Positions 1-64,000 of a DNA stretch of 64,000 bases are shown piece by piece. This DNA comes from a virus. The notes beneath the pieces were generated by a model, which made no database searches, was not told the origin of the DNA, and saw nothing but the letters and a program-made list of their open reading frames with translations. Both the position numbers and the translations under genes were made by a program. The stretch lies in IMG/VR virus record IMGVR_UViG_3300017646_000001, positions 53,657 through 117,656 of that record, one strand, 5' to 3'. Numbering within the stretch: the stretch's first letter is position 1; each line of letters begins with the position of its first letter.

Positions 1-1
1 G

Positions 2-607
2 ATCCATACCCTATGGGGCGATCCGATCTGGCACGAGTTCGATGCCACCAAAAAGATGGAACTGATCGACGCTGAGCGCTACGCCGTGAACTGGCAGGTG
101 CAGAGCACTGCTTCCAACCTTGCTGGTCTGGCTTTGGCTGAAACCGATGTGTTCCTCACGAGCGGTGGCTATAAGACCAAGGCTTTTGGTTTCACCCACG
201 ACTCGGAGGAATTTGATGCTCATTTGGACGAATTCTTCCTGATGCTGAACAAGGTACCGGAAATCTCGGAAAAATACCTGTTCGATCAGTTCAAGCTGCC
301 AGTTAAGCTGGACATGGAAATGGGCATTAACCTGGGATCGTTGGTGGAGATTGGTCGCGTTAAGGGCAACGACTCGTTCTTCAATGCGGATGGCCACGCT
401 CATCTGAACCTCAGTGGCGCAGTAGAAGATATGGAAGCGGCAATCTCTCGCTTGTCCAACCGTTATGATGTACAAGTGTTGGGCGGCAGTGAAAAGGAAA
501 AATACGACAGTTGGAGCACCGTGTTTTCCGCTAAGGGGTGTTTCTATAGCGGTATTGGTCAGACCTCCATTGTCGGCAAGCGCGAAATCCTTGTCGTTCA
601 GCGATAA
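2..607 (+). CDS. Family A DNA polymerase, C-terminal part (5'-truncated by window)
   Basis: Frame is open from position 2 (IHTLWGDPIW...); AERYAVNWQVQSTAS matches the PolA AER-A-N-P-I-Q-S-T-A region and FTHDS matches motif C (HD[E/S]); extra C-terminal extension. Confidence 0.75.
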   Translation: MHTLWGDPIWHEFDATKKMELIDAERYAVNWQVQSTASNLAGLALAETDVFLTSGGYKTKAFGFTHDSEEFDAHLDEFFLMLNKVPEISEKYLFDQFKLPVKLDMEMGINLGSLVEIGRVKGNDSFFNADGHAHLNLSGAVEDMEAAISRLSNRYDVQVLGGSEKEKYDSWSTVFSAKGCFYSGIGQTSIVGKREILVVQR

Positions 608-624
608 CACACAGCGAGAAATTC

Positions 625-1926
625 ATGACGGATAATCAGTACGTTGACTTTTACGACTTTTCGCAGCTGGTGCGAGACTTACGCGCTACAACCAAGGCCA
701 ACGAAAAGAAAGCCACCCTACAGCGGGTTAAAGAGGGCTCAGTGGCTTATAAGCTGTTGGGTATGACTTACAACCCGTTCTATACGTTCTACATGCAGAA
801 TGTGCCAGCTCCATCCGGTTCAAGCGAAGTTTTGATGGCAGAGCTGGCAGGCGTGATGGCGCTGGATCTTCTGGATTCGCTTAATCAGCGCAGCCTGTCG
901 GGCAACGCGGCCAAGAGTGCTGTGTCCAGGTTCCTGGGCATGATTCGCGAAGACAGCCGAGAAGCCTTCTGTCGTGTCTTGCAAAAAGACCTGAAGGCTG
1001 GGATCGGCGACAAGACCATCAATTCAGTCTTCAAAGACTACATTCCGATTTTCCCCGTTCAGCTTGCTGTAACGCTTAAGCCCGGCGTGATCGAGCAGCT
1101 GGTGTACCCAGTTATCGCCGAATATAAGTACGATGGCGAGCGCACCGTAGTCCGTACTCGCGACGGCGCAGTCGAATACCGTTCTCGCTCTGGTTTCATG
1201 CAAGAGCACTTGCTGGGTCAGTTTGACGAAGACGTACAAGCTCTGCGACTGCTGGTGGGTGAAGACATTGTGATCGACGCTGAAGTTATGTCGTCTTCCT
1301 TCCGCGCGCTGGCCAAAAGTCGAGGCGCTAATGCGGATAAAAGCGGTCTGACGTTGGTGGCGTTTGACATTATGCCAGCATCCAGTTGGGATCGGCGTGA
1401 ATCCAGCCCGCAAGCCCAACGTTCTCAGTTTCTCAGCCAGTTGATCTCCAACTCTCGGCTGCAGCGCGTCGTGCGGTCTGACATGCGGATCGTGAATAAT
1501 GCAGTTGAGCTGCAGGCGTACTACGATGAAGCCATTGGTCTAGGCCTGGAAGGCCTCATGATCAAGTCCATGCATGACGCCTACCAGTTCAAACGGGCCA
1601 ATAACTGGTGGAAGTGGAAGCCGGTTAATCCAATTGACCTGTGCTTCGAAGATTTCGTAGAAGGCCTGCCTGGTACCCGGTTTGTGGGATCGATGGGCGC
1701 GGCCGTGATGAGCGGGTACACTGACGACGGTCGGTTCGTGCGCACCAACGTCAACTCTGGGTTTCCGGATAGCCTGCGCCAAGAAATTTGGAATAATCGC
1801 GAAGCGTGGCGCGGCAAGTGCGGCGAAGTGTTGTACGACTGCTTGACTCAGAATGAGCAAGATGCCGAAGTCTGGAGTCTGCGTTTTCCGCGTTGGAGCA
1901 AGCTCCGGTCTGACAAGACGGCATGA
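625..1926 (+). CDS. ATP-dependent DNA ligase
   Basis: Motif I EYKYDGER, IDAE, FDI, EGLMIK, WWKWK, C-terminal SLRFPRW..LRSDK. Confidence 0.95.
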   Translation: MTDNQYVDFYDFSQLVRDLRATTKANEKKATLQRVKEGSVAYKLLGMTYNPFYTFYMQNVPAPSGSSEVLMAELAGVMALDLLDSLNQRSLSGNAAKSAVSRFLGMIREDSREAFCRVLQKDLKAGIGDKTINSVFKDYIPIFPVQLAVTLKPGVIEQLVYPVIAEYKYDGERTVVRTRDGAVEYRSRSGFMQEHLLGQFDEDVQALRLLVGEDIVIDAEVMSSSFRALAKSRGANADKSGLTLVAFDIMPASSWDRRESSPQAQRSQFLSQLISNSRLQRVVRSDMRIVNNAVELQAYYDEAIGLGLEGLMIKSMHDAYQFKRANNWWKWKPVNPIDLCFEDFVEGLPGTRFVGSMGAAVMSGYTDDGRFVRTNVNSGFPDSLRQEIWNNREAWRGKCGEVLYDCLTQNEQDAEVWSLRFPRWSKLRSDKTA

Positions 1927-1968
1927 TCACTATTTTCATTAGTGATAACCCAGCTCGTCGGAGATACC

Positions 1969-2454
1969 ATGGCTAGCGCAGCACCCAAAAAGACTACTGC
2001 TTCTAAACCCGTCGCTAAAAAGAAACCCATCAATTCCCGCGCTCGCGGTCTGAGAGGCGAGCGGGAGTTGAAAAACATGTTGATCGAGTCGTTCCCTGAG
2101 TATGCAGATAAGATACGACGGAACCAGGATCAAAGTGAGCGCGGCGGACATGATTTATTCGGGCTCCCAGGTTTTGCTCCCGAGTGCAAGAACGTCAACG
2201 ATGTGCGGTTTTTTATCGTCCCGTTCTGGAAACAAACTGTGGATCAGGCTGAGCGCGAAGATTGTATTCCTGTCCTTTTCAGGAAGCGCGATTTTCGTGG
2301 GTGGACGGTTTATATCCACCTTAAACATCTGTCTCCGGCTGTATTTGGCGAATCGCTGGTACGCGACGTATCGCTCGTGGCTCAAATCAGCTACGACGCT
2401 TTCGTTCTTTGGGCGCGTGAGTACATTCGACAACGCGCTTCTCTTTCCAATTAA
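1969..2454 (+). CDS. PD-(D/E)xK Holliday-junction resolvase-like nuclease
   Basis: NSRARGLRGEREL...GGHDL...ECKN pattern; GGAG RBS before ATG 1969. Confidence 0.75.
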   Translation: MASAAPKKTTASKPVAKKKPINSRARGLRGERELKNMLIESFPEYADKIRRNQDQSERGGHDLFGLPGFAPECKNVNDVRFFIVPFWKQTVDQAEREDCIPVLFRKRDFRGWTVYIHLKHLSPAVFGESLVRDVSLVAQISYDAFVLWAREYIRQRASLSN

Positions 2455-2481
2455 AACACACCACAGCAGGAATTATCTGGT

Positions 2482-3828
2482 ATGTCTACGCCCGTAGAGC
2501 GGTCGATTATTAGTTATTTGATGCACCCCGAAATCCGGGACATCACGATCGGGTACTTCGCTGATTACATGTTCCAAACCCCATACTTAGCCGCCATGTG
2601 CAACGTGCTGGGTCGGGAAGAATATCGTGGGCAAGTGCCTAACGTCAACAGCTTCGTACTCAATCTGCATCAAACGCAAGATTTAGACGAAGAAGGCCTG
2701 GAGTTCGCTGCTGCACTAGCAATTGAATTTACGCAGTCTCGCGACCGTGCACCAACTAAAACCGAAATCGAGTCTGCTATCAGCCAGATCGAGTCGTTCA
2801 TTCGGGACCGAATGATCGATTACGGCATGGAGAAAATCGCTACGGCCGGTTCTAGTTCTTCCCAGGCGCACGCCGGTCGAGAAGTGCTGTCTCAGGCGCT
2901 CAACTTCGCGATTTCCACCGATCTGTTCTACGACTTTTCAGACCCACAGATGATCTTGGAGGCCCGCAATGCGGACTTCCCAGCCGGCGGCGTTGTAATC
3001 AAGAGCCATTTCTCGCTGGTGAACAAAAGCTCGTCTATTAAGGGCTACAAGTATGGCGACTTGGTTGCCGTAGTGGCTAAGCCTGGCGTGGGCAAGTCCA
3101 CTGGCATGGTGGACGAAGGCGCATACGCCATTCAACAGGGGTTCCGCGTCTGCCACCTGTTCTTGGGCGATATGTCCGAATACGACGGCTTCGTCAAGTA
3201 CATGTCGTATTGGACCGGTGCGAGCAGCGATGAGCTGATTAACGAGGGGCACGACGCGCACTGGAGCCCCGAAGTTGCTGATAACTTCAGTCGTCTGCGT
3301 GTTAAAGCCCTGCCTGCCGACCAGTATGACATTTATCAGATCATTGCCAAGCTGAATCAAATTCGGCGTTCCTTCAAGTTTGATATGGTGATCATCGACT
3401 ACGACGCCAATATCAAAAGCCAAAACTCGGACAACATGTACGGTGAAGGCGGTAATATTTACGCCAACCTTAAAAGCTACGGCAAGGGCAAGTGCGTAGT
3501 TATGATTGGTTCCCAAGCTAAAACCGTATATTGGGACCTCGAAATCTTGCCCATGGATGCGCCGGCCGAAAGCTCGAAGAAGGGTCACCACGTCGATATC
3601 ATGCTCACCATCGGCCGCAATAAAGTGTGCCCGCACTTGGGCACGATCAATATCGCCAAAATGCGGCGCGGCCAGGCCGAGCGACAGATGCGACTACATT
3701 TTGACTATGCCAAGTGTCGTATGCGCGAAATCGGCCCGTTAAAGTACGATGAAATGCTGATTGCGCACAAGACTAAGTCAGCCCAGTCCGAAGCGGCTGG
3801 CATATACGACGAACCTTCTGACGAATAA
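2482..3828 (+). CDS. DnaB/T4 gp41-like replicative helicase
   Basis: Walker A AKPGVGKS, Walker B VIIDYD, SQ motif, AESSKK, KMRRG. Confidence 0.85.
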   Translation: MSTPVERSIISYLMHPEIRDITIGYFADYMFQTPYLAAMCNVLGREEYRGQVPNVNSFVLNLHQTQDLDEEGLEFAAALAIEFTQSRDRAPTKTEIESAISQIESFIRDRMIDYGMEKIATAGSSSSQAHAGREVLSQALNFAISTDLFYDFSDPQMILEARNADFPAGGVVIKSHFSLVNKSSSIKGYKYGDLVAVVAKPGVGKSTGMVDEGAYAIQQGFRVCHLFLGDMSEYDGFVKYMSYWTGASSDELINEGHDAHWSPEVADNFSRLRVKALPADQYDIYQIIAKLNQIRRSFKFDMVIIDYDANIKSQNSDNMYGEGGNIYANLKSYGKGKCVVMIGSQAKTVYWDLEILPMDAPAESSKKGHHVDIMLTIGRNKVCPHLGTINIAKMRRGQAERQMRLHFDYAKCRMREIGPLKYDEMLIAHKTKSAQSEAAGIYDEPSDE

Positions 3829-3909
3829 TTCCGTTGTATGACGAATTGTCCATATAATGGTTTCAATGAACTTAAATTTTAACGAATCGTATCGAGTTGT
3901 AACAAATAG

Positions 3910-3939
3910 TTGCGTCTTTTTTTAAATTCGTGTTATAAT
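3910..3939 (+). promoter_or_regulatory. sigma70-like promoter
   Basis: TTGCGT-18 nt-TATAAT in an AT-rich intergenic gap; second TATAAT at 3853. Confidence 0.5.
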
Positions 3940-3950
3940 GTAAAAAGGAC

Positions 3951-4250
3951 GTGCTGTCCTTTGCTCTGGATGATTTTATGAATATGCACTCCATTATCGC
4001 CCGCACATGCGACGTCCCAGAGGAGGTGGTGCAGCAAGTCCTGCTGGCCCAGACTCAGTACGCCGCTGTGCATGCCGTGTTCAGCGGGCCGGTACAAACC
4101 CCGTTTGGCAAGATTGCCTTTACTGACGGGAAGCTGTCCATCATCGAGCAGAACCCCGAGTTCTTGTGTCTCACGCAATCCAAGTTCGATCAGGTGGAAT
4201 TTATGGAGCGCATGGGGCAAATTTTGCTCTCTAACCGATCGGAGAGCTAG
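3951..4250 (+). CDS. Hypothetical protein
   Basis: ORF after promoter with AGGA RBS, abuts next gene. Confidence 0.55.
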   Translation: MLSFALDDFMNMHSIIARTCDVPEEVVQQVLLAQTQYAAVHAVFSGPVQTPFGKIAFTDGKLSIIEQNPEFLCLTQSKFDQVEFMERMGQILLSNRSES

Positions 4251-4251
4251 C

Positions 4252-4953
4252 ATGACAGCCGAGCTCCCAGTCAAAAAGCCGGCTAGAAAGCCTTCAGAAA
4301 ACAAGCCACATGAAAACCGAATACGCGAACTGTGTATTCAGCTCAAGACCGAAACTCGCCCCGCGCACCGGTCTGCCATCGAGCGCGAAATTTATAAAAA
4401 CCTGCATATTCTAACCAAGAATATTGCCATCAAAAAGTACGGTAAGGGCAGCCGCATCGATATCGACGATATCGTGCACTCTGTGGCCACTTCCGCCATC
4501 ATGACCGTGGTGTTGCGCGACAAGGAAGTCCATTCCTGGGTGCATCTAATCCGCAAAATGACCTTCGACTGGGCCAATAAGTGGATGAAGACCAACTTGT
4601 ATGGGCGCGATAAGGATAATGTGTCCTTCTCCGAGCCAGGCGAAGATGGAGAAGACGACGATCGTGGGTTCGGGTTCTATTACCACGATATGGATACCCG
4701 CGTCACCAGTTCTTATCTGTCGTACGTGCGCGGCCAGGTGCGTAAACTGGCCGATCAAATAAATGAACTGCAGGGCCCACGCGGTAGTATTATCAGCCAT
4801 CTAGCCCTACACCACGTGCTGTACGGCGACCACCCGCTCATGATTCTTTTGCCGGTTGCTCAGCGCAACCGAGTGCGGTTTTACTCGTATCAATTCCGGC
4901 AGATTATTTCGCCCGTTCTTAATCACAATCATTTCGCCAAGGAATTCCTATGA
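4252..4953 (+). CDS. Putative phage sigma-factor-like protein
   Basis: Helical protein with region-2-like IDIDDIVHS...SWVHLIRK; lies just upstream of packaging genes; weak match. Confidence 0.4.
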   Translation: MTAELPVKKPARKPSENKPHENRIRELCIQLKTETRPAHRSAIEREIYKNLHILTKNIAIKKYGKGSRIDIDDIVHSVATSAIMTVVLRDKEVHSWVHLIRKMTFDWANKWMKTNLYGRDKDNVSFSEPGEDGEDDDRGFGFYYHDMDTRVTSSYLSYVRGQVRKLADQINELQGPRGSIISHLALHHVLYGDHPLMILLPVAQRNRVRFYSYQFRQIISPVLNHNHFAKEFL

Positions 4954-5336
4954 GCTTCAAACCGCACCTACCCGCAGACTTGCACGAGCGAGCAGAATTT
5001 TTTGCCACCGCTCTCTCCGTGTTCCTCAGTCGCAACGACAAGGCCATCCTGCCTGAAGTATTGTACTTCCTCAACCCGGATCAAGTGCTTACCCTGATCA
5101 ATACTTTCGGTGGTACCTCGGTCAAAATACCGACCATGAAAGAATTCGGAGAAGACCTGATCACCACCTTGGTCATCTTTTACCACGAAGTACGCGGCAT
5201 GTCATACGACGAAATTCAACGTCGACTGGATATTCCTCAGGCGCGTTGGGAAGCCGTCATGCGCAAAACCGAGGTATGGAAAGAATTCGTCAAAGACGAA
5301 CTGGTGTTGAACCGCGACCGGATGAAAGCAGCATGA
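4950..5336 (+). CDS. Mor/C-like transcription regulator with HTH
   Basis: LINTFGGTSVKIP motif followed by GMSYDEIQRRLDI helix-turn-helix. Confidence 0.55.
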   Translation: MSFKPHLPADLHERAEFFATALSVFLSRNDKAILPEVLYFLNPDQVLTLINTFGGTSVKIPTMKEFGEDLITTLVIFYHEVRGMSYDEIQRRLDIPQARWEAVMRKTEVWKEFVKDELVLNRDRMKAA

Positions 5337-5830
5337 GCGATCCTATCCAATACCACGATACTGAAAAAGAAGCTATGATGCTGGCCGTGGAGGGTACGTC
5401 TCACCGACTACCCGATCTTGCCGCGCTGGCTCAGTCCTTCTTACATCGCCGCATGGCTAACGCCAACACTATGGAGCGCGCCAAGCTACAGGCGTTAAAC
5501 CTGTTGCTCGATAAGATGGAGAACGAACCCGATAAAATCTCGGCCACCAAGCTGCTGGAGATTATCGAAACTATTTCCACTCATACCGGCTCCGATCTCA
5601 AAACCATCATGGACACCCAGGTTGCCCTAGCCAATGCGGGGGGTAAGTCTGGCTCAAATCAGCCGGCTCCAGGTTTAATGACTGGCCTGTTCGGTGGAGG
5701 ACAATCTACGCCAGCTCAACCCGTGCACCCTGTTAGCCGAGAAACCTACAAGCTGTTGGATGGCTTAAATCAGGTGGCTGAAAACGTGGTGGCCCGAGCG
5801 CAGAGTGGCGTTGTAGAAGCTGGCACGTAA
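5333..5830 (+). CDS. Putative terminase small subunit
   Basis: Helical 165-aa ORF immediately before large terminase; ATGA overlap; positional inference. Confidence 0.45.
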   Translation: MSDPIQYHDTEKEAMMLAVEGTSHRLPDLAALAQSFLHRRMANANTMERAKLQALNLLLDKMENEPDKISATKLLEIIETISTHTGSDLKTIMDTQVALANAGGKSGSNQPAPGLMTGLFGGGQSTPAQPVHPVSRETYKLLDGLNQVAENVVARAQSGVVEAGT

Positions 5831-5840
5831 AGTCGTACTT

Positions 5841-7778
5841 ATGATCCTCAACGAGTTACAACAGGAACAGCATAAAGCCGCCATGGAGCGGCTTTACAAT
5901 TCTCCTGAGTACCGAGAACTAGAGCGCCAAATCTCGGTTAACAACCCGCGCATTCAAAATCTTAAGCCGGCGGTCCGGCTTACTGCCATATATTTGCTCA
6001 AGTATGGCGGTGAGTTCATGGTGGATGATCTATGGCGGCTGTTTTATAAGCGTCGTCCTCCTACTATCGAGGAATACCTGTCGCCTAAGGTGCTGCCCGA
6101 AACAAACCAAATCTTGTACCCCAAGTGGCGGCAAGAGGCCCATGAGATTTTTGCTACGGGTTCTACCTTCTTTGAGGTTGTCATCGGAGGGGCCATTGGA
6201 GGCGGCAAATCGACATTTGCCACCATTTTGCATTTGTACAACCTGATTCGTGTAGCCCTATTACTCAATCCACACGCCACTCTGGGTTCGGCTCCAAACA
6301 AGACGTTAATTTTATCGCTCTTTACGATTACTCTGCCAAAAGCGCGTAAAGCGTTGGTAGAGCCATTCCTTGCACTAATGAAGGAATGTGAGGAATACTT
6401 CGAGTATGTTGAGGACCGCCGCGAATGCAAGGCCGGCTTTCCCTCGTTTGCTAACTCGGACAAAATTCCTTTTTACGACAACAATACCGAAATTATCCTG
6501 CCTAAGTCGGTCAACGTGATGCTGGGTTCCCAGACCACGCACGCGTTGTCGTTTGATATGTTTGGGGCTTTCCTGGACGAGGCCGAATTTCGAGGCGATG
6601 CAGGCGGGGCTGAAAAAGCCATGGAAGTGTGGAACTCGTTGCGCACTCGCGTAACGTCTCGCTTCTTGGATTCCCGTTTTACGTTCGTATCACTCGTATC
6701 GTCTGCGCGATACGCGACCGGGGTGATGGCGACTTATACCAAGTCCATCTCACCCGACTCTAAGGTTTCCAAATACTTGTCGTATCCCATTTGGGAAATC
6801 AAGAGTTTCGATTCCTACAAACAGGGCCATTTCTATATCCTGCGTGGTAATTCGGCTAACCCTAGCCGCATGCTAGAGGTAGAGCATGACAGCATCGAAG
6901 CTGGACAGTATGTGGTTCCAGAAGGATGCGAGGTAGTCAAGGTACCTAAGGTTTACTACCGCGAGTTCAAGTTCGACTTAGAGAACTCTATTCGCGACCT
7001 AGCAGGGATGCAAACGCTTAATGCGGACTTCCCGTTCCAGAAAACCTCGCATATTGAAGCCCCATTCCTGACTCCTGAATTTGTGATTCAGGCTCCGTTG
7101 GGCGAAGGTATCCCACTCATTAACAAGCTACCGGAGCAGCTGTTCACTGAAACCCCCTCCGGGTTGCGTTTGGCGCGATACGGGTCGGTATACCGATATG
7201 CCCACGTGGACTTAGCCGAAGCTAACGTGGCGGGCTTGACTATATCGCACAAAGAAAGCTATAAAGGGCGCACGGTCTACGTAGTGGACCTTACATGCGA
7301 AATTAAGTCGCCTACTCGTATTGACATCAACGCGATTGAACAGCTATTAATCGACTTGCACCATCAACGCGGAGTGTTATTTCATACCATTACCGCTGAC
7401 CAGTACCAGTCTACTGCCATGAGACAGCGGCTGGAAGTCCTAGGTGTAGCGCAGAAGGTAGAGCTGCTGTCGGTTGATAAGACTCTGGTTCCCATAGGCG
7501 ACGTAGCGCGCCTTGTGATAGAAGACCGCCTGAAAATAGGCCCGTGTCCACATTTACGCGAGCAGATGGAACAGCTGCGCGTAGACCCCGCCGCGTCGGC
7601 TAAAAAGGTAATACGTGGCCCCGCTGGTAAGGACCAATTTGACTCCATGGTAGGGTCTATTACTAACGCTATCGCGAACATCGAAGACGTGCCTAGCGTG
7701 GAATATGAAGAGCTAAGCACAGACGAAAAATTATCTGCACGCTTAGAGTCTGTGTTTGACGGGTTAAACCTGATTTGA
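5841..7778 (+). CDS. terL: Terminase large subunit
   Basis: Walker A GAIGGGKST, Walker B AFLDEAEF, VSSA, nuclease acidic motifs HVDLA, DQYQS, KDQFDS. Confidence 0.9.
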   Translation: MILNELQQEQHKAAMERLYNSPEYRELERQISVNNPRIQNLKPAVRLTAIYLLKYGGEFMVDDLWRLFYKRRPPTIEEYLSPKVLPETNQILYPKWRQEAHEIFATGSTFFEVVIGGAIGGGKSTFATILHLYNLIRVALLLNPHATLGSAPNKTLILSLFTITLPKARKALVEPFLALMKECEEYFEYVEDRRECKAGFPSFANSDKIPFYDNNTEIILPKSVNVMLGSQTTHALSFDMFGAFLDEAEFRGDAGGAEKAMEVWNSLRTRVTSRFLDSRFTFVSLVSSARYATGVMATYTKSISPDSKVSKYLSYPIWEIKSFDSYKQGHFYILRGNSANPSRMLEVEHDSIEAGQYVVPEGCEVVKVPKVYYREFKFDLENSIRDLAGMQTLNADFPFQKTSHIEAPFLTPEFVIQAPLGEGIPLINKLPEQLFTETPSGLRLARYGSVYRYAHVDLAEANVAGLTISHKESYKGRTVYVVDLTCEIKSPTRIDINAIEQLLIDLHHQRGVLFHTITADQYQSTAMRQRLEVLGVAQKVELLSVDKTLVPIGDVARLVIEDRLKIGPCPHLREQMEQLRVDPAASAKKVIRGPAGKDQFDSMVGSITNAIANIEDVPSVEYEELSTDEKLSARLESVFDGLNLI

Positions 7779-7820
7779 CGACCGTTATATAATTTTGGTC
7801 CAATTTCATAGGGATACACC

Positions 7821-8096
7821 ATGGCTCATTCGGCTCAGCGCGTACAGTACACCAAGGAAGACGGCTCCAGTACCGAGCGCGTCCTCATTCTCGATTCCAA
7901 CGATACCGTTCTCGCCCTCGACGTGACCGATCTGACCGAAGAGCAGCGCCGTATCGTTGAGGAAGAAAACGCCAAGCACCAAGAATCCATCAAGGAGGCA
8001 ATCAAGGCGCTGCGCTCCATGAAGGATCGACTGGCTCCTTACGGTATCGAACCCAAGTGGCGCTCATTCAAGCGCTCGGGGCTGAAGAGCCTGTAA
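7821..8096 (+). CDS. Hypothetical protein
   Basis: RBS and upstream TATAAT; typical codon usage. Confidence 0.65.
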   Translation: MAHSAQRVQYTKEDGSSTERVLILDSNDTVLALDVTDLTEEQRRIVEEENAKHQESIKEAIKALRSMKDRLAPYGIEPKWRSFKRSGLKSL

Positions 8097-8101
8097 CCGC
8101 C

Positions 8102-8437
8102 ATGGGCGTTCAAACGCACGAGTGTCCCTTGGCGGGCATTCAACATCACGACGTCGACTCGGTACGGGAACAGCTGCGTGAACTCGCTCCGCTGCAGCTG
8201 CGCCCTGAGCCCGAGAACGAGTACGATCCCAACGCTGTGGGAGTGTACTACGAGGGCCACAAGCTGGGGTTTGTCGCTAAAACCGTAGCCGCCCGCATCA
8301 GTGCTCTGCTTCGGGGTGGCGCGCCCTACTCAGCCGTGATCAGTCAAATTGATTGGTCGGCTCAACCCTATCATCAAGTCCATATGGTCGTCGCCGTTCG
8401 TACCCCGGACGTAGAAGGCGAAGGAGTCACTGAATGA
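8102..8437 (+). CDS. HIRAN-domain protein
   Basis: LRPEPENEYDPNAVGVY...KLGFV is the HIRAN signature. Confidence 0.85.
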   Translation: MGVQTHECPLAGIQHHDVDSVREQLRELAPLQLRPEPENEYDPNAVGVYYEGHKLGFVAKTVAARISALLRGGAPYSAVISQIDWSAQPYHQVHMVVAVRTPDVEGEGVTE

Positions 8438-8745
8438 CCAGAGCCGCTGAATACGCTATTCGAAATCTGTTTAGCCAGATACCCGTGTCGAACTTCATGG
8501 TGTCCAACCGGGATTCGGCCGAAGCCGTGCGTCAGATGCTGTGCGACCGGGTGGTAGCTGAACTGCCGCCTGAAAACCCTGCTCCGCCGCGCAGCGTTTG
8601 GCGTGATCCCATCACCGATGCACCCAAGGACGGCGAACGCGTCCTGGTTAAAACCAACACCGGCAACGTTATGATGGTGAACTGGTATGGTCCCAGTATC
8701 ATCCACCGTGCTGGCATCATCGCATGGTGTTACGAACCAGCATGA
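8434..8745 (+). CDS. Hypothetical protein (DUF551-like C-terminus)
   Basis: W..PITDAPKDGERVLV...AW motif common in phage proteins. Confidence 0.6.
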   Translation: MTRAAEYAIRNLFSQIPVSNFMVSNRDSAEAVRQMLCDRVVAELPPENPAPPRSVWRDPITDAPKDGERVLVKTNTGNVMMVNWYGPSIIHRAGIIAWCYEPA

Positions 8746-9995
8746 GCATATACCACCCCCTCACTTGGAGAAATCAGTTGGGTACCAAAGACAAGAAGCA
8801 AGGCCTGTTCCACATCTTACTGGACGGTGGGCATGGATCGAGCGGGAAGGGAGCGGCTGTGTGCCGTCTTGCCGAACTGCTGAAAGTGCAGAACTCGTCG
8901 GCCAACCACTCAGCCAACGCGGGACACACCATGGTACGCCCGGATGGCGAAGCCTACGTGTTTAAGGCGCTGCCTTCGGCCGCTGCTCTGGGCTGGATGG
9001 GTTCGGAAGTGCGACCGCGACTCTGGGTGGGCCCCAACTCGGGATTCGAAGAAGCCCAGTTCCTGAAAGAAATCCGGGACATGAAGCTGCGCATGAGCGA
9101 CGTATTCGTCCATCACCGCGCCGCTCTCGTTCAAGACCACCACAAGCAGCTGGAAGGTCCGGGCGGCGCGCTGAGTACGCTGCACATTTCGTCCACCATG
9201 TCCGGTGCAGGTGCGACTTATGCGTCCAAAGCGATGCGCCAGCTCGACACTCTGTATGCAGGCGAAGTGGATTCGATCAAGGGTGTGGCTACCGTTGGCC
9301 GACCCGACTCCTTCTGGCGCGCCATTCAGTCGCGTTTGCAGAGCGGCGAAAGCTTCCTGCACGAGGTAGCCCAGGGCTTCGCTCTCTCGCTCGACTACGG
9401 CAACCACGACCGCCACGGTACGTTCCGCAACTGCACCGCGCAGCAGGGCGCGGCCGACATGGGTATCTTGCCGCATCAAATCGGCAACGTCTACCTCAAC
9501 CTGCGTACTTACCCGATCCGTGTCGGCAACAACTTCGACGCCGATGGCAACCGCGTTGGCTATTCGGGCGACTGGGAAGCCGACCAGCAAGAGCTGGACT
9601 GGGAAACGATCGGCCGCGCGGCCGGTATGCCGGAAGAAGAAATCCAGGCCCTCTTCTACAAGGAAAAGACTACCGTCACCAAGAAGCTGCGCCGCGTGGC
9701 TTCGTTCACCATGACCGGTACCAAGTTCGCCGCCGCGTTCAATGGGGCGACGCACCTGATCCTGAACTTCACATCCTACGTGGACTGGGCCTCGACCGAC
9801 GTTAGCGGGGGTCGATCGGCCTACCAGGGCCTGTCGCGCCGCTTGCGCAAGTTCGTCGAAGATATCGAGGATGGCGTGGGCCTGCCCGTGGTGATGCTCG
9901 GTACGGGTGCGAAGCACGACTCGTTTATCTTGCCTTACGGTGATATCAACGTAGGTTCTCCCGCGTTGAGCCGCCAACCGAAACAGGCCGCGTAA
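8742..9995 (+). CDS. purZ: PurZ-like adenylosuccinate-synthetase homologue (2-aminoadenine pathway)
   Basis: PurA fold motifs GHGSSGKG (Ser at the PurA catalytic Asp position), NAGHT, EVAQG, RTYPIRV, TTVTKKLRRV and LNF in place of PurA TKLD. Confidence 0.8.
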   Translation: MSIYHPLTWRNQLGTKDKKQGLFHILLDGGHGSSGKGAAVCRLAELLKVQNSSANHSANAGHTMVRPDGEAYVFKALPSAAALGWMGSEVRPRLWVGPNSGFEEAQFLKEIRDMKLRMSDVFVHHRAALVQDHHKQLEGPGGALSTLHISSTMSGAGATYASKAMRQLDTLYAGEVDSIKGVATVGRPDSFWRAIQSRLQSGESFLHEVAQGFALSLDYGNHDRHGTFRNCTAQQGAADMGILPHQIGNVYLNLRTYPIRVGNNFDADGNRVGYSGDWEADQQELDWETIGRAAGMPEEEIQALFYKEKTTVTKKLRRVASFTMTGTKFAAAFNGATHLILNFTSYVDWASTDVSGGRSAYQGLSRRLRKFVEDIEDGVGLPVVMLGTGAKHDSFILPYGDINVGSPALSRQPKQAA

Positions 9996-10056
9996 CCGGC
10001 AGCGCGTTCCACCTAGCCCGGCTTCGGCCGGGCAAAATATCTCGGAATCCATTGAG

Positions 10057-10785
10057 ATGAATAACAGACAGTTTCAACATTTGCTGAACCAAGTCTTCGA
10101 CCGGCTACAACAGCTTTCAGCTACCAAGGGACAAGAATATACCCAAGGCGAAGCCGGTGGCGAACGGCTTCGCAACTTCAAGCGACCCGCTGAAAACGTA
10201 GGTGATCACCCACTCAAGGCATGGTGGTACTACCTCAACAAGCACTACGAGTCGATTACGACCTTCGTTAAGCAGGTGAGCGACGGCACGTTTGCGGGTC
10301 ACGACCAGCTTTCTGAACCGATGGAGGGTCGTTTCCACGACCTGATCCTGTACGGCATCCTGGGCATCGGGTTGATGCGCGATACTGTGCCCGTAGACGA
10401 CCGTCAGCGTCAGCTGTGGGAAGACGCAGCTCATGAGCATGCTTACCCAACCGAGCAGGCCGAGCCGCCAACAACCCTGCCCGAACTGCAGGCCTTCGTC
10501 GCCCAGTGGGCTGGTCAAGTTTTTCCACAGCGCACGCTTGATACGATTCGCGCTAAGCTTGTGCACCACGAACTGCCAGAACTAATGGTAGCTCTCGGCG
10601 ACCGCGATTGGGATAAGGTGGACGACGAAATGGTGGACAACGTCATCTTGATTATGGACCACATGAGCTTGCGCGGCAAGGACTTGCTCACGGCTATTCG
10701 CGACAAGCAGCGTGTTAATCTGCGCCGACGTTGGCAGCAAGATGCGAACGGCGTCTCCTCTCACATCAAGGAAGAAAAAGAATGA
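10057..10785 (+). CDS. Two-domain protein: Nmad/DUF1599-like N-terminus + DUF550/MazG-like dNTP pyrophosphohydrolase (MazZ-like)
   Basis: KGQEY..RLRNF..DLILYGIL N-terminal motif; C-terminal WAGQVFP...HELPEL...DEMVDNVIL...KQRVNLRRRW MazG-type acidic motif; adjacent to purZ. Confidence 0.7.
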   Translation: MNNRQFQHLLNQVFDRLQQLSATKGQEYTQGEAGGERLRNFKRPAENVGDHPLKAWWYYLNKHYESITTFVKQVSDGTFAGHDQLSEPMEGRFHDLILYGILGIGLMRDTVPVDDRQRQLWEDAAHEHAYPTEQAEPPTTLPELQAFVAQWAGQVFPQRTLDTIRAKLVHHELPELMVALGDRDWDKVDDEMVDNVILIMDHMSLRGKDLLTAIRDKQRVNLRRRWQQDANGVSSHIKEEKE

Positions 10786-11468
10786 GCGGTATTCCTAAAA
10801 GTCACGTTTCTTCCTTTCCTGCTTATGGGCCGATGAGCTACATCGATGCGGCCTTTTCGACTTCGCATCTGCGCCGGTTTCACATGTGCCGCGTCCAGCG
10901 TGAGTCTCACCTGTCGGACCATACGGTGCGGGTAGCTTTCGCCTTCCGCCACTTCTTGCGCATGTGGCTGGACAACCGCGACGTGCAGGCTTGGCTGGAT
11001 ACACAACCATCCATTTCCATTACCAATATACGGCTCATAGGGCTAGAAATGGCGCTCGACCACGATCTACTGGAAGTGCTGACTGGTGACGTGGCTTCCC
11101 ATGTGAAAACCCCTGAAATCCGCACCCAGCTTAAAGACCTGGAAAAACACTTAGCCAGCACGGTAGAACATGGGGAGTGGCACTTCCAGTCCACGTATCC
11201 TGAGACCGAAACCGATAGCCATAAGGTGGCATCTAAGCTGGTTAAGTTGGCTGATATTGCGGAATCCCTTATTTTCGCCTACTACAATCAGGGATTCGGT
11301 CCACTCATGCAGGATCGCAAGAGCCGCTGGGTGAACAATAACTACGACAAGATGGCCACTCAGTACATTGACAACCTACCTGAGCCTTTCTTCCCCGAAA
11401 GCTTCCGCGTTAACATGCGCAACTTTATCGTGGATCGAAAGGCTGACGTCGCTCCACAACATGCCTGA
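10782..11468 (+). CDS. HD-domain deoxynucleotidase (YfbR/DatZ-like dATPase)
   Basis: LRRF...ESHLSDHT...DHDLLEVLTGD...KLADIAE HD motif set; ATGA-coupled to mazZ-like gene. Confidence 0.8.
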   Translation: MSGIPKSHVSSFPAYGPMSYIDAAFSTSHLRRFHMCRVQRESHLSDHTVRVAFAFRHFLRMWLDNRDVQAWLDTQPSISITNIRLIGLEMALDHDLLEVLTGDVASHVKTPEIRTQLKDLEKHLASTVEHGEWHFQSTYPETETDSHKVASKLVKLADIAESLIFAYYNQGFGPLMQDRKSRWVNNNYDKMATQYIDNLPEPFFPESFRVNMRNFIVDRKADVAPQHA

Positions 11469-11886
11469 TACCACCCACGGCATTAATTGTCCACAATGCG
11501 GCGGCGACTCCCGAGTTATTGATTCCAGGCCCATGGTATCAATGATCAGACGCCGCCGCGCCTGCCGCGTGTGTGGATTTCGGTTCTCTACGGGAGAGAT
11601 CGTACTGCCCGAGTCCGCTAGTTCAGACGCGGAAAGGATCGTTACTGAAATCCAACAACACATAATTCACCAAGGCGGCAAGAAGTTTCAACACCGCAAG
11701 ACGCCGGCCGAACGCATTATCATGGAAAAAAGGAAGAAGACTGCGCAAGCGGCGCGTATAGTGAAACAGATTAAGCCCTTTACTCCTCCTATTATTCCCA
11801 ATACAGTGCTAGACGATCAAGCTAAGCGTAAGCGCGACTTGATTAACTCCAGGTACGAACAGGTACCGGACGAGGACGACTGGTAA
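11461..11886 (+). CDS. NrdR-like Zn-ribbon protein (no ATP-cone)
   Basis: CPQCGGDSRVIDSR...IRRRRACRVCGFRFSTGE. Confidence 0.8.
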   Translation: MPDTTHGINCPQCGGDSRVIDSRPMVSMIRRRRACRVCGFRFSTGEIVLPESASSDAERIVTEIQQHIIHQGGKKFQHRKTPAERIIMEKRKKTAQAARIVKQIKPFTPPIIPNTVLDDQAKRKRDLINSRYEQVPDEDDW

Positions 11887-11894
11887 ATACAGAT

Positions 11895-11920
11895 TGGGCC
11901 CCAAGCGGGGCCCAAAATTT
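11895..11920. terminator. Hairpin between convergent genes (probable bidirectional terminator)
   Basis: TTGGGCCCC-AAGC-GGGGCCCAA. Confidence 0.65.
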
Positions 11921-11934
11921 ATGCCGTTTATTTG

Positions 11935-12963
11935 TTACAGCAGGGCGCGGGACAGCTCCAGGGCACGGTCCTTCAGCTTGCGGCCCATTCCGAACCAGGC
12001 GCTTTGCAGCCGGCTGTCGTCGCTCTTAGCGGCCACTTCGTGGTCCGCATACTCGCTGCACGCCGCCAGCATCTGCCACGCGGTACCGGACACACCCGGC
12101 AGGTCCGAACCCAGGGCTTCGCCGTCGTACAGGCGCATGATTTCCTTGTAGGCCTTGGAGGCCTTGACCTGCTCGGTGTTGCGCATGTATTCGGCGCGGC
12201 TGGTTTGCGGCGTCAGCAGAGCGACCAGGAATTCTTCGGTTTTCTGGGTGTTGAGCTGCACCTTGGCCAGTTCGCGGCTGGTTTCGAGAAAGGCGCTGAA
12301 CTCGTCGTTGACGCTGGCCAGTTGAGCCTTGACCTTGGCTGGGACGAACTTGGAGCTGTGCGGCACGTTGATGCGGCCGTCATGCGAACTGCCGTTGAGC
12401 GCCAGGGTGAAGGTGTTGTTGCAGACGACGCGAATCGGAGTGAACATGGCAACCGTGCTCATCATGCCGTCGTAGCTGGTGGCCAGCAGCAGGCGCGACC
12501 GCACTTCGTCTCCTGGCGTCACTTCGCCTTCGAAGTTGGTGTTGGCCAAGCACCAGATGCGGCTGCCGCCCTTCAGGGAACCCGCGCTTTCCAGGGTGAA
12601 GCCCTGCTCGCCGACGAGGTCTCGGAAGAATTCCAGCACTTCACCGGGCTGCACCACTTGGTACCGGCTGGACACCACGCTCATGGCGGCTTGCGTGTCG
12701 GAGCGGTACAGGACGTGGCGGTCCAGCATGCGGTGGAAGATTTCGGCTTCGCCCGTCTTGGGATCGCCTTCGACGTATTCCGGATTCGGTACCGCGTATT
12801 CGACCGGAGTGCGCTGGATGCTCCAGTTCAGGCCGGCCGCTTCTTGCCATTCGGGAATGGAAGCCTCCGAATCCAACTTCTTGCCGAACCCGTGCCAGGG
12901 AACTTCCCCAGCGTAGGCGATGGCATGGGTGCCATCTTTTTTGACGTCCAAATCATGCGACAT
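11935..12963 (-). CDS. DUF932 family phage/plasmid protein
   Basis: EVPWHGFG, Y..VQP.E...FF, AGSLKGG..IW, SYDG, TPIRVVCNNT, GTAW. Confidence 0.85.
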   Translation of the reverse strand: MSHDLDVKKDGTHAIAYAGEVPWHGFGKKLDSEASIPEWQEAAGLNWSIQRTPVEYAVPNPEYVEGDPKTGEAEIFHRMLDRHVLYRSDTQAAMSVVSSRYQVVQPGEVLEFFRDLVGEQGFTLESAGSLKGGSRIWCLANTNFEGEVTPGDEVRSRLLLATSYDGMMSTVAMFTPIRVVCNNTFTLALNGSSHDGRINVPHSSKFVPAKVKAQLASVNDEFSAFLETSRELAKVQLNTQKTEEFLVALLTPQTSRAEYMRNTEQVKASKAYKEIMRLYDGEALGSDLPGVSGTAWQMLAACSEYADHEVAAKSDDSRLQSAWFGMGRKLKDRALELSRALL

Positions 12964-13035
12964 AGTAAGCTCCAGAGGAAGTAAAGGGTGTGCTACCTTT
13001 ACTGACGCTCAGAGAGCTTTCTGTTACCGGTAAAA

Positions 13036-13542
13036 CTACGCAGGTATACCCCGGTACTCGTCGAAACACAGCAGAATTAGATAGTCATGTAGTTCTGCTT
13101 TATACTGAGTACGATATTGGGGCAGTACGACTCGATGTTTATGCAACCGGTTAAACTTCAGCGGAACATAAGGCTCTAACTTAGCTTCATCCACTAGCCC
13201 CTGGGGCCGTTTTACCTGCAAAATGCATTCGGTAGGATGTAGAGGCACTACGACACTATAGTCCGTATAAGTGTCTGTCAGCTGCAGATCGTCGTGCCAG
13301 GGTACTTGATCCGCTATCAGTACATCCAACCCGACACGTCGCTCCGTATTGTCGAAAAATTCTCGTCGCCCGTATTCGATCAGCCGATCTCGCTCCTTTA
13401 ACTGGGATACAATGTGGCTGCCTACAGTTTGTATACCGAAGATGGCTCCACCGTTTCGGGCAGAAGCCATCTCAATCAGATTAACTCCCAGTTTGTGGTA
13501 TTCAGACGGGACGTCGATGGGGTTGTATTTGCGGATCGTCAT
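13036..13542 (-). CDS. Hypothetical protein, possible cupin/2OG-Fe(II) fold
   Basis: PWHDD...FNRLHKHRV resembles HxD...H. Confidence 0.45.
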   Translation of the reverse strand: MTIRKYNPIDVPSEYHKLGVNLIEMASARNGGAIFGIQTVGSHIVSQLKERDRLIEYGRREFFDNTERRVGLDVLIADQVPWHDDLQLTDTYTDYSVVVPLHPTECILQVKRPQGLVDEAKLEPYVPLKFNRLHKHRVVLPQYRTQYKAELHDYLILLCFDEYRGIPA

Positions 13543-13981
13543 ATTCTTCGTATATTTTTTCTAATACTTGGGTATCGCGCGATTTGCCTGAGCCATAGTT
13601 GACAACTATCTGAGAATAGATTCGATCTGTAACATCCCGGTATGTAGCTCGTTCTGCGCTAGGTAGTGCCAATACCCGCATTAAGTCCCTCTCTGACATA
13701 CCGTAAAGCAATAAGATGCGGAAGTTATAGCTACGTACCGCTTCTACCAAGAGCTTGGTAGCGCGGGTGACCGACTCCATGTCCGGCGTAGCGAAAGCGT
13801 GTCCTACCCCGCTATCCGACGCCGAGACATGAAACCATAGGTTGTCTTTTAGCTGGATAGACTGTCCTTGCACCAGATTAGGTATGGCCAGTAGGAGGCG
13901 TAACTCATGTAGGTTCAGGGTAAAACTCACCCTGAACCAAGCGTCTCCCACTCTCCCGGTATTGAAGTAAAACCGTTTCAC
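13502..13981 (-). CDS. Hypothetical protein
   Basis: Part of overlapping minus-strand operon. Confidence 0.5.
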   Translation of the reverse strand: MKRFYFNTGRVGDAWFRVSFTLNLHELRLLLAIPNLVQGQSIQLKDNLWFHVSASDSGVGHAFATPDMESVTRATKLLVEAVRSYNFRILLLYGMSERDLMRVLALPSAERATYRDVTDRIYSQIVVNYGSGKSRDTQVLEKIYEEYDDPQIQPHRRPV

Positions 13982-14172
13982 AGTTGAGAAGCCGCGAACG
14001 TGCCGATGTACTGGGTTTGGAGCTTATAGCTGGCTCCTAGGGCTTGAGCTAAGTCAGCTAAGCCCTGGTCCACTAGCACTCGTTGGATAAGCTCCATGTT
14101 GGCCCGCTCGGCTTCGGGTTCGGGCAGCCCGTTTTTGTTTAAGAAGAACTGGGTGAGATAGGACTGGCTCAT
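13978..14172 (-). CDS. Hypothetical protein
   Basis: Overlap-coupled to neighbours. Confidence 0.5.
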   Translation of the reverse strand: MSQSYLTQFFLNKNGLPEPEAERANMELIQRVLVDQGLADLAQALGASYKLQTQYIGTFAASQL

Positions 14173-14990
14173 GCTTGGTCTCCGGCGTGATCCAATTGCA
14201 GCGGAGCCCCGGGCAGCATTTCAGCGTCCTCCGCGTCGTATTGTACAATGCGGTTGACGTTGACCTTGTCCGCGTCCACGTGGCCTACTGCCACGGCGTC
14301 CGTAACCGGCAGCTTTTGTTCCTTGTAGGAGAAATCCTCGTTCGGAAACTGTTGCGCGACCAGGGCCTCTTTCAGCGCCACCAAGCTCGTGCCGTCGCTA
14401 GCATGAACTTCGGCGCGCTCTCGGCCATACACTTCGACCACCTTGCGCAGCAGCGCGGATACCATACCGCGACGATACTGGTCCTTCCAGCGGCGTCGAG
14501 TGGACGCGTACACAGGTTTACCTATGCCTTGTAGCCGCGCCAACTCCGACTTCCACCCTTCGTCGGTCAAGCGGTTGATTTGATCCAGCAGGTACGAGAA
14601 CGTCCATCGGGCCACGGTCACGTCGGCCGAATAGCCGAAGATACGCATCGACGGTACGAGGTCTACGTTTTGATCCGGGCCCGCCATTTTCCACGTAATC
14701 CGGGTGTGGCATTGAAAGACCCGAGCCACTCCCGTAGCAAGCCAATTGTAGTAGGTCGGCAGCTTCTTTTCATACTGATGCTCGGCCATTTCTTCGCTGA
14801 CGATTTGGCCATCCTTGTGGCGTAGCTCGTGAGCGATTAGGTCTGCTTCTTCCAGCTGGTACTGGGCCATCATCTTAGCCGCTTGCGCGGCTGCCACAGC
14901 GGCTTCGTTTTGGTTGCCGCGCCCGTCTCGCGCCACGGCGTACAGCTTGCGAATGCGGTCCAGAATTTTCTGGAGTTTGTCTTCACTCAC
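14169..14990 (-). CDS. DUF2786-domain protein
   Basis: KILDRIRKLYAVA...NEAAVAAAQAAKMMAQY. Confidence 0.8.
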   Translation of the reverse strand: MSEDKLQKILDRIRKLYAVARDGRGNQNEAAVAAAQAAKMMAQYQLEEADLIAHELRHKDGQIVSEEMAEHQYEKKLPTYYNWLATGVARVFQCHTRITWKMAGPDQNVDLVPSMRIFGYSADVTVARWTFSYLLDQINRLTDEGWKSELARLQGIGKPVYASTRRRWKDQYRRGMVSALLRKVVEVYGRERAEVHASDGTSLVALKEALVAQQFPNEDFSYKEQKLPVTDAVAVGHVDADKVNVNRIVQYDAEDAEMLPGAPLQLDHAGDQA

Positions 14991-15279
14991 GTTCGTTCTC
15001 CTTCTTGGCGTATTTGGCGGGATTCAGCAAACGGTCCATGCGGGCGCGCTTGTGGTTCTTGTTGACTTGCTTGAAGATTGGATGTTTGGGCTCGGCCGCT
15101 TTGATCACCCGGCCAGTTTGGCCACGAGCACGGCGGGTGAGCTGCTTGTCGAAGTCGCGTACCAGGTTGTCCATTTCCACTTTGGTGGCTTCCTGCACGG
15201 CTTCCACCATGTTGCGCTGACTTCGGGTGGCCAAAGCTGCCGCCGCGATCGTAATCTTGGAACTTTCGGAAAATTTCAC
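14983..15279 (-). CDS. Hypothetical basic protein
   Basis: GGAG RBS, first gene of minus-strand operon. Confidence 0.6.
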   Translation of the reverse strand: MKFSESSKITIAAAALATRSQRNMVEAVQEATKVEMDNLVRDFDKQLTRRARGQTGRVIKAAEPKHPIFKQVNKNHKRARMDRLLNPAKYAKKENERE

Positions 15280-15352
15280 TGCGTATCTCCAGTTGTGTAT
15301 ATCGGCTTCTAACCTTTCCGATAGCGCCGAACCATATTGAAACGGTTGAACC

Positions 15353-15709
15353 GTGTTTCCTTCTCTGTACGCTGTGCAGTATCAGTATGAAAGTCAAGAA
15401 ATCCTACTGGAGGACCAAGTGTCTCAGGAGGTTCACTTGGTGGAATTTGCGCGGTTTAAAAGCATGGCCGTGACTTTCTTCGGCCCAATCCGCGCAGATC
15501 GTCTGATTAGTGAAGTGACCTCGGGTCGGCATATGTACCTCTCGTTTGTAGAGGGCAAGATGGGGTATAAGACTTCGAGTACCGATTTTCAAACTGCGTT
15601 TTATCAACGCGCTTTAAGCGCAGATAATATCGCGGTGGAACAAAATATTGAAGCCGATCCTTTATTGGATTTGGAAGAGCATCATAAGTCTATCATGGGA
15701 ACCGCCTAA
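15353..15709 (+). CDS. Hypothetical protein, start of head module
   Basis: ORF abutting next gene. Confidence 0.55.
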   Translation: MFPSLYAVQYQYESQEILLEDQVSQEVHLVEFARFKSMAVTFFGPIRADRLISEVTSGRHMYLSFVEGKMGYKTSSTDFQTAFYQRALSADNIAVEQNIEADPLLDLEEHHKSIMGTA

Positions 15710-15711
15710 TA

Positions 15712-18700
15712 ATGACTCCTGCGCTGTTGGAACGTGTCAAGCGATATCATCACTTAACGCGCGTGCAAAAGATCGCACAGCAAGAAAGCGAATCTATTAC
15801 GGCTTACCATGGTACGACCCAAGGAAAATTCGACGCGTTTAAGCCGAATTATCGTAAAGGAGAACAGCTGGGGTTTGGCATCCACTTTGCGGCAGAAGAA
15901 GATCTAGCTCGTTTGTACGCTTTTGATGATGCGGTGTCCCGGAAGGGGAAAGAGCCAACCCTCTATACCGTTCGACTGCATGTTAACCGTATGCTGGACT
16001 TGGATCGAATTGTATCTGAGGGCGACCCCGATTACGATTTGGCGAAGAAAATTGCGGGTCGAGCGTTTTATCCCGTCAAAAACGAGCACGGCGTGCCGTC
16101 CGTTTACCTGCAAAATGCAGTGGATGCTAGTCCCAACGGTAAGCGAACTGAGCAGCTCATTCGCGCGGCTGGGTACGATGGAGTAAGGTATAAGGCTAAG
16201 ATCGTATCTCCTAACGCGTATAGCTTTCAAACGCGCGCCGAAGGCATTTCGTACATCGTGTTTGATCCTGATCAAGTAGAGATCGTCAGCATGGTGCATG
16301 AGGCTGAAGAGTTGGACGAGTTCATGAGCGGCGGCGGTGAGTACGAGGTCACGCGGCAAAACGCGGGGAGCTTTCAGGCCAAGTTTCCAGCAGCGGACGG
16401 CGAAGTAGTGTTTAGCGCCGAGTGCAATGACTCGGACGAGTGGCTGGTGGAGTTTCACCACCGGAGTGAGCGCAGTGCGAGTCGAGGCGAGGTGAGTTAC
16501 GGCGACCTCAACACTGCCGACCGCTACTCGATTCTGTCCACGGTAGCAGCCATCATGCACCAGTTCCTTACCTACTACCAGCCCGAGCGCGTTGAGTTCT
16601 ACGCCGATAAGGGAGCAAAAGGTCGTGGGCGCGCCTCGACGTACCGCCGCATGATGGATCGCGCCCTGGCCAGTACCGGTTACCGGTACGACGTCGAGCA
16701 TGGCGGTAATTCGGAAGAATTTCTTTACATCCTCACACCTGCTGCCGTCCGCACCGAGTCCGTCACCGCTGTGCGCATAGATGACTTGGATGATTGGACC
16801 GAGACTATGCAGCAGGAAGGCTACGCGCTCGACTCCACCACCAACCCCGGCACTCTGTTGGCGTTTTCCATGGTTGGCAGCCGCCGACTCTTCCATGGTT
16901 ATTGGGTTTCTGAAGCCAACGTAGGCTATTACGACCCTCAAACCCCGTTCCGCGAGTACGATCAAATGCTGAAGCATCTCAAAGAAAACGCCGTCACGTC
17001 CTACTTCAAGGCCGACTACTACCAGGTCCAGCAGGACGGGAACAAGATCACGGTGTGGCTCAAAGACCCCAGCCGCTACTACGACGCAGTGGAAATCTAC
17101 AGCGCTATCGACGGCGCGGTGAAGCTGCAGGATGTGGAACAGGACGGCCGCGTCGGCATTTCGTTTGAGCTGAACAACGAATCCTATCCTGAAACCCGCC
17201 CTGACGCCAACCTGCCTCAAATCCCAGCTGTGGCTCCTACCACGGCTCAAAAGCAGCCCGTTCAGCCTGGCATCAACGAATCAGTGAAGGGCTACTCCAT
17301 TCGCAACACCGCCCCCGACGTTTGGCGCGTCTTTAAAGACGGACAGACTGCCGCTATCTCGGACGCCTTCAAGACCTCGGCAGAAGCCAGGGCCTGGCTT
17401 CGGAACTACGTGGGCGTAAATGAGGTCCGAACTCAACGTCGGAAGCTGGAAGCCGGTATTGACCAATACTGGTGGGTGGTCAAGAAGGGTACTAAGTCGG
17501 TAGTGGAAGGTCCGTTTGATACCAAGGCGCAGGCCGAACAGGAGGCTGCCAGCCTGCGCAAGGTAGGTGACGCGATCGAGGTGGTCCAGGGAGACTTCCT
17601 CGGAAACGGTCAGCTGGCGGACGCTAGCGCAGACCAGGAGTATGACGGCTTCGAAGACTGGGCCGACGCGCTGGTCGCCAAGTACGGCCCCGAAGTGGAT
17701 TACGAGCCCGACGCTGGAGACGATCAAACCACCCGTGCTATGTTTAATGGTCGCTTGGTAGGCGTGTTTCACGCTGATGCAAACGACGACATGACCGGCT
17801 CTGGTACGGTCATGGCGGGTTCCAGCACCGCTGCGCCACTTGACGAGGCCAAGTGGGAACCGGCCGCCGGGTATCAGCTGCCGGACGGTATCGGATTCAG
17901 TCTGTCCCCTTACGACAACATTCGCTTCTTGACTCGAGACTTCAAGGTCTGGGAAAAGGAGATGAAGAAGGTGAAAGGTACTACCTTCGACGATCGTGGT
18001 GACGGCAAAATCGTAGCCATGGTTGGTCCGCATCCGACGGGACTGTGGGATGGCGAAGCTGGCGTGAAATTTAGCGCCAACGTAGTCATGGACAAGCCTC
18101 AAACCGAATCGAGCTACAAGGTAGCGGTGTACCCGCCTAAGACGGGACAAAACCAGACTGAACAGTGGATGGCTACCACTTGGCTGGGCTCGGGCAAAGA
18201 AGGCCAGAAGGTTGGCCTGGGTAAGAATCGAGATGCTGCCGTGGCTGATCTCAAGAGCCAACTTGAAGGGCAGGGTTCGAACGCTGTGCTGCCGCGCACG
18301 GGTGGCCCTGACGATTTTAACTCGGCTGGCGTCGATTGGTTCCAAAAGGAAGACGGAGACGACGCTCAAACCTTGGACTATGGTGCGGATGGCGCGAGCA
18401 ATACGATGGGGGCCATGAGCCGTGCTCGTCGTCAAGCCCCGGGTCGAACGGTTAAGAAGCGCGTTGACGGCGAATTGCCAGACGGCGTGCGCGAAAACCA
18501 GGGCTATGAAGTTCCGAGCGACAACTCGCTGCCGTATACGGGTCAAATCGGTGGACAGCGTTCGTTGGACGACCCGCTACCCGCTGAAGAGGCTCAAGGC
18601 GATCAAACGCGTGAAATCTGCCACTTCCGAGCCTACAACAAGCGTGGTCGGTGTGTGGCTACGGCTCGCAACGCCATGAAGCTGCACGACCGCCTCGTCC

Positions 18701-19128
18701 AAAAGGGAATTAATCCGGACTCGGTACGCATCGCTCGCGTGTCGGGTGATGTGAACTATGAGGCCGAAGGCGTGGCCGGTCGAGCGGCTGATCAGGTTTC
18801 GGGTGGTCGTCCGTATCCTGTGCTGACAGACGACCAGACTTCGACCGTTAAAAAGCGTAATCGCGGAGGTAACATGGATAAGGAATTCGTCGACGACCTG
18901 TCGGGCCTGTTGGTCAAGCCGGGCCGATTCTACATCATGATGGATAGCGGCTCAATTGTGAGCGATAACGATGGCGAAGGCTTCGCTACCGAGCAAGAAG
19001 CCGAGCAGTGGTTCGAGGACAACTACGAGGAGCATGGCCTGGGTGGTGAAGTGGGCCACGGCCTGCAAGACTTGGGCGACGTGGGCGTTTCGATTCTGAG
19101 CTACCAAGACTTGAAGGCGTCTCAGTAA
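15712..19128 (+). CDS. Large multidomain putative internal virion polyprotein with N-terminal ADP-ribosyltransferase-like domain
   Basis: AYHGTT..FDAF...GFGIHFA...YA...GYDGV..YIVFDPDQV (ART-PolyVal-like); many hydrophobic-x-E sites between modules; internal repeats. Confidence 0.65.
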   Translation: MTPALLERVKRYHHLTRVQKIAQQESESITAYHGTTQGKFDAFKPNYRKGEQLGFGIHFAAEEDLARLYAFDDAVSRKGKEPTLYTVRLHVNRMLDLDRIVSEGDPDYDLAKKIAGRAFYPVKNEHGVPSVYLQNAVDASPNGKRTEQLIRAAGYDGVRYKAKIVSPNAYSFQTRAEGISYIVFDPDQVEIVSMVHEAEELDEFMSGGGEYEVTRQNAGSFQAKFPAADGEVVFSAECNDSDEWLVEFHHRSERSASRGEVSYGDLNTADRYSILSTVAAIMHQFLTYYQPERVEFYADKGAKGRGRASTYRRMMDRALASTGYRYDVEHGGNSEEFLYILTPAAVRTESVTAVRIDDLDDWTETMQQEGYALDSTTNPGTLLAFSMVGSRRLFHGYWVSEANVGYYDPQTPFREYDQMLKHLKENAVTSYFKADYYQVQQDGNKITVWLKDPSRYYDAVEIYSAIDGAVKLQDVEQDGRVGISFELNNESYPETRPDANLPQIPAVAPTTAQKQPVQPGINESVKGYSIRNTAPDVWRVFKDGQTAAISDAFKTSAEARAWLRNYVGVNEVRTQRRKLEAGIDQYWWVVKKGTKSVVEGPFDTKAQAEQEAASLRKVGDAIEVVQGDFLGNGQLADASADQEYDGFEDWADALVAKYGPEVDYEPDAGDDQTTRAMFNGRLVGVFHADANDDMTGSGTVMAGSSTAAPLDEAKWEPAAGYQLPDGIGFSLSPYDNIRFLTRDFKVWEKEMKKVKGTTFDDRGDGKIVAMVGPHPTGLWDGEAGVKFSANVVMDKPQTESSYKVAVYPPKTGQNQTEQWMATTWLGSGKEGQKVGLGKNRDAAVADLKSQLEGQGSNAVLPRTGGPDDFNSAGVDWFQKEDGDDAQTLDYGADGASNTMGAMSRARRQAPGRTVKKRVDGELPDGVRENQGYEVPSDNSLPYTGQIGGQRSLDDPLPAEEAQGDQTREICHFRAYNKRGRCVATARNAMKLHDRLVQKGINPDSVRIARVSGDVNYEAEGVAGRAADQVSGGRPYPVLTDDQTSTVKKRNRGGNMDKEFVDDLSGLLVKPGRFYIMMDSGSIVSDNDGEGFATEQEAEQWFEDNYEEHGLGGEVGHGLQDLGDVGVSILSYQDLKASQ

Positions 19129-19130
19129 CC

Positions 19131-20246
19131 ATGCGCCGCGCCCGTCGTGAAAGAATCGACCGCGAACCCAGTCCTGGCCCGTCCAGCGATATGGTGAATC
19201 GCAAAAACGCCATCAGTAGCCTCGTTCCGCACTTTACGAATGAAGACGACGAGGAAGCTCAACCCAATTCCAAGGAAAGAAAGGTGAAAAAGGAATCCGC
19301 CCCCACCCCGCTGAAGCAGCCTGGATTCACGGATAACTGGCGCGTGGGCGAGCGCGTTTGGTGGACGCAAGATGGACGATTCTTTCAGGCCAAAGTAGTG
19401 CCGGACGACGAGAACGCGGAAATCGAGGACAACACCAACTTGGTAGGCCTGGAAGTTCAGCTGTACGACCCGGATTCCGCTACGTTCCGCGTCGTAGACG
19501 AGACCACCTTGTGGGCAATTGACGACCCCGATGCCGAATATCTGAATATGTTGGCTGTGGAGCTGGCAGATGAATTAATCACCCAAAACTCGTTGGGTGG
19601 CGTCACCGAATCCTGCGCGGACGATACTGCCCTAGCTTGGGTCTCATTGTCGGGGCCTGCCCGCCGTTTCAATTCCGAATCCGCTGCCGTGCGACACGCT
19701 GAAACCAATACTTCCAGCGTGTCGCCTCTTACCGCCTTATCCGACGGTCGGCAACATGTGGTAGTGAATCAAGCCGACGCGCACATTCTGCGCAAAATCG
19801 GCTTTAAGTCCGCTACCGCCGCTGTCACTGAAAGCCGTCAGCCTTTTCACGGCGATTACTTCCACTGGAAGGGCATCGTGACGTCGCTGGGTGCGAAAAT
19901 CACCACCGACCACAACATCTGCAAGGCTTACATCGGCAATACGTTAGTCGGCAAGTTTGACTCGTACGACCCCGACCCGAAGAAGGACTGGGTGGACGAA
20001 GAAGCTGCCGCCCGCGCTAAGGGCAAGAAAGAGCAGCAAGTGCGCCAGGGCAAGCTGGGTTCGCACGTTCAGGAGGACGTTGATGACACCTGGGAAGGTG
20101 GCTCTGGTTGGTACGTCCTGGACGGACGCGGCAACATCATTTCGCCTCAGTTCGACTCTCAATCCGACGCCGAAACCTACGCCGATGAACATGAGCCGGG
20201 CGGTGTCGTAGCATACGTCGAGTTCGGCGTATCTCAACCTGAATAA
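19131..20246 (+). CDS. Putative internal head protein (modular)
   Basis: VTES x2, VQED sites; shares small modules with 15712 ORF. Confidence 0.6.
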   Translation: MRRARRERIDREPSPGPSSDMVNRKNAISSLVPHFTNEDDEEAQPNSKERKVKKESAPTPLKQPGFTDNWRVGERVWWTQDGRFFQAKVVPDDENAEIEDNTNLVGLEVQLYDPDSATFRVVDETTLWAIDDPDAEYLNMLAVELADELITQNSLGGVTESCADDTALAWVSLSGPARRFNSESAAVRHAETNTSSVSPLTALSDGRQHVVVNQADAHILRKIGFKSATAAVTESRQPFHGDYFHWKGIVTSLGAKITTDHNICKAYIGNTLVGKFDSYDPDPKKDWVDEEAAARAKGKKEQQVRQGKLGSHVQEDVDDTWEGGSGWYVLDGRGNIISPQFDSQSDAETYADEHEPGGVVAYVEFGVSQPE

Positions 20247-20263
20247 CCCGGAACTACACTGAC

Positions 20264-21379
20264 ATGAAGACTCGATCCACCTTAGGGCAAGCCCCCCTGG
20301 CCGGTCATCGCCAGCTGTTCAAACTCACCGAAGCTAAAGCTGGCCGTGAGCGCGTGTTGGTCCAATATGGTGACTATGGCAACCAGCTCAAGGCCAGCCG
20401 CAAGACTCGCCCCACGTTGGAAGCTGGTTTGTACAAAATCACCGAGTCCATGGAAGGAATCTTCTACGAGAAGATCGAGCTTAACTCGGATGAGATCATC
20501 AAGTTCGAAGACCATCGGTTGGACGAAGTAGAAGCCGAAATCGACGGGTTTTGGGGCTTGGCTGAATCCTTCTCCGACATGGGTATTACGCACAAGCGTG
20601 GTGTGCTGTTGTTTGGTGCCCCAGGCATGGGCAAGACGTGCTTGCTTAAGCGGGTATCTGAATCCGCTATTGAAAAGGACATTGTGGTGTTCGTAGGTTC
20701 GCGCAACATGGGCGCTACCGTCCAAGGTTTGCGTGAATTCAAGGAAGTGGAGCCTACCCGCCGTACTCTCGTCATGATGGAAGACATGGACGAGATTTGC
20801 GCCTACAACGAACACGCCGTGTTGGAGCTGATGGACGGCGGCGACCAGATGAACGGCGTGCTGATTCTCGGCACGACCAACTATCCCGAACGCCTGCCAC
20901 CCCGCGTGATGCGCGCTGGCCGCTTTGACACCAAGCTCGAAGTTAAGGCGTTACCTATTGAAGGCCGCATCGCCTACTTCCAGCACAAGTTGTCCAAGGT
21001 GGAAAGCGCCGAGCGCATTCAGAAGATTGCCGAGATGACGGACGGGTTTTCGTTCGCTCAAATGCGTGAGCTGATCGCTTCCGCTTACTGCTATAAGCGC
21101 CCGCTGGAAGCCTCCATCGACCGTATTCGCCGTAACTTCAACGAGTCCGGCGTGCAGTACAGCACCGATCGCAGACTGAATCGGCTTATGGAAAGTAAAG
21201 GGCTAGACGCTCCACATTCGTCTGCAGCCTGGAAACAACAAGTACGCGAGAGCGGCTCTCAGCATATCACGCGCTCTCGGATTAACCCCCACGTGATCGT
21301 AGCCTATGACGGCAATGGACAGCTGCTGGGCCGTTTTAATGAGCGCTCCGGCGTGGAGCAATTCAGCCTCATTGTGTAG
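20264..21379 (+). CDS. AAA+ ATPase
   Basis: RGVLLFGAPGMGKT, MMEDMD, TTNYPERL, RAGRFD. Confidence 0.9.
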   Translation: MKTRSTLGQAPLAGHRQLFKLTEAKAGRERVLVQYGDYGNQLKASRKTRPTLEAGLYKITESMEGIFYEKIELNSDEIIKFEDHRLDEVEAEIDGFWGLAESFSDMGITHKRGVLLFGAPGMGKTCLLKRVSESAIEKDIVVFVGSRNMGATVQGLREFKEVEPTRRTLVMMEDMDEICAYNEHAVLELMDGGDQMNGVLILGTTNYPERLPPRVMRAGRFDTKLEVKALPIEGRIAYFQHKLSKVESAERIQKIAEMTDGFSFAQMRELIASAYCYKRPLEASIDRIRRNFNESGVQYSTDRRLNRLMESKGLDAPHSSAAWKQQVRESGSQHITRSRINPHVIVAYDGNGQLLGRFNERSGVEQFSLIV

Positions 21380-21387
21380 GAAACGAC

Positions 21388-21573
21388 ATGCAAATCAAAA
21401 CCCAGGACTCCGAGATCAAGCGAATCGTCGAGCAATCCGGCCTACAAGAGGCCGTGGGCGTTACCGCTCTGCCCGATATCAAGGCCAAGATCGAAGCCAA
21501 AATTCAGGACAAGGTGGACGTGCGCATCGACGAGTCGGGCGCAGCGGTGGTACGACGCGTGTTGCGCGGTTAA
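21388..21573 (+). CDS. Small head-module protein
   Basis: AGGA RBS, LQEA site, typical codon usage. Confidence 0.6.
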   Translation: MQIKTQDSEIKRIVEQSGLQEAVGVTALPDIKAKIEAKIQDKVDVRIDESGAAVVRRVLRG

Positions 21574-21580
21574 TCACATC

Positions 21581-21781
21581 ATGTTTAGCTGCTCCTGTTT
21601 GGAAGTGGAAGAAGTGGTAGAAGATACCTTGGAGGAGCTAGCACACGAAGGTATACGGGTGGCTATGACGGAAGACATAATCACCCGCATCGTGTGTAAC
21701 GGCGCGCTGCGCGGGGTCTACATCGATCCGTGCCCGGTCGGATACGGGTTCATTCATTTACAAAGCTGTACGCTCCACTAA
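21581..21781 (+). CDS. Hypothetical protein
   Basis: Fills gap in operon. Confidence 0.4.
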   Translation: MFSCSCLEVEEVVEDTLEELAHEGIRVAMTEDIITRIVCNGALRGVYIDPCPVGYGFIHLQSCTLH

Positions 21782-21818
21782 ACTATTCCCGTATCAGTTC
21801 ACGCGCGGGATCGCACGA

Positions 21819-22649
21819 ATGTATAAATTACGGCTGGACACCGACAACAACACCGTTGTTCTCACCACGGACGAGGGTGAAAAGGTGTATCGTCCGATCG
21901 AAGAGCCGGCTGTAGACTTGTACAACAAGCTAGCCGCGTTGGCTAAGACCGACCCTACTGCTGTGGTGTCTGAACTAGAAGCCAACGCAGAACTCGTACT
22001 GCCCGATCCCGAAGTCGGGTTCCAGGAACCGGAAGACGAAGTGGATGAGGAAGACCCCGATCAGACCGATCCGGATCGTCCCGATCACCAGTCCGCTCCA
22101 GAAGATGTAACGGAAGACATCAACCCGGATGCCGTGGGCAACTTCGAGGACTGGAAGCAGCAGCTCGGTCCGGACGCTGTGATTACCCAAGTAGACGCCA
22201 ACGGCGTTACCGCTTATACCGCCCGCGATTCTTCCGGCAAGGTACTGGGCACGTTCTCAGCCGATCAAAACGGAAACGGTGTAGGGATGAGCGTCCAGGA
22301 GGCGAGCGTGGGCCAGCCCGCTGACTTGGCCCGACTGCGCAAGGGAAGTCGCGTAGTGGTGCCTGCTTCTCAGCAAGACGCTTACGGTGAGCCCGGTCTC
22401 GTAATTGCTGTTGACCGCGCTGAGCTGAAAGTGCACGTCCAGTTCAAGAGCTACGACAGATGGGTCCGAGCGCGCGACGTCTTCTTGCCCGCCGTCAACG
22501 AGACGGAGGATGACTACTGGATGCAGTGGGGTGACGCTTTGAACTATCCTACTGAAGACACCCCTGAGTCTCAACATCCGCTGCACCGTTTGAACGTCGA
22601 TGCGGCTGTAGCTGAAGCCCTGTCTTTGATTCCTAAGGAATACCGATAA
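21819..22649 (+). CDS. Putative internal head protein (acidic, modular)
   Basis: VTED, VQEA, VNET sites; shared W-helix module; SH3/KOW-like segment. Confidence 0.6.
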   Translation: MYKLRLDTDNNTVVLTTDEGEKVYRPIEEPAVDLYNKLAALAKTDPTAVVSELEANAELVLPDPEVGFQEPEDEVDEEDPDQTDPDRPDHQSAPEDVTEDINPDAVGNFEDWKQQLGPDAVITQVDANGVTAYTARDSSGKVLGTFSADQNGNGVGMSVQEASVGQPADLARLRKGSRVVVPASQQDAYGEPGLVIAVDRAELKVHVQFKSYDRWVRARDVFLPAVNETEDDYWMQWGDALNYPTEDTPESQHPLHRLNVDAAVAEALSLIPKEYR

Positions 22650-24211
22650 TGAAACTCCATCGTGCCTTGCGCGAAGCCCTCGTGGCGAACGGTATCACCC
22701 TCAAGCGCGAGGGCGATGAAATCAAGCTGTACATCGACGGGACGATGGTAGCGGCTTACGCTGCTGAACAGACCAACGTCGAAACGATTTACCAAGATTT
22801 GCTTGGCATGGGTGTGGATGCTGCGCCTGAAACAATTCAGCGTCTGTTAACTGGTCAACTGACCGAACGCAAGTTTTTTTACACTGGAGAAACCCGCATG
22901 GGACAGCGTACCAACGCTTCGGGCCGCCACCGTGCGGTGAACGAAGCCCTCGACTTCCAAGCCGCTCTGGACGCCATCAAGCCCGAAGACGTGGCTGAAT
23001 ACGGCTACGAGTCGGGCGACGAGGTCATCGCCGACGCCGAAGGCACTCAAGCTCTTAAGAATGCTGCCAAAGACTATGCCGCCGTGATGGACGGCCAAGT
23101 GCTGGTGCACGTCGGCTCGGGTATCGGCTACTGGATCGACAAAGGCAAGGTCTGGGAAGGCGGTGGCGACCTGGGCCAAACCGCTATCCCCATTTCCGAC
23201 GCCCGCCTGGCTGCTGCCATGGTGATCGGTAATACCGACAGCGGTTTCTCGCATACCCCGTCGGGTGACGCCCGTCAATATAAGTCGCTGTCCGGCGGCG
23301 CAACTCAGGAGAGCAAGACCATGAAAGTACGTGCGCTGCGCGAATCTGCCGCCAAGAAGCTGGTGGCTCGTCGCCCCAGCCTGAAGATCTACCGTGAAGA
23401 CGAGCTGGACGGCCTGCCCAGCGATGAATACTACATCCTAGTCGTGCCCGACGCGTCTGACGAGGTCGAAGTTTCGTTCCATGACGGCGAGCTGTGCGTC
23501 GGTCCGTTCGACACTCCCGAAGACGCGGCACATGCCGTGGGCGACATGGATGGCGACGTCAATGTGGTGGACGCTGAAGGCAACCCCGTGTCGGCTGACC
23601 TCGAAGACGACGGCCTGGGCGGCGAGCCTGTCGTGCCGATGGAAGGCAAGCGCTCGCGCCGTACGGCGACTCGCCAAGAAAGCCGTCGTACCTCCTTCGC
23701 CAAGCTGGACGTGAAGAGCCTGCACGAGCAAGTGCGACGTGAAATCCAGGAAGCGGCCGACGAACTGGACATCGATACCACGATTGGCCACAACAAGGAC
23801 GGTTCGACCGATGGTGCGTCGGGCAACTACTCGGGCAACGGTGCGCCGCCCGCTTCGCAGCAGACCGCCCAGGACGCCGGTACCACCAGCCGTCTCGACG
23901 TGGATGCCGACCGTTTCCCTGAAAAGAAAGACGCTATCCCGGGTGCGGAAGTCCTGAACGATCCCGCCAAGGGTGGCATGGACTCGAACGACCAGGACCT
24001 GTCGGGCGCGGGTGACGGCAAGGGCGGCGTGCACCTGGAAAGCGTGGCTTCCAACGGCATCAGCTTCAAGCGCGGCAACATGGCGACGGTGTACGAAAAC
24101 GGCCGTCGTATCGATTCGGGCCTGATCGAATCGGTGTCGAAGGACGGCCTGACGCTGGAAGGCGGCGAGTTTTACCAATTCGCCAAGTTCGAAATCCGCA
24201 AGGTGCGCTAA
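22649..24211 (+). CDS. Putative prohead core/internal protein
   Basis: Strong codon bias; LREA, VNEA, LRES, IQEA sites; C-terminus paralogous to next ORF. Confidence 0.65.
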   Translation: MKLHRALREALVANGITLKREGDEIKLYIDGTMVAAYAAEQTNVETIYQDLLGMGVDAAPETIQRLLTGQLTERKFFYTGETRMGQRTNASGRHRAVNEALDFQAALDAIKPEDVAEYGYESGDEVIADAEGTQALKNAAKDYAAVMDGQVLVHVGSGIGYWIDKGKVWEGGGDLGQTAIPISDARLAAAMVIGNTDSGFSHTPSGDARQYKSLSGGATQESKTMKVRALRESAAKKLVARRPSLKIYREDELDGLPSDEYYILVVPDASDEVEVSFHDGELCVGPFDTPEDAAHAVGDMDGDVNVVDAEGNPVSADLEDDGLGGEPVVPMEGKRSRRTATRQESRRTSFAKLDVKSLHEQVRREIQEAADELDIDTTIGHNKDGSTDGASGNYSGNGAPPASQQTAQDAGTTSRLDVDADRFPEKKDAIPGAEVLNDPAKGGMDSNDQDLSGAGDGKGGVHLESVASNGISFKRGNMATVYENGRRIDSGLIESVSKDGLTLEGGEFYQFAKFEIRKVR

Positions 24212-24214
24212 GCC

Positions 24215-25264
24215 ATGGCCCTGGTGCAGTCTCGGGCTGGGGCTAAAGTCGGTGACTGGGTCAAAAGCACGGTCACCGGCTCTATAGGCCAAGTCGTCGA
24301 AGTCGATGCCCATTCTTATGGTATCGATACAGGCGACGACGAGCCCGAGTACGTGTACCACAACCAAGCTGTATTGCTGGACCCCGACAGCTTAGACATC
24401 AAGATGGTAGAAGCTCGCCATTCGGTAAGGGAAGAGATCGCTAAGGTGTCTTCCACCGTGTCTCGTGCTAATTCGGGGTATACTAACGGGGATTCGGGCG
24501 CGCACTATAACGCTCCCGTTCCTAACCAGCGCGCACAAGATGCTGGGCGCAGCCACGAGAACCTGTCGGTACATGCCGACCGCATTCCAGGCGAGCTGCC
24601 CGAAGAAATTGTAAGCCTGAACGTGAATCAGGCTCAACGCTCCAATACTCCTACCACGTTCGGTGAAAAAATGAAGAAGCCCCTCACTGCCCTCCAAATC
24701 GCTGCTGCCGCTGCGGCCACGCTGCGCGAATCCTTCGAGGCTTCCGATCCTGGTTTCAGTGGCCTTCCGGCCCTGTACTCCAAGAACGGCAAGCGGGGTG
24801 AAATGGATTACGCCGTGATCGTGTATGATCCGAGCGCTGATGTCGAAGCATTTCAGCTGGTTCTGCCCGATTTCGAGGCCGATGCGGAGGATCCGTTCGC
24901 CTACGGCGGCGACTTCAGCAACCACGATACGCTGTCGCGCGCTCTGGACCTGGCGCGCGGTATGGGTTACAAGTTCGACCCGGGCGCGGTGAGCCAGATG
25001 ATGAAGGTGTCGTCTGCTCGGAAGGAGAACAAGACCGCGACTCACCCTTTTCGCAAGCTACGCGAAAGTCGCGCTCGTCAGCAGGTGAACGAGGCTTCCA
25101 GCACTGTCGGCCTGTACGCTGGCCTGTTGGTGCGTGTGACTGAAACCAGTTCGGGCAAACGTGTCGACCAGGGCATCATCCAGAAGATGGAGCGGCAAGC
25201 TGTGATCCTGGCTGGTGGCGAACGCTACGAGCAATCCAAGTACACGTTCCTCAAGCTGGCCTAA
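24215..25264 (+). CDS. Putative prohead core/internal protein
   Basis: LRES x2, VNEA; AQDAG..ADR.P and C-terminal barrel shared with previous ORF. Confidence 0.65.
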   Translation: MALVQSRAGAKVGDWVKSTVTGSIGQVVEVDAHSYGIDTGDDEPEYVYHNQAVLLDPDSLDIKMVEARHSVREEIAKVSSTVSRANSGYTNGDSGAHYNAPVPNQRAQDAGRSHENLSVHADRIPGELPEEIVSLNVNQAQRSNTPTTFGEKMKKPLTALQIAAAAAATLRESFEASDPGFSGLPALYSKNGKRGEMDYAVIVYDPSADVEAFQLVLPDFEADAEDPFAYGGDFSNHDTLSRALDLARGMGYKFDPGAVSQMMKVSSARKENKTATHPFRKLRESRARQQVNEASSTVGLYAGLLVRVTETSSGKRVDQGIIQKMERQAVILAGGERYEQSKYTFLKLA

Positions 25265-25283
25265 TGGGTCGAACTCTTGGTGT

Positions 25284-25724
25284 ATGAATTCCGCCAAGAC
25301 GATCTGTTACGCCGCCTACGACGCTCGCCTCAACTCCCGTAGCGGTCTGTACGAATACCGATACTGGGAGTTGGGTGAGAGCGTCACCCTCCGCTCCACT
25401 CATCCTTTCTCTGCATCCGACGTCATTCAGATAGATTCCGTTCAGGAAGACTCTGTTGATGTCTCTGTTGTCACCGATCTATACCCCATGGTTCTGCACT
25501 CGTTAGCCTTCATGGCTCCGCGAGTTCCCCTGGACGCAGAGGACGACTTCGAGTTCACCCCGTATGGCTGCGACATTTTAGTGAACCGCTCCGTAGTAAA
25601 GGGCGGCAATAAAAGTTATATTACGTTGGCCGTAGTGCCAACTGATCGCATGTCTAACATCTGCGCCCGCCATACCCGAGTGCACGAGAACTTCAATTTC
25701 TTCATCAACGGGCGTAAAGCATGA
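25284..25724 (+). CDS. Hypothetical protein
   Basis: ATGA-coupled to portal gene. Confidence 0.55.
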   Translation: MNSAKTICYAAYDARLNSRSGLYEYRYWELGESVTLRSTHPFSASDVIQIDSVQEDSVDVSVVTDLYPMVLHSLAFMAPRVPLDAEDDFEFTPYGCDILVNRSVVKGGNKSYITLAVVPTDRMSNICARHTRVHENFNFFINGRKA

Positions 25725-27313
25725 AATTCCGTGACCTCCTCCCCAGCCGTCAGAATGTGAGCGCAGGTACGGGTGCTACCGACCAAAACCTGATTCGTCT
25801 AGCTGATGAAATGGGTTATAATCTGGTGAAGGAGCCCGCCACGGGCCGCATGGTACCCGTGCCGAAGGACATCGCACCAGGCGACATTCCCTCCGTCATG
25901 ACGCGATGGGACTCGATCTACGACATGAGCTTCTACTCGGCCGAAAACCGAGAGAAGCGCATCAAGATGTACGAACTAATGGACCGCTCTGGCGCAGAAG
26001 GTTCGGTCGTACTCGATGTTTACGCCGACGAGATCGTCAACATCACCGACAACTCGGATAAAGCGCTCCAAATTCAGATCAGTGGCGACGACGACTTGCG
26101 TGCTAAGATCATGCAGGTGCTGAACGCCAACGGCGTGATTGCTAACATGCGTCAAGATATTCGCATGATGTGCAAGGATGGCGATTGCGCTTACACCATT
26201 ACGCCGCGCCGAGGTTCTACCCTGCACCGTGTTGTGGAAACCGCCGCCAATGACGGCGTGAAAATCGACAACCCGTTGCGCCCCGAAGACATCACGTTGC
26301 ACTTTGCTCGTTCGGCTGAATACGAGTTAGCGGGATACCGCGACAAGATTTACAAGCTGCGTATCGAACGCGACGTGCTGGGTGGATTCAAGTACGACAT
26401 GGACGAATACATGCCGTGGGAATTCGCTCCGTTCATTATCATGGACCGCGAATGCTTCCCGTACGGCCGGTCCGTGCTGGAAAAGATGCGCATTCCGTTC
26501 GAGCAGTTAATGGTGCTCGAAAAGCTGCTCGCTGTGTCTCGCGCAAATTCCATCGACCGCGTGGCCGTTAAGGTTCCCGGCATGGGCGCGGATATCTCGT
26601 CCTTCATGGCTAAGGCCTCCCAGCTCAAGAATTCCCTCAAGACGTTGTTGCAAATGGGTTCGAATTCCCGTATGACGCGCAACCAAGACGTCGGCCTGAC
26701 TGAATGGCTGGTAGTGCCCAAGGAATTCGAGGTCTCCAAGCTGTCTACCGCCATCACGCTCGGTTCGCCAGACGACGTGATTTACTTCCGCGACAAGCTG
26801 TATAACGCTTCCCGCCTGCCCAAGGGCTTCTTCGTTTTGAGCGAAGGGAACAATACCCAGCGTCCGATGAGCTTGCGTCAGCAGGACCTGAAGTTCGCCC
26901 GTTCGCTCATTCCCGTTTCGGAAGCTTATTGCAACGGTCTGCGTCACCTTATCCTGCTGCTAGCCTTCTATCTGGGCGGCGACGTGTCCAAGATACAGGT
27001 GAAGGTTTCGCTGAAAAAGAGCCCCTATATTTCCAGCGATCTGCTTCAGACGCATAAAGACGTGTTGGACATGATTAATACGCACGCTACAATCCGTCAG
27101 CAGGTTGAAAAGGACTACGTGCCGTCCAAAAAGGATATTTTGGCCCTATTGGATATGGTAGGCGCGCCTGCGTCCCTCTTTTTCCCAGAAGACGCGCCGG
27201 AAGGGGACTTCGACGGTAATGCGTCTCAAACTTCCGGGCTATTTGAGCACACGCGTTCGGCCAATTCTTTATACGACTGCGTGCAGCAGAGCTTACGCTC
27301 CATTTTTGGATAA
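25721..27313 (+). CDS. Portal protein (T4 gp20-like)
   Basis: YELMD..LDVYADE, YGRSVLE, DDVIYFRDKLYNASRLPK, QQDLKFAR. Confidence 0.85.
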   Translation: MKFRDLLPSRQNVSAGTGATDQNLIRLADEMGYNLVKEPATGRMVPVPKDIAPGDIPSVMTRWDSIYDMSFYSAENREKRIKMYELMDRSGAEGSVVLDVYADEIVNITDNSDKALQIQISGDDDLRAKIMQVLNANGVIANMRQDIRMMCKDGDCAYTITPRRGSTLHRVVETAANDGVKIDNPLRPEDITLHFARSAEYELAGYRDKIYKLRIERDVLGGFKYDMDEYMPWEFAPFIIMDRECFPYGRSVLEKMRIPFEQLMVLEKLLAVSRANSIDRVAVKVPGMGADISSFMAKASQLKNSLKTLLQMGSNSRMTRNQDVGLTEWLVVPKEFEVSKLSTAITLGSPDDVIYFRDKLYNASRLPKGFFVLSEGNNTQRPMSLRQQDLKFARSLIPVSEAYCNGLRHLILLLAFYLGGDVSKIQVKVSLKKSPYISSDLLQTHKDVLDMINTHATIRQQVEKDYVPSKKDILALLDMVGAPASLFFPEDAPEGDFDGNASQTSGLFEHTRSANSLYDCVQQSLRSIFG

Positions 27314-27320
27314 AAAGATT

Positions 27321-27689
27321 ATGCAGCCCGCCCCTGCCGTGCGCCCCTCAATTCACTTTCGATACGACATTCGCTCCTCTTCGCGTGAGCAACGTGGTAA
27401 GATCTTGGAGCTGTATAGCGTTAAATTCAATCGCTTGATCCGTGAGTGTGACGCCGCCATCTTGAGCGCCGCTGACTATGACGATCTTCCCGCTATGCGG
27501 CGAGTGTTGGAACGATGCCCGCAGTTGCATCAGCTGCCCATCGCTGCGCTACATGCGCTATCCGAGCGGCGCGTCAAGTTATTAATGGACGCGGCCCCCA
27601 TGTTTAACGCGTGCGCTACGAACTACAAGGCCTACGTACTTCTCTCTTTGGGTGTACGCTCTAGCCATATTTCCGGAAACATCACATGA
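27321..27689 (+). CDS. Hypothetical protein
   Basis: Between portal and protease, ATGA overlap. Confidence 0.5.
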   Translation: MQPAPAVRPSIHFRYDIRSSSREQRGKILELYSVKFNRLIRECDAAILSAADYDDLPAMRRVLERCPQLHQLPIAALHALSERRVKLLMDAAPMFNACATNYKAYVLLSLGVRSSHISGNIT

Positions 27690-29116
27690 AAAAGCTGCTC
27701 ACTGAGTCGGCCTTGCGCGTCGGCAAGCAGGGTACCGCTCTGCAAGAATCGACTGGTCGGCCTGGGTATATCGTCGAAAGTGACGGGCAAGCGGGTCGTC
27801 CGTTGATCGTCAAGCTGCCGGTGACGACGCTGGATCAAAAGAATGAGAATGGCCGCACTTACTCTCGTTCGATCATGGAAGGCGCTATGCGCCGTACCAA
27901 GCCGGCCTTCGAATCGATGGAACTACTGTCCACCGCCGACGAGCACCCGGAAGAGCCGTACCCTACTCCGACGCGCGCTAGCCATGTGGTGATCGATTCT
28001 TGGTGCGAAAACGATGGCTACATGTGGAACAAGTGGCGCGTGCTAGATACGGCCAAGGGCCGCGATCTGCGCGCCCTGATCGAAGCTGGTGCCGCATTTG
28101 GCGTGTCCATTCGGGGTCTGGGCTCGATGGACAACTACGGCAACATCATGGACGATTACGAGTATTTGGGTACGGACTGCGTGGGGCAACCCAGCGCCCG
28201 TATCCGTACCGCGCCGCAACAAGTGTCCGAGAGCACGCGGCATCAACCCTCCCCTGCAGTACAGGAAAACACTACCATCAAGAAGGACGTCTCGGCCATG
28301 CAAACCGCCGCTCAGCTCAAAAAGCACCTGAAAGAACAAATCACTCTCGCCAAGACCGAGGCCCGCTCCGAAGCGTTCAAGCGCGTCATGAAGCTAGAGC
28401 AGGACCTGACCAACGCGTTGACCCAGACGGACGATCCGCGCGAAATCAGCTCGATGTTCACTGAGCTGGACGCCTTCAAGGAATCGCTCTTCGGCGGCGA
28501 AGGCAGCGCTCAGCCCCTGACTGAAGGCAAGCAAGGTGCGGCTCCGACCGAGCGCGAGAAGCAGCTGGAAGAGCAGCTCAAGCAGCTCAGCAAGAACTTC
28601 CGCACCAAGGTCACCGAGTTGGCTGAAACCTTCAAGCGCAGCCAGACCGGCCTGAAGAGCGCCCTCGAATCGGCTAACCGAAAGGCTACGCTGCAAGAGC
28701 GCCGTGCTCAGGCTGCAATCCGCAAGGCCAATGCCCTGTCGGAAGACAAGCGCCGTATTCGCGCTCAACTGGCTGAGTCGAAGCGCCTTGCTGCCGTGGC
28801 CGAGTCGAAGCGCGTCTCTGTGGCGCGAGAAGCTGTCAAGCTGCAGGAATCCTACAAGGCTGCTCGTCAAGTCGCCATCGAAACTACGGTGAAGTACAAG
28901 GAAGCCGTCCGCGTGGCCGCTCGCACCGTCAAGGAAGGCCTCAAGCGCCAATCCCAGGCTCCTGCGCTGCAGCAAGAAGCTCGTCAGCCGCGCCGTCCTG
29001 GTGTGGTGCGCACCGAAGCCGTGCATCGTGATGTGCGTCCCGCCGCTGATCAGCGCCCGCGCCACGTCACCGAAGCCAACCTGGACGGCACGACCAAGCT
29101 GCGCGGCTTCATCTAA
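27686..29116 (+). CDS. Prohead protease (T4 gp21-like) fused to coiled-coil scaffold
   Basis: KNENGRTY, EHP, SHV, GVSIRGLGS, DCVGQPS; long coiled-coil C-terminus with repeated xxES sites. Confidence 0.88.
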   Translation: MKKLLTESALRVGKQGTALQESTGRPGYIVESDGQAGRPLIVKLPVTTLDQKNENGRTYSRSIMEGAMRRTKPAFESMELLSTADEHPEEPYPTPTRASHVVIDSWCENDGYMWNKWRVLDTAKGRDLRALIEAGAAFGVSIRGLGSMDNYGNIMDDYEYLGTDCVGQPSARIRTAPQQVSESTRHQPSPAVQENTTIKKDVSAMQTAAQLKKHLKEQITLAKTEARSEAFKRVMKLEQDLTNALTQTDDPREISSMFTELDAFKESLFGGEGSAQPLTEGKQGAAPTEREKQLEEQLKQLSKNFRTKVTELAETFKRSQTGLKSALESANRKATLQERRAQAAIRKANALSEDKRRIRAQLAESKRLAAVAESKRVSVAREAVKLQESYKAARQVAIETTVKYKEAVRVAARTVKEGLKRQSQAPALQQEARQPRRPGVVRTEAVHRDVRPAADQRPRHVTEANLDGTTKLRGFI

Positions 29117-29266
29117 GCGCACCGCTGTGACGCTTTAGGGGAGAGGGACCTCGTTTCGGGGAACCTCTCCCCAGACTTAAAGATCTGCCTACTACGCTCG
29201 ATACCGCTATTCCGCTCGACCCGACTATCTGCTAGCAATATCTCCATTACTTCCCAGAGAAGCAAA

Positions 29267-30682
29267 ATGACCCAACAAATCGCCGAATCCGCCGCCATCG
29301 CGATGCGTCGTCGCGAAGGCCACGTGCAAAACATCCTGGCCGAAAACCGGTCGTGGAAGAACAAGTACAAGAGCCTGCTGGTTCACCTCGAGTCGGGCGA
29401 CGACGCGCTCAAGCGCCGCGTCATGAACACCCTGACCGTCATGCACAACCAAGCCATGTACGTGGAAAGCCTGTCCAAGGATCCGCGCATGGAATCGACG
29501 TTCGTGCAGAACCTGGGCCAGCTGGTGCCGAAGGTCGTGGACCTGGTCCGCATCTTCTACCCGAACATGATCACGCACGATCTGGTCGACGTCCAGGCCA
29601 TCGACCGCCAGAACGGCGAAATCTTCGTGGTCCGTCCTACCTTCTCGAACACCGCTGCCGGCGTCAACGCGGGCGACCAAGTGTTCAAGACTCCGACTGA
29701 CGGCACGTACGCTTCCGAAAAGACCAACCTGTCGGCCACCGGTACCGGTACCGGCCCCTACACCGCCACCGCCACCCGTCTGCCCCTGCGCCCCGGCCGT
29801 CAGCTCGTCTACGCTGCTGGCGTGCAAGTCGGTGTCGACGACGGTAACGGCGCGATCGTGGGTCCGAACATCGCTGCCGGCACGATCAACTACGCGACCG
29901 GCGCGATCTCGGTGACCTTCACGGCTGCTCCGACCGCCCCCGTCTCGTTCGGTACGATCGCCGACCTGGAAACCAACCCCGCCGGCATCCGCCGCATGTC
30001 GATCAACCTGTCCACGATTCCCGTGCAGGCGCAGCCCCATCCGCTGTTGATCGACTGGTCCGTCCAAGCTCAGCTGGCCGCTGCCGCCCACCTGGACATC
30101 GACATCCCGCAAACGCTGGCCGACGCCGTCGCCTCGTTCATCAAGCAGGAACGCGACCTGTCCGTGGTCTCGGCCATCCTGGCTTCCGCGCTGCACGACG
30201 CCAACCTGGACTTCGACGCCACCGCGCCGACGAACTACAGCCGCCTGGCTCGCTACGCCGAAATCGAGCTGAAGCTGAACTACGCCGAATCCGACATCCA
30301 AGTCGGCCAAGGCCGTGGTGGTGTGTCCTGGGTGCTGTGCGGCACGAACGCCGCCGACATCTGGCGCAACTGCAACGGCTTCCAGCCCAGCGACGTCGTG
30401 GCCCCGATCGGCCCGCACAAGATCGGTACGCTGCGCGATGGCACGGTCGCCGTCATCAAAGTCCCGACCATGGACCGCAACACGTACGCCATCGGTTTCA
30501 AGGGCTACGTGATGGGTGACGCCGCGACCATCTTGGCCGAGTGGATTCCCCTGTATGCCACCCCGGTGTTCCAAGCGCCGGAAATGGTGAACAGCCAAGG
30601 CCTGACCTCGCTGTACCATCTGGAAAACAACCCGATGGTCAGCTACTACCGCTTCGGCACCATCTCGAACTACGGCGCGTAA
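29267..30682 (+). CDS. Major capsid protein (T4 gp23-like)
   Basis: LVRIFYPNMITHDLVDVQAI, PVQAQPHPLLIDWSVQAQL, IKQERD; extreme codon bias; follows protease. Confidence 0.9.
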   Translation: MTQQIAESAAIAMRRREGHVQNILAENRSWKNKYKSLLVHLESGDDALKRRVMNTLTVMHNQAMYVESLSKDPRMESTFVQNLGQLVPKVVDLVRIFYPNMITHDLVDVQAIDRQNGEIFVVRPTFSNTAAGVNAGDQVFKTPTDGTYASEKTNLSATGTGTGPYTATATRLPLRPGRQLVYAAGVQVGVDDGNGAIVGPNIAAGTINYATGAISVTFTAAPTAPVSFGTIADLETNPAGIRRMSINLSTIPVQAQPHPLLIDWSVQAQLAAAAHLDIDIPQTLADAVASFIKQERDLSVVSAILASALHDANLDFDATAPTNYSRLARYAEIELKLNYAESDIQVGQGRGGVSWVLCGTNAADIWRNCNGFQPSDVVAPIGPHKIGTLRDGTVAVIKVPTMDRNTYAIGFKGYVMGDAATILAEWIPLYATPVFQAPEMVNSQGLTSLYHLENNPMVSYYRFGTISNYGA

Positions 30683-31134
30683 GCTCTGTAGTGCGCGATG
30701 ATGGGGACGGGGCCTTCGGGCCCCGTTTCTGTATTCGTCCACTTGTTGCGCTTAGACATATTCTCAGCCCCTGGCAATATGCGCCAGTTGTTCCACACGT
30801 GCAGGCCTGATACTGTTTTGCCTTGTAGTGGTATCTCGTGATCTACGTGGTAAGGCGTGCCTGTGATCTTCTCTAGTCGGCGACACTGGTCTTGCATTTC
30901 ACTCCACACCAACTCATGCCACTCCAGGTTCCAGTGTGTGTAGTCTCGTTGCTTGCGAGCCCGGTAATACCGATCGCTTTTGCCGTACCCGATATGTGGG
31001 TTTTGCTTACGGTACTTGCGTTCGCATTCTCGACACTTGCTATTTAGGCCGTCTTTGTGATGGGCATGTTTGTTGTAGCTAGATAGGAGCCGCGCCCGCC
31101 CACAAGCGCAACATACCTTGGTAGGGCGCGCCAT
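30670..31134 (-). CDS. HNH endonuclease with N-terminal Zn finger
   Basis: CCAC...CREC; HVDHEIPLQGKTVSGLHVWNNWRILPGAENMSKRNK. Confidence 0.9.
   Translation of the reverse strand: MARPTKVCCACGRARLLSSYNKHAHHKDGLNSKCRECERKYRKQNPHIGYGKSDRYYRARKQRDYTHWNLEWHELVWSEMQDQCRRLEKITGTPYHVDHEIPLQGKTVSGLHVWNNWRILPGAENMSKRNKWTNTETGPEGPVPIIAHYRAYAP
30706..30730 (+). terminator. Intrinsic terminator after capsid gene
   Basis: GACGGGGCC-TTCG-GGCCCCGTT-TCT. Confidence 0.7.
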
Positions 31135-31616
31135 TACGCTGCTCGTTTGCCTACCTCGCCACGTCGAGAGTTCAGGCTCCGTATGCGGTAGTAGTCACCC
31201 AGAATGTTTTTGAGCAGGGCGCTGTCGCCGTAGATGGTGCGATCGCGCAGCCCTTCCAGAAACTTGATTTTGCCTGGGATGGTGTCGGGGTCTACGTCAT
31301 TGAGGCCCAGCTCGGTAAGCGTAACGCGATCCTTATAATCCCGGCGCGCTTGGTCGATCTTTTCAGCCTGAATCTTGGCTTGTGGATGCGTCATCCAGTA
31401 GTGGGTGTACTGGCTGGCTGGGTCGGCCGGATCGGGCACGACCTCAGACTTGAGTACTTCGTCGCCCGTCAGCGTGAATAGGTGTCGCTTTAGGACATCT
31501 ACTGCAATACCCGTGAGACGCGAAACTTCGGTCATCTTGAGTTTGCGATTGGGACGAGCGGCGAAGAAGCGTAAGATTTCTTGCTCAGTATTTATTGTTT
31601 TGGCGTGTCGGGTCAT
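31134..31616 (-). CDS. Putative winged-helix DNA-binding protein
   Basis: LKMTEVSRLTGIAVDVLKRHLFTL HTH-like. Confidence 0.5.
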   Translation of the reverse strand: MTRHAKTINTEQEILRFFAARPNRKLKMTEVSRLTGIAVDVLKRHLFTLTGDEVLKSEVVPDPADPASQYTHYWMTHPQAKIQAEKIDQARRDYKDRVTLTELGLNDVDPDTIPGKIKFLEGLRDRTIYGDSALLKNILGDYYRIRSLNSRRGEVGKRAA

Positions 31617-31617
31617 G

Positions 31618-32034
31618 TTAACTGATATTCCACTCTTTTACCATGTCGTACAGCATGCGATTGCGCCAGTCATTAGAACGCGGCAAAGTGTCGAGTCGCT
31701 TGTGTATCTCAATGAGAGACGCGGCAAATTGCACCTTACCCAAGATGTTTTCCGTTTCCCACTCCACATCTTTGTCGATACCCATGTTGATGGAGTGCGC
31801 GTAGGCCAAATACATGATGCGCACGGCATCAATCTCAGCGCGGTGTGGAGCGCGGTCCATGTACTGCCACAGCAGAAATCCGATCTCGTGCTGTTCCACG
31901 CCGGTTACGTCTTCGACTTCAAGATCGCCGCTAGGCCACGAGTCTGTGCCGAAGGTCTCTACGTACGACTCGGAATTGTCGTGATAGTACAGACGGCGAG
32001 TCGGGTCCGATATCCGTTTTTCGTGTTGTTCCAT
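31618..32034 (-). CDS. Hypothetical protein
   Basis: Operonic minus-strand ORF. Confidence 0.55.
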   Translation of the reverse strand: MEQHEKRISDPTRRLYYHDNSESYVETFGTDSWPSGDLEVEDVTGVEQHEIGFLLWQYMDRAPHRAEIDAVRIMYLAYAHSINMGIDKDVEWETENILGKVQFAASLIEIHKRLDTLPRSNDWRNRMLYDMVKEWNIS

Positions 32035-32049
32035 GCCAGCCGCCTAGCT

Positions 32050-32688
32050 TCAATAGTGCAGGTTGTGAACGCGCAGGTTTTGTATCACTCCCGGAGAAGG
32101 CGACTCCCATAGCGGTTCTTCTCCCGCGATCATGGCAGACTTCATCGGGTTGTTGTGGTCGCAGTAGCACAGCACGGAATAGGGATGGCGGATGTCTGGG
32201 TTGAGCTGTACCAAGAAGAGCGGCGTAGTACGTTTTCGGTTAACGTCCAGGTACCGAACGAGCTGCTCCAATGGAACCGACTTCGCTTGCTCCAGATCAG
32301 AAAACGGCCCAGCGATGAAGCTCCAGACCAATTTTGCCGCTTGGCCCAACGGACTGCTGTTGCGCGGTACGCCGATGGCATACCGCACTGGGGGTTGTTC
32401 CAGTTCGCGTCTTTGTTCAGACGTCAATACCGCGTCCAACGCCAGATGCGGACTGTCATGCATCAACCGATACTGCTTGAGTTCCAACGTGGCCACAAGC
32501 GTGATCAGGCCAGAAGGATATACGAGAACGTCGTACGGACCCGCCCAGCTCAACAGTTGTGCTTCGCGCTTTTCTTGCGCGATTTTAACCGCTTCACGCA
32601 AAGCCGCCTCCAGCTCTGCAACGTCGGCCGGCCCCGCGTTCTGGACCAGCATCAACCAGTGCGACAGATGAAACTTAGCGATTTCCAT
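32050..32688 (-). CDS. Hypothetical protein
   Basis: Operonic minus-strand ORF. Confidence 0.55.
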   Translation of the reverse strand: MEIAKFHLSHWLMLVQNAGPADVAELEAALREAVKIAQEKREAQLLSWAGPYDVLVYPSGLITLVATLELKQYRLMHDSPHLALDAVLTSEQRRELEQPPVRYAIGVPRNSSPLGQAAKLVWSFIAGPFSDLEQAKSVPLEQLVRYLDVNRKRTTPLFLVQLNPDIRHPYSVLCYCDHNNPMKSAMIAGEEPLWESPSPGVIQNLRVHNLHY

Positions 32689-32744
32689 GACTGTTCCAAA
32701 GAGGGAATAAACCCTACATAACGTTAGAAGGACGGTTTACTGCT

Positions 32745-33383
32745 ATGAAATATTTTGTGTGGGGTCTGAAGTGGTTAGCGTTGAGCGTGGTGGACTTACT
32801 GTTCCAAGCTTTTTCGCTCCTGTTCGTGAACTGGTGGGTTCCTTTTACGGCGCGCAAGATCGTCCCTGCCGACTACCTGTGGGAGGAAGCTGACCCTCAG
32901 TGGCGGGGGATTGAAGAAAAGCTACCCGAGTGGTTGCGCTGGTTCGAGACTTTCGATGCTTCGCTCGACACTGGTTGGATCGAAGGTAAATATTTCAAGT
33001 CCGGCGAAGCCTATTCTCCTACCAATCTGCCGGGGTTTTGGCGGCGTAAGTGGTATCAGATACGATGGCTGTATCGCAACTCCAACTATGGTTTCTCTTA
33101 TTGGGTGACCGGCGTCCCTATGGTGAAAGCCGATTGGGTGATCCACCGCTACGTGATCCAAAACGGATACAGGCTCTTTATTGCTTTAAACCCCAAGACC
33201 GGGTACTTCAACATCAACCTACAGGGCAAGTACGGGACGTACAAGCTAGGCGTGAAGGCGTGGAATTATTGGGACCGTGATATCCAAGACTGGTACCAGG
33301 ATAACCTGCCTTGGGGCCCCGAATGGCGCACCCAGCTCGTACTTAGTATTAACCCGTTCTCCCGCACTCCTATCACTCAGTAA
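32745..33383 (+). CDS. Trp-rich protein with N-terminal membrane segment
   Basis: LPEWLRWFETFDASLD...WLYRN..YGF motif seen in phage proteins. Confidence 0.65.
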   Translation: MKYFVWGLKWLALSVVDLLFQAFSLLFVNWWVPFTARKIVPADYLWEEADPQWRGIEEKLPEWLRWFETFDASLDTGWIEGKYFKSGEAYSPTNLPGFWRRKWYQIRWLYRNSNYGFSYWVTGVPMVKADWVIHRYVIQNGYRLFIALNPKTGYFNINLQGKYGTYKLGVKAWNYWDRDIQDWYQDNLPWGPEWRTQLVLSINPFSRTPITQ

Positions 33384-33438
33384 GTACGGTTCTATAAACC
33401 GTCCCAGAGTATGCACCACACTCTGGGAGGATAGCACC

Positions 33439-35835
33439 GTGCAGATCGACTACGTCGTAGATCAAAGGAACGAAAAGATCGGGTTGGAGTCCAAGGTCAT
33501 GGACTTGGACCACAGGAAAAAGGCGAAGCTCTTCGCCATCCTGTCGACCAACCTGTACAAGGACGCTAAGGCGGCAATCGTGCGGGAGTTGTGCTCCAAC
33601 ATGTACGACGCCAACGTCATGGCTGGCCAGCCCGATCGCCCGTTCCACATCACAATTCCTACCTACGACCGACCTGTCTTCATTGCTCGCGACTATGCCA
33701 TTGGGCTGACTGCCGAGCACGCCGAAAGCACGCTGTTCTCCTATCTGGGGTCGGACAAGGACTCCAGCGACGATTACATCGGCGGCTGGGGTTTGGGTGC
33801 GAAGAGCCCGATGGCTTACGCTACCGACTACACGGTTCACCTGTACAAGGACGGCGTGCATTGGGAATACCTGTGCAGCAAGGGTGCGGACGGCATTCCG
33901 ACGCACTCCATGTTTGCCGGCCCCGAACCGACTGAAGAGCCCAACGGCGTCGAGTTTCAAATCCCCATTCGCACCGAAGACATTGGCGCGTGGCGTGCGA
34001 CGATCTCGCAGTACTACGCCAACACCAACTATCCGCTGACCATCACCAACCCCGAAATGCTGATGGAAGTGCGTCGTTCCAAGGAGCACTATAGCTTCCG
34101 CCACGATCAGTTCCACTACTCGGTAACCGACCACATGCCGGCACAAATCCATGTGCGTTACGGCGGCGCGTTGTACCCTATCTCCGAGTTGGTTGGGCTT
34201 GAAGGAGATGCTTACAACTTCATGAGGCGTTGGGATAGCATGTCCCGATATTCGCTCATCCTGAACGTGGATGTGGGCCAAATCAAGTTCGTGCCCAGCC
34301 GCGACAGCATGGAGAGTACTCCCAAGACCCTCTCCTACGTGAGTCGCGCCTTGGAGAACCTCATCGAAATGATGCGGGACGGCTACCAAGAGTACGCCGA
34401 AAGCTGCATCCTGCCGATCGAGAATCTGCGTGAGCAACACCAGCAGGCCGGCACGCTTCCGCTGCTGCGCGACATCATCGAAGTGATGAACCAAATCGAC
34501 CCTGACTACAAGTCGTCGTTTGGGTTCTTTGACTACATCAAGTACCGTGACTTCGCCAACGCCTTCTTGGACCGTTCGCGCGACTCCAAGTATATTGCCA
34601 CGGACTACATTACCTTCGCGATCGACCAGCCGGACCGCGAAGTTACGATTTCGTACCCGGACGGCTCACAAAAGCCCCGTGTCGGTCCGTTGGGCCAATT
34701 CATCCAGCGATTGTCCACCAGCCGCTGCAAGTCCAAGACGGCGCAGTATAGATACACGGTGCACGCGTCCTCAACCAAGGAACACGCAGGCAACGTCTCG
34801 GCCTATGCCACTATCCAGGGCCAATTTCATTTCCTGTGGTCTCCTAATCCGATTTCGGCCGCGTCGGCGCGCTCCGACAGCGCTATTTCGACCACCACGT
34901 TCCACGCGGTGAGCCCGGATCAAGAGTCGGCCGTTGCTTTTTTCGTGCAAGCAGGTTTTCCGGAAGACGAAGTACGAAACGTTATCGAATCGGTCGAAAA
35001 CTATGGCATCGAATTCGTTTCGCGTAAGCCGGCTAAGCGCCGCGCACCTGGTACTCGCACCGAAATTCCCCAAATCGTGCAGTGCGCTTGGTCGGGTACG
35101 CGTGAGAGGTACCACGACTACTATCTCTACGTTCACGTAACCGAAGAGGAACGTCGATCGGGCCAGTTTCGTCACCTGTCTTCGCACGAAGACCACGTGA
35201 TCGGCGCAGCGCTGGCGGTAGCAGCCCGACGCGTGTATGCCGACGTGCCGAAGGTGCGTCGCACCTACTCGGGTGGTGGATTTCAGGTACATTCTTTTGT
35301 GGCCTCTAAGCCGTTCTTGCGGCGCTCAGCCGACCTATCCAATGTCTTCCACTGGCGCGAGTATTTGGGACCGGATGATTCCATCCTGCTGCACTTGCAT
35401 CATCGCGCCGTAGTGGCTGAGCAGTATGCCAAGATGTTCTCTGCTCTTAATAAAATCGACGGCATTGACCTGAACATCTATCGCGAAGAGGATCGCGCCG
35501 CTTCCTTCATTATTCTGCGGCAGTTGTTGCGCGTGTCCAACGCGCCTCAATGCATGTTCCGCGAGTTGAAGCGTGTGGAACGGATAATTAGCCAAGGCTA
35601 TGAATTCGGCGTGGTGGGCGCAGATAACGTTTGGAATTTCCGGCGTATGGCGGCTCAGCGAGAAGACCTCTATCGGCCGTCTTGCCCCGGTTTGGAAGCA
35701 GCGGCCCAATATGTTAAGTGGCTGGTAGCAGAGAGCCCACTGGTGTCCGTTGTGAAGTGGGACACTTTTAGCAAGCTGAGTGAATCGGCTCAGAATCAAA
35801 TCATCGACATACTTTCTCGGGAGCTCTCCAAGTGA
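33439..35835 (+). CDS. rIIA: rIIA-like protein
   Basis: GHKL ATPase motifs LSTNLYKD..AIVRELCSNMYDA, RDYAIGL, IGGWGLGAKSP; GTG start after GGAGG. Confidence 0.9.
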   Translation: MQIDYVVDQRNEKIGLESKVMDLDHRKKAKLFAILSTNLYKDAKAAIVRELCSNMYDANVMAGQPDRPFHITIPTYDRPVFIARDYAIGLTAEHAESTLFSYLGSDKDSSDDYIGGWGLGAKSPMAYATDYTVHLYKDGVHWEYLCSKGADGIPTHSMFAGPEPTEEPNGVEFQIPIRTEDIGAWRATISQYYANTNYPLTITNPEMLMEVRRSKEHYSFRHDQFHYSVTDHMPAQIHVRYGGALYPISELVGLEGDAYNFMRRWDSMSRYSLILNVDVGQIKFVPSRDSMESTPKTLSYVSRALENLIEMMRDGYQEYAESCILPIENLREQHQQAGTLPLLRDIIEVMNQIDPDYKSSFGFFDYIKYRDFANAFLDRSRDSKYIATDYITFAIDQPDREVTISYPDGSQKPRVGPLGQFIQRLSTSRCKSKTAQYRYTVHASSTKEHAGNVSAYATIQGQFHFLWSPNPISAASARSDSAISTTTFHAVSPDQESAVAFFVQAGFPEDEVRNVIESVENYGIEFVSRKPAKRRAPGTRTEIPQIVQCAWSGTRERYHDYYLYVHVTEEERRSGQFRHLSSHEDHVIGAALAVAARRVYADVPKVRRTYSGGGFQVHSFVASKPFLRRSADLSNVFHWREYLGPDDSILLHLHHRAVVAEQYAKMFSALNKIDGIDLNIYREEDRAASFIILRQLLRVSNAPQCMFRELKRVERIISQGYEFGVVGADNVWNFRRMAAQREDLYRPSCPGLEAAAQYVKWLVAESPLVSVVKWDTFSKLSESAQNQIIDILSRELSK

Positions 35836-36689
35836 GCCAGAACAAAATCAAGGCGTTGATCACGTCGACGCGCGTCAAGTTCGTCGCCTATAACCTCACC
35901 TACGAAGCGCGAAACGACCACCCGCGCTTCCAAGAAATCTGCGATCACTTGCGTGCCAACAAGCCTCGCGCCGCCGTGACCGCATACCGCAATGGCAAGA
36001 AAGCCGAAGCCAAGATCGGGCTGCGCCGTGACCCCACCGGCTTGATGTACAAGGAACTCAAGCTGCCGCCCATCTTCGCTGAAGTCTACAGCAACGTGAT
36101 GGCAGACGGTGATCCGGACCGGCTCAAGGGCCTGGAGCTGTTCTTCGACAACATTCTGGCCAACCCGTCCACCCTGGTGAGCATGGATGCGTTTGCTCGG
36201 TTCTTGTCGCGCCGCAAGATGATCATCACCGATCGCGGCACGTTCTTGGCCTACAAACGGCTCAACTACCGATTCTACGATTGCCATTCGAACAAATTCA
36301 ACAACACTCCCGGCATCGGCTTCATCGAGATGCCGCGTGAAGACGTGGACCAAAACCAGCACGCCGAATGCTCACGCGGATTTCATCAGTGCTCGTACGA
36401 GTATGTGAAGTCCTTCCCGGGTGAACACCTGATCGTGACCGAGATCAGCCCGCGTGACGTCGTGGCCGTACCGCCCGACTACAATTTCACCAAGATGCGC
36501 GTATGCCGCTACTTTCCGCTCTGCACGATCGGCGAGTTCAAAGACCTCGTGCGCAACTATGAGCAGGACGTGCTTAGCACGCTGCCGTTCTTCCATACCC
36601 ACCAGCTACAACGGCTTGGCGCAGTGCACGCGCGCTATCGGCGCGAAAACCTGAAACCCGAGTCGATTGGTATGTATTATCCGTCGTAA
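35832..36689 (+). CDS. rIIB: rIIB-like protein
   Basis: ITDRGTFLAYK, MPREDVD, CSRGFH, PRDVVAVPPDY, KMRVCRY. Confidence 0.9.
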   Translation: MSQNKIKALITSTRVKFVAYNLTYEARNDHPRFQEICDHLRANKPRAAVTAYRNGKKAEAKIGLRRDPTGLMYKELKLPPIFAEVYSNVMADGDPDRLKGLELFFDNILANPSTLVSMDAFARFLSRRKMIITDRGTFLAYKRLNYRFYDCHSNKFNNTPGIGFIEMPREDVDQNQHAECSRGFHQCSYEYVKSFPGEHLIVTEISPRDVVAVPPDYNFTKMRVCRYFPLCTIGEFKDLVRNYEQDVLSTLPFFHTHQLQRLGAVHARYRRENLKPESIGMYYPS

Positions 36690-36733
36690 CGCTGATTTCT
36701 CACATCGTTATAGGGAAACTGTAGGAGATTTAC

Positions 36734-37051
36734 ATGCCCCAAGACGCTCAACCGGAACTGACCGACTACCAGCAGCGTTCGCTCGACCTCTGGAAGTCGG
36801 CCCCGTTCCAAGCCTATCTCAAGTCGTATCACCGCGCTGAATCGGCCGCTCACTCGCGGCTGGAGTCCAAGGGATTTCAGCCCGACGCGGCCGAGCAGTA
36901 CATGCGCCAGTCCTCCGACAGCGAGATCTGCGCCTTCTGGAACGACATCTATTTCGCTCTGCCCGACAACGCAGGCATTCGCCAACCCCCGTTCTTCCGC
37001 CTGTGCGACCTCGCCGAAGGCACGGAAGACGACGACACGGAAGAAGCATGA
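36734..37051 (+). CDS. Hypothetical protein
   Basis: AGGAG RBS. Confidence 0.65.
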   Translation: MPQDAQPELTDYQQRSLDLWKSAPFQAYLKSYHRAESAAHSRLESKGFQPDAAEQYMRQSSDSEICAFWNDIYFALPDNAGIRQPPFFRLCDLAEGTEDDDTEEA

Positions 37052-37371
37052 CTACCCCCACCGACGATCACAACGGCATCCAGGACGAACTGCAGAGCGC
37101 GTCCGTGGGTCGGCGCGCCGACCCTGAACGTGAAACTCAACCGCGTCCCAGGTTGGTGCGACAAGACCTGTCCTCCCGATTCGTAGAGATTAGCCTAACC
37201 GACAGCAACGCAGTTGGTTTGACCGATCTGTTCATGACGGTGCGTACCGACGAGTTGAACGGCAACGGCGAACGCATTGAGCGCACTCGCTCCTTGACCG
37301 GCCTGACCGTAGAAGATTTGCGCCAGCTGCATGGACACATCGAACTGCGCTTGATGCAGTTCGGTGGCTAG
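37048..37371 (+). CDS. Hypothetical protein
   Basis: ATGA overlap. Confidence 0.55.
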   Translation: MTTPTDDHNGIQDELQSASVGRRADPERETQPRPRLVRQDLSSRFVEISLTDSNAVGLTDLFMTVRTDELNGNGERIERTRSLTGLTVEDLRQLHGHIELRLMQFGG

Positions 37372-37447
37372 CGCGTTTCACATTTCCCCGTCCGACTTTT
37401 CGTAAGCGGGGCTCCGCTCCGCTACACTCCCCTCCCGCGTTACCGAG

Positions 37448-37786
37448 TTGTACATGAACGCAGTAGATATCGCAAGACGACTGAATCTCGTTCGGCACGA
37501 CCCGTCCGCTTGGAAAGCAGAATACGCTGCGCTGTTCTCACAGCACTTCCAACAGACGACGGCCGAGGCGCTACGGATGGCTGATCTCGATCTTAATCCT
37601 GCTCAATACCTGGATCAACAGGCTCTAGTGTGGCAGGAAGTGCAACAACTGATTGGGTCGGTTCCCGGCAGCCCCAACATGGATCTGTTCGATTCTTGGG
37701 TAGTCTACTGGCGAAAGCACATGGCCCCGGCATACGCCCTCTGGGCTGCTGAAACCAAGGTACCACGCGTACTTTCGGCCAGCTAG
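37448..37786 (+). CDS. Hypothetical protein
   Basis: ORF in co-oriented run. Confidence 0.55.
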   Translation: MYMNAVDIARRLNLVRHDPSAWKAEYAALFSQHFQQTTAEALRMADLDLNPAQYLDQQALVWQEVQQLIGSVPGSPNMDLFDSWVVYWRKHMAPAYALWAAETKVPRVLSAS

Positions 37787-37811
37787 CCCTACCTACCCAG
37801 AGGCTATCCCC

Positions 37812-38345
37812 ATGCTTACTTGTTCCGCTATCCGCCGCCTTGTCGCCACTGCTGGCAGCTTCCAACAATCCCAAACTGTCATTCGTTCAGCCATTAGTGG
37901 TGAAGACGCCCTGGCCATTTTGGCTACTCTACACCCTTCCACTCCAGTCTCGATATGCCGGTCGCTGGCCGAAGCGGTCATGCGAGACTCTAACACAGCA
38001 TGGTTCTGGCGACAGCAGTGCGAACTGGCAGAAACCGCTTTGCGTCTTACGCACGACAGCGTGTGGTTGAGCGATGACGCTATGCGTGTTCGGTTGGAAG
38101 AATTCGCCATCCACCTACATCTGCGTCGGCATCTGAATCTGTCGACCGAAGAAGAAAGCTTGTTCGCTATCGCTTTCGGATTTATGACTCGCGAACAAGC
38201 TGCAACTGACTTTGGCCGGTCTGACGTCATGTGCCTCGTTGGACGCCTTTTACTGGCTATGGAACGCGCCGTTTCGATGAGCGTGGCTCAGCAAGGCCAG
38301 GATGAAAACCAACTTCAACTGTTGCGCACCGGTACACACGACTAA
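37812..38345 (+). CDS. Hypothetical protein
   Basis: GAGG RBS. Confidence 0.55.
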   Translation: MLTCSAIRRLVATAGSFQQSQTVIRSAISGEDALAILATLHPSTPVSICRSLAEAVMRDSNTAWFWRQQCELAETALRLTHDSVWLSDDAMRVRLEEFAIHLHLRRHLNLSTEEESLFAIAFGFMTREQAATDFGRSDVMCLVGRLLLAMERAVSMSVAQQGQDENQLQLLRTGTHD

Positions 38346-38369
38346 TCTCTTTTCGCTATAAGGTCCATC

Positions 38370-38618
38370 ATGCTCAAGAACGTCATCACAGTCGTCGCCC
38401 TCTTTGTAGCGCAGCTGCAGTTCGCGTTGCTGTTGCTGTGGCACATCGATTTGCAGCCCATCGGTTCGTGGCCGTGGTGGAAGGTGTGGTACCCGGTGTT
38501 GTATCCCGCTGCGCTCTTCGCGCTCGTTCTGGCTGTCATTTGGGCGCTGTACCTATTGGCCATGGTTATCAAGACAGCATGGCGTCGTCCCAACAAGCAG
38601 GAGAAAGCCAGTGAGTAA
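38370..38618 (+). CDS. Small membrane protein
   Basis: Two hydrophobic segments around IGSWPWWKVWYP. Confidence 0.65.
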   Translation: MLKNVITVVALFVAQLQFALLLLWHIDLQPIGSWPWWKVWYPVLYPAALFALVLAVIWALYLLAMVIKTAWRRPNKQEKASE

Positions 38619-38820
38619 GAAAGAAGCGGCACTACCCGAAGATCTGCAACGAACGTTGGAAGAGATTCGCGAACTGGGTAACAGCCAGTTGGGTCCCCTG
38701 ATCGACCGTCTAGCCTCTGACCCGCGCGTTGACAAGGTGCACTTGAACGAAGCTCGCAAGTCCCTGAAGCTGGGTATCATGTACGCTCGTCGTTCCATCG
38801 AGAAGCCAACCGACTTTTAG
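38611..38820 (+). CDS. Hypothetical small helical protein
   Basis: AGGAG RBS; ends RSIEKPTDF. Confidence 0.6.
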   Translation: MSKKEAALPEDLQRTLEEIRELGNSQLGPLIDRLASDPRVDKVHLNEARKSLKLGIMYARRSIEKPTDF

Positions 38821-38830
38821 CCGTTATACG

Positions 38831-39223
38831 GTGTACCCTCTCTTACTTGCGGCCCGGGGAGACTCGGGCCGTATACTATTCATCATGGCAGAACACGCTC
38901 AGTACGCTGTATGGGATTCCATCGTGGACGAAATTCGTCGCGCTGAAATGCGCGACCGGGCGATCAGTCCGTTGGACTACGAGGATTGCGAAGACAGCCT
39001 CATTCCTCCTAATCAAGCTTTGGGATTAGAAGAAATACACGACCTGGACAGCCTGAAAAAGGAAACCAGCTTGGCCCTCTTGCCTTTGGACACAGGGCGG
39101 CACACGGCTTTTAAACCGCCTCGAACCTCTATTCTTCCTCTGTCCACGTCGCCTTCCATGCAAGACTCCGTGGACGACATTTGGAACGCCGTGCGCACTA
39201 GCACCAAACTGAAGAAACCATGA
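38831..39223 (+). CDS. Hypothetical protein
   Basis: Operonic ORF. Confidence 0.5.
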   Translation: MYPLLLAARGDSGRILFIMAEHAQYAVWDSIVDEIRRAEMRDRAISPLDYEDCEDSLIPPNQALGLEEIHDLDSLKKETSLALLPLDTGRHTAFKPPRTSILPLSTSPSMQDSVDDIWNAVRTSTKLKKP

Positions 39224-39765
39224 AAATTTCTTTTCACATCAAAATCAGCAATTCCGCCTTGGCGCGCGTAACGTTCTCCAACACCGCTGCTTGGAAGAGA
39301 GCCCTATCCGATGCGCTGCTCGTCAAATTTCCGCGTGAAGCCGCTCCGTGGGAGCTTACGGTGGAATACCAAGAAGATCGCCACCAGCTGGCAGGTTGGA
39401 TCGATCGCGTTACGGTGTCTCAGGGCTTGGCTATCCGCGATTACTGCGAGTCGGGTGCATGGCTAGAAGACGCACTACTGCTGTACTTCCGCCAAAATCC
39501 TACCGTCACCGCTTACTACACGGTGGAAGAAATTCAGGACGCCATGCACGTCGCTACTGGATGCCGCTACAACTTTCGTGCCCGCATGGTCAGTCCCAAC
39601 TTGTGCAGGGTTTCATCGCCCGACGCGCCTCGTAGCAGTCTAGAGGCTGGGGTGCGGGCCCTGTGCGAAAGCGGCCGATTACCCGCTACTCTGCGCCTGG
39701 AAGCTGACGCCGCCTCTTCCCTCAATCCTCTGGACCTCAAGCCCTATGACCCCAATCAAAGTTAA
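39220..39765 (+). CDS. Hypothetical protein
   Basis: ATGA overlap. Confidence 0.55.
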   Translation: MKISFHIKISNSALARVTFSNTAAWKRALSDALLVKFPREAAPWELTVEYQEDRHQLAGWIDRVTVSQGLAIRDYCESGAWLEDALLLYFRQNPTVTAYYTVEEIQDAMHVATGCRYNFRARMVSPNLCRVSSPDAPRSSLEAGVRALCESGRLPATLRLEADAASSLNPLDLKPYDPNQS

Positions 39766-40222
39766 AGAATCCCAGCTTCAAGAGTGTTGGGCGGCGTACG
39801 TGGCTCACACGCTCTTCCACATTGAAGATTGGGGTGACGTTCTATTACACCGGCTTCCTGCTCCGTTTGGTGGTCGTGCCACCCTGCAACACGTTGTGTT
39901 GACCCCGTCGGGCGAGATCGACCATCAGTTCACCGATCAAACGTATTGGTACCTGGGCACGTGCCCGCATACCACGATATCCGTGCACCAAGCGTCCGGC
40001 ATCTCCCGCGCCGTGTCTACTGAGAGCCTACTCCGTGGGTATGCCCATACTGATTACACAGACTCGATAGAAGGTCTGCGTGTTCTCCACCCCCAACACG
40101 GTACGGGTGTAATTTCCCTTTCGGGTCGCGGCCAACTCGATCCCTGGTTGGTTATTCCCCCCGTTACCGAGTTTCTTCGCCGCGCTCAGTTCATTCGTTC
40201 CCTCGTTCTCTCCCATAGGTAA
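39746..40222 (+). CDS. Hypothetical protein
   Basis: Operonic ORF. Confidence 0.55.
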   Translation: MTPIKVKESQLQECWAAYVAHTLFHIEDWGDVLLHRLPAPFGGRATLQHVVLTPSGEIDHQFTDQTYWYLGTCPHTTISVHQASGISRAVSTESLLRGYAHTDYTDSIEGLRVLHPQHGTGVISLSGRGQLDPWLVIPPVTEFLRRAQFIRSLVLSHR

Positions 40223-40228
40223 GCGGTC

Positions 40229-40564
40229 ATGCGTGCTCTACTGTTGATTCTGTTTCCCGTTTTGGCTTCCGCTTCTACTCTTCCAGACCCTCAACGCGCC
40301 GTAGAGTGTGCCAACTCGGCTCAAACCTATCAACAGATCGCTGAAATGCGCGACCAGGGTCTCTCCGAGTATCAGACTTGGGAGTACTACCGAGAGTCCA
40401 TTAAGGACGCCGTAAACCGCCGCGCTTATCCCGCTCCTGTGGCTTACTATTACGCTGATTCTATTCAGCGCGCGATCTCTCTCGTGTATTCGCCGCCTTA
40501 CTACCCGCTCTCGCCTTCTGCCGTCTCCGCTACCGTTCTACAGTCTTGCCTCAATCCCGATTGA
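40229..40564 (+). CDS. Putative secreted protein
   Basis: Signal peptide MRALLLILFPVLASA; one Cys pair. Confidence 0.6.
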   Translation: MRALLLILFPVLASASTLPDPQRAVECANSAQTYQQIAEMRDQGLSEYQTWEYYRESIKDAVNRRAYPAPVAYYYADSIQRAISLVYSPPYYPLSPSAVSATVLQSCLNPD

Positions 40565-41001
40565 ACCCTATATTTCCTTACAGGGTTCTTGAACCATCTG
40601 ACTCCTTGTCTTCACAATATGGTTCATACGTTTCATATGTTTCATGAAACCAATCTTTCTCTTGCCTTTTCTTTCAAGGGCTTTCGGTAGGTAAGACATT
40701 CTTTCCCTACCGTTAATATTAGCCTGCTACGTAGTGGGGCCTTCTCGGGGAGTGGCCAAGAACGCGAACCGAATCCCACACGGAGCCCTCGTCAGAGAGA
40801 AATCTTTGAAGAGGAAAAGGGAGGTTGATCCACTTTAAGGATCGTGGGAGTTGCAAGCCAAGGGTTCTGCAAAGGTGAGTGGTTTTGATGCGACTCATTC
40901 TTTGGGTTTCAGGGACCCACCGTTCGGGGCGCTTCAGTTAATCTGGGGCCGCCCCGAACACCTATTTGGTTCAATCGTTTCCTTATACGCACAAACAATT
41001 A

Positions 41002-41466
41002 ATGGAAGCGACCCAAATGAGCCTCGCCCTAGCGATGATCCAAGCCAACGTACCGCTGCATCGTTGGAAGACTTTCGAAGCCGAACGACGTATGACCGAT
41101 CGCTCCAGCAGCGTGGAGATCGGTGGCTGGGGACGCACCAAGGATTGGAGCAAAGTAGCACGCGCTCTCCTTAACTCGTGTAGCCACCCCGACGCCGTTG
41201 ACCTCATCGCTCGGGAGTTCAACCAGTTCCCCGAATTGCTGCGCATCAACTTTCGTACTTTGGCGATTGAGGCCCACTCGGCATCGGGTAACGTGCGCAA
41301 AGGCATCGCTCGCCTCAACGATCGTTTGGGCGGCGCAATCCTGCGCGACAAGGACGTCCAAACCTTCAACCAGCGCGTTGAAGGCGTTGACGGTGCTCGG
41401 TACAAGAAAGTACGGGTAGACCCCGCTGTCGCTGGAGCCATGCGCAAGTATGGTATCATCAAATGA
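41002..41466 (+). CDS. Hypothetical protein
   Basis: ORF with typical codon usage; start uncertain. Confidence 0.55.
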   Translation: MEATQMSLALAMIQANVPLHRWKTFEAERRMTDRSSSVEIGGWGRTKDWSKVARALLNSCSHPDAVDLIAREFNQFPELLRINFRTLAIEAHSASGNVRKGIARLNDRLGGAILRDKDVQTFNQRVEGVDGARYKKVRVDPAVAGAMRKYGIIK

Positions 41467-41602
41467 GCCGGGTAGACGAACACGGGATTTCTGGCAAATC
41501 CCTCGACCCAGGCGCGCGCCTGGGTGAGCTCCAGGTGGCTGAGGATAAGACCCGTGCCGGTCGCTCCACCCTTTTCGTCAATGACCCCAAGGAAGCTCCG
41601 CT

Positions 41603-41800
41603 GTGACCTTGTTCTACCAGATTGTTCTCACCCTGCAGCTCGTCCTCTGCATTTTCTCCATGCTGTTCAGCATATTTTTGTCCACGGCCAGCTCCTGGAA
41701 GGAAGCGGTCTTCGACTTTCTGCTCATCCTGGCGGTCTGCAGCCTCGTGCTGTGGCTAGTAGTAGCTATGCCGCTCAAGTGGATTTGGGGCTGGGCGTGA
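41603..41800 (+). CDS. Small membrane protein
   Basis: Two hydrophobic helices; AAGGA RBS. Confidence 0.5.
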   Translation: MTLFYQIVLTLQLVLCIFSMLFSIFLSTASSWKEAVFDFLLILAVCSLVLWLVVAMPLKWIWGWA

Positions 41801-42156
41801 ACACCACCCACTATCGCGCTGGCACCATTCGTTGGACACGGGACAACGGCGACGTGGAGATTGCCTCTCCCCACGACGCCCACTACTCCACAATAACCAT
41901 GCTCGCGCAGGACTATTGGAGCGACCGTGAAGGCGGCTGGATGCCCATCTGCCCCAAAGACTGGGTAGGCCGAGAGTTATTGGTTCCCGAAGAGCTGCTC
42001 CGTCAAAACGCCACCATCCTGTCACCCTTTGCGCCAGTTACGGTGGAGGGCCAGCAGTGGGAGTTCGTCTTGGTGCACTGCAAGATTTCCTGCGTTAAAG
42101 TAGATCGGCGCGGCCACTACCTTCAGATGCGCCCCGTGTTCAAGGAAGCAGCATGA
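41797..42156 (+). CDS. Hypothetical protein
   Basis: GTGA overlap. Confidence 0.5.
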   Translation: MNTTHYRAGTIRWTRDNGDVEIASPHDAHYSTITMLAQDYWSDREGGWMPICPKDWVGRELLVPEELLRQNATILSPFAPVTVEGQQWEFVLVHCKISCVKVDRRGHYLQMRPVFKEAA

Positions 42157-42467
42157 CAGTAGAGTTTTGTGGCGGCATACCAATTTGTCGGGTGAATCAG
42201 ATCACACGCCGCGAGCCGGAATTTTATATATCCTACAATCCATCGCAGCGTGACTACGGCACGGATACGACGGCAATGCATATCAATGAAACTGGCCAGT
42301 TTCTCACTCTTGCGGGTAACCACACAGACCAGTATAACGGCTTGAATTTCACTGAGGCGCTGGCCTACTTCTATGCGAACGTCGATAAGGCGGTCCCACA
42401 ATCCGAGCATGGGCGAGTCTTCAAGTTTGAAAACGGCAAAGCGGCTTATGTAGCTGGGGGATATTGA
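42153..42467 (+). CDS. Hypothetical protein
   Basis: ATGA overlap. Confidence 0.6.
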   Translation: MTVEFCGGIPICRVNQITRREPEFYISYNPSQRDYGTDTTAMHINETGQFLTLAGNHTDQYNGLNFTEALAYFYANVDKAVPQSEHGRVFKFENGKAAYVAGGY

Positions 42468-42679
42468 TCATTTTCAAGACCGAAAAGCAACATGTTTGGA
42501 AGCGGGGCGGTGATCTTGGGCTTTCGTCGGGCAGCCGTTTATACCGCACACTAATCTGCGCTCAGTGCGGCGTCTTGCAAAATATTAACAATATCGACCG
42601 CGCATGTAAAGGACGCGTCAAGGTTGCGTTGCGCGACCGTCAAAAGATTTCCCCTGAATCCACCAAGGAATTTGAATGA
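42464..42679 (+). CDS. Hypothetical Zn-finger protein
   Basis: H..CAQC..C. Confidence 0.45.
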   Translation: MIIFKTEKQHVWKRGGDLGLSSGSRLYRTLICAQCGVLQNINNIDRACKGRVKVALRDRQKISPESTKEFE

Positions 42680-43086
42680 AATCCCGTGTTCTCCTCCCTC
42701 TGATTGCCGCTGTTCTCTTGGCCGGTTGCAACGACGCCGACATCGCTTCGCAGAATATCTCGAAGGCTGCTGACAACTTCGAAATCAACCGCCGCGTCGT
42801 GTTCTACAACGGCATCACGGGCGAGTATATGCTCAGCATCGAAGGACTGTGCAGCTCGGGCAACGACAACACCGCCAACAAGGTGTCGATCACGTGCAAA
42901 GTAGGACCTAGCTCCTACAAGAAGCACTTTCTCGGCCTGTCCGATAACGTGACCTACTTCATCGAGCAGCTTGAGCCGGCCAAGGCAAGCGCTTACCACT
43001 ACCGCGTCACGTTCAAGCCACAAACCATCCTGCCCGACATCGACTTCCGTGGCAGCACCGAAGCCCTGGGTGATTTGGTCAAATGA
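42676..43086 (+). CDS. Conserved phage lipoprotein
   Basis: Lipobox LAGC; ADNFEINRRVVFYNGITGEY...KKHFLGLSDNVTY. Confidence 0.8.
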   Translation: MKSRVLLPLIAAVLLAGCNDADIASQNISKAADNFEINRRVVFYNGITGEYMLSIEGLCSSGNDNTANKVSITCKVGPSSYKKHFLGLSDNVTYFIEQLEPAKASAYHYRVTFKPQTILPDIDFRGSTEALGDLVK

Positions 43087-43192
43087 AAGCCCTGCGCCTA
43101 CTAGCCCGTTGGGCTATCGACCACGTGCCGCTGGGACGGTTCGCTCCGGCGGTATTCGGGTTCGCAGTGGGCGCTACTCCTAAGGAACGCAA

Positions 43193-43468
43193 ATGACTCA
43201 AGAGCGCTGCAAAGCCTGTAATGACGTCGGCATGGTGCACTGCTCCGACCCGACCAACTGTGGTGGAATGCAACCCGTGACGAAGCCGATGAAAGTGCCC
43301 GAAGGCCCGTTCTCGGTTTCGTTGGTGATGCAAGTTCTTGCCAATCGGTCGTATCACTTTACGTCGTTCAAGCAGTTTGAGGCGTTTTCGCGCGACGTGC
43401 TGAATGACCTCACTATCGCTGTTAACCAAGCGCCCGTGGAATTCAAGGCCATGACGTTGACGGACTAA
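43193..43468 (+). CDS. Hypothetical protein
   Basis: AAGGA RBS; CxxC..HC..C. Confidence 0.55.
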   Translation: MTQERCKACNDVGMVHCSDPTNCGGMQPVTKPMKVPEGPFSVSLVMQVLANRSYHFTSFKQFEAFSRDVLNDLTIAVNQAPVEFKAMTLTD

Positions 43469-43742
43469 CACAACCCGCGCTTTCCCTTCACCAACTAGAG
43501 TTGATGGAAGTTTGGCAATGACGGTGACACCCCCTGACCAGACAGCTCTTAATGACGAAATTGCTAACGAGTTACTCGATGAGATAGGGTGCTCAGATGA
43601 GGAACGTCGCCAAGTACTGTCAATGTTTAAGAATCCTTGGGATGCCCCTGTTCTTCTAAAGATATTAAGACTAGCAAAGAAACCCGAATCTTAGCTTTCA
43701 CATCTCGAGCGTATGAAAAATATTAAAGCAGAGTAGCGAGCC

Positions 43743-44159
43743 ATGATACTCGAAAGCGAAACAGAAACCTCTGTTTACTACTACCGTTATGAGAATCGGC
43801 TCGTTTCGGTAGGCGTGGACGAGTTTGACAATTCGCTAGGCTCTACCATGGAGCTATATTGTCACCGCTATCGCCTCTTGAAAAAGACGCCGAAGGGAGC
43901 CTGGATCAATACTTATTCGGGGCGTCGGTTTGTACTGGACGAGGCCCGTCGTAAGTATGCTCATCCCACGCAAGAAGCCGCGCTGCATTCTTTCATCGCC
44001 CGAAAGGACGCCCAAATCCGTATCCTGGACAATCGAATCGAAGGAGCGGAGCAAGGCAAGCGCCTAGCTCAATCCGCCTTGAACAAGCTGCACAAAGACG
44101 AAGGAAGGGCTTCTGCCATCCCCGTCCCCAATTTTGATCTCAATCCCTATGCTGCCTAA
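43743..44159 (+). CDS. Hypothetical phage protein
   Basis: KKTPKGAWI...RRKYAHPTQEAALHSFIARK motif. Confidence 0.65.
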   Translation: MILESETETSVYYYRYENRLVSVGVDEFDNSLGSTMELYCHRYRLLKKTPKGAWINTYSGRRFVLDEARRKYAHPTQEAALHSFIARKDAQIRILDNRIEGAEQGKRLAQSALNKLHKDEGRASAIPVPNFDLNPYAA

Positions 44160-44385
44160 ATTCGCTATCGTTAAAGGCGGTCGATACCGTTGTTACTGCG
44201 ACCGATTCTGGGGAGAAGGAGAAACCCGTGCCACCGCTTTTGCTGATTGGCGCGAAGCTGCTCGGGAATTCCAACGCAGCTCAAAAGACACTGCGCCCAA
44301 TGCCAGCACGAACGTTGGCTAAGCACTGCTTCATAAAATCCCCATAAAGACAGGGCGAACACCGGATTTCAGGCAAATATTTCCT

Positions 44386-44476
44386 AAATGGCGTTGTGTC
44401 GACACAACGTTATGAAGCGACGCTATATGCGTATGACAAAAAGTCATGTTATAATACGGTTTTGCACCCACAGACC
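44386..44476 (+). promoter_or_regulatory. Promoter repeat copy 1 (palindrome + TATAAT)
   Basis: 18-bp palindrome 44392-44409, ATGAC-N5-GTCAT, TATAAT 44450; near-identical to 54462 and 62185. Confidence 0.8.
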
Positions 44477-44492
44477 CTAAAAGGAAGCCGTC

Positions 44493-44834
44493 ATGACCCA
44501 ATACCAAATCCAATTCTGCACTGCCCAGCGCCGCATCCTGGTGTCGGCCCTGAACATGCAGATTGAATCGGAAGTCGCCCGCACCCTGGCTGATCAATTC
44601 GACGTGCTGCAGCCCGAGCCCAACGCCGAAGTTTCGCCCTGGACCGACTGCAGCGTCCTGCCCGCGCAGGCCATCACCGACGAGCAGCGCAGCCTGATGA
44701 TCCGCGCTCTGAACTCGACTAGCTTCAGCAACGACGAAGACGCAGAAGAAGCCGAATCCCTGATGATCGGCTTGGACACCATCCCGCAATACGAAGAAGA
44801 CGAGCCCGGCATGATCCACGGCCTGTGCTTCTAA
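44493..44834 (+). CDS. Hypothetical acidic early protein
   Basis: First gene after promoter repeat; internal duplication QRRILVSALN / QRSLMIRALN. Confidence 0.7.
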   Translation: MTQYQIQFCTAQRRILVSALNMQIESEVARTLADQFDVLQPEPNAEVSPWTDCSVLPAQAITDEQRSLMIRALNSTSFSNDEDAEEAESLMIGLDTIPQYEEDEPGMIHGLCF

Positions 44835-45322
44835 GGAGATTGACATGACCGAACCCGTCTTCAAGTTTTTCTGGCAACTGCGCCAGTGGCAGCGTCTGGA
44901 GCAGGTGGCTGCCGATCGCGAACGCTTTGGCTTCAGCGGAGCTAAAGTGGACCGTTTCGTCGCCGACGCTCACCGAGACGCCACTCAGCGTCTGGCCGGC
45001 AACATCATTCAACAGTACTGCTAGGACCGAACATGACGCAAAAACCCCAACGCTGGTATACCAAGGACGAAGACGGCACGGTGCGAGTCTACGACCACTG
45101 GGAACCCGAACGAGCATCTTTCGTGTCAATCGTCACCACGGCCGACTTGCCGTTTTACCGCCACAACTTCCAACTGCGCAAGGTGACAGCATGATACATT
45201 TTCTGAACGGTTATGAAACGGGCTTGCGTTCTTGCTATGGGATCATGGACGATTATGGTAATCTGATCCCGTGCCAACCCGAAACGTACCGTCACCTGTA
45301 TTCATACTGAACTGAACAGATC

Positions 45323-45631
45323 ATGATCACAGTCCAAATTCTGAGCAACGTAGACCGGGTTGACCCGGATGACTGGTGTCGCCCGCTCTATCTCACCACC
45401 GAAGCGTCGGGCGAAGTGCTGACTCGATCCGCCTACGGCGGCTTCGCTCAAAACCACACCAAGTGGGCGCGAGTGCGTCATGTGTTGGGCGCTCATTGGT
45501 GGGGCAAGATGGTGCATCAAATCAACACCAACCTGGGCCAATACGAATTCATGCGCGACACGAACGGCAACCTGCCTGAGAGCCACCGCCTGAATATGGG
45601 TGCTTACAACCTGATGGACGCACAATCATGA
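45323..45631 (+). CDS. Hypothetical protein
   Basis: ORF with typical codon usage. Confidence 0.55.
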   Translation: MITVQILSNVDRVDPDDWCRPLYLTTEASGEVLTRSAYGGFAQNHTKWARVRHVLGAHWWGKMVHQINTNLGQYEFMRDTNGNLPESHRLNMGAYNLMDAQS

Positions 45632-45723
45632 CCACCCAAGATGTCGGTAAGACTGATTAGTGCTCACGTTTATAAATACAGGCAGCAATGTTCCCCATCC
45701 CTCCGTTGCGGCCTGAGTTTTGA

Positions 45724-45763
45724 GGGGGTTCTTGGTCCCAGAGCTGGGAACCCCCTTTCTTTT
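45724..45763 (+). terminator. Intrinsic terminator
   Basis: GGGGGTTCTTGG...CTGGGAACCCCC followed by TTTCTTTT. Confidence 0.6.
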
Positions 45764-45857
45764 CCTGCAGTTAGATGGTAGCTCTGGACGTCGATCGTTC
45801 GATACTCTTGTCCGGATCAGAGTGAACGAGCCAGAACTACCCTCTAAACGCAGTATC

Positions 45858-45869
45858 GTTCTTTAACAA
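45858..45869 (+). promoter_or_regulatory. boxA-like antitermination element
   Basis: GTTCTTTAACAA, close to the rrn boxA consensus GYTCTTTAACA, upstream of stable-RNA cluster. Confidence 0.6.
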
Positions 45870-45881
45870 TTTGACCTATTT

Positions 45882-46016
45882 GCTTGGCAGTTTGGTAGAG
45901 GATACGAACGTTTAGTGTTCGTTAGAGTTTGAGCGATTAAAGTGACGTAGTGGCGGGCTCGAGACCGGAACCACCTCCGCATTATTCCTTCGTATCCTCT
46001 CCCAAACTGCCAAGCC
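45882..46016 (+). ncRNA. Unassigned structured RNA closed by ~26-bp terminal stem
   Basis: GCTTGGCAGTTTGGTAGAGGATACGAA pairs with TTCGTATCCTCTCCCAAACTGCCAAGC. Confidence 0.6.
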
Positions 46017-46039
46017 GAGTTAAACAACATAGGAATATT

Positions 46040-46610
46040 TGCCGATGATCAAGGTTGAGCTACTTCATCGCGAGCTTTCGGGGTGTTAGCTTAGTAGAAG
46101 GCCTTGTAGGTGAATGTAATGGTAGTGTGGAACCCTGGGGTTCCTGAATTTGAAGTGAATGGTGTCAAGACGGGAGTTCGATTCTCCCCGGCTCCACCAT
46201 GGTTAACTTAGGACCGAAGCCCTTAGAGCCCGAGCGCAAAGTGACGGATTGGGTGGTAGATTCGGAGATTTGAAAGTAGCCGGGAAACCGGAGCTGGATA
46301 AGGCCGGAGTAAACTAGGTTAACCTTGATGGGGCCGACTGGTTTCGATTGGCATACTGAAGCGGATAAAACTACTAGGCAAGCGGAGCCTTTTGTAAGTC
46401 CTGAGCGCGGAGTACGGCATATGCTATCCGGGGACTTGCATGAAACCAAGCAACGAAAGTAACTGCCAACGACAGCCAATTCCGCGCTGCTGCCTAAACA
46501 GCACAGCCGGTGGAGTACGTGAGGTAACTCCGGGGTAACCTGGATGGTAAACTCGCGCTGCCCGGACTCCCGATCATGACGGAGCCTCCATCACCAGAAT
46601 CCGGGCGGAC
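46040..46610 (+). ncRNA. ssrA: tmRNA, circularly permuted (two-piece); outer boundaries approximate
   Basis: T-arm and acceptor GACGGGAGTTCGATTCTCCCCGGCTCCACCA ends 46199, upstream of 5' end GGGGCCGACTGGTTTCGA at 46330; G3-U70 pair; tag ANDSQFRAAA* at 46465-46497. Confidence 0.9.
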
Positions 46611-46777
46611 CATGAGGTAGACGTATCGCACACGGTGCTGGCGGCAGGCCTTGCAAACCTAGCTGAGAGCGTCGCGTATCTGGGGCCAACCCCGGGGGCG
46701 TGCGTCTACCTGACGGCAAGCGGGTCTACAGACCCCTCCGAACCCCGAGTCGAAAGACTCGGGCGTAGGAGATAATT

Positions 46778-46855
46778 CGGAACTTAGCACAGTCAGGCCA
46801 GTGCACTCGGTTTGGGACCGAGGGGTCGTAGGTTCGAATCCTACAGTTCCGACCA
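46778..46855 (+). tRNA. tRNA-Pro(TGG)
   Basis: Acceptor CGGAACT/AGTTCCG, anticodon arm CTCGG-TTTGGGA-CCGAG, GGTTCGAATCC, encoded CCA. Confidence 0.92.
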
Positions 46856-47076
46856 CCATTTGGTAGCTTTCGGCAGCAACCGTCCTCCAATGCCTGGAGG
46901 GTGCGGTTCGTTGTCAGGATGTGAATCCCTTCAGCAAGGTGCAGCATTCGGCCAAAGGGACGCCGCTGAGTCCTTACGAGCTAGAGAGTTACCAAATGGT
47001 GGTGTTGAAAGCGATGAAGCCGCGAACCATACTTGAGTTCGCAATACGGTGGAGCAAGTAGGCGTCACCTTCTAAT

Positions 47077-47163
47077 GCTAGTATGGTGAAATTGGCAGAC
47101 ACAGTAGGTTTAGGTCCTGCCGCTCGCAAGAGCGTCTCGGTTCGAGTCCGAGTACTAGCACCA
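47077..47163 (+). tRNA. tRNA-Leu(TAG)
   Basis: GCTAGTA/TACTAGC acceptor, loop TTTAGGT, long variable arm, GTTCGAGTC, CCA. Confidence 0.92.
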
Positions 47164-47165
47164 AT

Positions 47166-47254
47166 GCCCGAGTGGTGAAATTGGTAGACACATGGGACTT
47201 AAAATCCCCCGCCATTGACTTGGCGTACCGGTTCGATTCCGGTCTCGGGTACCA
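47166..47254 (+). tRNA. tRNA-Leu(TAA)
   Basis: GCCCGAG/CTCGGGT acceptor, loop CTTAAAA, long variable arm, GTTCGATTC, CCA. Confidence 0.93.
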
Positions 47255-47344
47255 AAATTTAAAGCGGGAGACTTACGGGTCTCCCGAAAACTTATGCGTG
47301 GCAGACGTTTTGGTTTATTACCAATACTGATCACGGAGACTTGC

Positions 47345-47716
47345 ATGGATACTATTAATCAGCCCGAGTTCACTGTACTGAGTCGGCTCCAAAACGAGTA
47401 CAAGGAGTTGGCTGAACGGCAGGCCAAACTGGTTGCTTTCCTGCAAAGCGACCATGATGATCCCTCTATTTCTTTCTCCGCTCTGCGCCTGCTGCAGCAA
47501 CAGTTGGAAGTCCAACAAGCGTTGCTGTACATATTAGAAGCCCGACTACAGATCATGCAGTCGGATTTGTCGTCCAAACTGCGCCAAGACGAAGGCTGCC
47601 CGCACCACAGCGTCGAGCACGTGTGTGTCTCCACTACCGTAGTGCCCCGTGGTCTGCGTTGGCCGTCCGAACTGGATGGCGCACACTCTGTAGCTGATCA
47701 GGAGAACGCAGGATGA
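47345..47716 (+). CDS. Hypothetical coiled-coil protein
   Basis: RLQNEYKELAERQAKLVAFL...LLQQQ...YILEARL; GGAG RBS. Confidence 0.6.
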   Translation: MDTINQPEFTVLSRLQNEYKELAERQAKLVAFLQSDHDDPSISFSALRLLQQQLEVQQALLYILEARLQIMQSDLSSKLRQDEGCPHHSVEHVCVSTTVVPRGLRWPSELDGAHSVADQENAG

Positions 47717-48168
47717 CAACGGAATTCGCTCAAATGTCCAAGGATCAACTATGCAAGCTGGCTGAACAGCAAGCCAGTCAAATCGAGGGCCTACAGGATA
47801 CTCTGCGCCGACAAGAGTATGTGATTCAAGAGGCACGTCGAATAGCGAACGCGGTGCAGTCCTTGAAGCGTCAGGATTACTGGATTTGGCAAGAATCCGG
47901 TAACGACCTCGATTCGATGAGCGCGAACATGATGGTCGTGATGACCGCCGCTCAACTACGCGCTGAACTCGACCCCGACCACACGGTGGAACAGCTGTTG
48001 CAGGCTGCCGTAGATCGCGCTCCTCAGCCTTTGCGCCGCCTAGGCCAGTTTTTGCAGTCCGTACTTGACGAAGACCACTGGGCTACTGCAGACCGGTTGC
48101 TGCTCGGTGCGTGTTTGGCAGTGGGCCAAGAGTACACGCAGCCTCCTTTTCAGAAACAAAATGGCTAA
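47713..48168 (+). CDS. Hypothetical protein
   Basis: AGGAG RBS, ATGA overlap. Confidence 0.6.
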   Translation: MTTEFAQMSKDQLCKLAEQQASQIEGLQDTLRRQEYVIQEARRIANAVQSLKRQDYWIWQESGNDLDSMSANMMVVMTAAQLRAELDPDHTVEQLLQAAVDRAPQPLRRLGQFLQSVLDEDHWATADRLLLGACLAVGQEYTQPPFQKQNG

Positions 48169-48487
48169 CGTACAACCTGGGGATTTGGCGATCGTAGTAA
48201 ATTCTCCCAAATTTCCTACTAATATTGGTAAAATCGTTCGAGTGGTAGGTCCAGCTCCCGTAGATGAGCTGGGTCGGATTATAATGGGCCCGAATTGGGT
48301 GATAAATAATTCGGTCGGTTGGATCGTATGGCAGATAGAGCCTATATCTAGTGCGGTATACGGGTTGTATAATCGTATTATTCCAAAGGAAGTCAGGGTG
48401 TTTCCCGATCGTTATTTGAGGAAACTATCCGACCTGGACGACCCTTGTTCCCACACTGAACACCAAGAACTGGAGCTTCTAGCATGA
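48161..48487 (+). CDS. Hypothetical protein
   Basis: VQPGDLAIVV...NIGKIVRV...PDRYLR phage motif; AT-rich. Confidence 0.6.
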   Translation: MANVQPGDLAIVVNSPKFPTNIGKIVRVVGPAPVDELGRIIMGPNWVINNSVGWIVWQIEPISSAVYGLYNRIIPKEVRVFPDRYLRKLSDLDDPCSHTEHQELELLA

Positions 48488-48927
48488 TTCGACACCACGG
48501 CCCCATCCAAATTCCCGCTCCGCTACGCGAATACGCGGACACCATCAAGCTGCAGAACTACAAGGTCAACACGCCGGCCAAGTTCCAGGTGCATCCGATC
48601 GGTGGTTTGGCCAGCGCTCGGCTGCGTATGAATCTGGGTAAGTTGCTCGGTGCGCCGGCCGATCGCATCGACTACGTGTTCTTTTCCTGCTGCAACGGCG
48701 CGGAGGAGCACGTGGACCAGCTCGATCCTCAGAAGCATGGCCCGAATACGATCATCATCCCCATCATCCTGCCCACTGGCCGGTCTACGATTACGGCTCA
48801 AGGTGAAACGGTCGAAGTCCAGCTGGACCACGCTTACGATTTTGACCACACCAAGCCGCACTCGATGACGCTGGAAGACACCGAATCGGGTTGCGTCGTG
48901 ATCATGGCTACCGTATTGCGCGCATGA
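48484..48927 (+). CDS. Putative cupin/2OG-Fe(II) oxygenase-like protein
   Basis: EHVD...FDHTKPHS (HxD...H). Confidence 0.5.
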   Translation: MIRHHGPIQIPAPLREYADTIKLQNYKVNTPAKFQVHPIGGLASARLRMNLGKLLGAPADRIDYVFFSCCNGAEEHVDQLDPQKHGPNTIIIPIILPTGRSTITAQGETVEVQLDHAYDFDHTKPHSMTLEDTESGCVVIMATVLRA

Positions 48928-49592
48928 TCTATTCTATTGGTCACTCCACTCTCAGCATCGAAGACTTTGTCGCCCTATCGGGCAGGCAGTATGATACCCT
49001 GTTAGACGTACGTTCCCACCCTACGTCCCGCTGGTCCCAGTTCTATAAAGAAAACTTGGAACAATGGATGCCCCAGCACGGCTACAACTACGAGTGGTGG
49101 CCCGAATTGGGTGGTTGGCGCACCGACCACGAGTGCCTTAAGGACGTGCTAGCTGAGCACGGCGTAGACCTAATTCCGTACTTGTCCGGCAAATTTCCCA
49201 AACAGCGCATAGCCGCTGAAGAGACGCCTTCCAATCGGCCGTCTTGGACCAACACCGGTCTGCGCGACTACAGCTTCTTCCAGGCGCTACCTGAATTCCT
49301 ATCGGGATGCGATCGCTTAATTGAGCGCGGGAAGCAAGAGAACGTCGCTATAATGTGTTGCGAGTGTCAGTGGTGGCGCTGCCATAGAAGTATGGTATCC
49401 GACTATTTGGCTTATCGGGGCGTGGAAGTTTTTCACATTATGCCGCGCGTACGTCAAAAGAACAAGGTTAAATATGTGGATGGCTCTAAGATAACGCCAC
49501 ACTCCGCTGTATTGGGAAACCGCATCGAACGATATGAAGAAGTAATTCGCCGCGTATGGGATAAATGGACAACGATGCACGGTCCAACCTAA
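48924..49592 (+). CDS. DUF488 family protein
   Basis: IYSIGHST, LLDVRSHP, ELGG, IMCCE..WWRCHRSMVSD. Confidence 0.85.
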   Translation: MIYSIGHSTLSIEDFVALSGRQYDTLLDVRSHPTSRWSQFYKENLEQWMPQHGYNYEWWPELGGWRTDHECLKDVLAEHGVDLIPYLSGKFPKQRIAAEETPSNRPSWTNTGLRDYSFFQALPEFLSGCDRLIERGKQENVAIMCCECQWWRCHRSMVSDYLAYRGVEVFHIMPRVRQKNKVKYVDGSKITPHSAVLGNRIERYEEVIRRVWDKWTTMHGPT

Positions 49593-49612
49593 TTTACCCT
49601 CAGGAGATCATC

Positions 49613-49927
49613 ATGCGCCGTGGAGCCTCTACCACTACCCAATCCGCTGGCCCTATCCAGCAAAAGACCACTACGTCGTCGCATCCTGTGCCCACGGATG
49701 CTCCCGACCGTCAAGAAAGCCAGGGCCGGCTGCTGTTGTCGTTTCCCAATTCTCCGTTGGCTGACCTGGAAGTCACTCGAATCGTAGCCGTTTCTGCTGA
49801 GCAATTCGCTGGAGTACTGCACCTGGACCTGTTGGAAGATGGCACTTACCAGCTGACTTACAATGAGCGGTACGTCCCTGACATCCAACACCTGCAGTCC
49901 GTTCTTATTCAACACATCGAGAAATGA
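49613..49927 (+). CDS. Hypothetical protein
   Basis: AGGAG RBS. Confidence 0.55.
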   Translation: MRRGASTTTQSAGPIQQKTTTSSHPVPTDAPDRQESQGRLLLSFPNSPLADLEVTRIVAVSAEQFAGVLHLDLLEDGTYQLTYNERYVPDIQHLQSVLIQHIEK

Positions 49928-49928
49928 T

Positions 49929-50243
49929 ATGAACGCTCTCTGTTCTTCGGTTTTTCCTTCTTTGGATTATCACCGCTTACAGGCGTCGATGTGGTACCGA
50001 GTACCATACAACGAAGTGACCGATGAGCAGATAGATCGGGTTAAGAGCGCGCTCAGGTACCAGTCGCCCAACCCGTCACCCAAGATTTTGGCGCTTTGGT
50101 CGTCGGGCGGCTCGACCCGCTACTGCGACTACCTGATGACGGACGGCACGATCCAAACCCTCTATGTGCCACATATCACCATGCAGGATTGGGCTCCAGC
50201 CAACCTGCAACGTTCATACCATTTGGCACAAAAAGCCTCCTGA
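49929..50243 (+). CDS. Hypothetical protein
   Basis: Operonic ORF. Confidence 0.45.
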   Translation: MNALCSSVFPSLDYHRLQASMWYRVPYNEVTDEQIDRVKSALRYQSPNPSPKILALWSSGGSTRYCDYLMTDGTIQTLYVPHITMQDWAPANLQRSYHLAQKAS

Positions 50244-50254
50244 AGGGTCATTAC

Positions 50255-51031
50255 ATGTCGCTCTATCGCAAAAAACCCGTCGTCATTGAAGCCTACCAAC
50301 TGCCCGCCGCTGGTGCGGACGTCCCCGACTCGTTTCACGAGTGGTGCGATCGGGTAGGGTTTACCAACTACACGTCTGGACGAGACGAAACCCTGGTGAT
50401 TTCGACGCTGGAAGGCGACATGACGGCCGAGCCTGGCGACTGGATCATCAAAGGCGTCAAGGGTGAGTTCTACCCCTGCAAGCCCGACATCTTTGCTGCC
50501 ACCTACGAACCGGCAAACGAATCGTCCACGATGCAGCAAGACATGGAGTGGGCGCTGCAGCCCCTCGTAGATGCGACCGCTTGGTCGGACTTCGTGAGCT
50601 GGGCCAGAGAGGGTGGCTACGACGAGTCCTACTTCAACCGCTGGGACTCCAAGTCTCAAGAACTGCAGCGACAGTACTTGGAGGAAATGACCGCACTGCG
50701 TCACGACCTGCGCTACGTGTCAGGTTGTAACGGTGGTCATTGGGAATTGGACGGGTGCGCCGTGAGGCTCTACGTTCCAGTGGATTCCGACGTTTCGAAG
50801 CGTCGCGTGGCATTACCCCAAGCCGGCGAGAACGTGTTTCTTACCATGGAAAGCCAGTACGGAGTGGACGATGACTATGGACACAGTTACGAGTGGCACG
50901 TGGTGCGCCCCGTCTTGTGCGCGGAAATTAATGGCGTGCAGTACTGCAGCTACCCCGAACAGCTGCAGCTGAATGCTCTGCAGGTTCAAGCGTTGGAAGA
51001 AAACAAGATGCTGCAGCACGTGGCGTCTTAA
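50255..51031 (+). CDS. Conserved phage protein (PGDW/PGDYG-like domain) with C-terminal extension
   Basis: YRKKPVVIEA...TLEGDM.AEPGDWIIKGVKGEFYPCKPDIFAATYE. Confidence 0.75.
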   Translation: MSLYRKKPVVIEAYQLPAAGADVPDSFHEWCDRVGFTNYTSGRDETLVISTLEGDMTAEPGDWIIKGVKGEFYPCKPDIFAATYEPANESSTMQQDMEWALQPLVDATAWSDFVSWAREGGYDESYFNRWDSKSQELQRQYLEEMTALRHDLRYVSGCNGGHWELDGCAVRLYVPVDSDVSKRRVALPQAGENVFLTMESQYGVDDDYGHSYEWHVVRPVLCAEINGVQYCSYPEQLQLNALQVQALEENKMLQHVAS

Positions 51032-51049
51032 TACCAACTGGAGCCATGT

Positions 51050-51451
51050 ATGCTACAAATGAAAGCCGTGTCCAAAGGTACGCCCCACTACCAAGAGCTG
51101 GTGCTCAATCGCTTGCGGCAAGTGATCCAAGAGGCCCATAACCTCGGCGTGGTGGCTACGATCGAGCTGGAGCCGTTGGAGCCGCTCGCCATGGGGCATT
51201 ACCGCATGGTTCCCCATGTTCGCCCCGCTCGCGCCGTTGAGATGTCGGCCAAGCATCCCCAGCTGTGTCCTACCCCGGACTATGGTGACTTGATGACCGC
51301 TCAAGACTGGGAAGAATCAGTGGGTGCGGGTTGCTTTATTCCCAATGACGGTGTCGGCCATTGGGCAACCAAAGACGGCATGGACCCCAATTCCAACTGC
51401 TTCGATGCGAAGCCCGACTGGGCAACTCACGTCGTCTGGTTCAATAAGTGA
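51050..51451 (+). CDS. Hypothetical protein
   Basis: GGAG RBS. Confidence 0.55.
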   Translation: MLQMKAVSKGTPHYQELVLNRLRQVIQEAHNLGVVATIELEPLEPLAMGHYRMVPHVRPARAVEMSAKHPQLCPTPDYGDLMTAQDWEESVGAGCFIPNDGVGHWATKDGMDPNSNCFDAKPDWATHVVWFNK

Positions 51452-51458
51452 GCACACC

Positions 51459-51773
51459 ATGAGCCATCAAGAACAAAATCACGGTGACGCAGCGCGCAAA
51501 GAAGCCTTCCAGCGCGTTGATCGCGAAACTCAGCTGCTGCAAGCTCTGATCGAAGCGCGCATCAATATCGCCGTGTTTCACGGCAAGAACTCGGTCGCAG
51601 ACGACTATTACGAGTTCTCTACGGTCGCTGTCGTACGCGTGGCCAACTATCTGGTCAATCAAGGCTACAAGGTTTATCGCAACCCGGATCGCGATCGCTG
51701 GCTTGGCGTAGAAGGCTGGGAAGTGATGGTAGATTCAAACATCTGCTTGGCCGAAATGCTACCCAAGAAGTAA
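51459..51773 (+). CDS. Hypothetical protein
   Basis: Operonic ORF. Confidence 0.55.
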   Translation: MSHQEQNHGDAARKEAFQRVDRETQLLQALIEARINIAVFHGKNSVADDYYEFSTVAVVRVANYLVNQGYKVYRNPDRDRWLGVEGWEVMVDSNICLAEMLPKK

Positions 51774-51774
51774 C

Positions 51775-52149
51775 ATGAACGTTGCTCAATCTCTCATCCT
51801 ACGTGCCCATTCTCTGTGCCACCAGCGTTTTAAGATCTGGGCTACGAAACAAAACCTGGATCTTACGCCGGCCTGGGACCCGACCAAGGAATACTTGGCT
51901 AAGGAAATGCCCTTCGCCACGTACAAATCCAAGGAAACGGAGCAAGCCTGGGCTACTTGGGCAGCAGCCTCCAATCCCACGGCTGAGTTGCTGGTAGACC
52001 TTCTGGTTTCTCGTGCTGCTTATACCGATCAAGGCGGTGCTTCCCTGGTTGGTCTCAAGTTGGAAGGGTGGTCGGATATTCCCGACGTCAAGACCAAGCA
52101 GCAGGCTATTCAAGCCTTGATCGAAGCTATTGGAGACCCTAGCTCATGA
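51775..52149 (+). CDS. Hypothetical protein
   Basis: Operonic ORF. Confidence 0.55.
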   Translation: MNVAQSLILRAHSLCHQRFKIWATKQNLDLTPAWDPTKEYLAKEMPFATYKSKETEQAWATWAAASNPTAELLVDLLVSRAAYTDQGGASLVGLKLEGWSDIPDVKTKQQAIQALIEAIGDPSS

Positions 52150-52694
52150 GCACTGCTGAACTCCCGCTGGAGCGAGCGCGCAGTGGCATCCGCTGGGTGT
52201 TGCATGTAATGGACACCATGCTGAAAGCGGAAGCCATTCAAAGCTTCGAAGTCGAATCCTTCAAGAGGGCCCGACACGACCTGCAACGCGCTCTCCTGGA
52301 CTTAGAAGACTTGCCCGTTCTTAAACGAGAGGACGCCGCCGTATTGGCGTTTCTCAAGCGTCGGGTACATACCGCCCTGCAAAACGGCGATACCCGCGTT
52401 TTCCTCCATTTAGACCATACATATCCCGGTCAACTTCAGTGGGAAGACCCGATGCAGGCGTTGCGACATGTAGCCGCTCATGAACCACTAGACCCCGGTG
52501 CAAAGCTGAACGAAGCTCCTAACGCGCCCTACGTCGATCCAGAGGAGCAGCTGCGCCGGGAGCGCATAGGTATGTGCACCTATTGCTATGCTGAACTGCC
52601 CGCTGACGGGGACGGCGTGGCGCGTAATAGCGCTCGTCAAGAGTTCTGCTGCCAAGAACACATGGGTAAATACCATCGTGGTGTAATACTCTAA
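52146..52694 (+). CDS. Hypothetical protein with C-terminal treble-clef/TRASH-like Zn finger
   Basis: CTYC...FCCQEH. Confidence 0.55.
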   Translation: MSTAELPLERARSGIRWVLHVMDTMLKAEAIQSFEVESFKRARHDLQRALLDLEDLPVLKREDAAVLAFLKRRVHTALQNGDTRVFLHLDHTYPGQLQWEDPMQALRHVAAHEPLDPGAKLNEAPNAPYVDPEEQLRRERIGMCTYCYAELPADGDGVARNSARQEFCCQEHMGKYHRGVIL

Positions 52695-52745
52695 CTGGTA
52701 GGCGAGACGCCTATACCCGTTACTGGTTTTGTGTAGGGTATTACG

Positions 52746-53162
52746 ATGAAATTTCTCAATCCGCCCAAATCCGCAGCTGTGCTTGAAGTAGACTTTGCGC
52801 AAGCAGAGCTGAATGTAGTTGCTTCTCAGCTGGACGAAGACTACATGCGCTACCGTGGCAAGTGCAAAGAAATGTCGGAAGCGGCGGTCGCAGCTGACCC
52901 CACTCTACGGTTGGTACGCGGCCACTATCACTGTCCCTGGTGGGGTAAACAGCCGCACTGGTGGACGGTGCGCCCAGACGGCACGGTTTACGACCCTACT
53001 GCCCGCCAGTTTCCGTCCAAGGGCACAGGAGACTATGTGGAGTTTGATGGCCGCGTAGCGTGTTCCAATTGCGGCAAAGAAGGCGTGGAAGAAGACTTCA
53101 GTTTCGAATCCAACTATGCCTTTTGTTCCACTGCTTGCCATATGAGGTTTGTGGGGCTATGA
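52746..53162 (+). CDS. Hypothetical protein with C-terminal Zn finger
   Basis: GKC...HWW...DPTARQF; CSNC...FCSTAC. Confidence 0.6.
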   Translation: MKFLNPPKSAAVLEVDFAQAELNVVASQLDEDYMRYRGKCKEMSEAAVAADPTLRLVRGHYHCPWWGKQPHWWTVRPDGTVYDPTARQFPSKGTGDYVEFDGRVACSNCGKEGVEEDFSFESNYAFCSTACHMRFVGL

Positions 53163-53347
53163 TGCTCAGCGCATTGGTTGCCTTTTCTATGACCGTCATT
53201 GTGCTGTTGGTGCTGGGCATAGCAGTCTGGTACGCCTCCTACCACCCACGCACGTCGTATCGACTGGCTGTTTTCATTTCTGCTGTATTCGTGTTTGTAT
53301 CCATCGCCGCGCTGGGTTATAGTGCTTGGCGGTACATGCCGCAATAG
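53159..53347 (+). CDS. Small membrane protein
   Basis: Two hydrophobic helices. Confidence 0.5.
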   Translation: MMLSALVAFSMTVIVLLVLGIAVWYASYHPRTSYRLAVFISAVFVFVSIAALGYSAWRYMPQ

Positions 53348-53398
53348 TTAAGACCTCCTGTCCTAAATCGTTGAATTAGGTACAAACACGGAGGCGCT

Positions 53399-53944
53399 AT
53401 GCGACTTTCTACTCCCAACTACAAAATCAGCGTTATTGTCTCAGGACAATACGTTATGGTGGTTGACGAATCCAGCCCGAACGCTCCTGTGCGTTCGGCT
53501 ACCAACGCAGCGGAGGATATCTGTCGCGATCTCTATCAGCGGCTGCAACGAGACTTCGTGCTGTTGTACGAGGATACGGAAGGCAACATCGACCAAATGC
53601 AGCACGTGTTGGGTCAGTTCAAGGGATTCCGCCCTCTCAATACTACGGATTGGGAAGTAGCCAAAAAGCGCGCAGTGTTTTCCGAGTCGAGGTCCGAAGT
53701 GACCCTGTTTCAGCGTGGTAACCGAGTACAACACGTCAAGACCGGCGGCGTATACGCCATTGTGATGCTACCCCATGAGGTTACGATCGAAGCCACCGGG
53801 GAACCAGCTTACGGGTATAGCGCCGTGGACGCCCAAGATCAATGCGTGGGGCCCATGTTCGTGCGTGCCCAATCGATCATGGAGGATGGCCGCTTCATTT
53901 TCCATCACCACCACCCGACCCACAACTCTCGGAGACCGTCGTGA
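53399..53944 (+). CDS. Hypothetical protein, C-terminal DUF1653-like domain
   Basis: HVKTGGVY...FVRAQSIMEDGRF; GGAGG RBS. Confidence 0.6.
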   Translation: MRLSTPNYKISVIVSGQYVMVVDESSPNAPVRSATNAAEDICRDLYQRLQRDFVLLYEDTEGNIDQMQHVLGQFKGFRPLNTTDWEVAKKRAVFSESRSEVTLFQRGNRVQHVKTGGVYAIVMLPHEVTIEATGEPAYGYSAVDAQDQCVGPMFVRAQSIMEDGRFIFHHHHPTHNSRRPS

Positions 53945-54399
53945 GCCTGCTCTGTCGCCTGTTCGGCCATAAATTAGACCCGTATCTCTACGCCGACATT
54001 CACACGGGCGCGGTAGACGGCATCGGTCGAGAACACGCTAGCGTCCACGCTCGATGTATACGGTGTAGCACAGTACACCAGGTGGCTCAAGTACATCTGG
54101 TTCCACGACATGCCGAAAAACGCATGCAGCGCTACTTCACCTACTACACTCGACCCCGCCGCCCGGCCGGCGTGAGTCGCACCCTGTGGCACTGCATACA
54201 CGAAAAAGCTGTGGCTCGCATGGCCCGAGACGGTAGTCGGCCCGCCATCCACTTGCTGTTGAAGGACATGGGATACCAAAACGAAGACGTGATTCGCGCC
54301 TACGTGGAATCTTCCTACTGGGTGAATCGACTGGATGAAAACATCCAGTATTCGCAGAAAGTAGAGCGCGAAATCCAGGCTGCTCGTAAAGCTGCTTAG
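53941..54399 (+). CDS. Hypothetical protein
   Basis: LLCRLFGHK N-terminus; GTGA overlap. Confidence 0.55.
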   Translation: MSLLCRLFGHKLDPYLYADIHTGAVDGIGREHASVHARCIRCSTVHQVAQVHLVPRHAEKRMQRYFTYYTRPRRPAGVSRTLWHCIHEKAVARMARDGSRPAIHLLLKDMGYQNEDVIRAYVESSYWVNRLDENIQYSQKVEREIQAARKAA

Positions 54400-54461
54400 C
54401 GTCGCTTCATAAAGGCAGGGCCGAGACTAGGCGAACACCGGGTCTCGGCCCAATATTTTCT

Positions 54462-54552
54462 AAATGGCGTTGCGTCGACGCAACGTTCTGAAGCGGCGCT
54501 ATATGCGTATGACGCGAAGTCATGTTATAATACGATTTTACACTCACAGACC
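54462..54552 (+). promoter_or_regulatory. Promoter repeat copy 2
   Basis: Palindrome 54468-54485, TATAAT 54526. Confidence 0.8.
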
Positions 54553-54569
54553 CAACTTAGGAGAACACC

Positions 54570-55244
54570 ATGGCCCAATTCAAAATCCAGCTGCGCGGTC
54601 ACTGCCCGCTGTGCGGACGCGAGCAAGCCGTCAAGAACGGCAAAATGAGCCAACACGGCTACCAAGTCAAAGGCGATAACACTTACGCCTACTACCACGG
54701 CATTTGTCCAGGCCAGCACTACGCTCCCATCGAGCATGACCGTAAGCCGACCGATGAATTGGTGCGCACTGTGCGGCAGGACGCCCAACGTGCTAGTCTT
54801 CAAGCCCAGAAGCTGGAAGACGGTTCGGTTCATCCCGCCAAAGCTAAGTCAGGTCGCCGCATCAATGATCCCGACCGTCCGGGTCGTCGCATCGACGAAA
54901 TGATTCCTTATGATCAGGCTCAGCCCTATCATCAGCAACAAGCTCGCGAAGCCGCTGTGTGGAACCTGCGCTCCGAAGCGCGCCAAATGCTGAACTTCGC
55001 CGAAGGCCTGGAAAAGATCGTCAATCTCTATCACGGCAAGCCGTTGGTCGAGGTCAATAAGGACCAAGGTCCGGCTCCCATCTTGGACGGCGAACGCAAG
55101 TACAACTCGCGCGGTATGGTGTTGACTGCCAGCTACACAGAGCGCGGCATGGTGCACTACACCTACACTCGCGAAAACCAACCGGGCAAGTTCCGCGCCA
55201 AAATGGCTACCCGTTCTTGGAGGCTGCTGGAACCGGCGGCGTAA
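54570..55244 (+). CDS. Hypothetical early protein with Zn-binding motif
   Basis: GHCPLCGR...HGY...GICPG; AGGAG RBS. Confidence 0.7.
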   Translation: MAQFKIQLRGHCPLCGREQAVKNGKMSQHGYQVKGDNTYAYYHGICPGQHYAPIEHDRKPTDELVRTVRQDAQRASLQAQKLEDGSVHPAKAKSGRRINDPDRPGRRIDEMIPYDQAQPYHQQQAREAAVWNLRSEARQMLNFAEGLEKIVNLYHGKPLVEVNKDQGPAPILDGERKYNSRGMVLTASYTERGMVHYTYTRENQPGKFRAKMATRSWRLLEPAA

Positions 55245-55304
55245 CCTGGTTTTTATCAAACGTTCTCGGCGGGAATCCCCGCCGAAACCGTATTTGGAGC
55301 CAGC

Positions 55305-55793
55305 ATGCCCCTCAAGCCCGAACAATACCGTCCTACCGCCCAGATGGTAGAAGCCATGATCGCGTCCGAAACCTATACGGTGCTGCCGTCCGGCGCGCAA
55401 ATCGTGTGCGAACTCACTTTGCAGTGTGGTTTTCGCTGCACGGGCATTTCGTCGCTCGTCGATTCCCGTTTCTACAGCGAAGAGCTGGGCCGCAAGTACG
55501 CCCGTGAAGCAGCGTTCAGGCAGGCGTGGGAAATCGCCGCCTACGAAACCTTCTTGGCCATGCAGCGCGATTTGGCCAATACGGGCGAATACAACCCGGC
55601 TGAACATGAACTGGCCCGCCTTTACGCCGACTTCGAATACCTCATGATGCGTGCCGCTACTGAAGGCGAAGGCGTGGCCCGTCGCCTTGCGGCCGAGTCT
55701 CGCCAAAAGATCGTACAAGCGGCGCGAGCTTCCGGCTTCACTTCGTTCTTCGGCAGCCTGCTGCCTGAACACCGTTCCGAATCTGACCAATAA
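55305..55793 (+). CDS. N4 gp49/Sf6 gp66-like phage protein
   Basis: CELTLQCGF..TG.S..VD...EELGRKYARE.A...W. Confidence 0.7.
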   Translation: MPLKPEQYRPTAQMVEAMIASETYTVLPSGAQIVCELTLQCGFRCTGISSLVDSRFYSEELGRKYAREAAFRQAWEIAAYETFLAMQRDLANTGEYNPAEHELARLYADFEYLMMRAATEGEGVARRLAAESRQKIVQAARASGFTSFFGSLLPEHRSESDQ

Positions 55794-55805
55794 GAACACT
55801 CCCCT

Positions 55806-55997
55806 GTGATCATATATGATGCCGCCGCTGACGTGGAACGCGCCCGAGAAGCTGCCGAGCACTTGGGCGGGCGGTGGCAGTCGTATGTACCGTGGCCGCT
55901 ACTAAGGCGTGAAACCCGCGCCGCGCTTGTTCGTTTTGACGGCCAGCTCTGGTATTACAATCGTCGCGGTCCGACCGCAATGTACTCAGGTCAATAG
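55806..55997 (+). CDS. Hypothetical protein
   Basis: Operonic ORF. Confidence 0.4.
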   Translation: MIIYDAAADVERAREAAEHLGGRWQSYVPWPLLRRETRAALVRFDGQLWYYNRRGPTAMYSGQ

Positions 55998-55999
55998 CC

Positions 56000-56224
56000 A
56001 TGCCGCAAGATATTCCGGTTATCGTATGCATCCGGTCTACGATTCCTGCCAAGGGTGATCGCCCTTCGGTATCAGTGTCCAATGAGTTTGCGCAATACGC
56101 GGTGTCTCCTGCTGATAGCGAGCTACGCATTTATCTGGACGTCGACGAACTGCGTCAACAGATACTGAGCCAGCAGGAGTACGATGACATGCTCGCCGGA
56201 CGACAGCTGAGAGAGTCTAAATGA
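56000..56224 (+). CDS. Hypothetical protein
   Basis: ATGA-coupled to next gene. Confidence 0.5.
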
Positions 56225-56823
56225 AAATCCAGCCTTCCATTCAGGTTCAAACCAGCTATTCGCCCGAAGCGATTCGTCAAACTACCACCGGCTTAGATGG
56301 TCATAAGATTGCGGAGCGGGTCGTTAATCTGCAAGACATAGGAATACGCCGCGCCTTGATGAAACTGGGTTGGACGCCACCCGATCCACAGCGCCGCCCC
56401 GTGATGCAGCTGATGTTATGTGAAGCTGCTCATACTGTCCCTCAGCCCGGTCGGCTATACCGCTATCGGGTTGACCCTCAGTGCGCGGCCTGCATGAAGA
56501 TGGCCGCGCTCTATCCCAACACTTCCTTTTCTCACACAGGAGATTCCGAGATGGAAGAACGTCCCAACCTGACCGCCACCGAAGTGCAAGATCGGGTTCG
56601 CACCATCATCTGCGAACAGATCGGTATCAACCCCGACGAGGTTCAGCTCGAATCCAGCTTCGTGCACGACTTGGGCGCAGATTCTCTCGACATGGTGGAG
56701 CTGGCCATGGCTCTCGAAGACGAGTTTGACCTGATCGAGCTGACCGACGAGGACATGGAAAACGCCTCTACCGTAGGCGATCTGGTCAACCTCGTCCAGG
56801 TCAAGCTGGGCAACGAAGAGTAG
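56221..56823 (+). CDS. Acyl carrier protein domain (own likely start at 56551) in frame with upstream hypothetical segment
   Basis: [20 protein letters not shown] phosphopantetheine motif; AGGAG before ATG 56551. Confidence 0.85.
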
Positions 56824-57013
56824 GACATGGACTGGGTTGGCTACTACTTCGTGGCTTCCAGCGTATTGTCCTGTGCCATCATGTGCTGGGATTGGGTTCG
56901 GTAAACCTGCCTCGCGCTAGCGTTAACAGTAGCAACATCCCTTTATCTGGTAGTACCCGCGCTCGGTCGGACACCGAGATTTCAAACCCTCATCATAGGG
57001 TAGGAGTGTAAAA

Positions 57014-57547
57014 ATGAAGAAGGCATACATCGCGCTGGCGGCTCTGGCCCTGGCGTTCTCGACCGGCGTGTCGGCTCACGGCAACCAGTCCCAGTACCAA
57101 TCGGCTCAAGGCGTAGCGGGTGTCGGCGTGGCCGGCGCGGCGTACGGTGGCACCATCTCGGGTACGGCCTCGTCCGAAAGCGTCGGCAACGCCGTCGCCG
57201 CGACCCAGATCATGGGTTCCGGTCTGTCCATCCAAGGTACCGAAGGCTACGCGGGTTCGAGCGCCAACATCGGCGGCGTCATCACCAGTTCCGGCGCGCA
57301 GGTCACGACCGGCGTCAGCCAGTACGCTCATCAAACTTCGGCGGGCATCACGGTCGGCAACGTCGCCGCTCAGACCCCGGACGGCCTGATCGCCAACGGT
57401 ACCGGCGGCGTGTCCCAGACCAACGCCTACTCGCACGGCGAATCGACCTTCAACGCTGGCGCGTTCGGCGCGGGCCTCGTGGCCGGCGGCTTTGCCGGGT
57501 TCCAGACCTCGCAGGGCTACGGCGGCTACAACGGATACAACCACTGA
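57014..57547 (+). CDS. Secreted Gly/Ala/Ser-rich protein
   Basis: Sec signal peptide; low-complexity beta-prone body; AGGAG RBS. Confidence 0.7.
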   Translation: MKKAYIALAALALAFSTGVSAHGNQSQYQSAQGVAGVGVAGAAYGGTISGTASSESVGNAVAATQIMGSGLSIQGTEGYAGSSANIGGVITSSGAQVTTGVSQYAHQTSAGITVGNVAAQTPDGLIANGTGGVSQTNAYSHGESTFNAGAFGAGLVAGGFAGFQTSQGYGGYNGYNH

Positions 57548-57634
57548 TACGTCGGCTTTCCGCCGGCAGTAGGGTAGGGGCGGCTTAGCGGTACGCTCGC
57601 CCCGCCTCCCCTATTTCTACAGGACTATACAGAC

Positions 57635-58231
57635 ATGAATAAGAATCTCGCACGCATGGTATGCGCACTGGCCTTCGGCCTCTTCTCCGCTTTCAGCGTC
57701 CAGGCCCAAACGGTGGACTTGAACAATACCACCAGCTCCAACGCAACCAACATCGCTTCGTCCGGTTCGAACAATGCCGGCAACGCTCAAGCGATCACCT
57801 TCAACTCCGATTCCAGCGGCAAGCAGACGCTGCGCTCCGCGCCCGCCGTGGGTGGTCAAGGCTTCTACGGCTCCTTTTCGGCCGACTCGTGCATGGTCTC
57901 GGGTGGCGGTGGTGGCTCCGTAGTCGGTTTCGGCATCAACATGGCGATGCCTGTCGAAGACGCTCATTGCAACCTGCGCCGAAACTTCGAGCGCATCATG
58001 CAGGCCAGCGCTACGACCAAAGACCCCGCCCGCTCTCGCGCTCTCGAAACTGCTGCCGTGGACATCATGTGCCAGAGCGACGAGAAAACTGCCGCTGCGT
58101 TGCGCGGCCAAGGGCTGTGCTCCCAGCAAATCCAAGCTGTGATGGACGGACAAGCAACCACTGCCGCCGTACGCCCTCAGTATCAGAGCACGGCGCGTCC
58201 CAACTGGGAGGACCTCTACACCCCAGGCTAA
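57635..58231 (+). CDS. Secreted Cys-containing protein
   Basis: Signal peptide (VQA); Asn/Ser-rich N-part; C..SGGGGG..GFG..D.HC motif. Confidence 0.7.
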   Translation: MNKNLARMVCALAFGLFSAFSVQAQTVDLNNTTSSNATNIASSGSNNAGNAQAITFNSDSSGKQTLRSAPAVGGQGFYGSFSADSCMVSGGGGGSVVGFGINMAMPVEDAHCNLRRNFERIMQASATTKDPARSRALETAAVDIMCQSDEKTAAALRGQGLCSQQIQAVMDGQATTAAVRPQYQSTARPNWEDLYTPG

Positions 58232-58320
58232 TTTAAGCCTTTCCCCACTCGTCGTGCGCTCTCGGGCGCACGAATCATATTTGGTTCGCTCGTTATTAAA
58301 TATTGCCAAATGGAGCCAGT

Positions 58321-58584
58321 ATGTCCATGTCATTCCGTTCTCCGATATACGCCATCGCGGGTCATATCATCAACCTGGGCCGCGTGATCTCGATCTCACA
58401 CGTTTATAAAGAGCGGGACAGCATGCAACAACTCGTAGATTCGTCTTTCTACATCAACTTGGAACATCAAGTACAAATCGAAGTATCGCGCGCGGTAGTA
58501 GGCTCCAAACTGCAGCAGGTGCGTGACGACCTGATCCAAGCTTGGCAAGACTACCACTCGAATAACGAAAGGAAATCCGCATGA
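58321..58584 (+). CDS. Hypothetical protein
   Basis: GGAG RBS. Confidence 0.55.
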   Translation: MSMSFRSPIYAIAGHIINLGRVISISHVYKERDSMQQLVDSSFYINLEHQVQIEVSRAVVGSKLQQVRDDLIQAWQDYHSNNERKSA

Positions 58585-59000
58585 CCATTCAACACAACCA
58601 TCAACTCGACGACCGTGAGGACGGGCTGGCTCACTGCCTGGTGTGCGGTGGAGCCGAAGGTTCTCTTCCCACCCACTGCCCCGGCGAGCGCATGCCGGCT
58701 GAGCTACAGGATGCCGTATACGCCGGTCAAGTGGACTATGTATGCGGCCACTGGGTGGCTTGCATGGCCGATGCCGATACCGTGATCCGCCTGCACGCTT
58801 CTCACAATGAACAAGAAGAGCTGCACCGTTCGGTGGAGTTCCGTTTCCGCCACAACAACGTGTATCAAGGGACCCGTACCGAACCCGTGTACTCGCGATT
58901 GCTAGCTTCCAGCGCCAAGCTGCAGGCTACGTTGGACCGTATTCGCTCAGAAGAACCAGAGGACACCTATGCCCGTGCTCTCGGACAAGCCCAAGACTAA
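58581..59000 (+). CDS. Hypothetical protein
   Basis: CLVCGGAEGSLPTHCPG phage motif. Confidence 0.6.
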   Translation: MTIQHNHQLDDREDGLAHCLVCGGAEGSLPTHCPGERMPAELQDAVYAGQVDYVCGHWVACMADADTVIRLHASHNEQEELHRSVEFRFRHNNVYQGTRTEPVYSRLLASSAKLQATLDRIRSEEPEDTYARALGQAQD

Positions 59001-59370
59001 GCGTGTCTACTGCCAAGAACGACCGGGTGAGAAACCAGCCGCTCCGCACTTGCGCCGTCAGTGGCTAGGCCGGTACATCATCAGTCGATATCCTGATTGG
59101 CAAAACACTCGGGTAGACGTGCTGGATCGGTGGTTTGTAGAACGCTACACGCAGGCCACCAACGCTCCGTTTCTGGCCATGCCGTACGGGGCCGATAAAT
59201 GTCCCATGCTGGGAAAAGACCTGGGCCACATGTACGAGCTGGGGTTTCTTAGCCGTTCTGCTACGGGTATTCAAGGAATGGGCGGTATGGGGTTTCCAGC
59301 CTGGGTCTGGACCTACAAACTAACCCAAACTGGGTATGATTACTACAAGGACGTAGCGCTACCTCTCTAG
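58969..59370 (+). CDS. Hypothetical protein
   Basis: GAGG RBS. Confidence 0.55.
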   Translation: MPVLSDKPKTKRVYCQERPGEKPAAPHLRRQWLGRYIISRYPDWQNTRVDVLDRWFVERYTQATNAPFLAMPYGADKCPMLGKDLGHMYELGFLSRSATGIQGMGGMGFPAWVWTYKLTQTGYDYYKDVALPL

Positions 59371-59507
59371 CCCGTTTTACTTCACACAGACCCCAATGAG
59401 GAGCCTAATCATGGGTATTACTGAAGTCCACTGGGCTTCTGGCCTAGCCGTTCTAGCAGGCCTGCTCGTTCTCCTTTACCTTCACAAACTATCTTGCTCG
59501 GAGCAAC

Positions 59508-59837
59508 ATGGCTCACGCTAACCCCGTGTATTACGTCGTCACCGACTCTCAATTTGAACCGCATACTGTGCTGTTCCTGATCAATCATCGCAATACCAAG
59601 AAGATGGCCGAGCCACCCACCAAGTTCTGGACGCCACACTTGGACAATACCGTAGTGCAGTTCCGACAGCGTTCTGTAGCTGAGACCGTAGCCAGTAAGC
59701 TGCGCTATAACAACCCACGCGTCCTGGACGAGAACGAAGCTCGTGAAGCCTACCGCCATAACCTCAACGTAATCCGCAACGAAGAGCTAGCCTACCACGC
59801 CGAAAGCCCTGGATGGGATGCTCATAAAGATTACTAA
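59508..59837 (+). CDS. Hypothetical protein
   Basis: GGAG RBS. Confidence 0.6.
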   Translation: MAHANPVYYVVTDSQFEPHTVLFLINHRNTKKMAEPPTKFWTPHLDNTVVQFRQRSVAETVASKLRYNNPRVLDENEAREAYRHNLNVIRNEELAYHAESPGWDAHKDY

Positions 59838-59872
59838 GCAGCTTTTCCCGTATATTCGCTGGAGCACTTAAC

Positions 59873-60286
59873 ATGAATTTGTTGTCCCCCAAGCCCGACG
59901 TCCTGAGCCGACAACAGGTGTCGCAGCTAATAGAGCGCTTGGGAGTCAATGATATCGTAATTCGGGCGGTGGAGCAGGAAGTACTACGAGTATATCGCCC
60001 CAAGCTGGAAGGAGAAGCCGAGCTACGTACTGCTCTGTCCAGTTTTCGGGATGTTTCCAAGTCTGATCCGATTCTTGTTCAGGCGCGTTTGGTGATTAAC
60101 CGCCTCTCCCGTACAGTAGCCTACCTGTTCGAGTCCAAGCTGCGCACCCGCAAGCTGCTGCAAGAGATCATGGTGGATTTGGTGCAGCGCGCTCGGGCTG
60201 ACTCGGAACAACCAAATGAAGGCGTAGTGGTGAATCTTAGCTCGAGCTTATTTCAGCGCTTGCAAGACGAGTGCAATTCGGAATGA
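59873..60286 (+). CDS. Hypothetical protein
   Basis: GGAG RBS. Confidence 0.55.
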   Translation: MNLLSPKPDVLSRQQVSQLIERLGVNDIVIRAVEQEVLRVYRPKLEGEAELRTALSSFRDVSKSDPILVQARLVINRLSRTVAYLFESKLRTRKLLQEIMVDLVQRARADSEQPNEGVVVNLSSSLFQRLQDECNSE

Positions 60287-60600
60287 AAAAGATTTATTTT
60301 TATCAGGCTCCGACTCCCAAGCTTCCCATTGCTGTAGAGCCACCATGGCTGGCAATCGACGAAGACGGCAACAGTCTGCCTGCTCCGCGTTTGTTTAACC
60401 CTAAAAATCGGAAGCCAATATTTGCCCCGGCTGAATGGTACGGCGCACACCCGGCCGGTTTTACTATGGTATACGTGCCTCCCGAAGCCGTAGAAAATCA
60501 TGAGGGTTTGCAGCGCGCTTTGAAGCTGAACTTGGAACGCGCGACCGAGCCCAAACACTACGAGGGACTATTGGCCCATCACAGAGGCAGAGGTGAATGA
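60283..60600 (+). CDS. Hypothetical protein
   Basis: ATGA overlap. Confidence 0.55.
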   Translation: MKKIYFYQAPTPKLPIAVEPPWLAIDEDGNSLPAPRLFNPKNRKPIFAPAEWYGAHPAGFTMVYVPPEAVENHEGLQRALKLNLERATEPKHYEGLLAHHRGRGE

Positions 60601-60778
60601 AATGACTGACGGACTGATGGTTGTATTGGTCTTCTTAGCGGTAATAGCGGTTTGCTTGTTGACTGCTTGGTTGCAGCACCGCGCCTGGCTGCGCCGCATG
60701 CGTCGTCGCCAACAAGAAATTCTGGACCAAGCCGAAGCCAGGGGACAGCGCTATAACCTGTTGCGCCCTAAGCAGTAA
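60593..60778 (+). CDS. Small single-pass membrane protein
   Basis: N-terminal hydrophobic helix, basic tail. Confidence 0.5.
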   Translation: MNEMTDGLMVVLVFLAVIAVCLLTAWLQHRAWLRRMRRRQQEILDQAEARGQRYNLLRPKQ

Positions 60779-60835
60779 GATCAAGCGGCTCTGTCGTTTG
60801 AATATTCCTACTGTTATAACGATTACGAGATCACC

Positions 60836-61501
60836 ATGTCGAACAAGACCGAAAGCAAGGTTCAAGAAATCACCGTCACCCGCGCCCTGTCTGAGCTGAA
60901 GTCGCTCCAGGACCGTATCACTGCTGCCGTACAGCGCCCGTTTATTGCCCTCACCCTAGGCCAAGGCGACAACACCAAGATGTACAAGGACGCCCGGGAC
61001 GTGGACGCCGTGCGCGCCGAACTGGTGTCCAACTTCGATTCGGCCAGCGGCCTGATCCAGCGCCGCCACGCCTTGAAGCGCGCCGTGATGGCGTCCAACG
61101 CCGTGACCCGCGTTACTGTGGACGGCCGCGAGATGACCGTTGCTGAAGCGATCGAACGCAAGCAGAGCATCGGATACGCTCGAGCCCTGTTGCAGTCCAT
61201 GATCGAACAGCGCCGTCTGCGCACTTCCGAGCATGCCGCCATCGAGCAGAAGCTGACCGAAGAGATTCGGCACATGGCTGAAGTGATGAACTCGCGGGAA
61301 AGTGCCGACGCCACCAAGCAGAACAACATCAAGGCCGTCAACGACCAACAGCGGCGTGTTTCTGAGCCGGCCCTACTCGATCCGAACCAGCTGGACGAAA
61401 AGATCAAGAACATGGAAGAGCACATCCAAGCCTTCCTGGGCGAGATCGACTTCGTGCTGAGCGAGTCGAACGCTATCACCCGCATCAAGGTGGAAGCGTA
61501 A
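60836..61501 (+). CDS. Coiled-coil protein, DIP1984-like family (function unknown)
   Basis: Duplicated motif ITVTRALSELK / MTVAEAIERK and ASNAVTRV / ESNAITRI flanking coiled coils; strong codon bias. Confidence 0.7.
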   Translation: MSNKTESKVQEITVTRALSELKSLQDRITAAVQRPFIALTLGQGDNTKMYKDARDVDAVRAELVSNFDSASGLIQRRHALKRAVMASNAVTRVTVDGREMTVAEAIERKQSIGYARALLQSMIEQRRLRTSEHAAIEQKLTEEIRHMAEVMNSRESADATKQNNIKAVNDQQRRVSEPALLDPNQLDEKIKNMEEHIQAFLGEIDFVLSESNAITRIKVEA

Positions 61502-61511
61502 CCGTTTTGTT

Positions 61512-61870
61512 TTGAGTCGCTTGTCCCGCACATCGTGGACAGCCCCGCTGTTGCCCAGAGCGGTATATCTGGGCAGTCTCTTTCGATGAGAACCGACACT
61601 TAAATCAGCTTTGTTGCGGGTTCGACTCCCGCCCGCGAAAGCGGTGGCCAAATTGGTAAAGGCAGCTGACCAGCGAGTGCGCAGGAGCTCTAATTCCTGC
61701 GATAAAGCTCAAAGTTCAATGCTGAAAGTTATATCGGTTAAAGCTTTAGAGACTCTAGCGTTGAAAGCTGTAAGGATCAGGGATGAAAGCTATATTAAAT
61801 CCCGCATCAAACGGTTTATGAGCTAGGCTGGCTCGACGGTGTACCGGCGGGCTGGGAACAAGGGACTCAA
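61512..61870 (+). ncRNA. Unassigned ~360-nt structured RNA with permuted tRNA-like domain and heptamer repeats
   Basis: Terminal pairing 61512-61527/61854-61870; T-arm before D-arm at 61605-61669; AAAG(C/T)T repeats 61704-61792. Confidence 0.7.
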
Positions 61871-61876
61871 CCTCTC

Positions 61877-61902
61877 GTGGGAGGCCGCATTTGGCCTCCC
61901 AC
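61877..61902 (+). terminator. GC-rich hairpin after RNA (no U-tract)
   Basis: GTGGGAGGCC-GCATTT-GGCCTCCCAC. Confidence 0.4.
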
Positions 61903-62184
61903 ACCCATATTTGGAGAAATTATGTCGCGCCGGTTCCGCAACAAGAAAGCCTACACCAAGCTGTTTTTGATGTTTTACTTTACCCTCTTGGTAGGAACCG
62001 CTCTAGGCGCTGCTTGGGTTCGATGAGCGTGGTGCATGACCTCTCCTAGGCAAGGAGGCCGGTCATGTACCAATTCGCGTTGGGGATGCTGCTAGCCGTG
62101 CTTCTGGCAGTACTTATCATCCTGTTGTTCTGTACCAAGTGGCACAAGTAGGGCCGGGATAACTTCCCGGCCCGAAAACTAGGT

Positions 62185-62271
62185 AACGTTGCGTCGACGC
62201 AACGTTCTGAAGCGACGCTATATGCGTATGACGCGAAGTCATGTTATAATACGGTTTTACATCCACAGACC
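62185..62271 (+). promoter_or_regulatory. Promoter repeat copy 3
   Basis: 22-bp perfect palindrome 62185-62206, TATAAT 62245. Confidence 0.8.
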
Positions 62272-62287
62272 CTGAAAGGAGCCCATC

Positions 62288-62548
62288 ATGATCGCATACG
62301 AAACCTGGAAAGCTCGCGCGGATCGTCTGTACGGCAATTCGGACGAGTTCAAGATGTACGGCACGGTGGTGTACGACCGGTACGGCAATGTTGTGGACCA
62401 GTGGGAGCCCAACGACGAATCCTGGACTCGGCCCACCGCTTCGCCTTCGTCCCCACCCACGGTAGGCAGCGTCGTGTCCAATTCCATCTCCGGTTGGACG
62501 ACCTGGGCCGCTGCTGCCTTTGTACTGGCCAAGCTGATCTGGGGCTAA
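62288..62548 (+). CDS. Hypothetical early protein, C-terminal membrane anchor
   Basis: AAGGAG RBS after promoter repeat. Confidence 0.65.
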   Translation: MIAYETWKARADRLYGNSDEFKMYGTVVYDRYGNVVDQWEPNDESWTRPTASPSSPPTVGSVVSNSISGWTTWAAAAFVLAKLIWG

Positions 62549-62559
62549 GGAGAACGTAT

Positions 62560-62691
62560 ATGCTTATGCAACCCGAATTCCGCCGCGCTCTGCAAACCAA
62601 AGCCCAACGCCGCCGTTCCAACCTCTTGGGCTTTGTGTTGTCGTTGGCCGTGTTGCTGCCTCTGGTATACATGGCTGTGGAGACGCTGTAA
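62560..62691 (+). CDS. Small membrane protein
   Basis: AAGGAG RBS, one hydrophobic helix. Confidence 0.5.
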   Translation: MLMQPEFRRALQTKAQRRRSNLLGFVLSLAVLLPLVYMAVETL

Positions 62692-62942
62692 TGTCGTACG
62701 GTTCTGTAGACGGCTTGGAGTTCTCCGCCCAGCAGGCACACGTGGAGGATAGCCTAGCCCTGCAGCGCGCAGCCCGCGCTCAGAACAACAACCCCACAGG
62801 TGAGTGCGAGGATTGTGGGGAAGAAATTCCTGCCGCCCGCTTACGCGTGATCCCAAACGCGGCTTGCTGCGTCCAATGTCAGTCGATTCGAGACCGCACC
62901 CCGCGCCGCCTGTTTACTTACTCAAATCCATACGTGCCGTGA
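62691..62942 (+). CDS. DksA/TraR-type C4 zinc-finger protein
   Basis: CEDCGEEIPAARLRVIP..CCVQCQ. Confidence 0.85.
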   Translation: MSYGSVDGLEFSAQQAHVEDSLALQRAARAQNNNPTGECEDCGEEIPAARLRVIPNAACCVQCQSIRDRTPRRLFTYSNPYVP

Positions 62943-63104
62943 CTAGATTGGTATCCGATCGTAACCAGGTTTAACAAGTTCTTACAAAACCGCGCCCGCC
63001 TTCTTGTCGGGCGCAATATTATTTAACTCTTCCGTTGATTAGACGGCGGGGCCGTACGGCGCACGCCTGCACACCGCCCTTCCTTCACCGCTGGAGATAC
63101 GAGC

Positions 63105-64000
63105 ATGAATTACACCCAAGAGCAGCTGGAATCCTATACCGTTGCTCAACTGCGCACCATGCTGGACGAGCTGGAACAGCCGACCACGGGTACCAAGCCG
63201 GTTCTGATCCAACGCATCCTGGACTACTACGCTCAATCCGCTCGCCAAGACGAAGCTGAAGCCGGCGAAACGACGACCGGATACAACAAGTCCATCGCGG
63301 CCGAAGGTCCGCTGAGCGACGCTGGTCAGTTGGGTCCGGACGGCTGGGCCACGATCGAAGCAGACGACTACGAAATCGGGTTCACGCTGGGCCACCGCGA
63401 CGGCGAAGACGTGGTGGCTGCCGATCCTGCCATGGACGGCGAAAACGGCGCGATCACGCTAGACGCATTGGGCGACGTGGCCGACGCTGAATCCAGCTGG
63501 GTGTACGCCGTTTCGGTTGCGCCGAAGGGCGAGCTGACCCTGGGCGAGCTGATCGAAAAATACTCCATCCGCGTCGTCGCGCTGCCACTGAACCAGGGCA
63601 CGATCCAACCCGTGCAACACGGTCTGGAGCTGCAAGCACTCGAAGACGGCTACGCATTCAGCTGGAATAACGCTCGATTCCCCGTGGTCGAGGGCGATAA
63701 CTGCGTGCAAGGCGCGACGATCCTCAGTTCGGGCCGCGCGGGAGAATACAAGCTCGGCGTACGCGTCCAAAACCGCCAAACCGGCACCGTGATCGAGCAC
63801 GTGCTGGAAGCCACGGTCGAAGCCGTGGAGCCTGAAGCCACCTGGGTGCGTTATCGCCCCAAGAACGGCGCGGATTTCGGAGCTGGGCCGTTCGCCGTGT
63901 CGGCTTCTGGTCTGGTGATGCGTTCGGACAATCGGGCTCTCGCCCCGTACCGGGATCAATTCATCGTTGAGCCCGCCGCTGACCCGACCGTGGTGTTGCC
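63105..64000 (+). CDS. Protein with N-terminal SAP-like domain (3'-truncated by window; absent from ORF track)
   Basis: GGAG RBS; translation LESYTVAQLRTMLDELEQPTTGTKPVLIQRI matches SAP consensus; acidic beta-rich remainder. Confidence 0.7.
   Translation, partial: MNYTQEQLESYTVAQLRTMLDELEQPTTGTKPVLIQRILDYYAQSARQDEAEAGETTTGYNKSIAAEGPLSDAGQLGPDGWATIEADDYEIGFTLGHRDGEDVVAADPAMDGENGAITLDALGDVADAESSWVYAVSVAPKGELTLGELIEKYSIRVVALPLNQGTIQPVQHGLELQALEDGYAFSWNNARFPVVEGDNCVQGATILSSGRAGEYKLGVRVQNRQTGTVIEHVLEATVEAVEPEATWVRYRPKNGADFGAGPFAVSASGLVMRSDNRALAPYRDQFIVEPAADPTVVL

Follow-up and report, generated by a model that had tools for sequence, protein, structure and literature searches.

The 83-nt element at positions 61597-61679 of the window (the whole 64,000-nucleotide stretch of viral DNA that was analysed) is a real, selected and correctly folding tRNA-shaped domain, circularly permuted and with its acceptor reduced to 4 bp and a GAAA cap. 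It is not a separate gene. The domain is plugged into a stable and abundant phage non-coding RNA of ~359 nt (61512-61870), and it appears highly probable that it is a selected tRNA-like part of this larger molecule. The RNA itself belongs to a family of conserved, expressed, structured phage RNAs that is widespread yet essentially uncharacterised, and within this family the permuted domain is optional and rare.

Read 5' to 3', the domain consists of the 3' strand of an anticodon-type stem, the T arm, the GAAA-capped acceptor stub, U8-G9, the D arm and finally the opposite (5') strand of the anticodon-type stem. Its parts are as follows.

61597-61600, + strand: CACU, 5' strand of a 4-bp extension under the tRNA-like domain, pairing with AGUG 61676-61679 across an internal loop (sequence and RNAfold)
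61605-61610, + strand: UCAGCU, the counterpart of the 3' anticodon-stem strand of a tRNA; joins the domain to the rest of the RNA
61611-61615, + strand: variable loop UUGUU; its final U (position 48) forms the Levitt pair with A15
61616-61632, + strand: T arm GCGGG-UUCGACU-CCCGC (in DNA letters GCGGG-TTCGACT-CCCGC)
61633-61644, + strand: acceptor stub CCGC/GCGG with its GAAA tetraloop cap (CCGC-GAAA-GCGG)
61645-61663, + strand: U8-G9 (TG, 61645-61646) and D arm GCC-AAAUUGGUAAA-GGC, with A14, A15 and G18G19
61647-61663, + strand: the same D arm as read from the sequence in DNA letters, GCC-AAATTGGTAAA-GGC
61664-61669, + strand: AGCUGA, the counterpart of the 5' anticodon-stem strand; partner of 61605-61610
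61676-61679, + strand: AGUG, 3' strand of the 4-bp extension

All coordinates in the preliminary description proved exact when the sequence was re-read (CACT at 61597-61600, TCAGC at 61605-09, the T arm, CCGC-GAAA-GCGG, TG, the D arm, GCTGA at 61665-69 and AGTG). The anticodon-type stem TCAGC/GCTGA reported there is present, but turned out to be 6 bp long (TCAGCT/AGCTGA). The tertiary nucleotides of the elbow are complete: U8, A14, G18G19, T54-A58, G53-C61 and the A15:U48 Levitt pair. The RNAfold minimum free energy (MFE) structure of a 101-nt stretch is a cloverleaf-like fold of the domain. The folding energy of this stretch is unremarkable (z = 0.17; 114 of 200 shuffles fold equally well), so thermodynamics alone is no proof of the domain. 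A generic pattern, GGTTCGANTCC-N11-17-TRNNNNARYYGGTA, which describes a T loop, 11-17 nt and then U8-R9 with a canonical D loop, at a spacing below that of adjacent tRNA genes, has a single match in the 64 kb and none in 100 dinucleotide shuffles. In the MFE structure of the full-length RNA, positions 61605-61609 are paired over a long range with 61721-61725. Closure of the domain by this alternative was dropped in favour of the local stem, since the local stem covaries in homologs. Neither ARAGORN nor the Rfam tRNA model reports a tRNA at the domain. The features of a functional tRNA are missing: the 4-bp stub is sealed, and there is no free 3' end and no anticodon loop. The earlier statement that the element cannot be aminoacylated is borne out by the sealed acceptor.

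The preliminary description had also suggested that the element lies within a larger RNA. This was confirmed, and the RNA has now been delimited, found to be expressed and assigned to a family. The features around the domain are listed below.

60836-61501, + strand: upstream gene, homolog of T5.085 of phage T5 (phrog_1491; PHROG match 1e-55), the conserved left neighbour of the RNA family
61512-61528, + strand: 5' strand of P1, UUGAGUCGCUUGUCCCG, the closing stem of the entire RNA (inverted repeat I1; P1 covaries in the family)
61538-61574, + strand: two 5' hairpins, GACAGC/GCUGUU and GCCCAGA-GCGGUAUA-UCUGGGC (MFE helices)
61680-61701, + strand: hairpin CGCAGGAG-CUCUAA-UUCCUGCG, directly 5' of the repeats (MFE; a hairpin is aligned at the same place in most family members)
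61704-61791, + strand: heptad-repeat region; AAAG(C/U)U occurs six times, with starts at 61704, 61711, 61725, 61740, 61764 and 61786
61797-61805, + strand: AAAUCC-CGC; AAAUCC is invariant in the family, and CCCGC contributes the 5' strand to the 3'-domain helix
61847-61852, + strand: GCGGG-C, 3' strand of the 3'-domain helix, inside the conserved GGCUG
61853-61870, + strand: 3' strand of P1, UGGGAACAAGGGACUCAA (inverted repeat; P1 covariation in the family)
61877-61902, + strand: GC-rich hairpin GUGGGAGGCC-GCAUUU-GGCCUCCCAC past the RNA (inverted repeat I7), terminator-like, with a weak U tract

The element lies in a 420-nt gap between a 221-aa gene on the left (60836-61501) and a small ORF on the right (start 61922). 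The RNA starts at 61512 on the same strand as the upstream gene and directly downstream of its stop codon (61499-61501). The whole gap folds much better than its shuffles (z = -4.96; 0 of 100 shuffles do as well). P1 is a stem of 16-17 nt (61512-61528/61853-61870) with, by eye, one bulge and one mismatch, and CCCGC 61801-61805 pairs with GCGGG 61847-61851 to form the helix of the 3' domain. Hairpins with a GGUAUAU loop that resemble the 5' hairpins, their stems differing, were noticed by eye in two other family members (L231 and L004). A promoter scan of 60800-62300 returned no promoter-like site. The hairpin at 61877-61902 is absent from the list of the terminator scan, and the RNA contigs described below end upstream of it.

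The RNA is strongly expressed. One soil metatranscriptome contains a contig of 336 nt covering 61527-61862 at a depth of 500.8 with 0 differences from the window; in the same run the next coding contig (62272-62964) has a depth of 9 and the upstream gene has none. A contig from a soil metatranscriptome of a second study covers 61538-61862 at a depth of 3.2, also with 0 differences. Both are unbroken at the tRNA-like domain, and the RNA is continuous across it. These contigs give neither the ends nor the strand of the RNA, and they lack P1's first 15 nt and its last 8; the plus strand is assigned from the tRNA features. Close relatives at the DNA level, of which the read-covered parts of the stretch could be compared, point the same way. 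One contig differs from 61621-61813 at 3 of 193 nt, while pieces of its flanking coding sequence carry 21/134, 17/138 and 35/210 differences (12-17%). A second, diverged relative shows 10 differences and 1 gap over 61649-61802 and 5 differences over 61764-61964, and its coding flanks match in short pieces only. Conservation is thus higher in the RNA than in the surrounding genes.

Direct sequence searches were unproductive: blastn with the 451-nt gap found no match among 50,697 phage records, and two near-exact patterns of the element had 0 matches each in IMG/VR. The family was reached through the upstream gene, 148 tblastn matches to which led to 113 distinct downstream regions. An anchor helix of the form AAAUC(C/U)-NNN...N'N'N'-(G/A)G(C/U) is found in 99 of 114 distinct loci, including T5, against an average of 11.8 in shuffles, and it is realised with 30 different pair combinations. 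A clear P1 closing stem of 13-21 bp was recognised in 61 regions. The family RNAs have a median length of 320 nt (range 213-484), compared with 359 nt in the window. They share a plan that consists of a long P1, a 5' domain, a variable slot, a hairpin, 4-7 heptad AAAGNU repeats and an AAAUCC...GGCUG helix. The window RNA follows it in its placement after phrog_1491, its six AAAG(C/U)U repeats, its AAAUCC-helix-GGCUG and a P1 3' strand that begins directly after GGC.

The shared helices show covariation. In an alignment of 46 sequences, where the L151 row lacks its 3' end (its coordinates being guessed) and the window row is misaligned at P1, P1 and the anchor helix are 87.7% paired against 59.4% in shuffles (0 of 500 reach this value). 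Both sides have changed in 17 of 19 pairs, and the covariation score is 0.693 against 0.206 for shuffled and 0.12-0.22 for slid controls. The 3'-domain helix (helix 2) is 99.1% paired, with both sides changed in 4 of 5 pairs. The repeats keep a strict register: among 337 AAAG-to-AAAG gaps in 61 RNAs, spacings of 7, 14 and 21 nt occur 75, 51 and 22 times, and the off-register spacings of 6 and 8 nt only 2 and 5 times. This 7-nt register of NAG triplets is reminiscent of the HutP binding site.

The family is located in or beside tRNA clusters. Among isolated phages it occurs in the model phage T5, after T5.085 (AY543070, roughly 43,150-43,500, minus strand) and there without the tRNA-like domain, in the T5-like Enterobacter phage KKP_3711 and in Pseudomonas phage VCM, and it is also present in many tRNA-rich phages. 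The records of the three named phages leave the gap that holds the RNA without an RNA annotation. Rfam appears to cover just an 86-nt 5' fragment of some members, under the name RAGATH-27 (RF03100), a candidate sRNA motif of unknown function. AT-rich members match this model over their first 86 nt and over its full length, with 61.6 bits (L144) and 53.8 bits (L158), both short of its cut-off, which is 76.1; no match is given by T5, KKP_3711, VCM or, at E up to 10, by the window RNA. The matching relatives share P1, the repeats and the anchor helix with the window RNA. The Rfam model itself annotates one hairpin and has neither the closing stem nor the repeats, the 3' helix or the tRNA slot. 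A literature search covering main articles found no paper naming RAGATH-27, and none describing the RNA family. Three leads were set aside as unrelated as far as the passages concerned go: the AcrIIIA1 protein-RNA complex (PMC11662646), the 189-aa protein Rad from the T5 family, which is of the TOPRIM type (bioRxiv 10.1101/2023.03.15.532788), and PMC10690425, a survey of 10,006 candidate viral RNAs. What has been exposed is thus a conserved, highly expressed RNA family of ~320 nt with a 7-nt repeat register and a slot that can host a tRNA. Because both T5 and E. coli are tractable systems, direct functional tests of the family are feasible.

The tRNA-shaped domain occupies the variable slot, which the alignment places between the 5' domain and the pre-repeat hairpin and which holds hairpins only in most members. 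Two pattern scans were employed. The first, run on IMG/VR, required a T loop and a D loop; of its 62 loci, about 24 have a sealed hairpin. The second demanded a T loop placed 45-75 nt upstream of AAAGYUNAAAG, and 81 loci were parsed among the matches listed. Among these 81 there are at least 33 family-like RNAs with at least 4 repeats, and permuted sealed modules were found in 6 of the 33 among the matches listed (L204, L199, L244, L260, L291 and L273). Together with the window, at least 7 family RNAs carry such a module. L204 and L199 have an AAAG(C/U)U run after the module, as the window does, and by eye short extensions analogous to CACU/AGUG; L204 also has the same upstream gene. L273 comes from a complete genome without a detectable phrog_1491 homolog. 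Among the 113 distinct loci found by protein, a permuted module was seen by eye in 2 and a normal-order tRNA-like unit in 2.

Absence from relatives had been named in the preliminary description as an argument against the mimic; six other phages turned out to have homologous modules with compensatory changes. The seven sealed stems are of 4, 4, 5, 6, 7, 8 and 8 bp, those of 7-8 bp belonging to L244, L260 and L273, and the caps include GAAA in the window and UUCG in L199; that of L273 can be read as UUCG, the parser giving UC after stem extension. All seven modules, among the matches listed, retain U8, A14, G18G19, T54-A58 and G53-C61, but the conservation of those letters is partly by construction, since four of the seven came from the pattern that requires a T loop and the classifier required D-loop features. 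Helix covariation and the 15:48 pair were imposed neither by the scans nor by the classifier. The Levitt pair is A15:U48 in the window and G15:C48 in the 6 other modules. Over four helices and seven sequences, 94.3% of the cells are paired, compared with 64.2% after shuffling (none of 500 shuffles reaches this), both sides have changed in 14 of 18 pairs, and the covariation score is 0.820 against 0.208 for shuffled and at most 0.196 for slid controls. All four of the acceptor-stub pairs counted covary. The T stem is paired in 7 of 7 homologs, with both sides changed in 3 of 5 pairs, and the anticodon-type stem covaries in 6 of 7 (helix 1 of the module alignment, where the window row is off by one column and so produces 'not paired' cells). 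Judged by these sequence comparisons, the tRNA-shaped domain appears to be under purifying selection in the seven members.

In other members, normal-order tRNAs occupy the same slot within P1-closed RNAs. ARAGORN calls seven of the eight cases checked: Gly-gcc, Thr-tgt twice, Leu-taa, one with the anticodon ata and two with aberrant loops. The eighth is a T-arm minihelix only.

The best explanation as a whole, in which we place slightly better than even confidence, is that a selected tRNA-shaped plug-in domain equips the family RNA with an elbow that serves as a handle. The proposed mechanism is as follows. Owing to the short, sealed acceptor, RNase P, 3' processing, CCA addition and aminoacylation would be unable to act; the 4-bp stub would thus block processing, and the RNA would stay whole while displaying a tRNA elbow. 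The elbow would then be a handle for factors that recognise the tRNA shape. Candidates are enzymes of the TruB, TrmA or Dus type, acting as folding chaperones, or another tRNA-binding protein of host or phage. A second, oligomeric partner would be bound by P1 and the heptad repeats, and the upstream gene may encode it. The modular logic would be that of the YrlA Y RNAs, minus Ro60. We regard this elbow-handle mechanism, which is drawn by analogy with YrlA, as tentative, and it may well turn out to be wrong. The sealed stems of the family range from 4 to 8 bp and those of 6-8 bp are maybe RNase P substrates, so the argument from a non-processable acceptor is weaker family-wide.

The domain could alternatively be a passive scaffold for stability or folding with no partner of its own, which we consider rather unlikely. 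Engineered tRNA scaffolds carry a cargo RNA via the anticodon stem, and the attachment here is of that kind. The high abundance of the RNA relative to its neighbours would fit, and so would a variable slot with plain hairpins in most members. Plain hairpins are, however, evidently enough for most members, and the strict retention by 7 of 7 modules of U8, A14, G18G19, T54-A58 and of a 15:48 pair that covaries exceeds what a stable stem-loop needs.

A more far-reaching version of the handle idea can be formulated, although we think it improbable as it stands. The T5.085-downstream RNA may be the scaffold of a new phage ribonucleoprotein, Y-RNA-like but without Ro60, whose heptads load an oligomeric protein at one subunit per 7 nt (T5.085 being a candidate) and whose slot is a tRNA port. 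If this is true, some phages would have a cleavable slot tRNA that yields a two-piece RNA plus a tRNA, and others would have hard-wired a permuted, sealed body. The complex would be permanently coupled to the tRNA-handling machinery and could sense, protect or hijack tRNA processing or repair. The candidate protein offers no functional clue: the upstream protein has no Pfam family and no sequence relative in PDB, its AF2 model is helical (pLDDT 85), its best fold match in PDB is 3kdq (function unknown; E = 0.016), and its fold matches in BFVD and Atlas are uncharacterised phage proteins only. In some records phrog_1491 is labelled 'tail fiber protein', a label that these results leave unsupported.

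Among known systems, the closest likeness is to the YrlA RNAs. Rfam YrlA (RF02553) matches 61610-61665 over model positions 25-83 of 114 with 28.3 bits (E = 0.00045 in a 501-nt search; 2.6e-5 per genome). In the Infernal comparison proposed in the preliminary description, the YrlA model aligns to the core, below the gathering cut-off of 69, and the tRNA model is silent. The T-before-D topology noted there as shared with YrlA holds, both in the order of stem-loops (T, acceptor stub, D) and in the tertiary nucleotides; the remark that YrlA RNAs are much shorter was mistaken, as the Rfam model has 114 positions and the element 83 nt. The two have in common the V loop, T arm, closed acceptor-like stem-loop and D arm, ends that exit via the anticodon-stem side, tRNA tertiary nucleotides with the G15:C48 / A15:U48 alternation, a body that cannot be aminoacylated, and an occurrence in phages. 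According to the YrlA passages of Chen et al. (2014, PMC4201824), the tRNA-like domains of YrlA are modified by TruB and DusA, and RNase P cleaved the M. smegmatis YrlA alone, which was ascribed to its 7-bp acceptor stem.

The two also differ. A YrlA RNA is ~114 nt long and its ends bind Ro60; the module here forms part of the interior of a ~359-nt RNA that has a conserved core of its own. The motif GNCGAAN0-1G near the 5' end of YrlA, a proposed Ro60 contact (Chen et al. 2014, PMC4201824, in the same passages), has no exact match anywhere in 61512-61870, and in 61512-61625 none even with one mismatch allowed. The record is a 117,656-bp genome with direct terminal repeats, rated 100% complete, of which the window is the last 64 kb, and the RNA region is single-copy in it. 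No Ro60 (TROVE) gene was found near the element, as had been stated earlier, or anywhere in this genome, so that no such gene lies within about 4 kb on the same strand as is typical of YrlA. The wider search for Ro60 and RtcB suggested in the preliminary description found neither gene in the complete genome, control genomes being detected in both cases. By this comparison, the element is likened to the tRNA-like module of YrlA, yet it appears without three of the features that define YrlA and is not a free-standing Y RNA.

It might still be an orphan Y RNA module of the YrlA type, the phage giving the RNA and the host giving Ro60 (Rsr). To this we attach a low probability. The shared topology and the rank of YrlA as best Rfam match speak for it, and the low score counts little against it: of 15 more phage loci with a sealed module that were searched, including 5 from records with TROVE, none reaches the YrlA cut-off, which is therefore of little use as a test in phages. 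Weak YrlA matches were found in 13 of 44 virus records with a homolog of the upstream gene. ARAGORN, run on 20 of the 25 matched loci, identified almost all as junctions of adjacent tRNA genes, a false-positive class for YrlA searches described in a passage of Chen et al. (2014, PMC4201824). The exception is a 182-kb record (G013), in which several genuine modules of the T / sealed-acceptor / D type lie right next to a TROVE gene and score only 28-34 bits. TROVE is present in 9 of 24 virus records with sealed modules and missing in 15 (4 with and 4 without among the 8 that are at least 90% complete), and the family member L273 has the GGGUUACUUCG motif found before Rsr-linked modules. Against a host Ro60 stand the missing GNCGAAN0-1G, the absence of TROVE from the complete genome and from 5 other permuted-module records searched, 3 of these at least 90% complete, and the position of the module inside a larger conserved RNA that is mostly module-less in other members.

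Circularly permuted, sealed tRNA mimics had been described as the effector part of YrlA RNAs that bind Ro60. Selection of the same design in a different RNA without Ro60 suggests that the tRNA elbow is a portable handle that can be acquired independently.

The preliminary description had further proposed an elbow decoy for tRNA-binding proteins or anticodon nucleases, or a processing signal within the larger RNA, both of them conjectural readings. A sponge for tRNA-targeting defence nucleases of the host is conceivable. Phages like this one, rich in tRNAs, are known to use tRNAs of their own against defences that cleave tRNAs; in the passages of bioRxiv 10.1101/2023.03.15.532788 on this subject, a tRNA-Tyr of the T5 family acts against retron Ec78. 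The RNA is also abundant. Since the anticodon loop, the usual cut site of such nucleases, is missing, the decoy is very unlikely, and the rarity of the domain within the family adds to this. The least credible and already disfavoured reading, that of a neutral relic of a tRNA gene that was inserted or tandemly duplicated in a permissive loop, partly deleted and is now decaying, draws on the location of the family in or beside tRNA clusters, on the real tRNAs in the same slot (two of the seven ARAGORN calls having aberrant anticodon loops) and on tandem duplication with deletion being the standard route to permuted tRNA genes, but is contradicted by the compensatory changes that seven diverged phages show in each of the four helices, by the GAAA and UUCG caps, and by the 3 differences in 193 nt of a close relative whose flanking genes differ by 12-17%.

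Three other systems can be compared with the RNA and its domain. GOLLD and ROOL are large structured RNAs that occur often in phages and adjoin tRNAs, according to the part of PMC5737381 that deals with them. The present family is likewise a large structured phage RNA near tRNAs, but it is much shorter (median 320 nt) and has other conserved features, and the 501 nt around the element contain no Rfam match to GOLLD or ROOL at E up to 10. The same phage encodes a two-piece tmRNA at 46107-46588 (ARAGORN and RF04321; the sole tmRNA call). Its gene order is permuted identically, with the T arm followed by the acceptor 3' strand and the acceptor 5' strand; in the tmRNA, however, the loop is cut to give a chargeable 7-bp acceptor with CCA, and there is a tag reading frame. 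The element has a 4-bp GAAA-capped stub without CCA, and the two T arms are unrelated in sequence. In the permuted tRNA genes of Cyanidioschyzon merolae, the 3' half precedes the 5' half and the transcripts are processed to normal tRNAs; the element differs from these in having neither an anticodon loop nor a free acceptor end.

The family RNA is present in phage T5 itself, where it lies 3' of T5.085 (locus L232, 3140-3502; about 43,150-43,500 of AY543070, minus strand) and contains the closing stem, the AAAG repeats and the AAACCCUAG...CUAGGCUG helix. The annotation of AY543070 records only the promoter of the next gene at this site. T5 also has, at 40848-41566, an annotated 'RNAX stable RNA with unknown functions', which is distinct from the family RNA. 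Throughout the family, successive AAAGNU motifs are held strictly to a 7-nt register (window 61704-61791; family alignment A3). The AGCU within them is self-complementary, which makes pairing between repeats or between molecules conceivable.

In four loci, an apparently normal tRNA gene is found within the family RNA closed by the long stem P1:
L247, 2688-2760, tRNA Gly-gcc
L276, 2768-2844, tRNA Thr-tgt
L294, 6015-6091, tRNA Leu-taa
L309, 1934-2006, tRNA Thr-tgt
If these tRNAs are excised, the family RNA would be left in two pieces joined by P1.

One member-like RNA combines features of two groups:
L273, 5291-5364 and flanks, minus strand, family-like RNA in the complete 64.6-kb virus record G069
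It carries the GGGUUACUUCG motif and the V hairpin, typical of phage modules linked to Rsr (the TROVE/Ro60 partner of YrlA Y RNAs), together with the AAAG repeats and the 3' anchor helix of the family. The complete G069 genome lacks a TROVE gene, and no phrog_1491 homolog is detectable in it.

A TROVE gene does occur in another phage, the 182-kb virus record G013:
contig 2140-2820, TROVE/Ro60 gene
Upstream of it lies an array of at least four modules of T arm, sealed acceptor and D arm (L061 1-1000, L083 1200-1573), each with an AGUGUAG...GUUACUUC motif ahead of it; the array looks like a multi-copy YrlA-like array. Sealed-acceptor tRNA-like modules were also seen in phages that lack TROVE, one of them a complete 316-kb record; there they lie within arrays of tRNA genes (IMG/VR loci L175, L191, L192/L223/L196, L208 and L186). 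Since AAAG repeats are absent at these loci, their modules seem to be further, separate classes.

Other genes of the window phage:
46107-46588, two-piece tmRNA, circularly permuted, whose tag is ANDSQFRAAA (called by ARAGORN and by Rfam RF04321, 84 bits)
46778-47254, tRNA-Pro and two tRNA-Leu genes, following the tmRNA
62691-62939, gene for a DksA-like zinc-finger protein (phrog_54, E = 8e-16), some 0.8 kb 3' of the family RNA
The T arm of the tmRNA is unrelated in sequence to that of the permuted tRNA-like element at 61597-61679. RNA contigs at depth 9 span 62272-62964, over the DksA-like gene.
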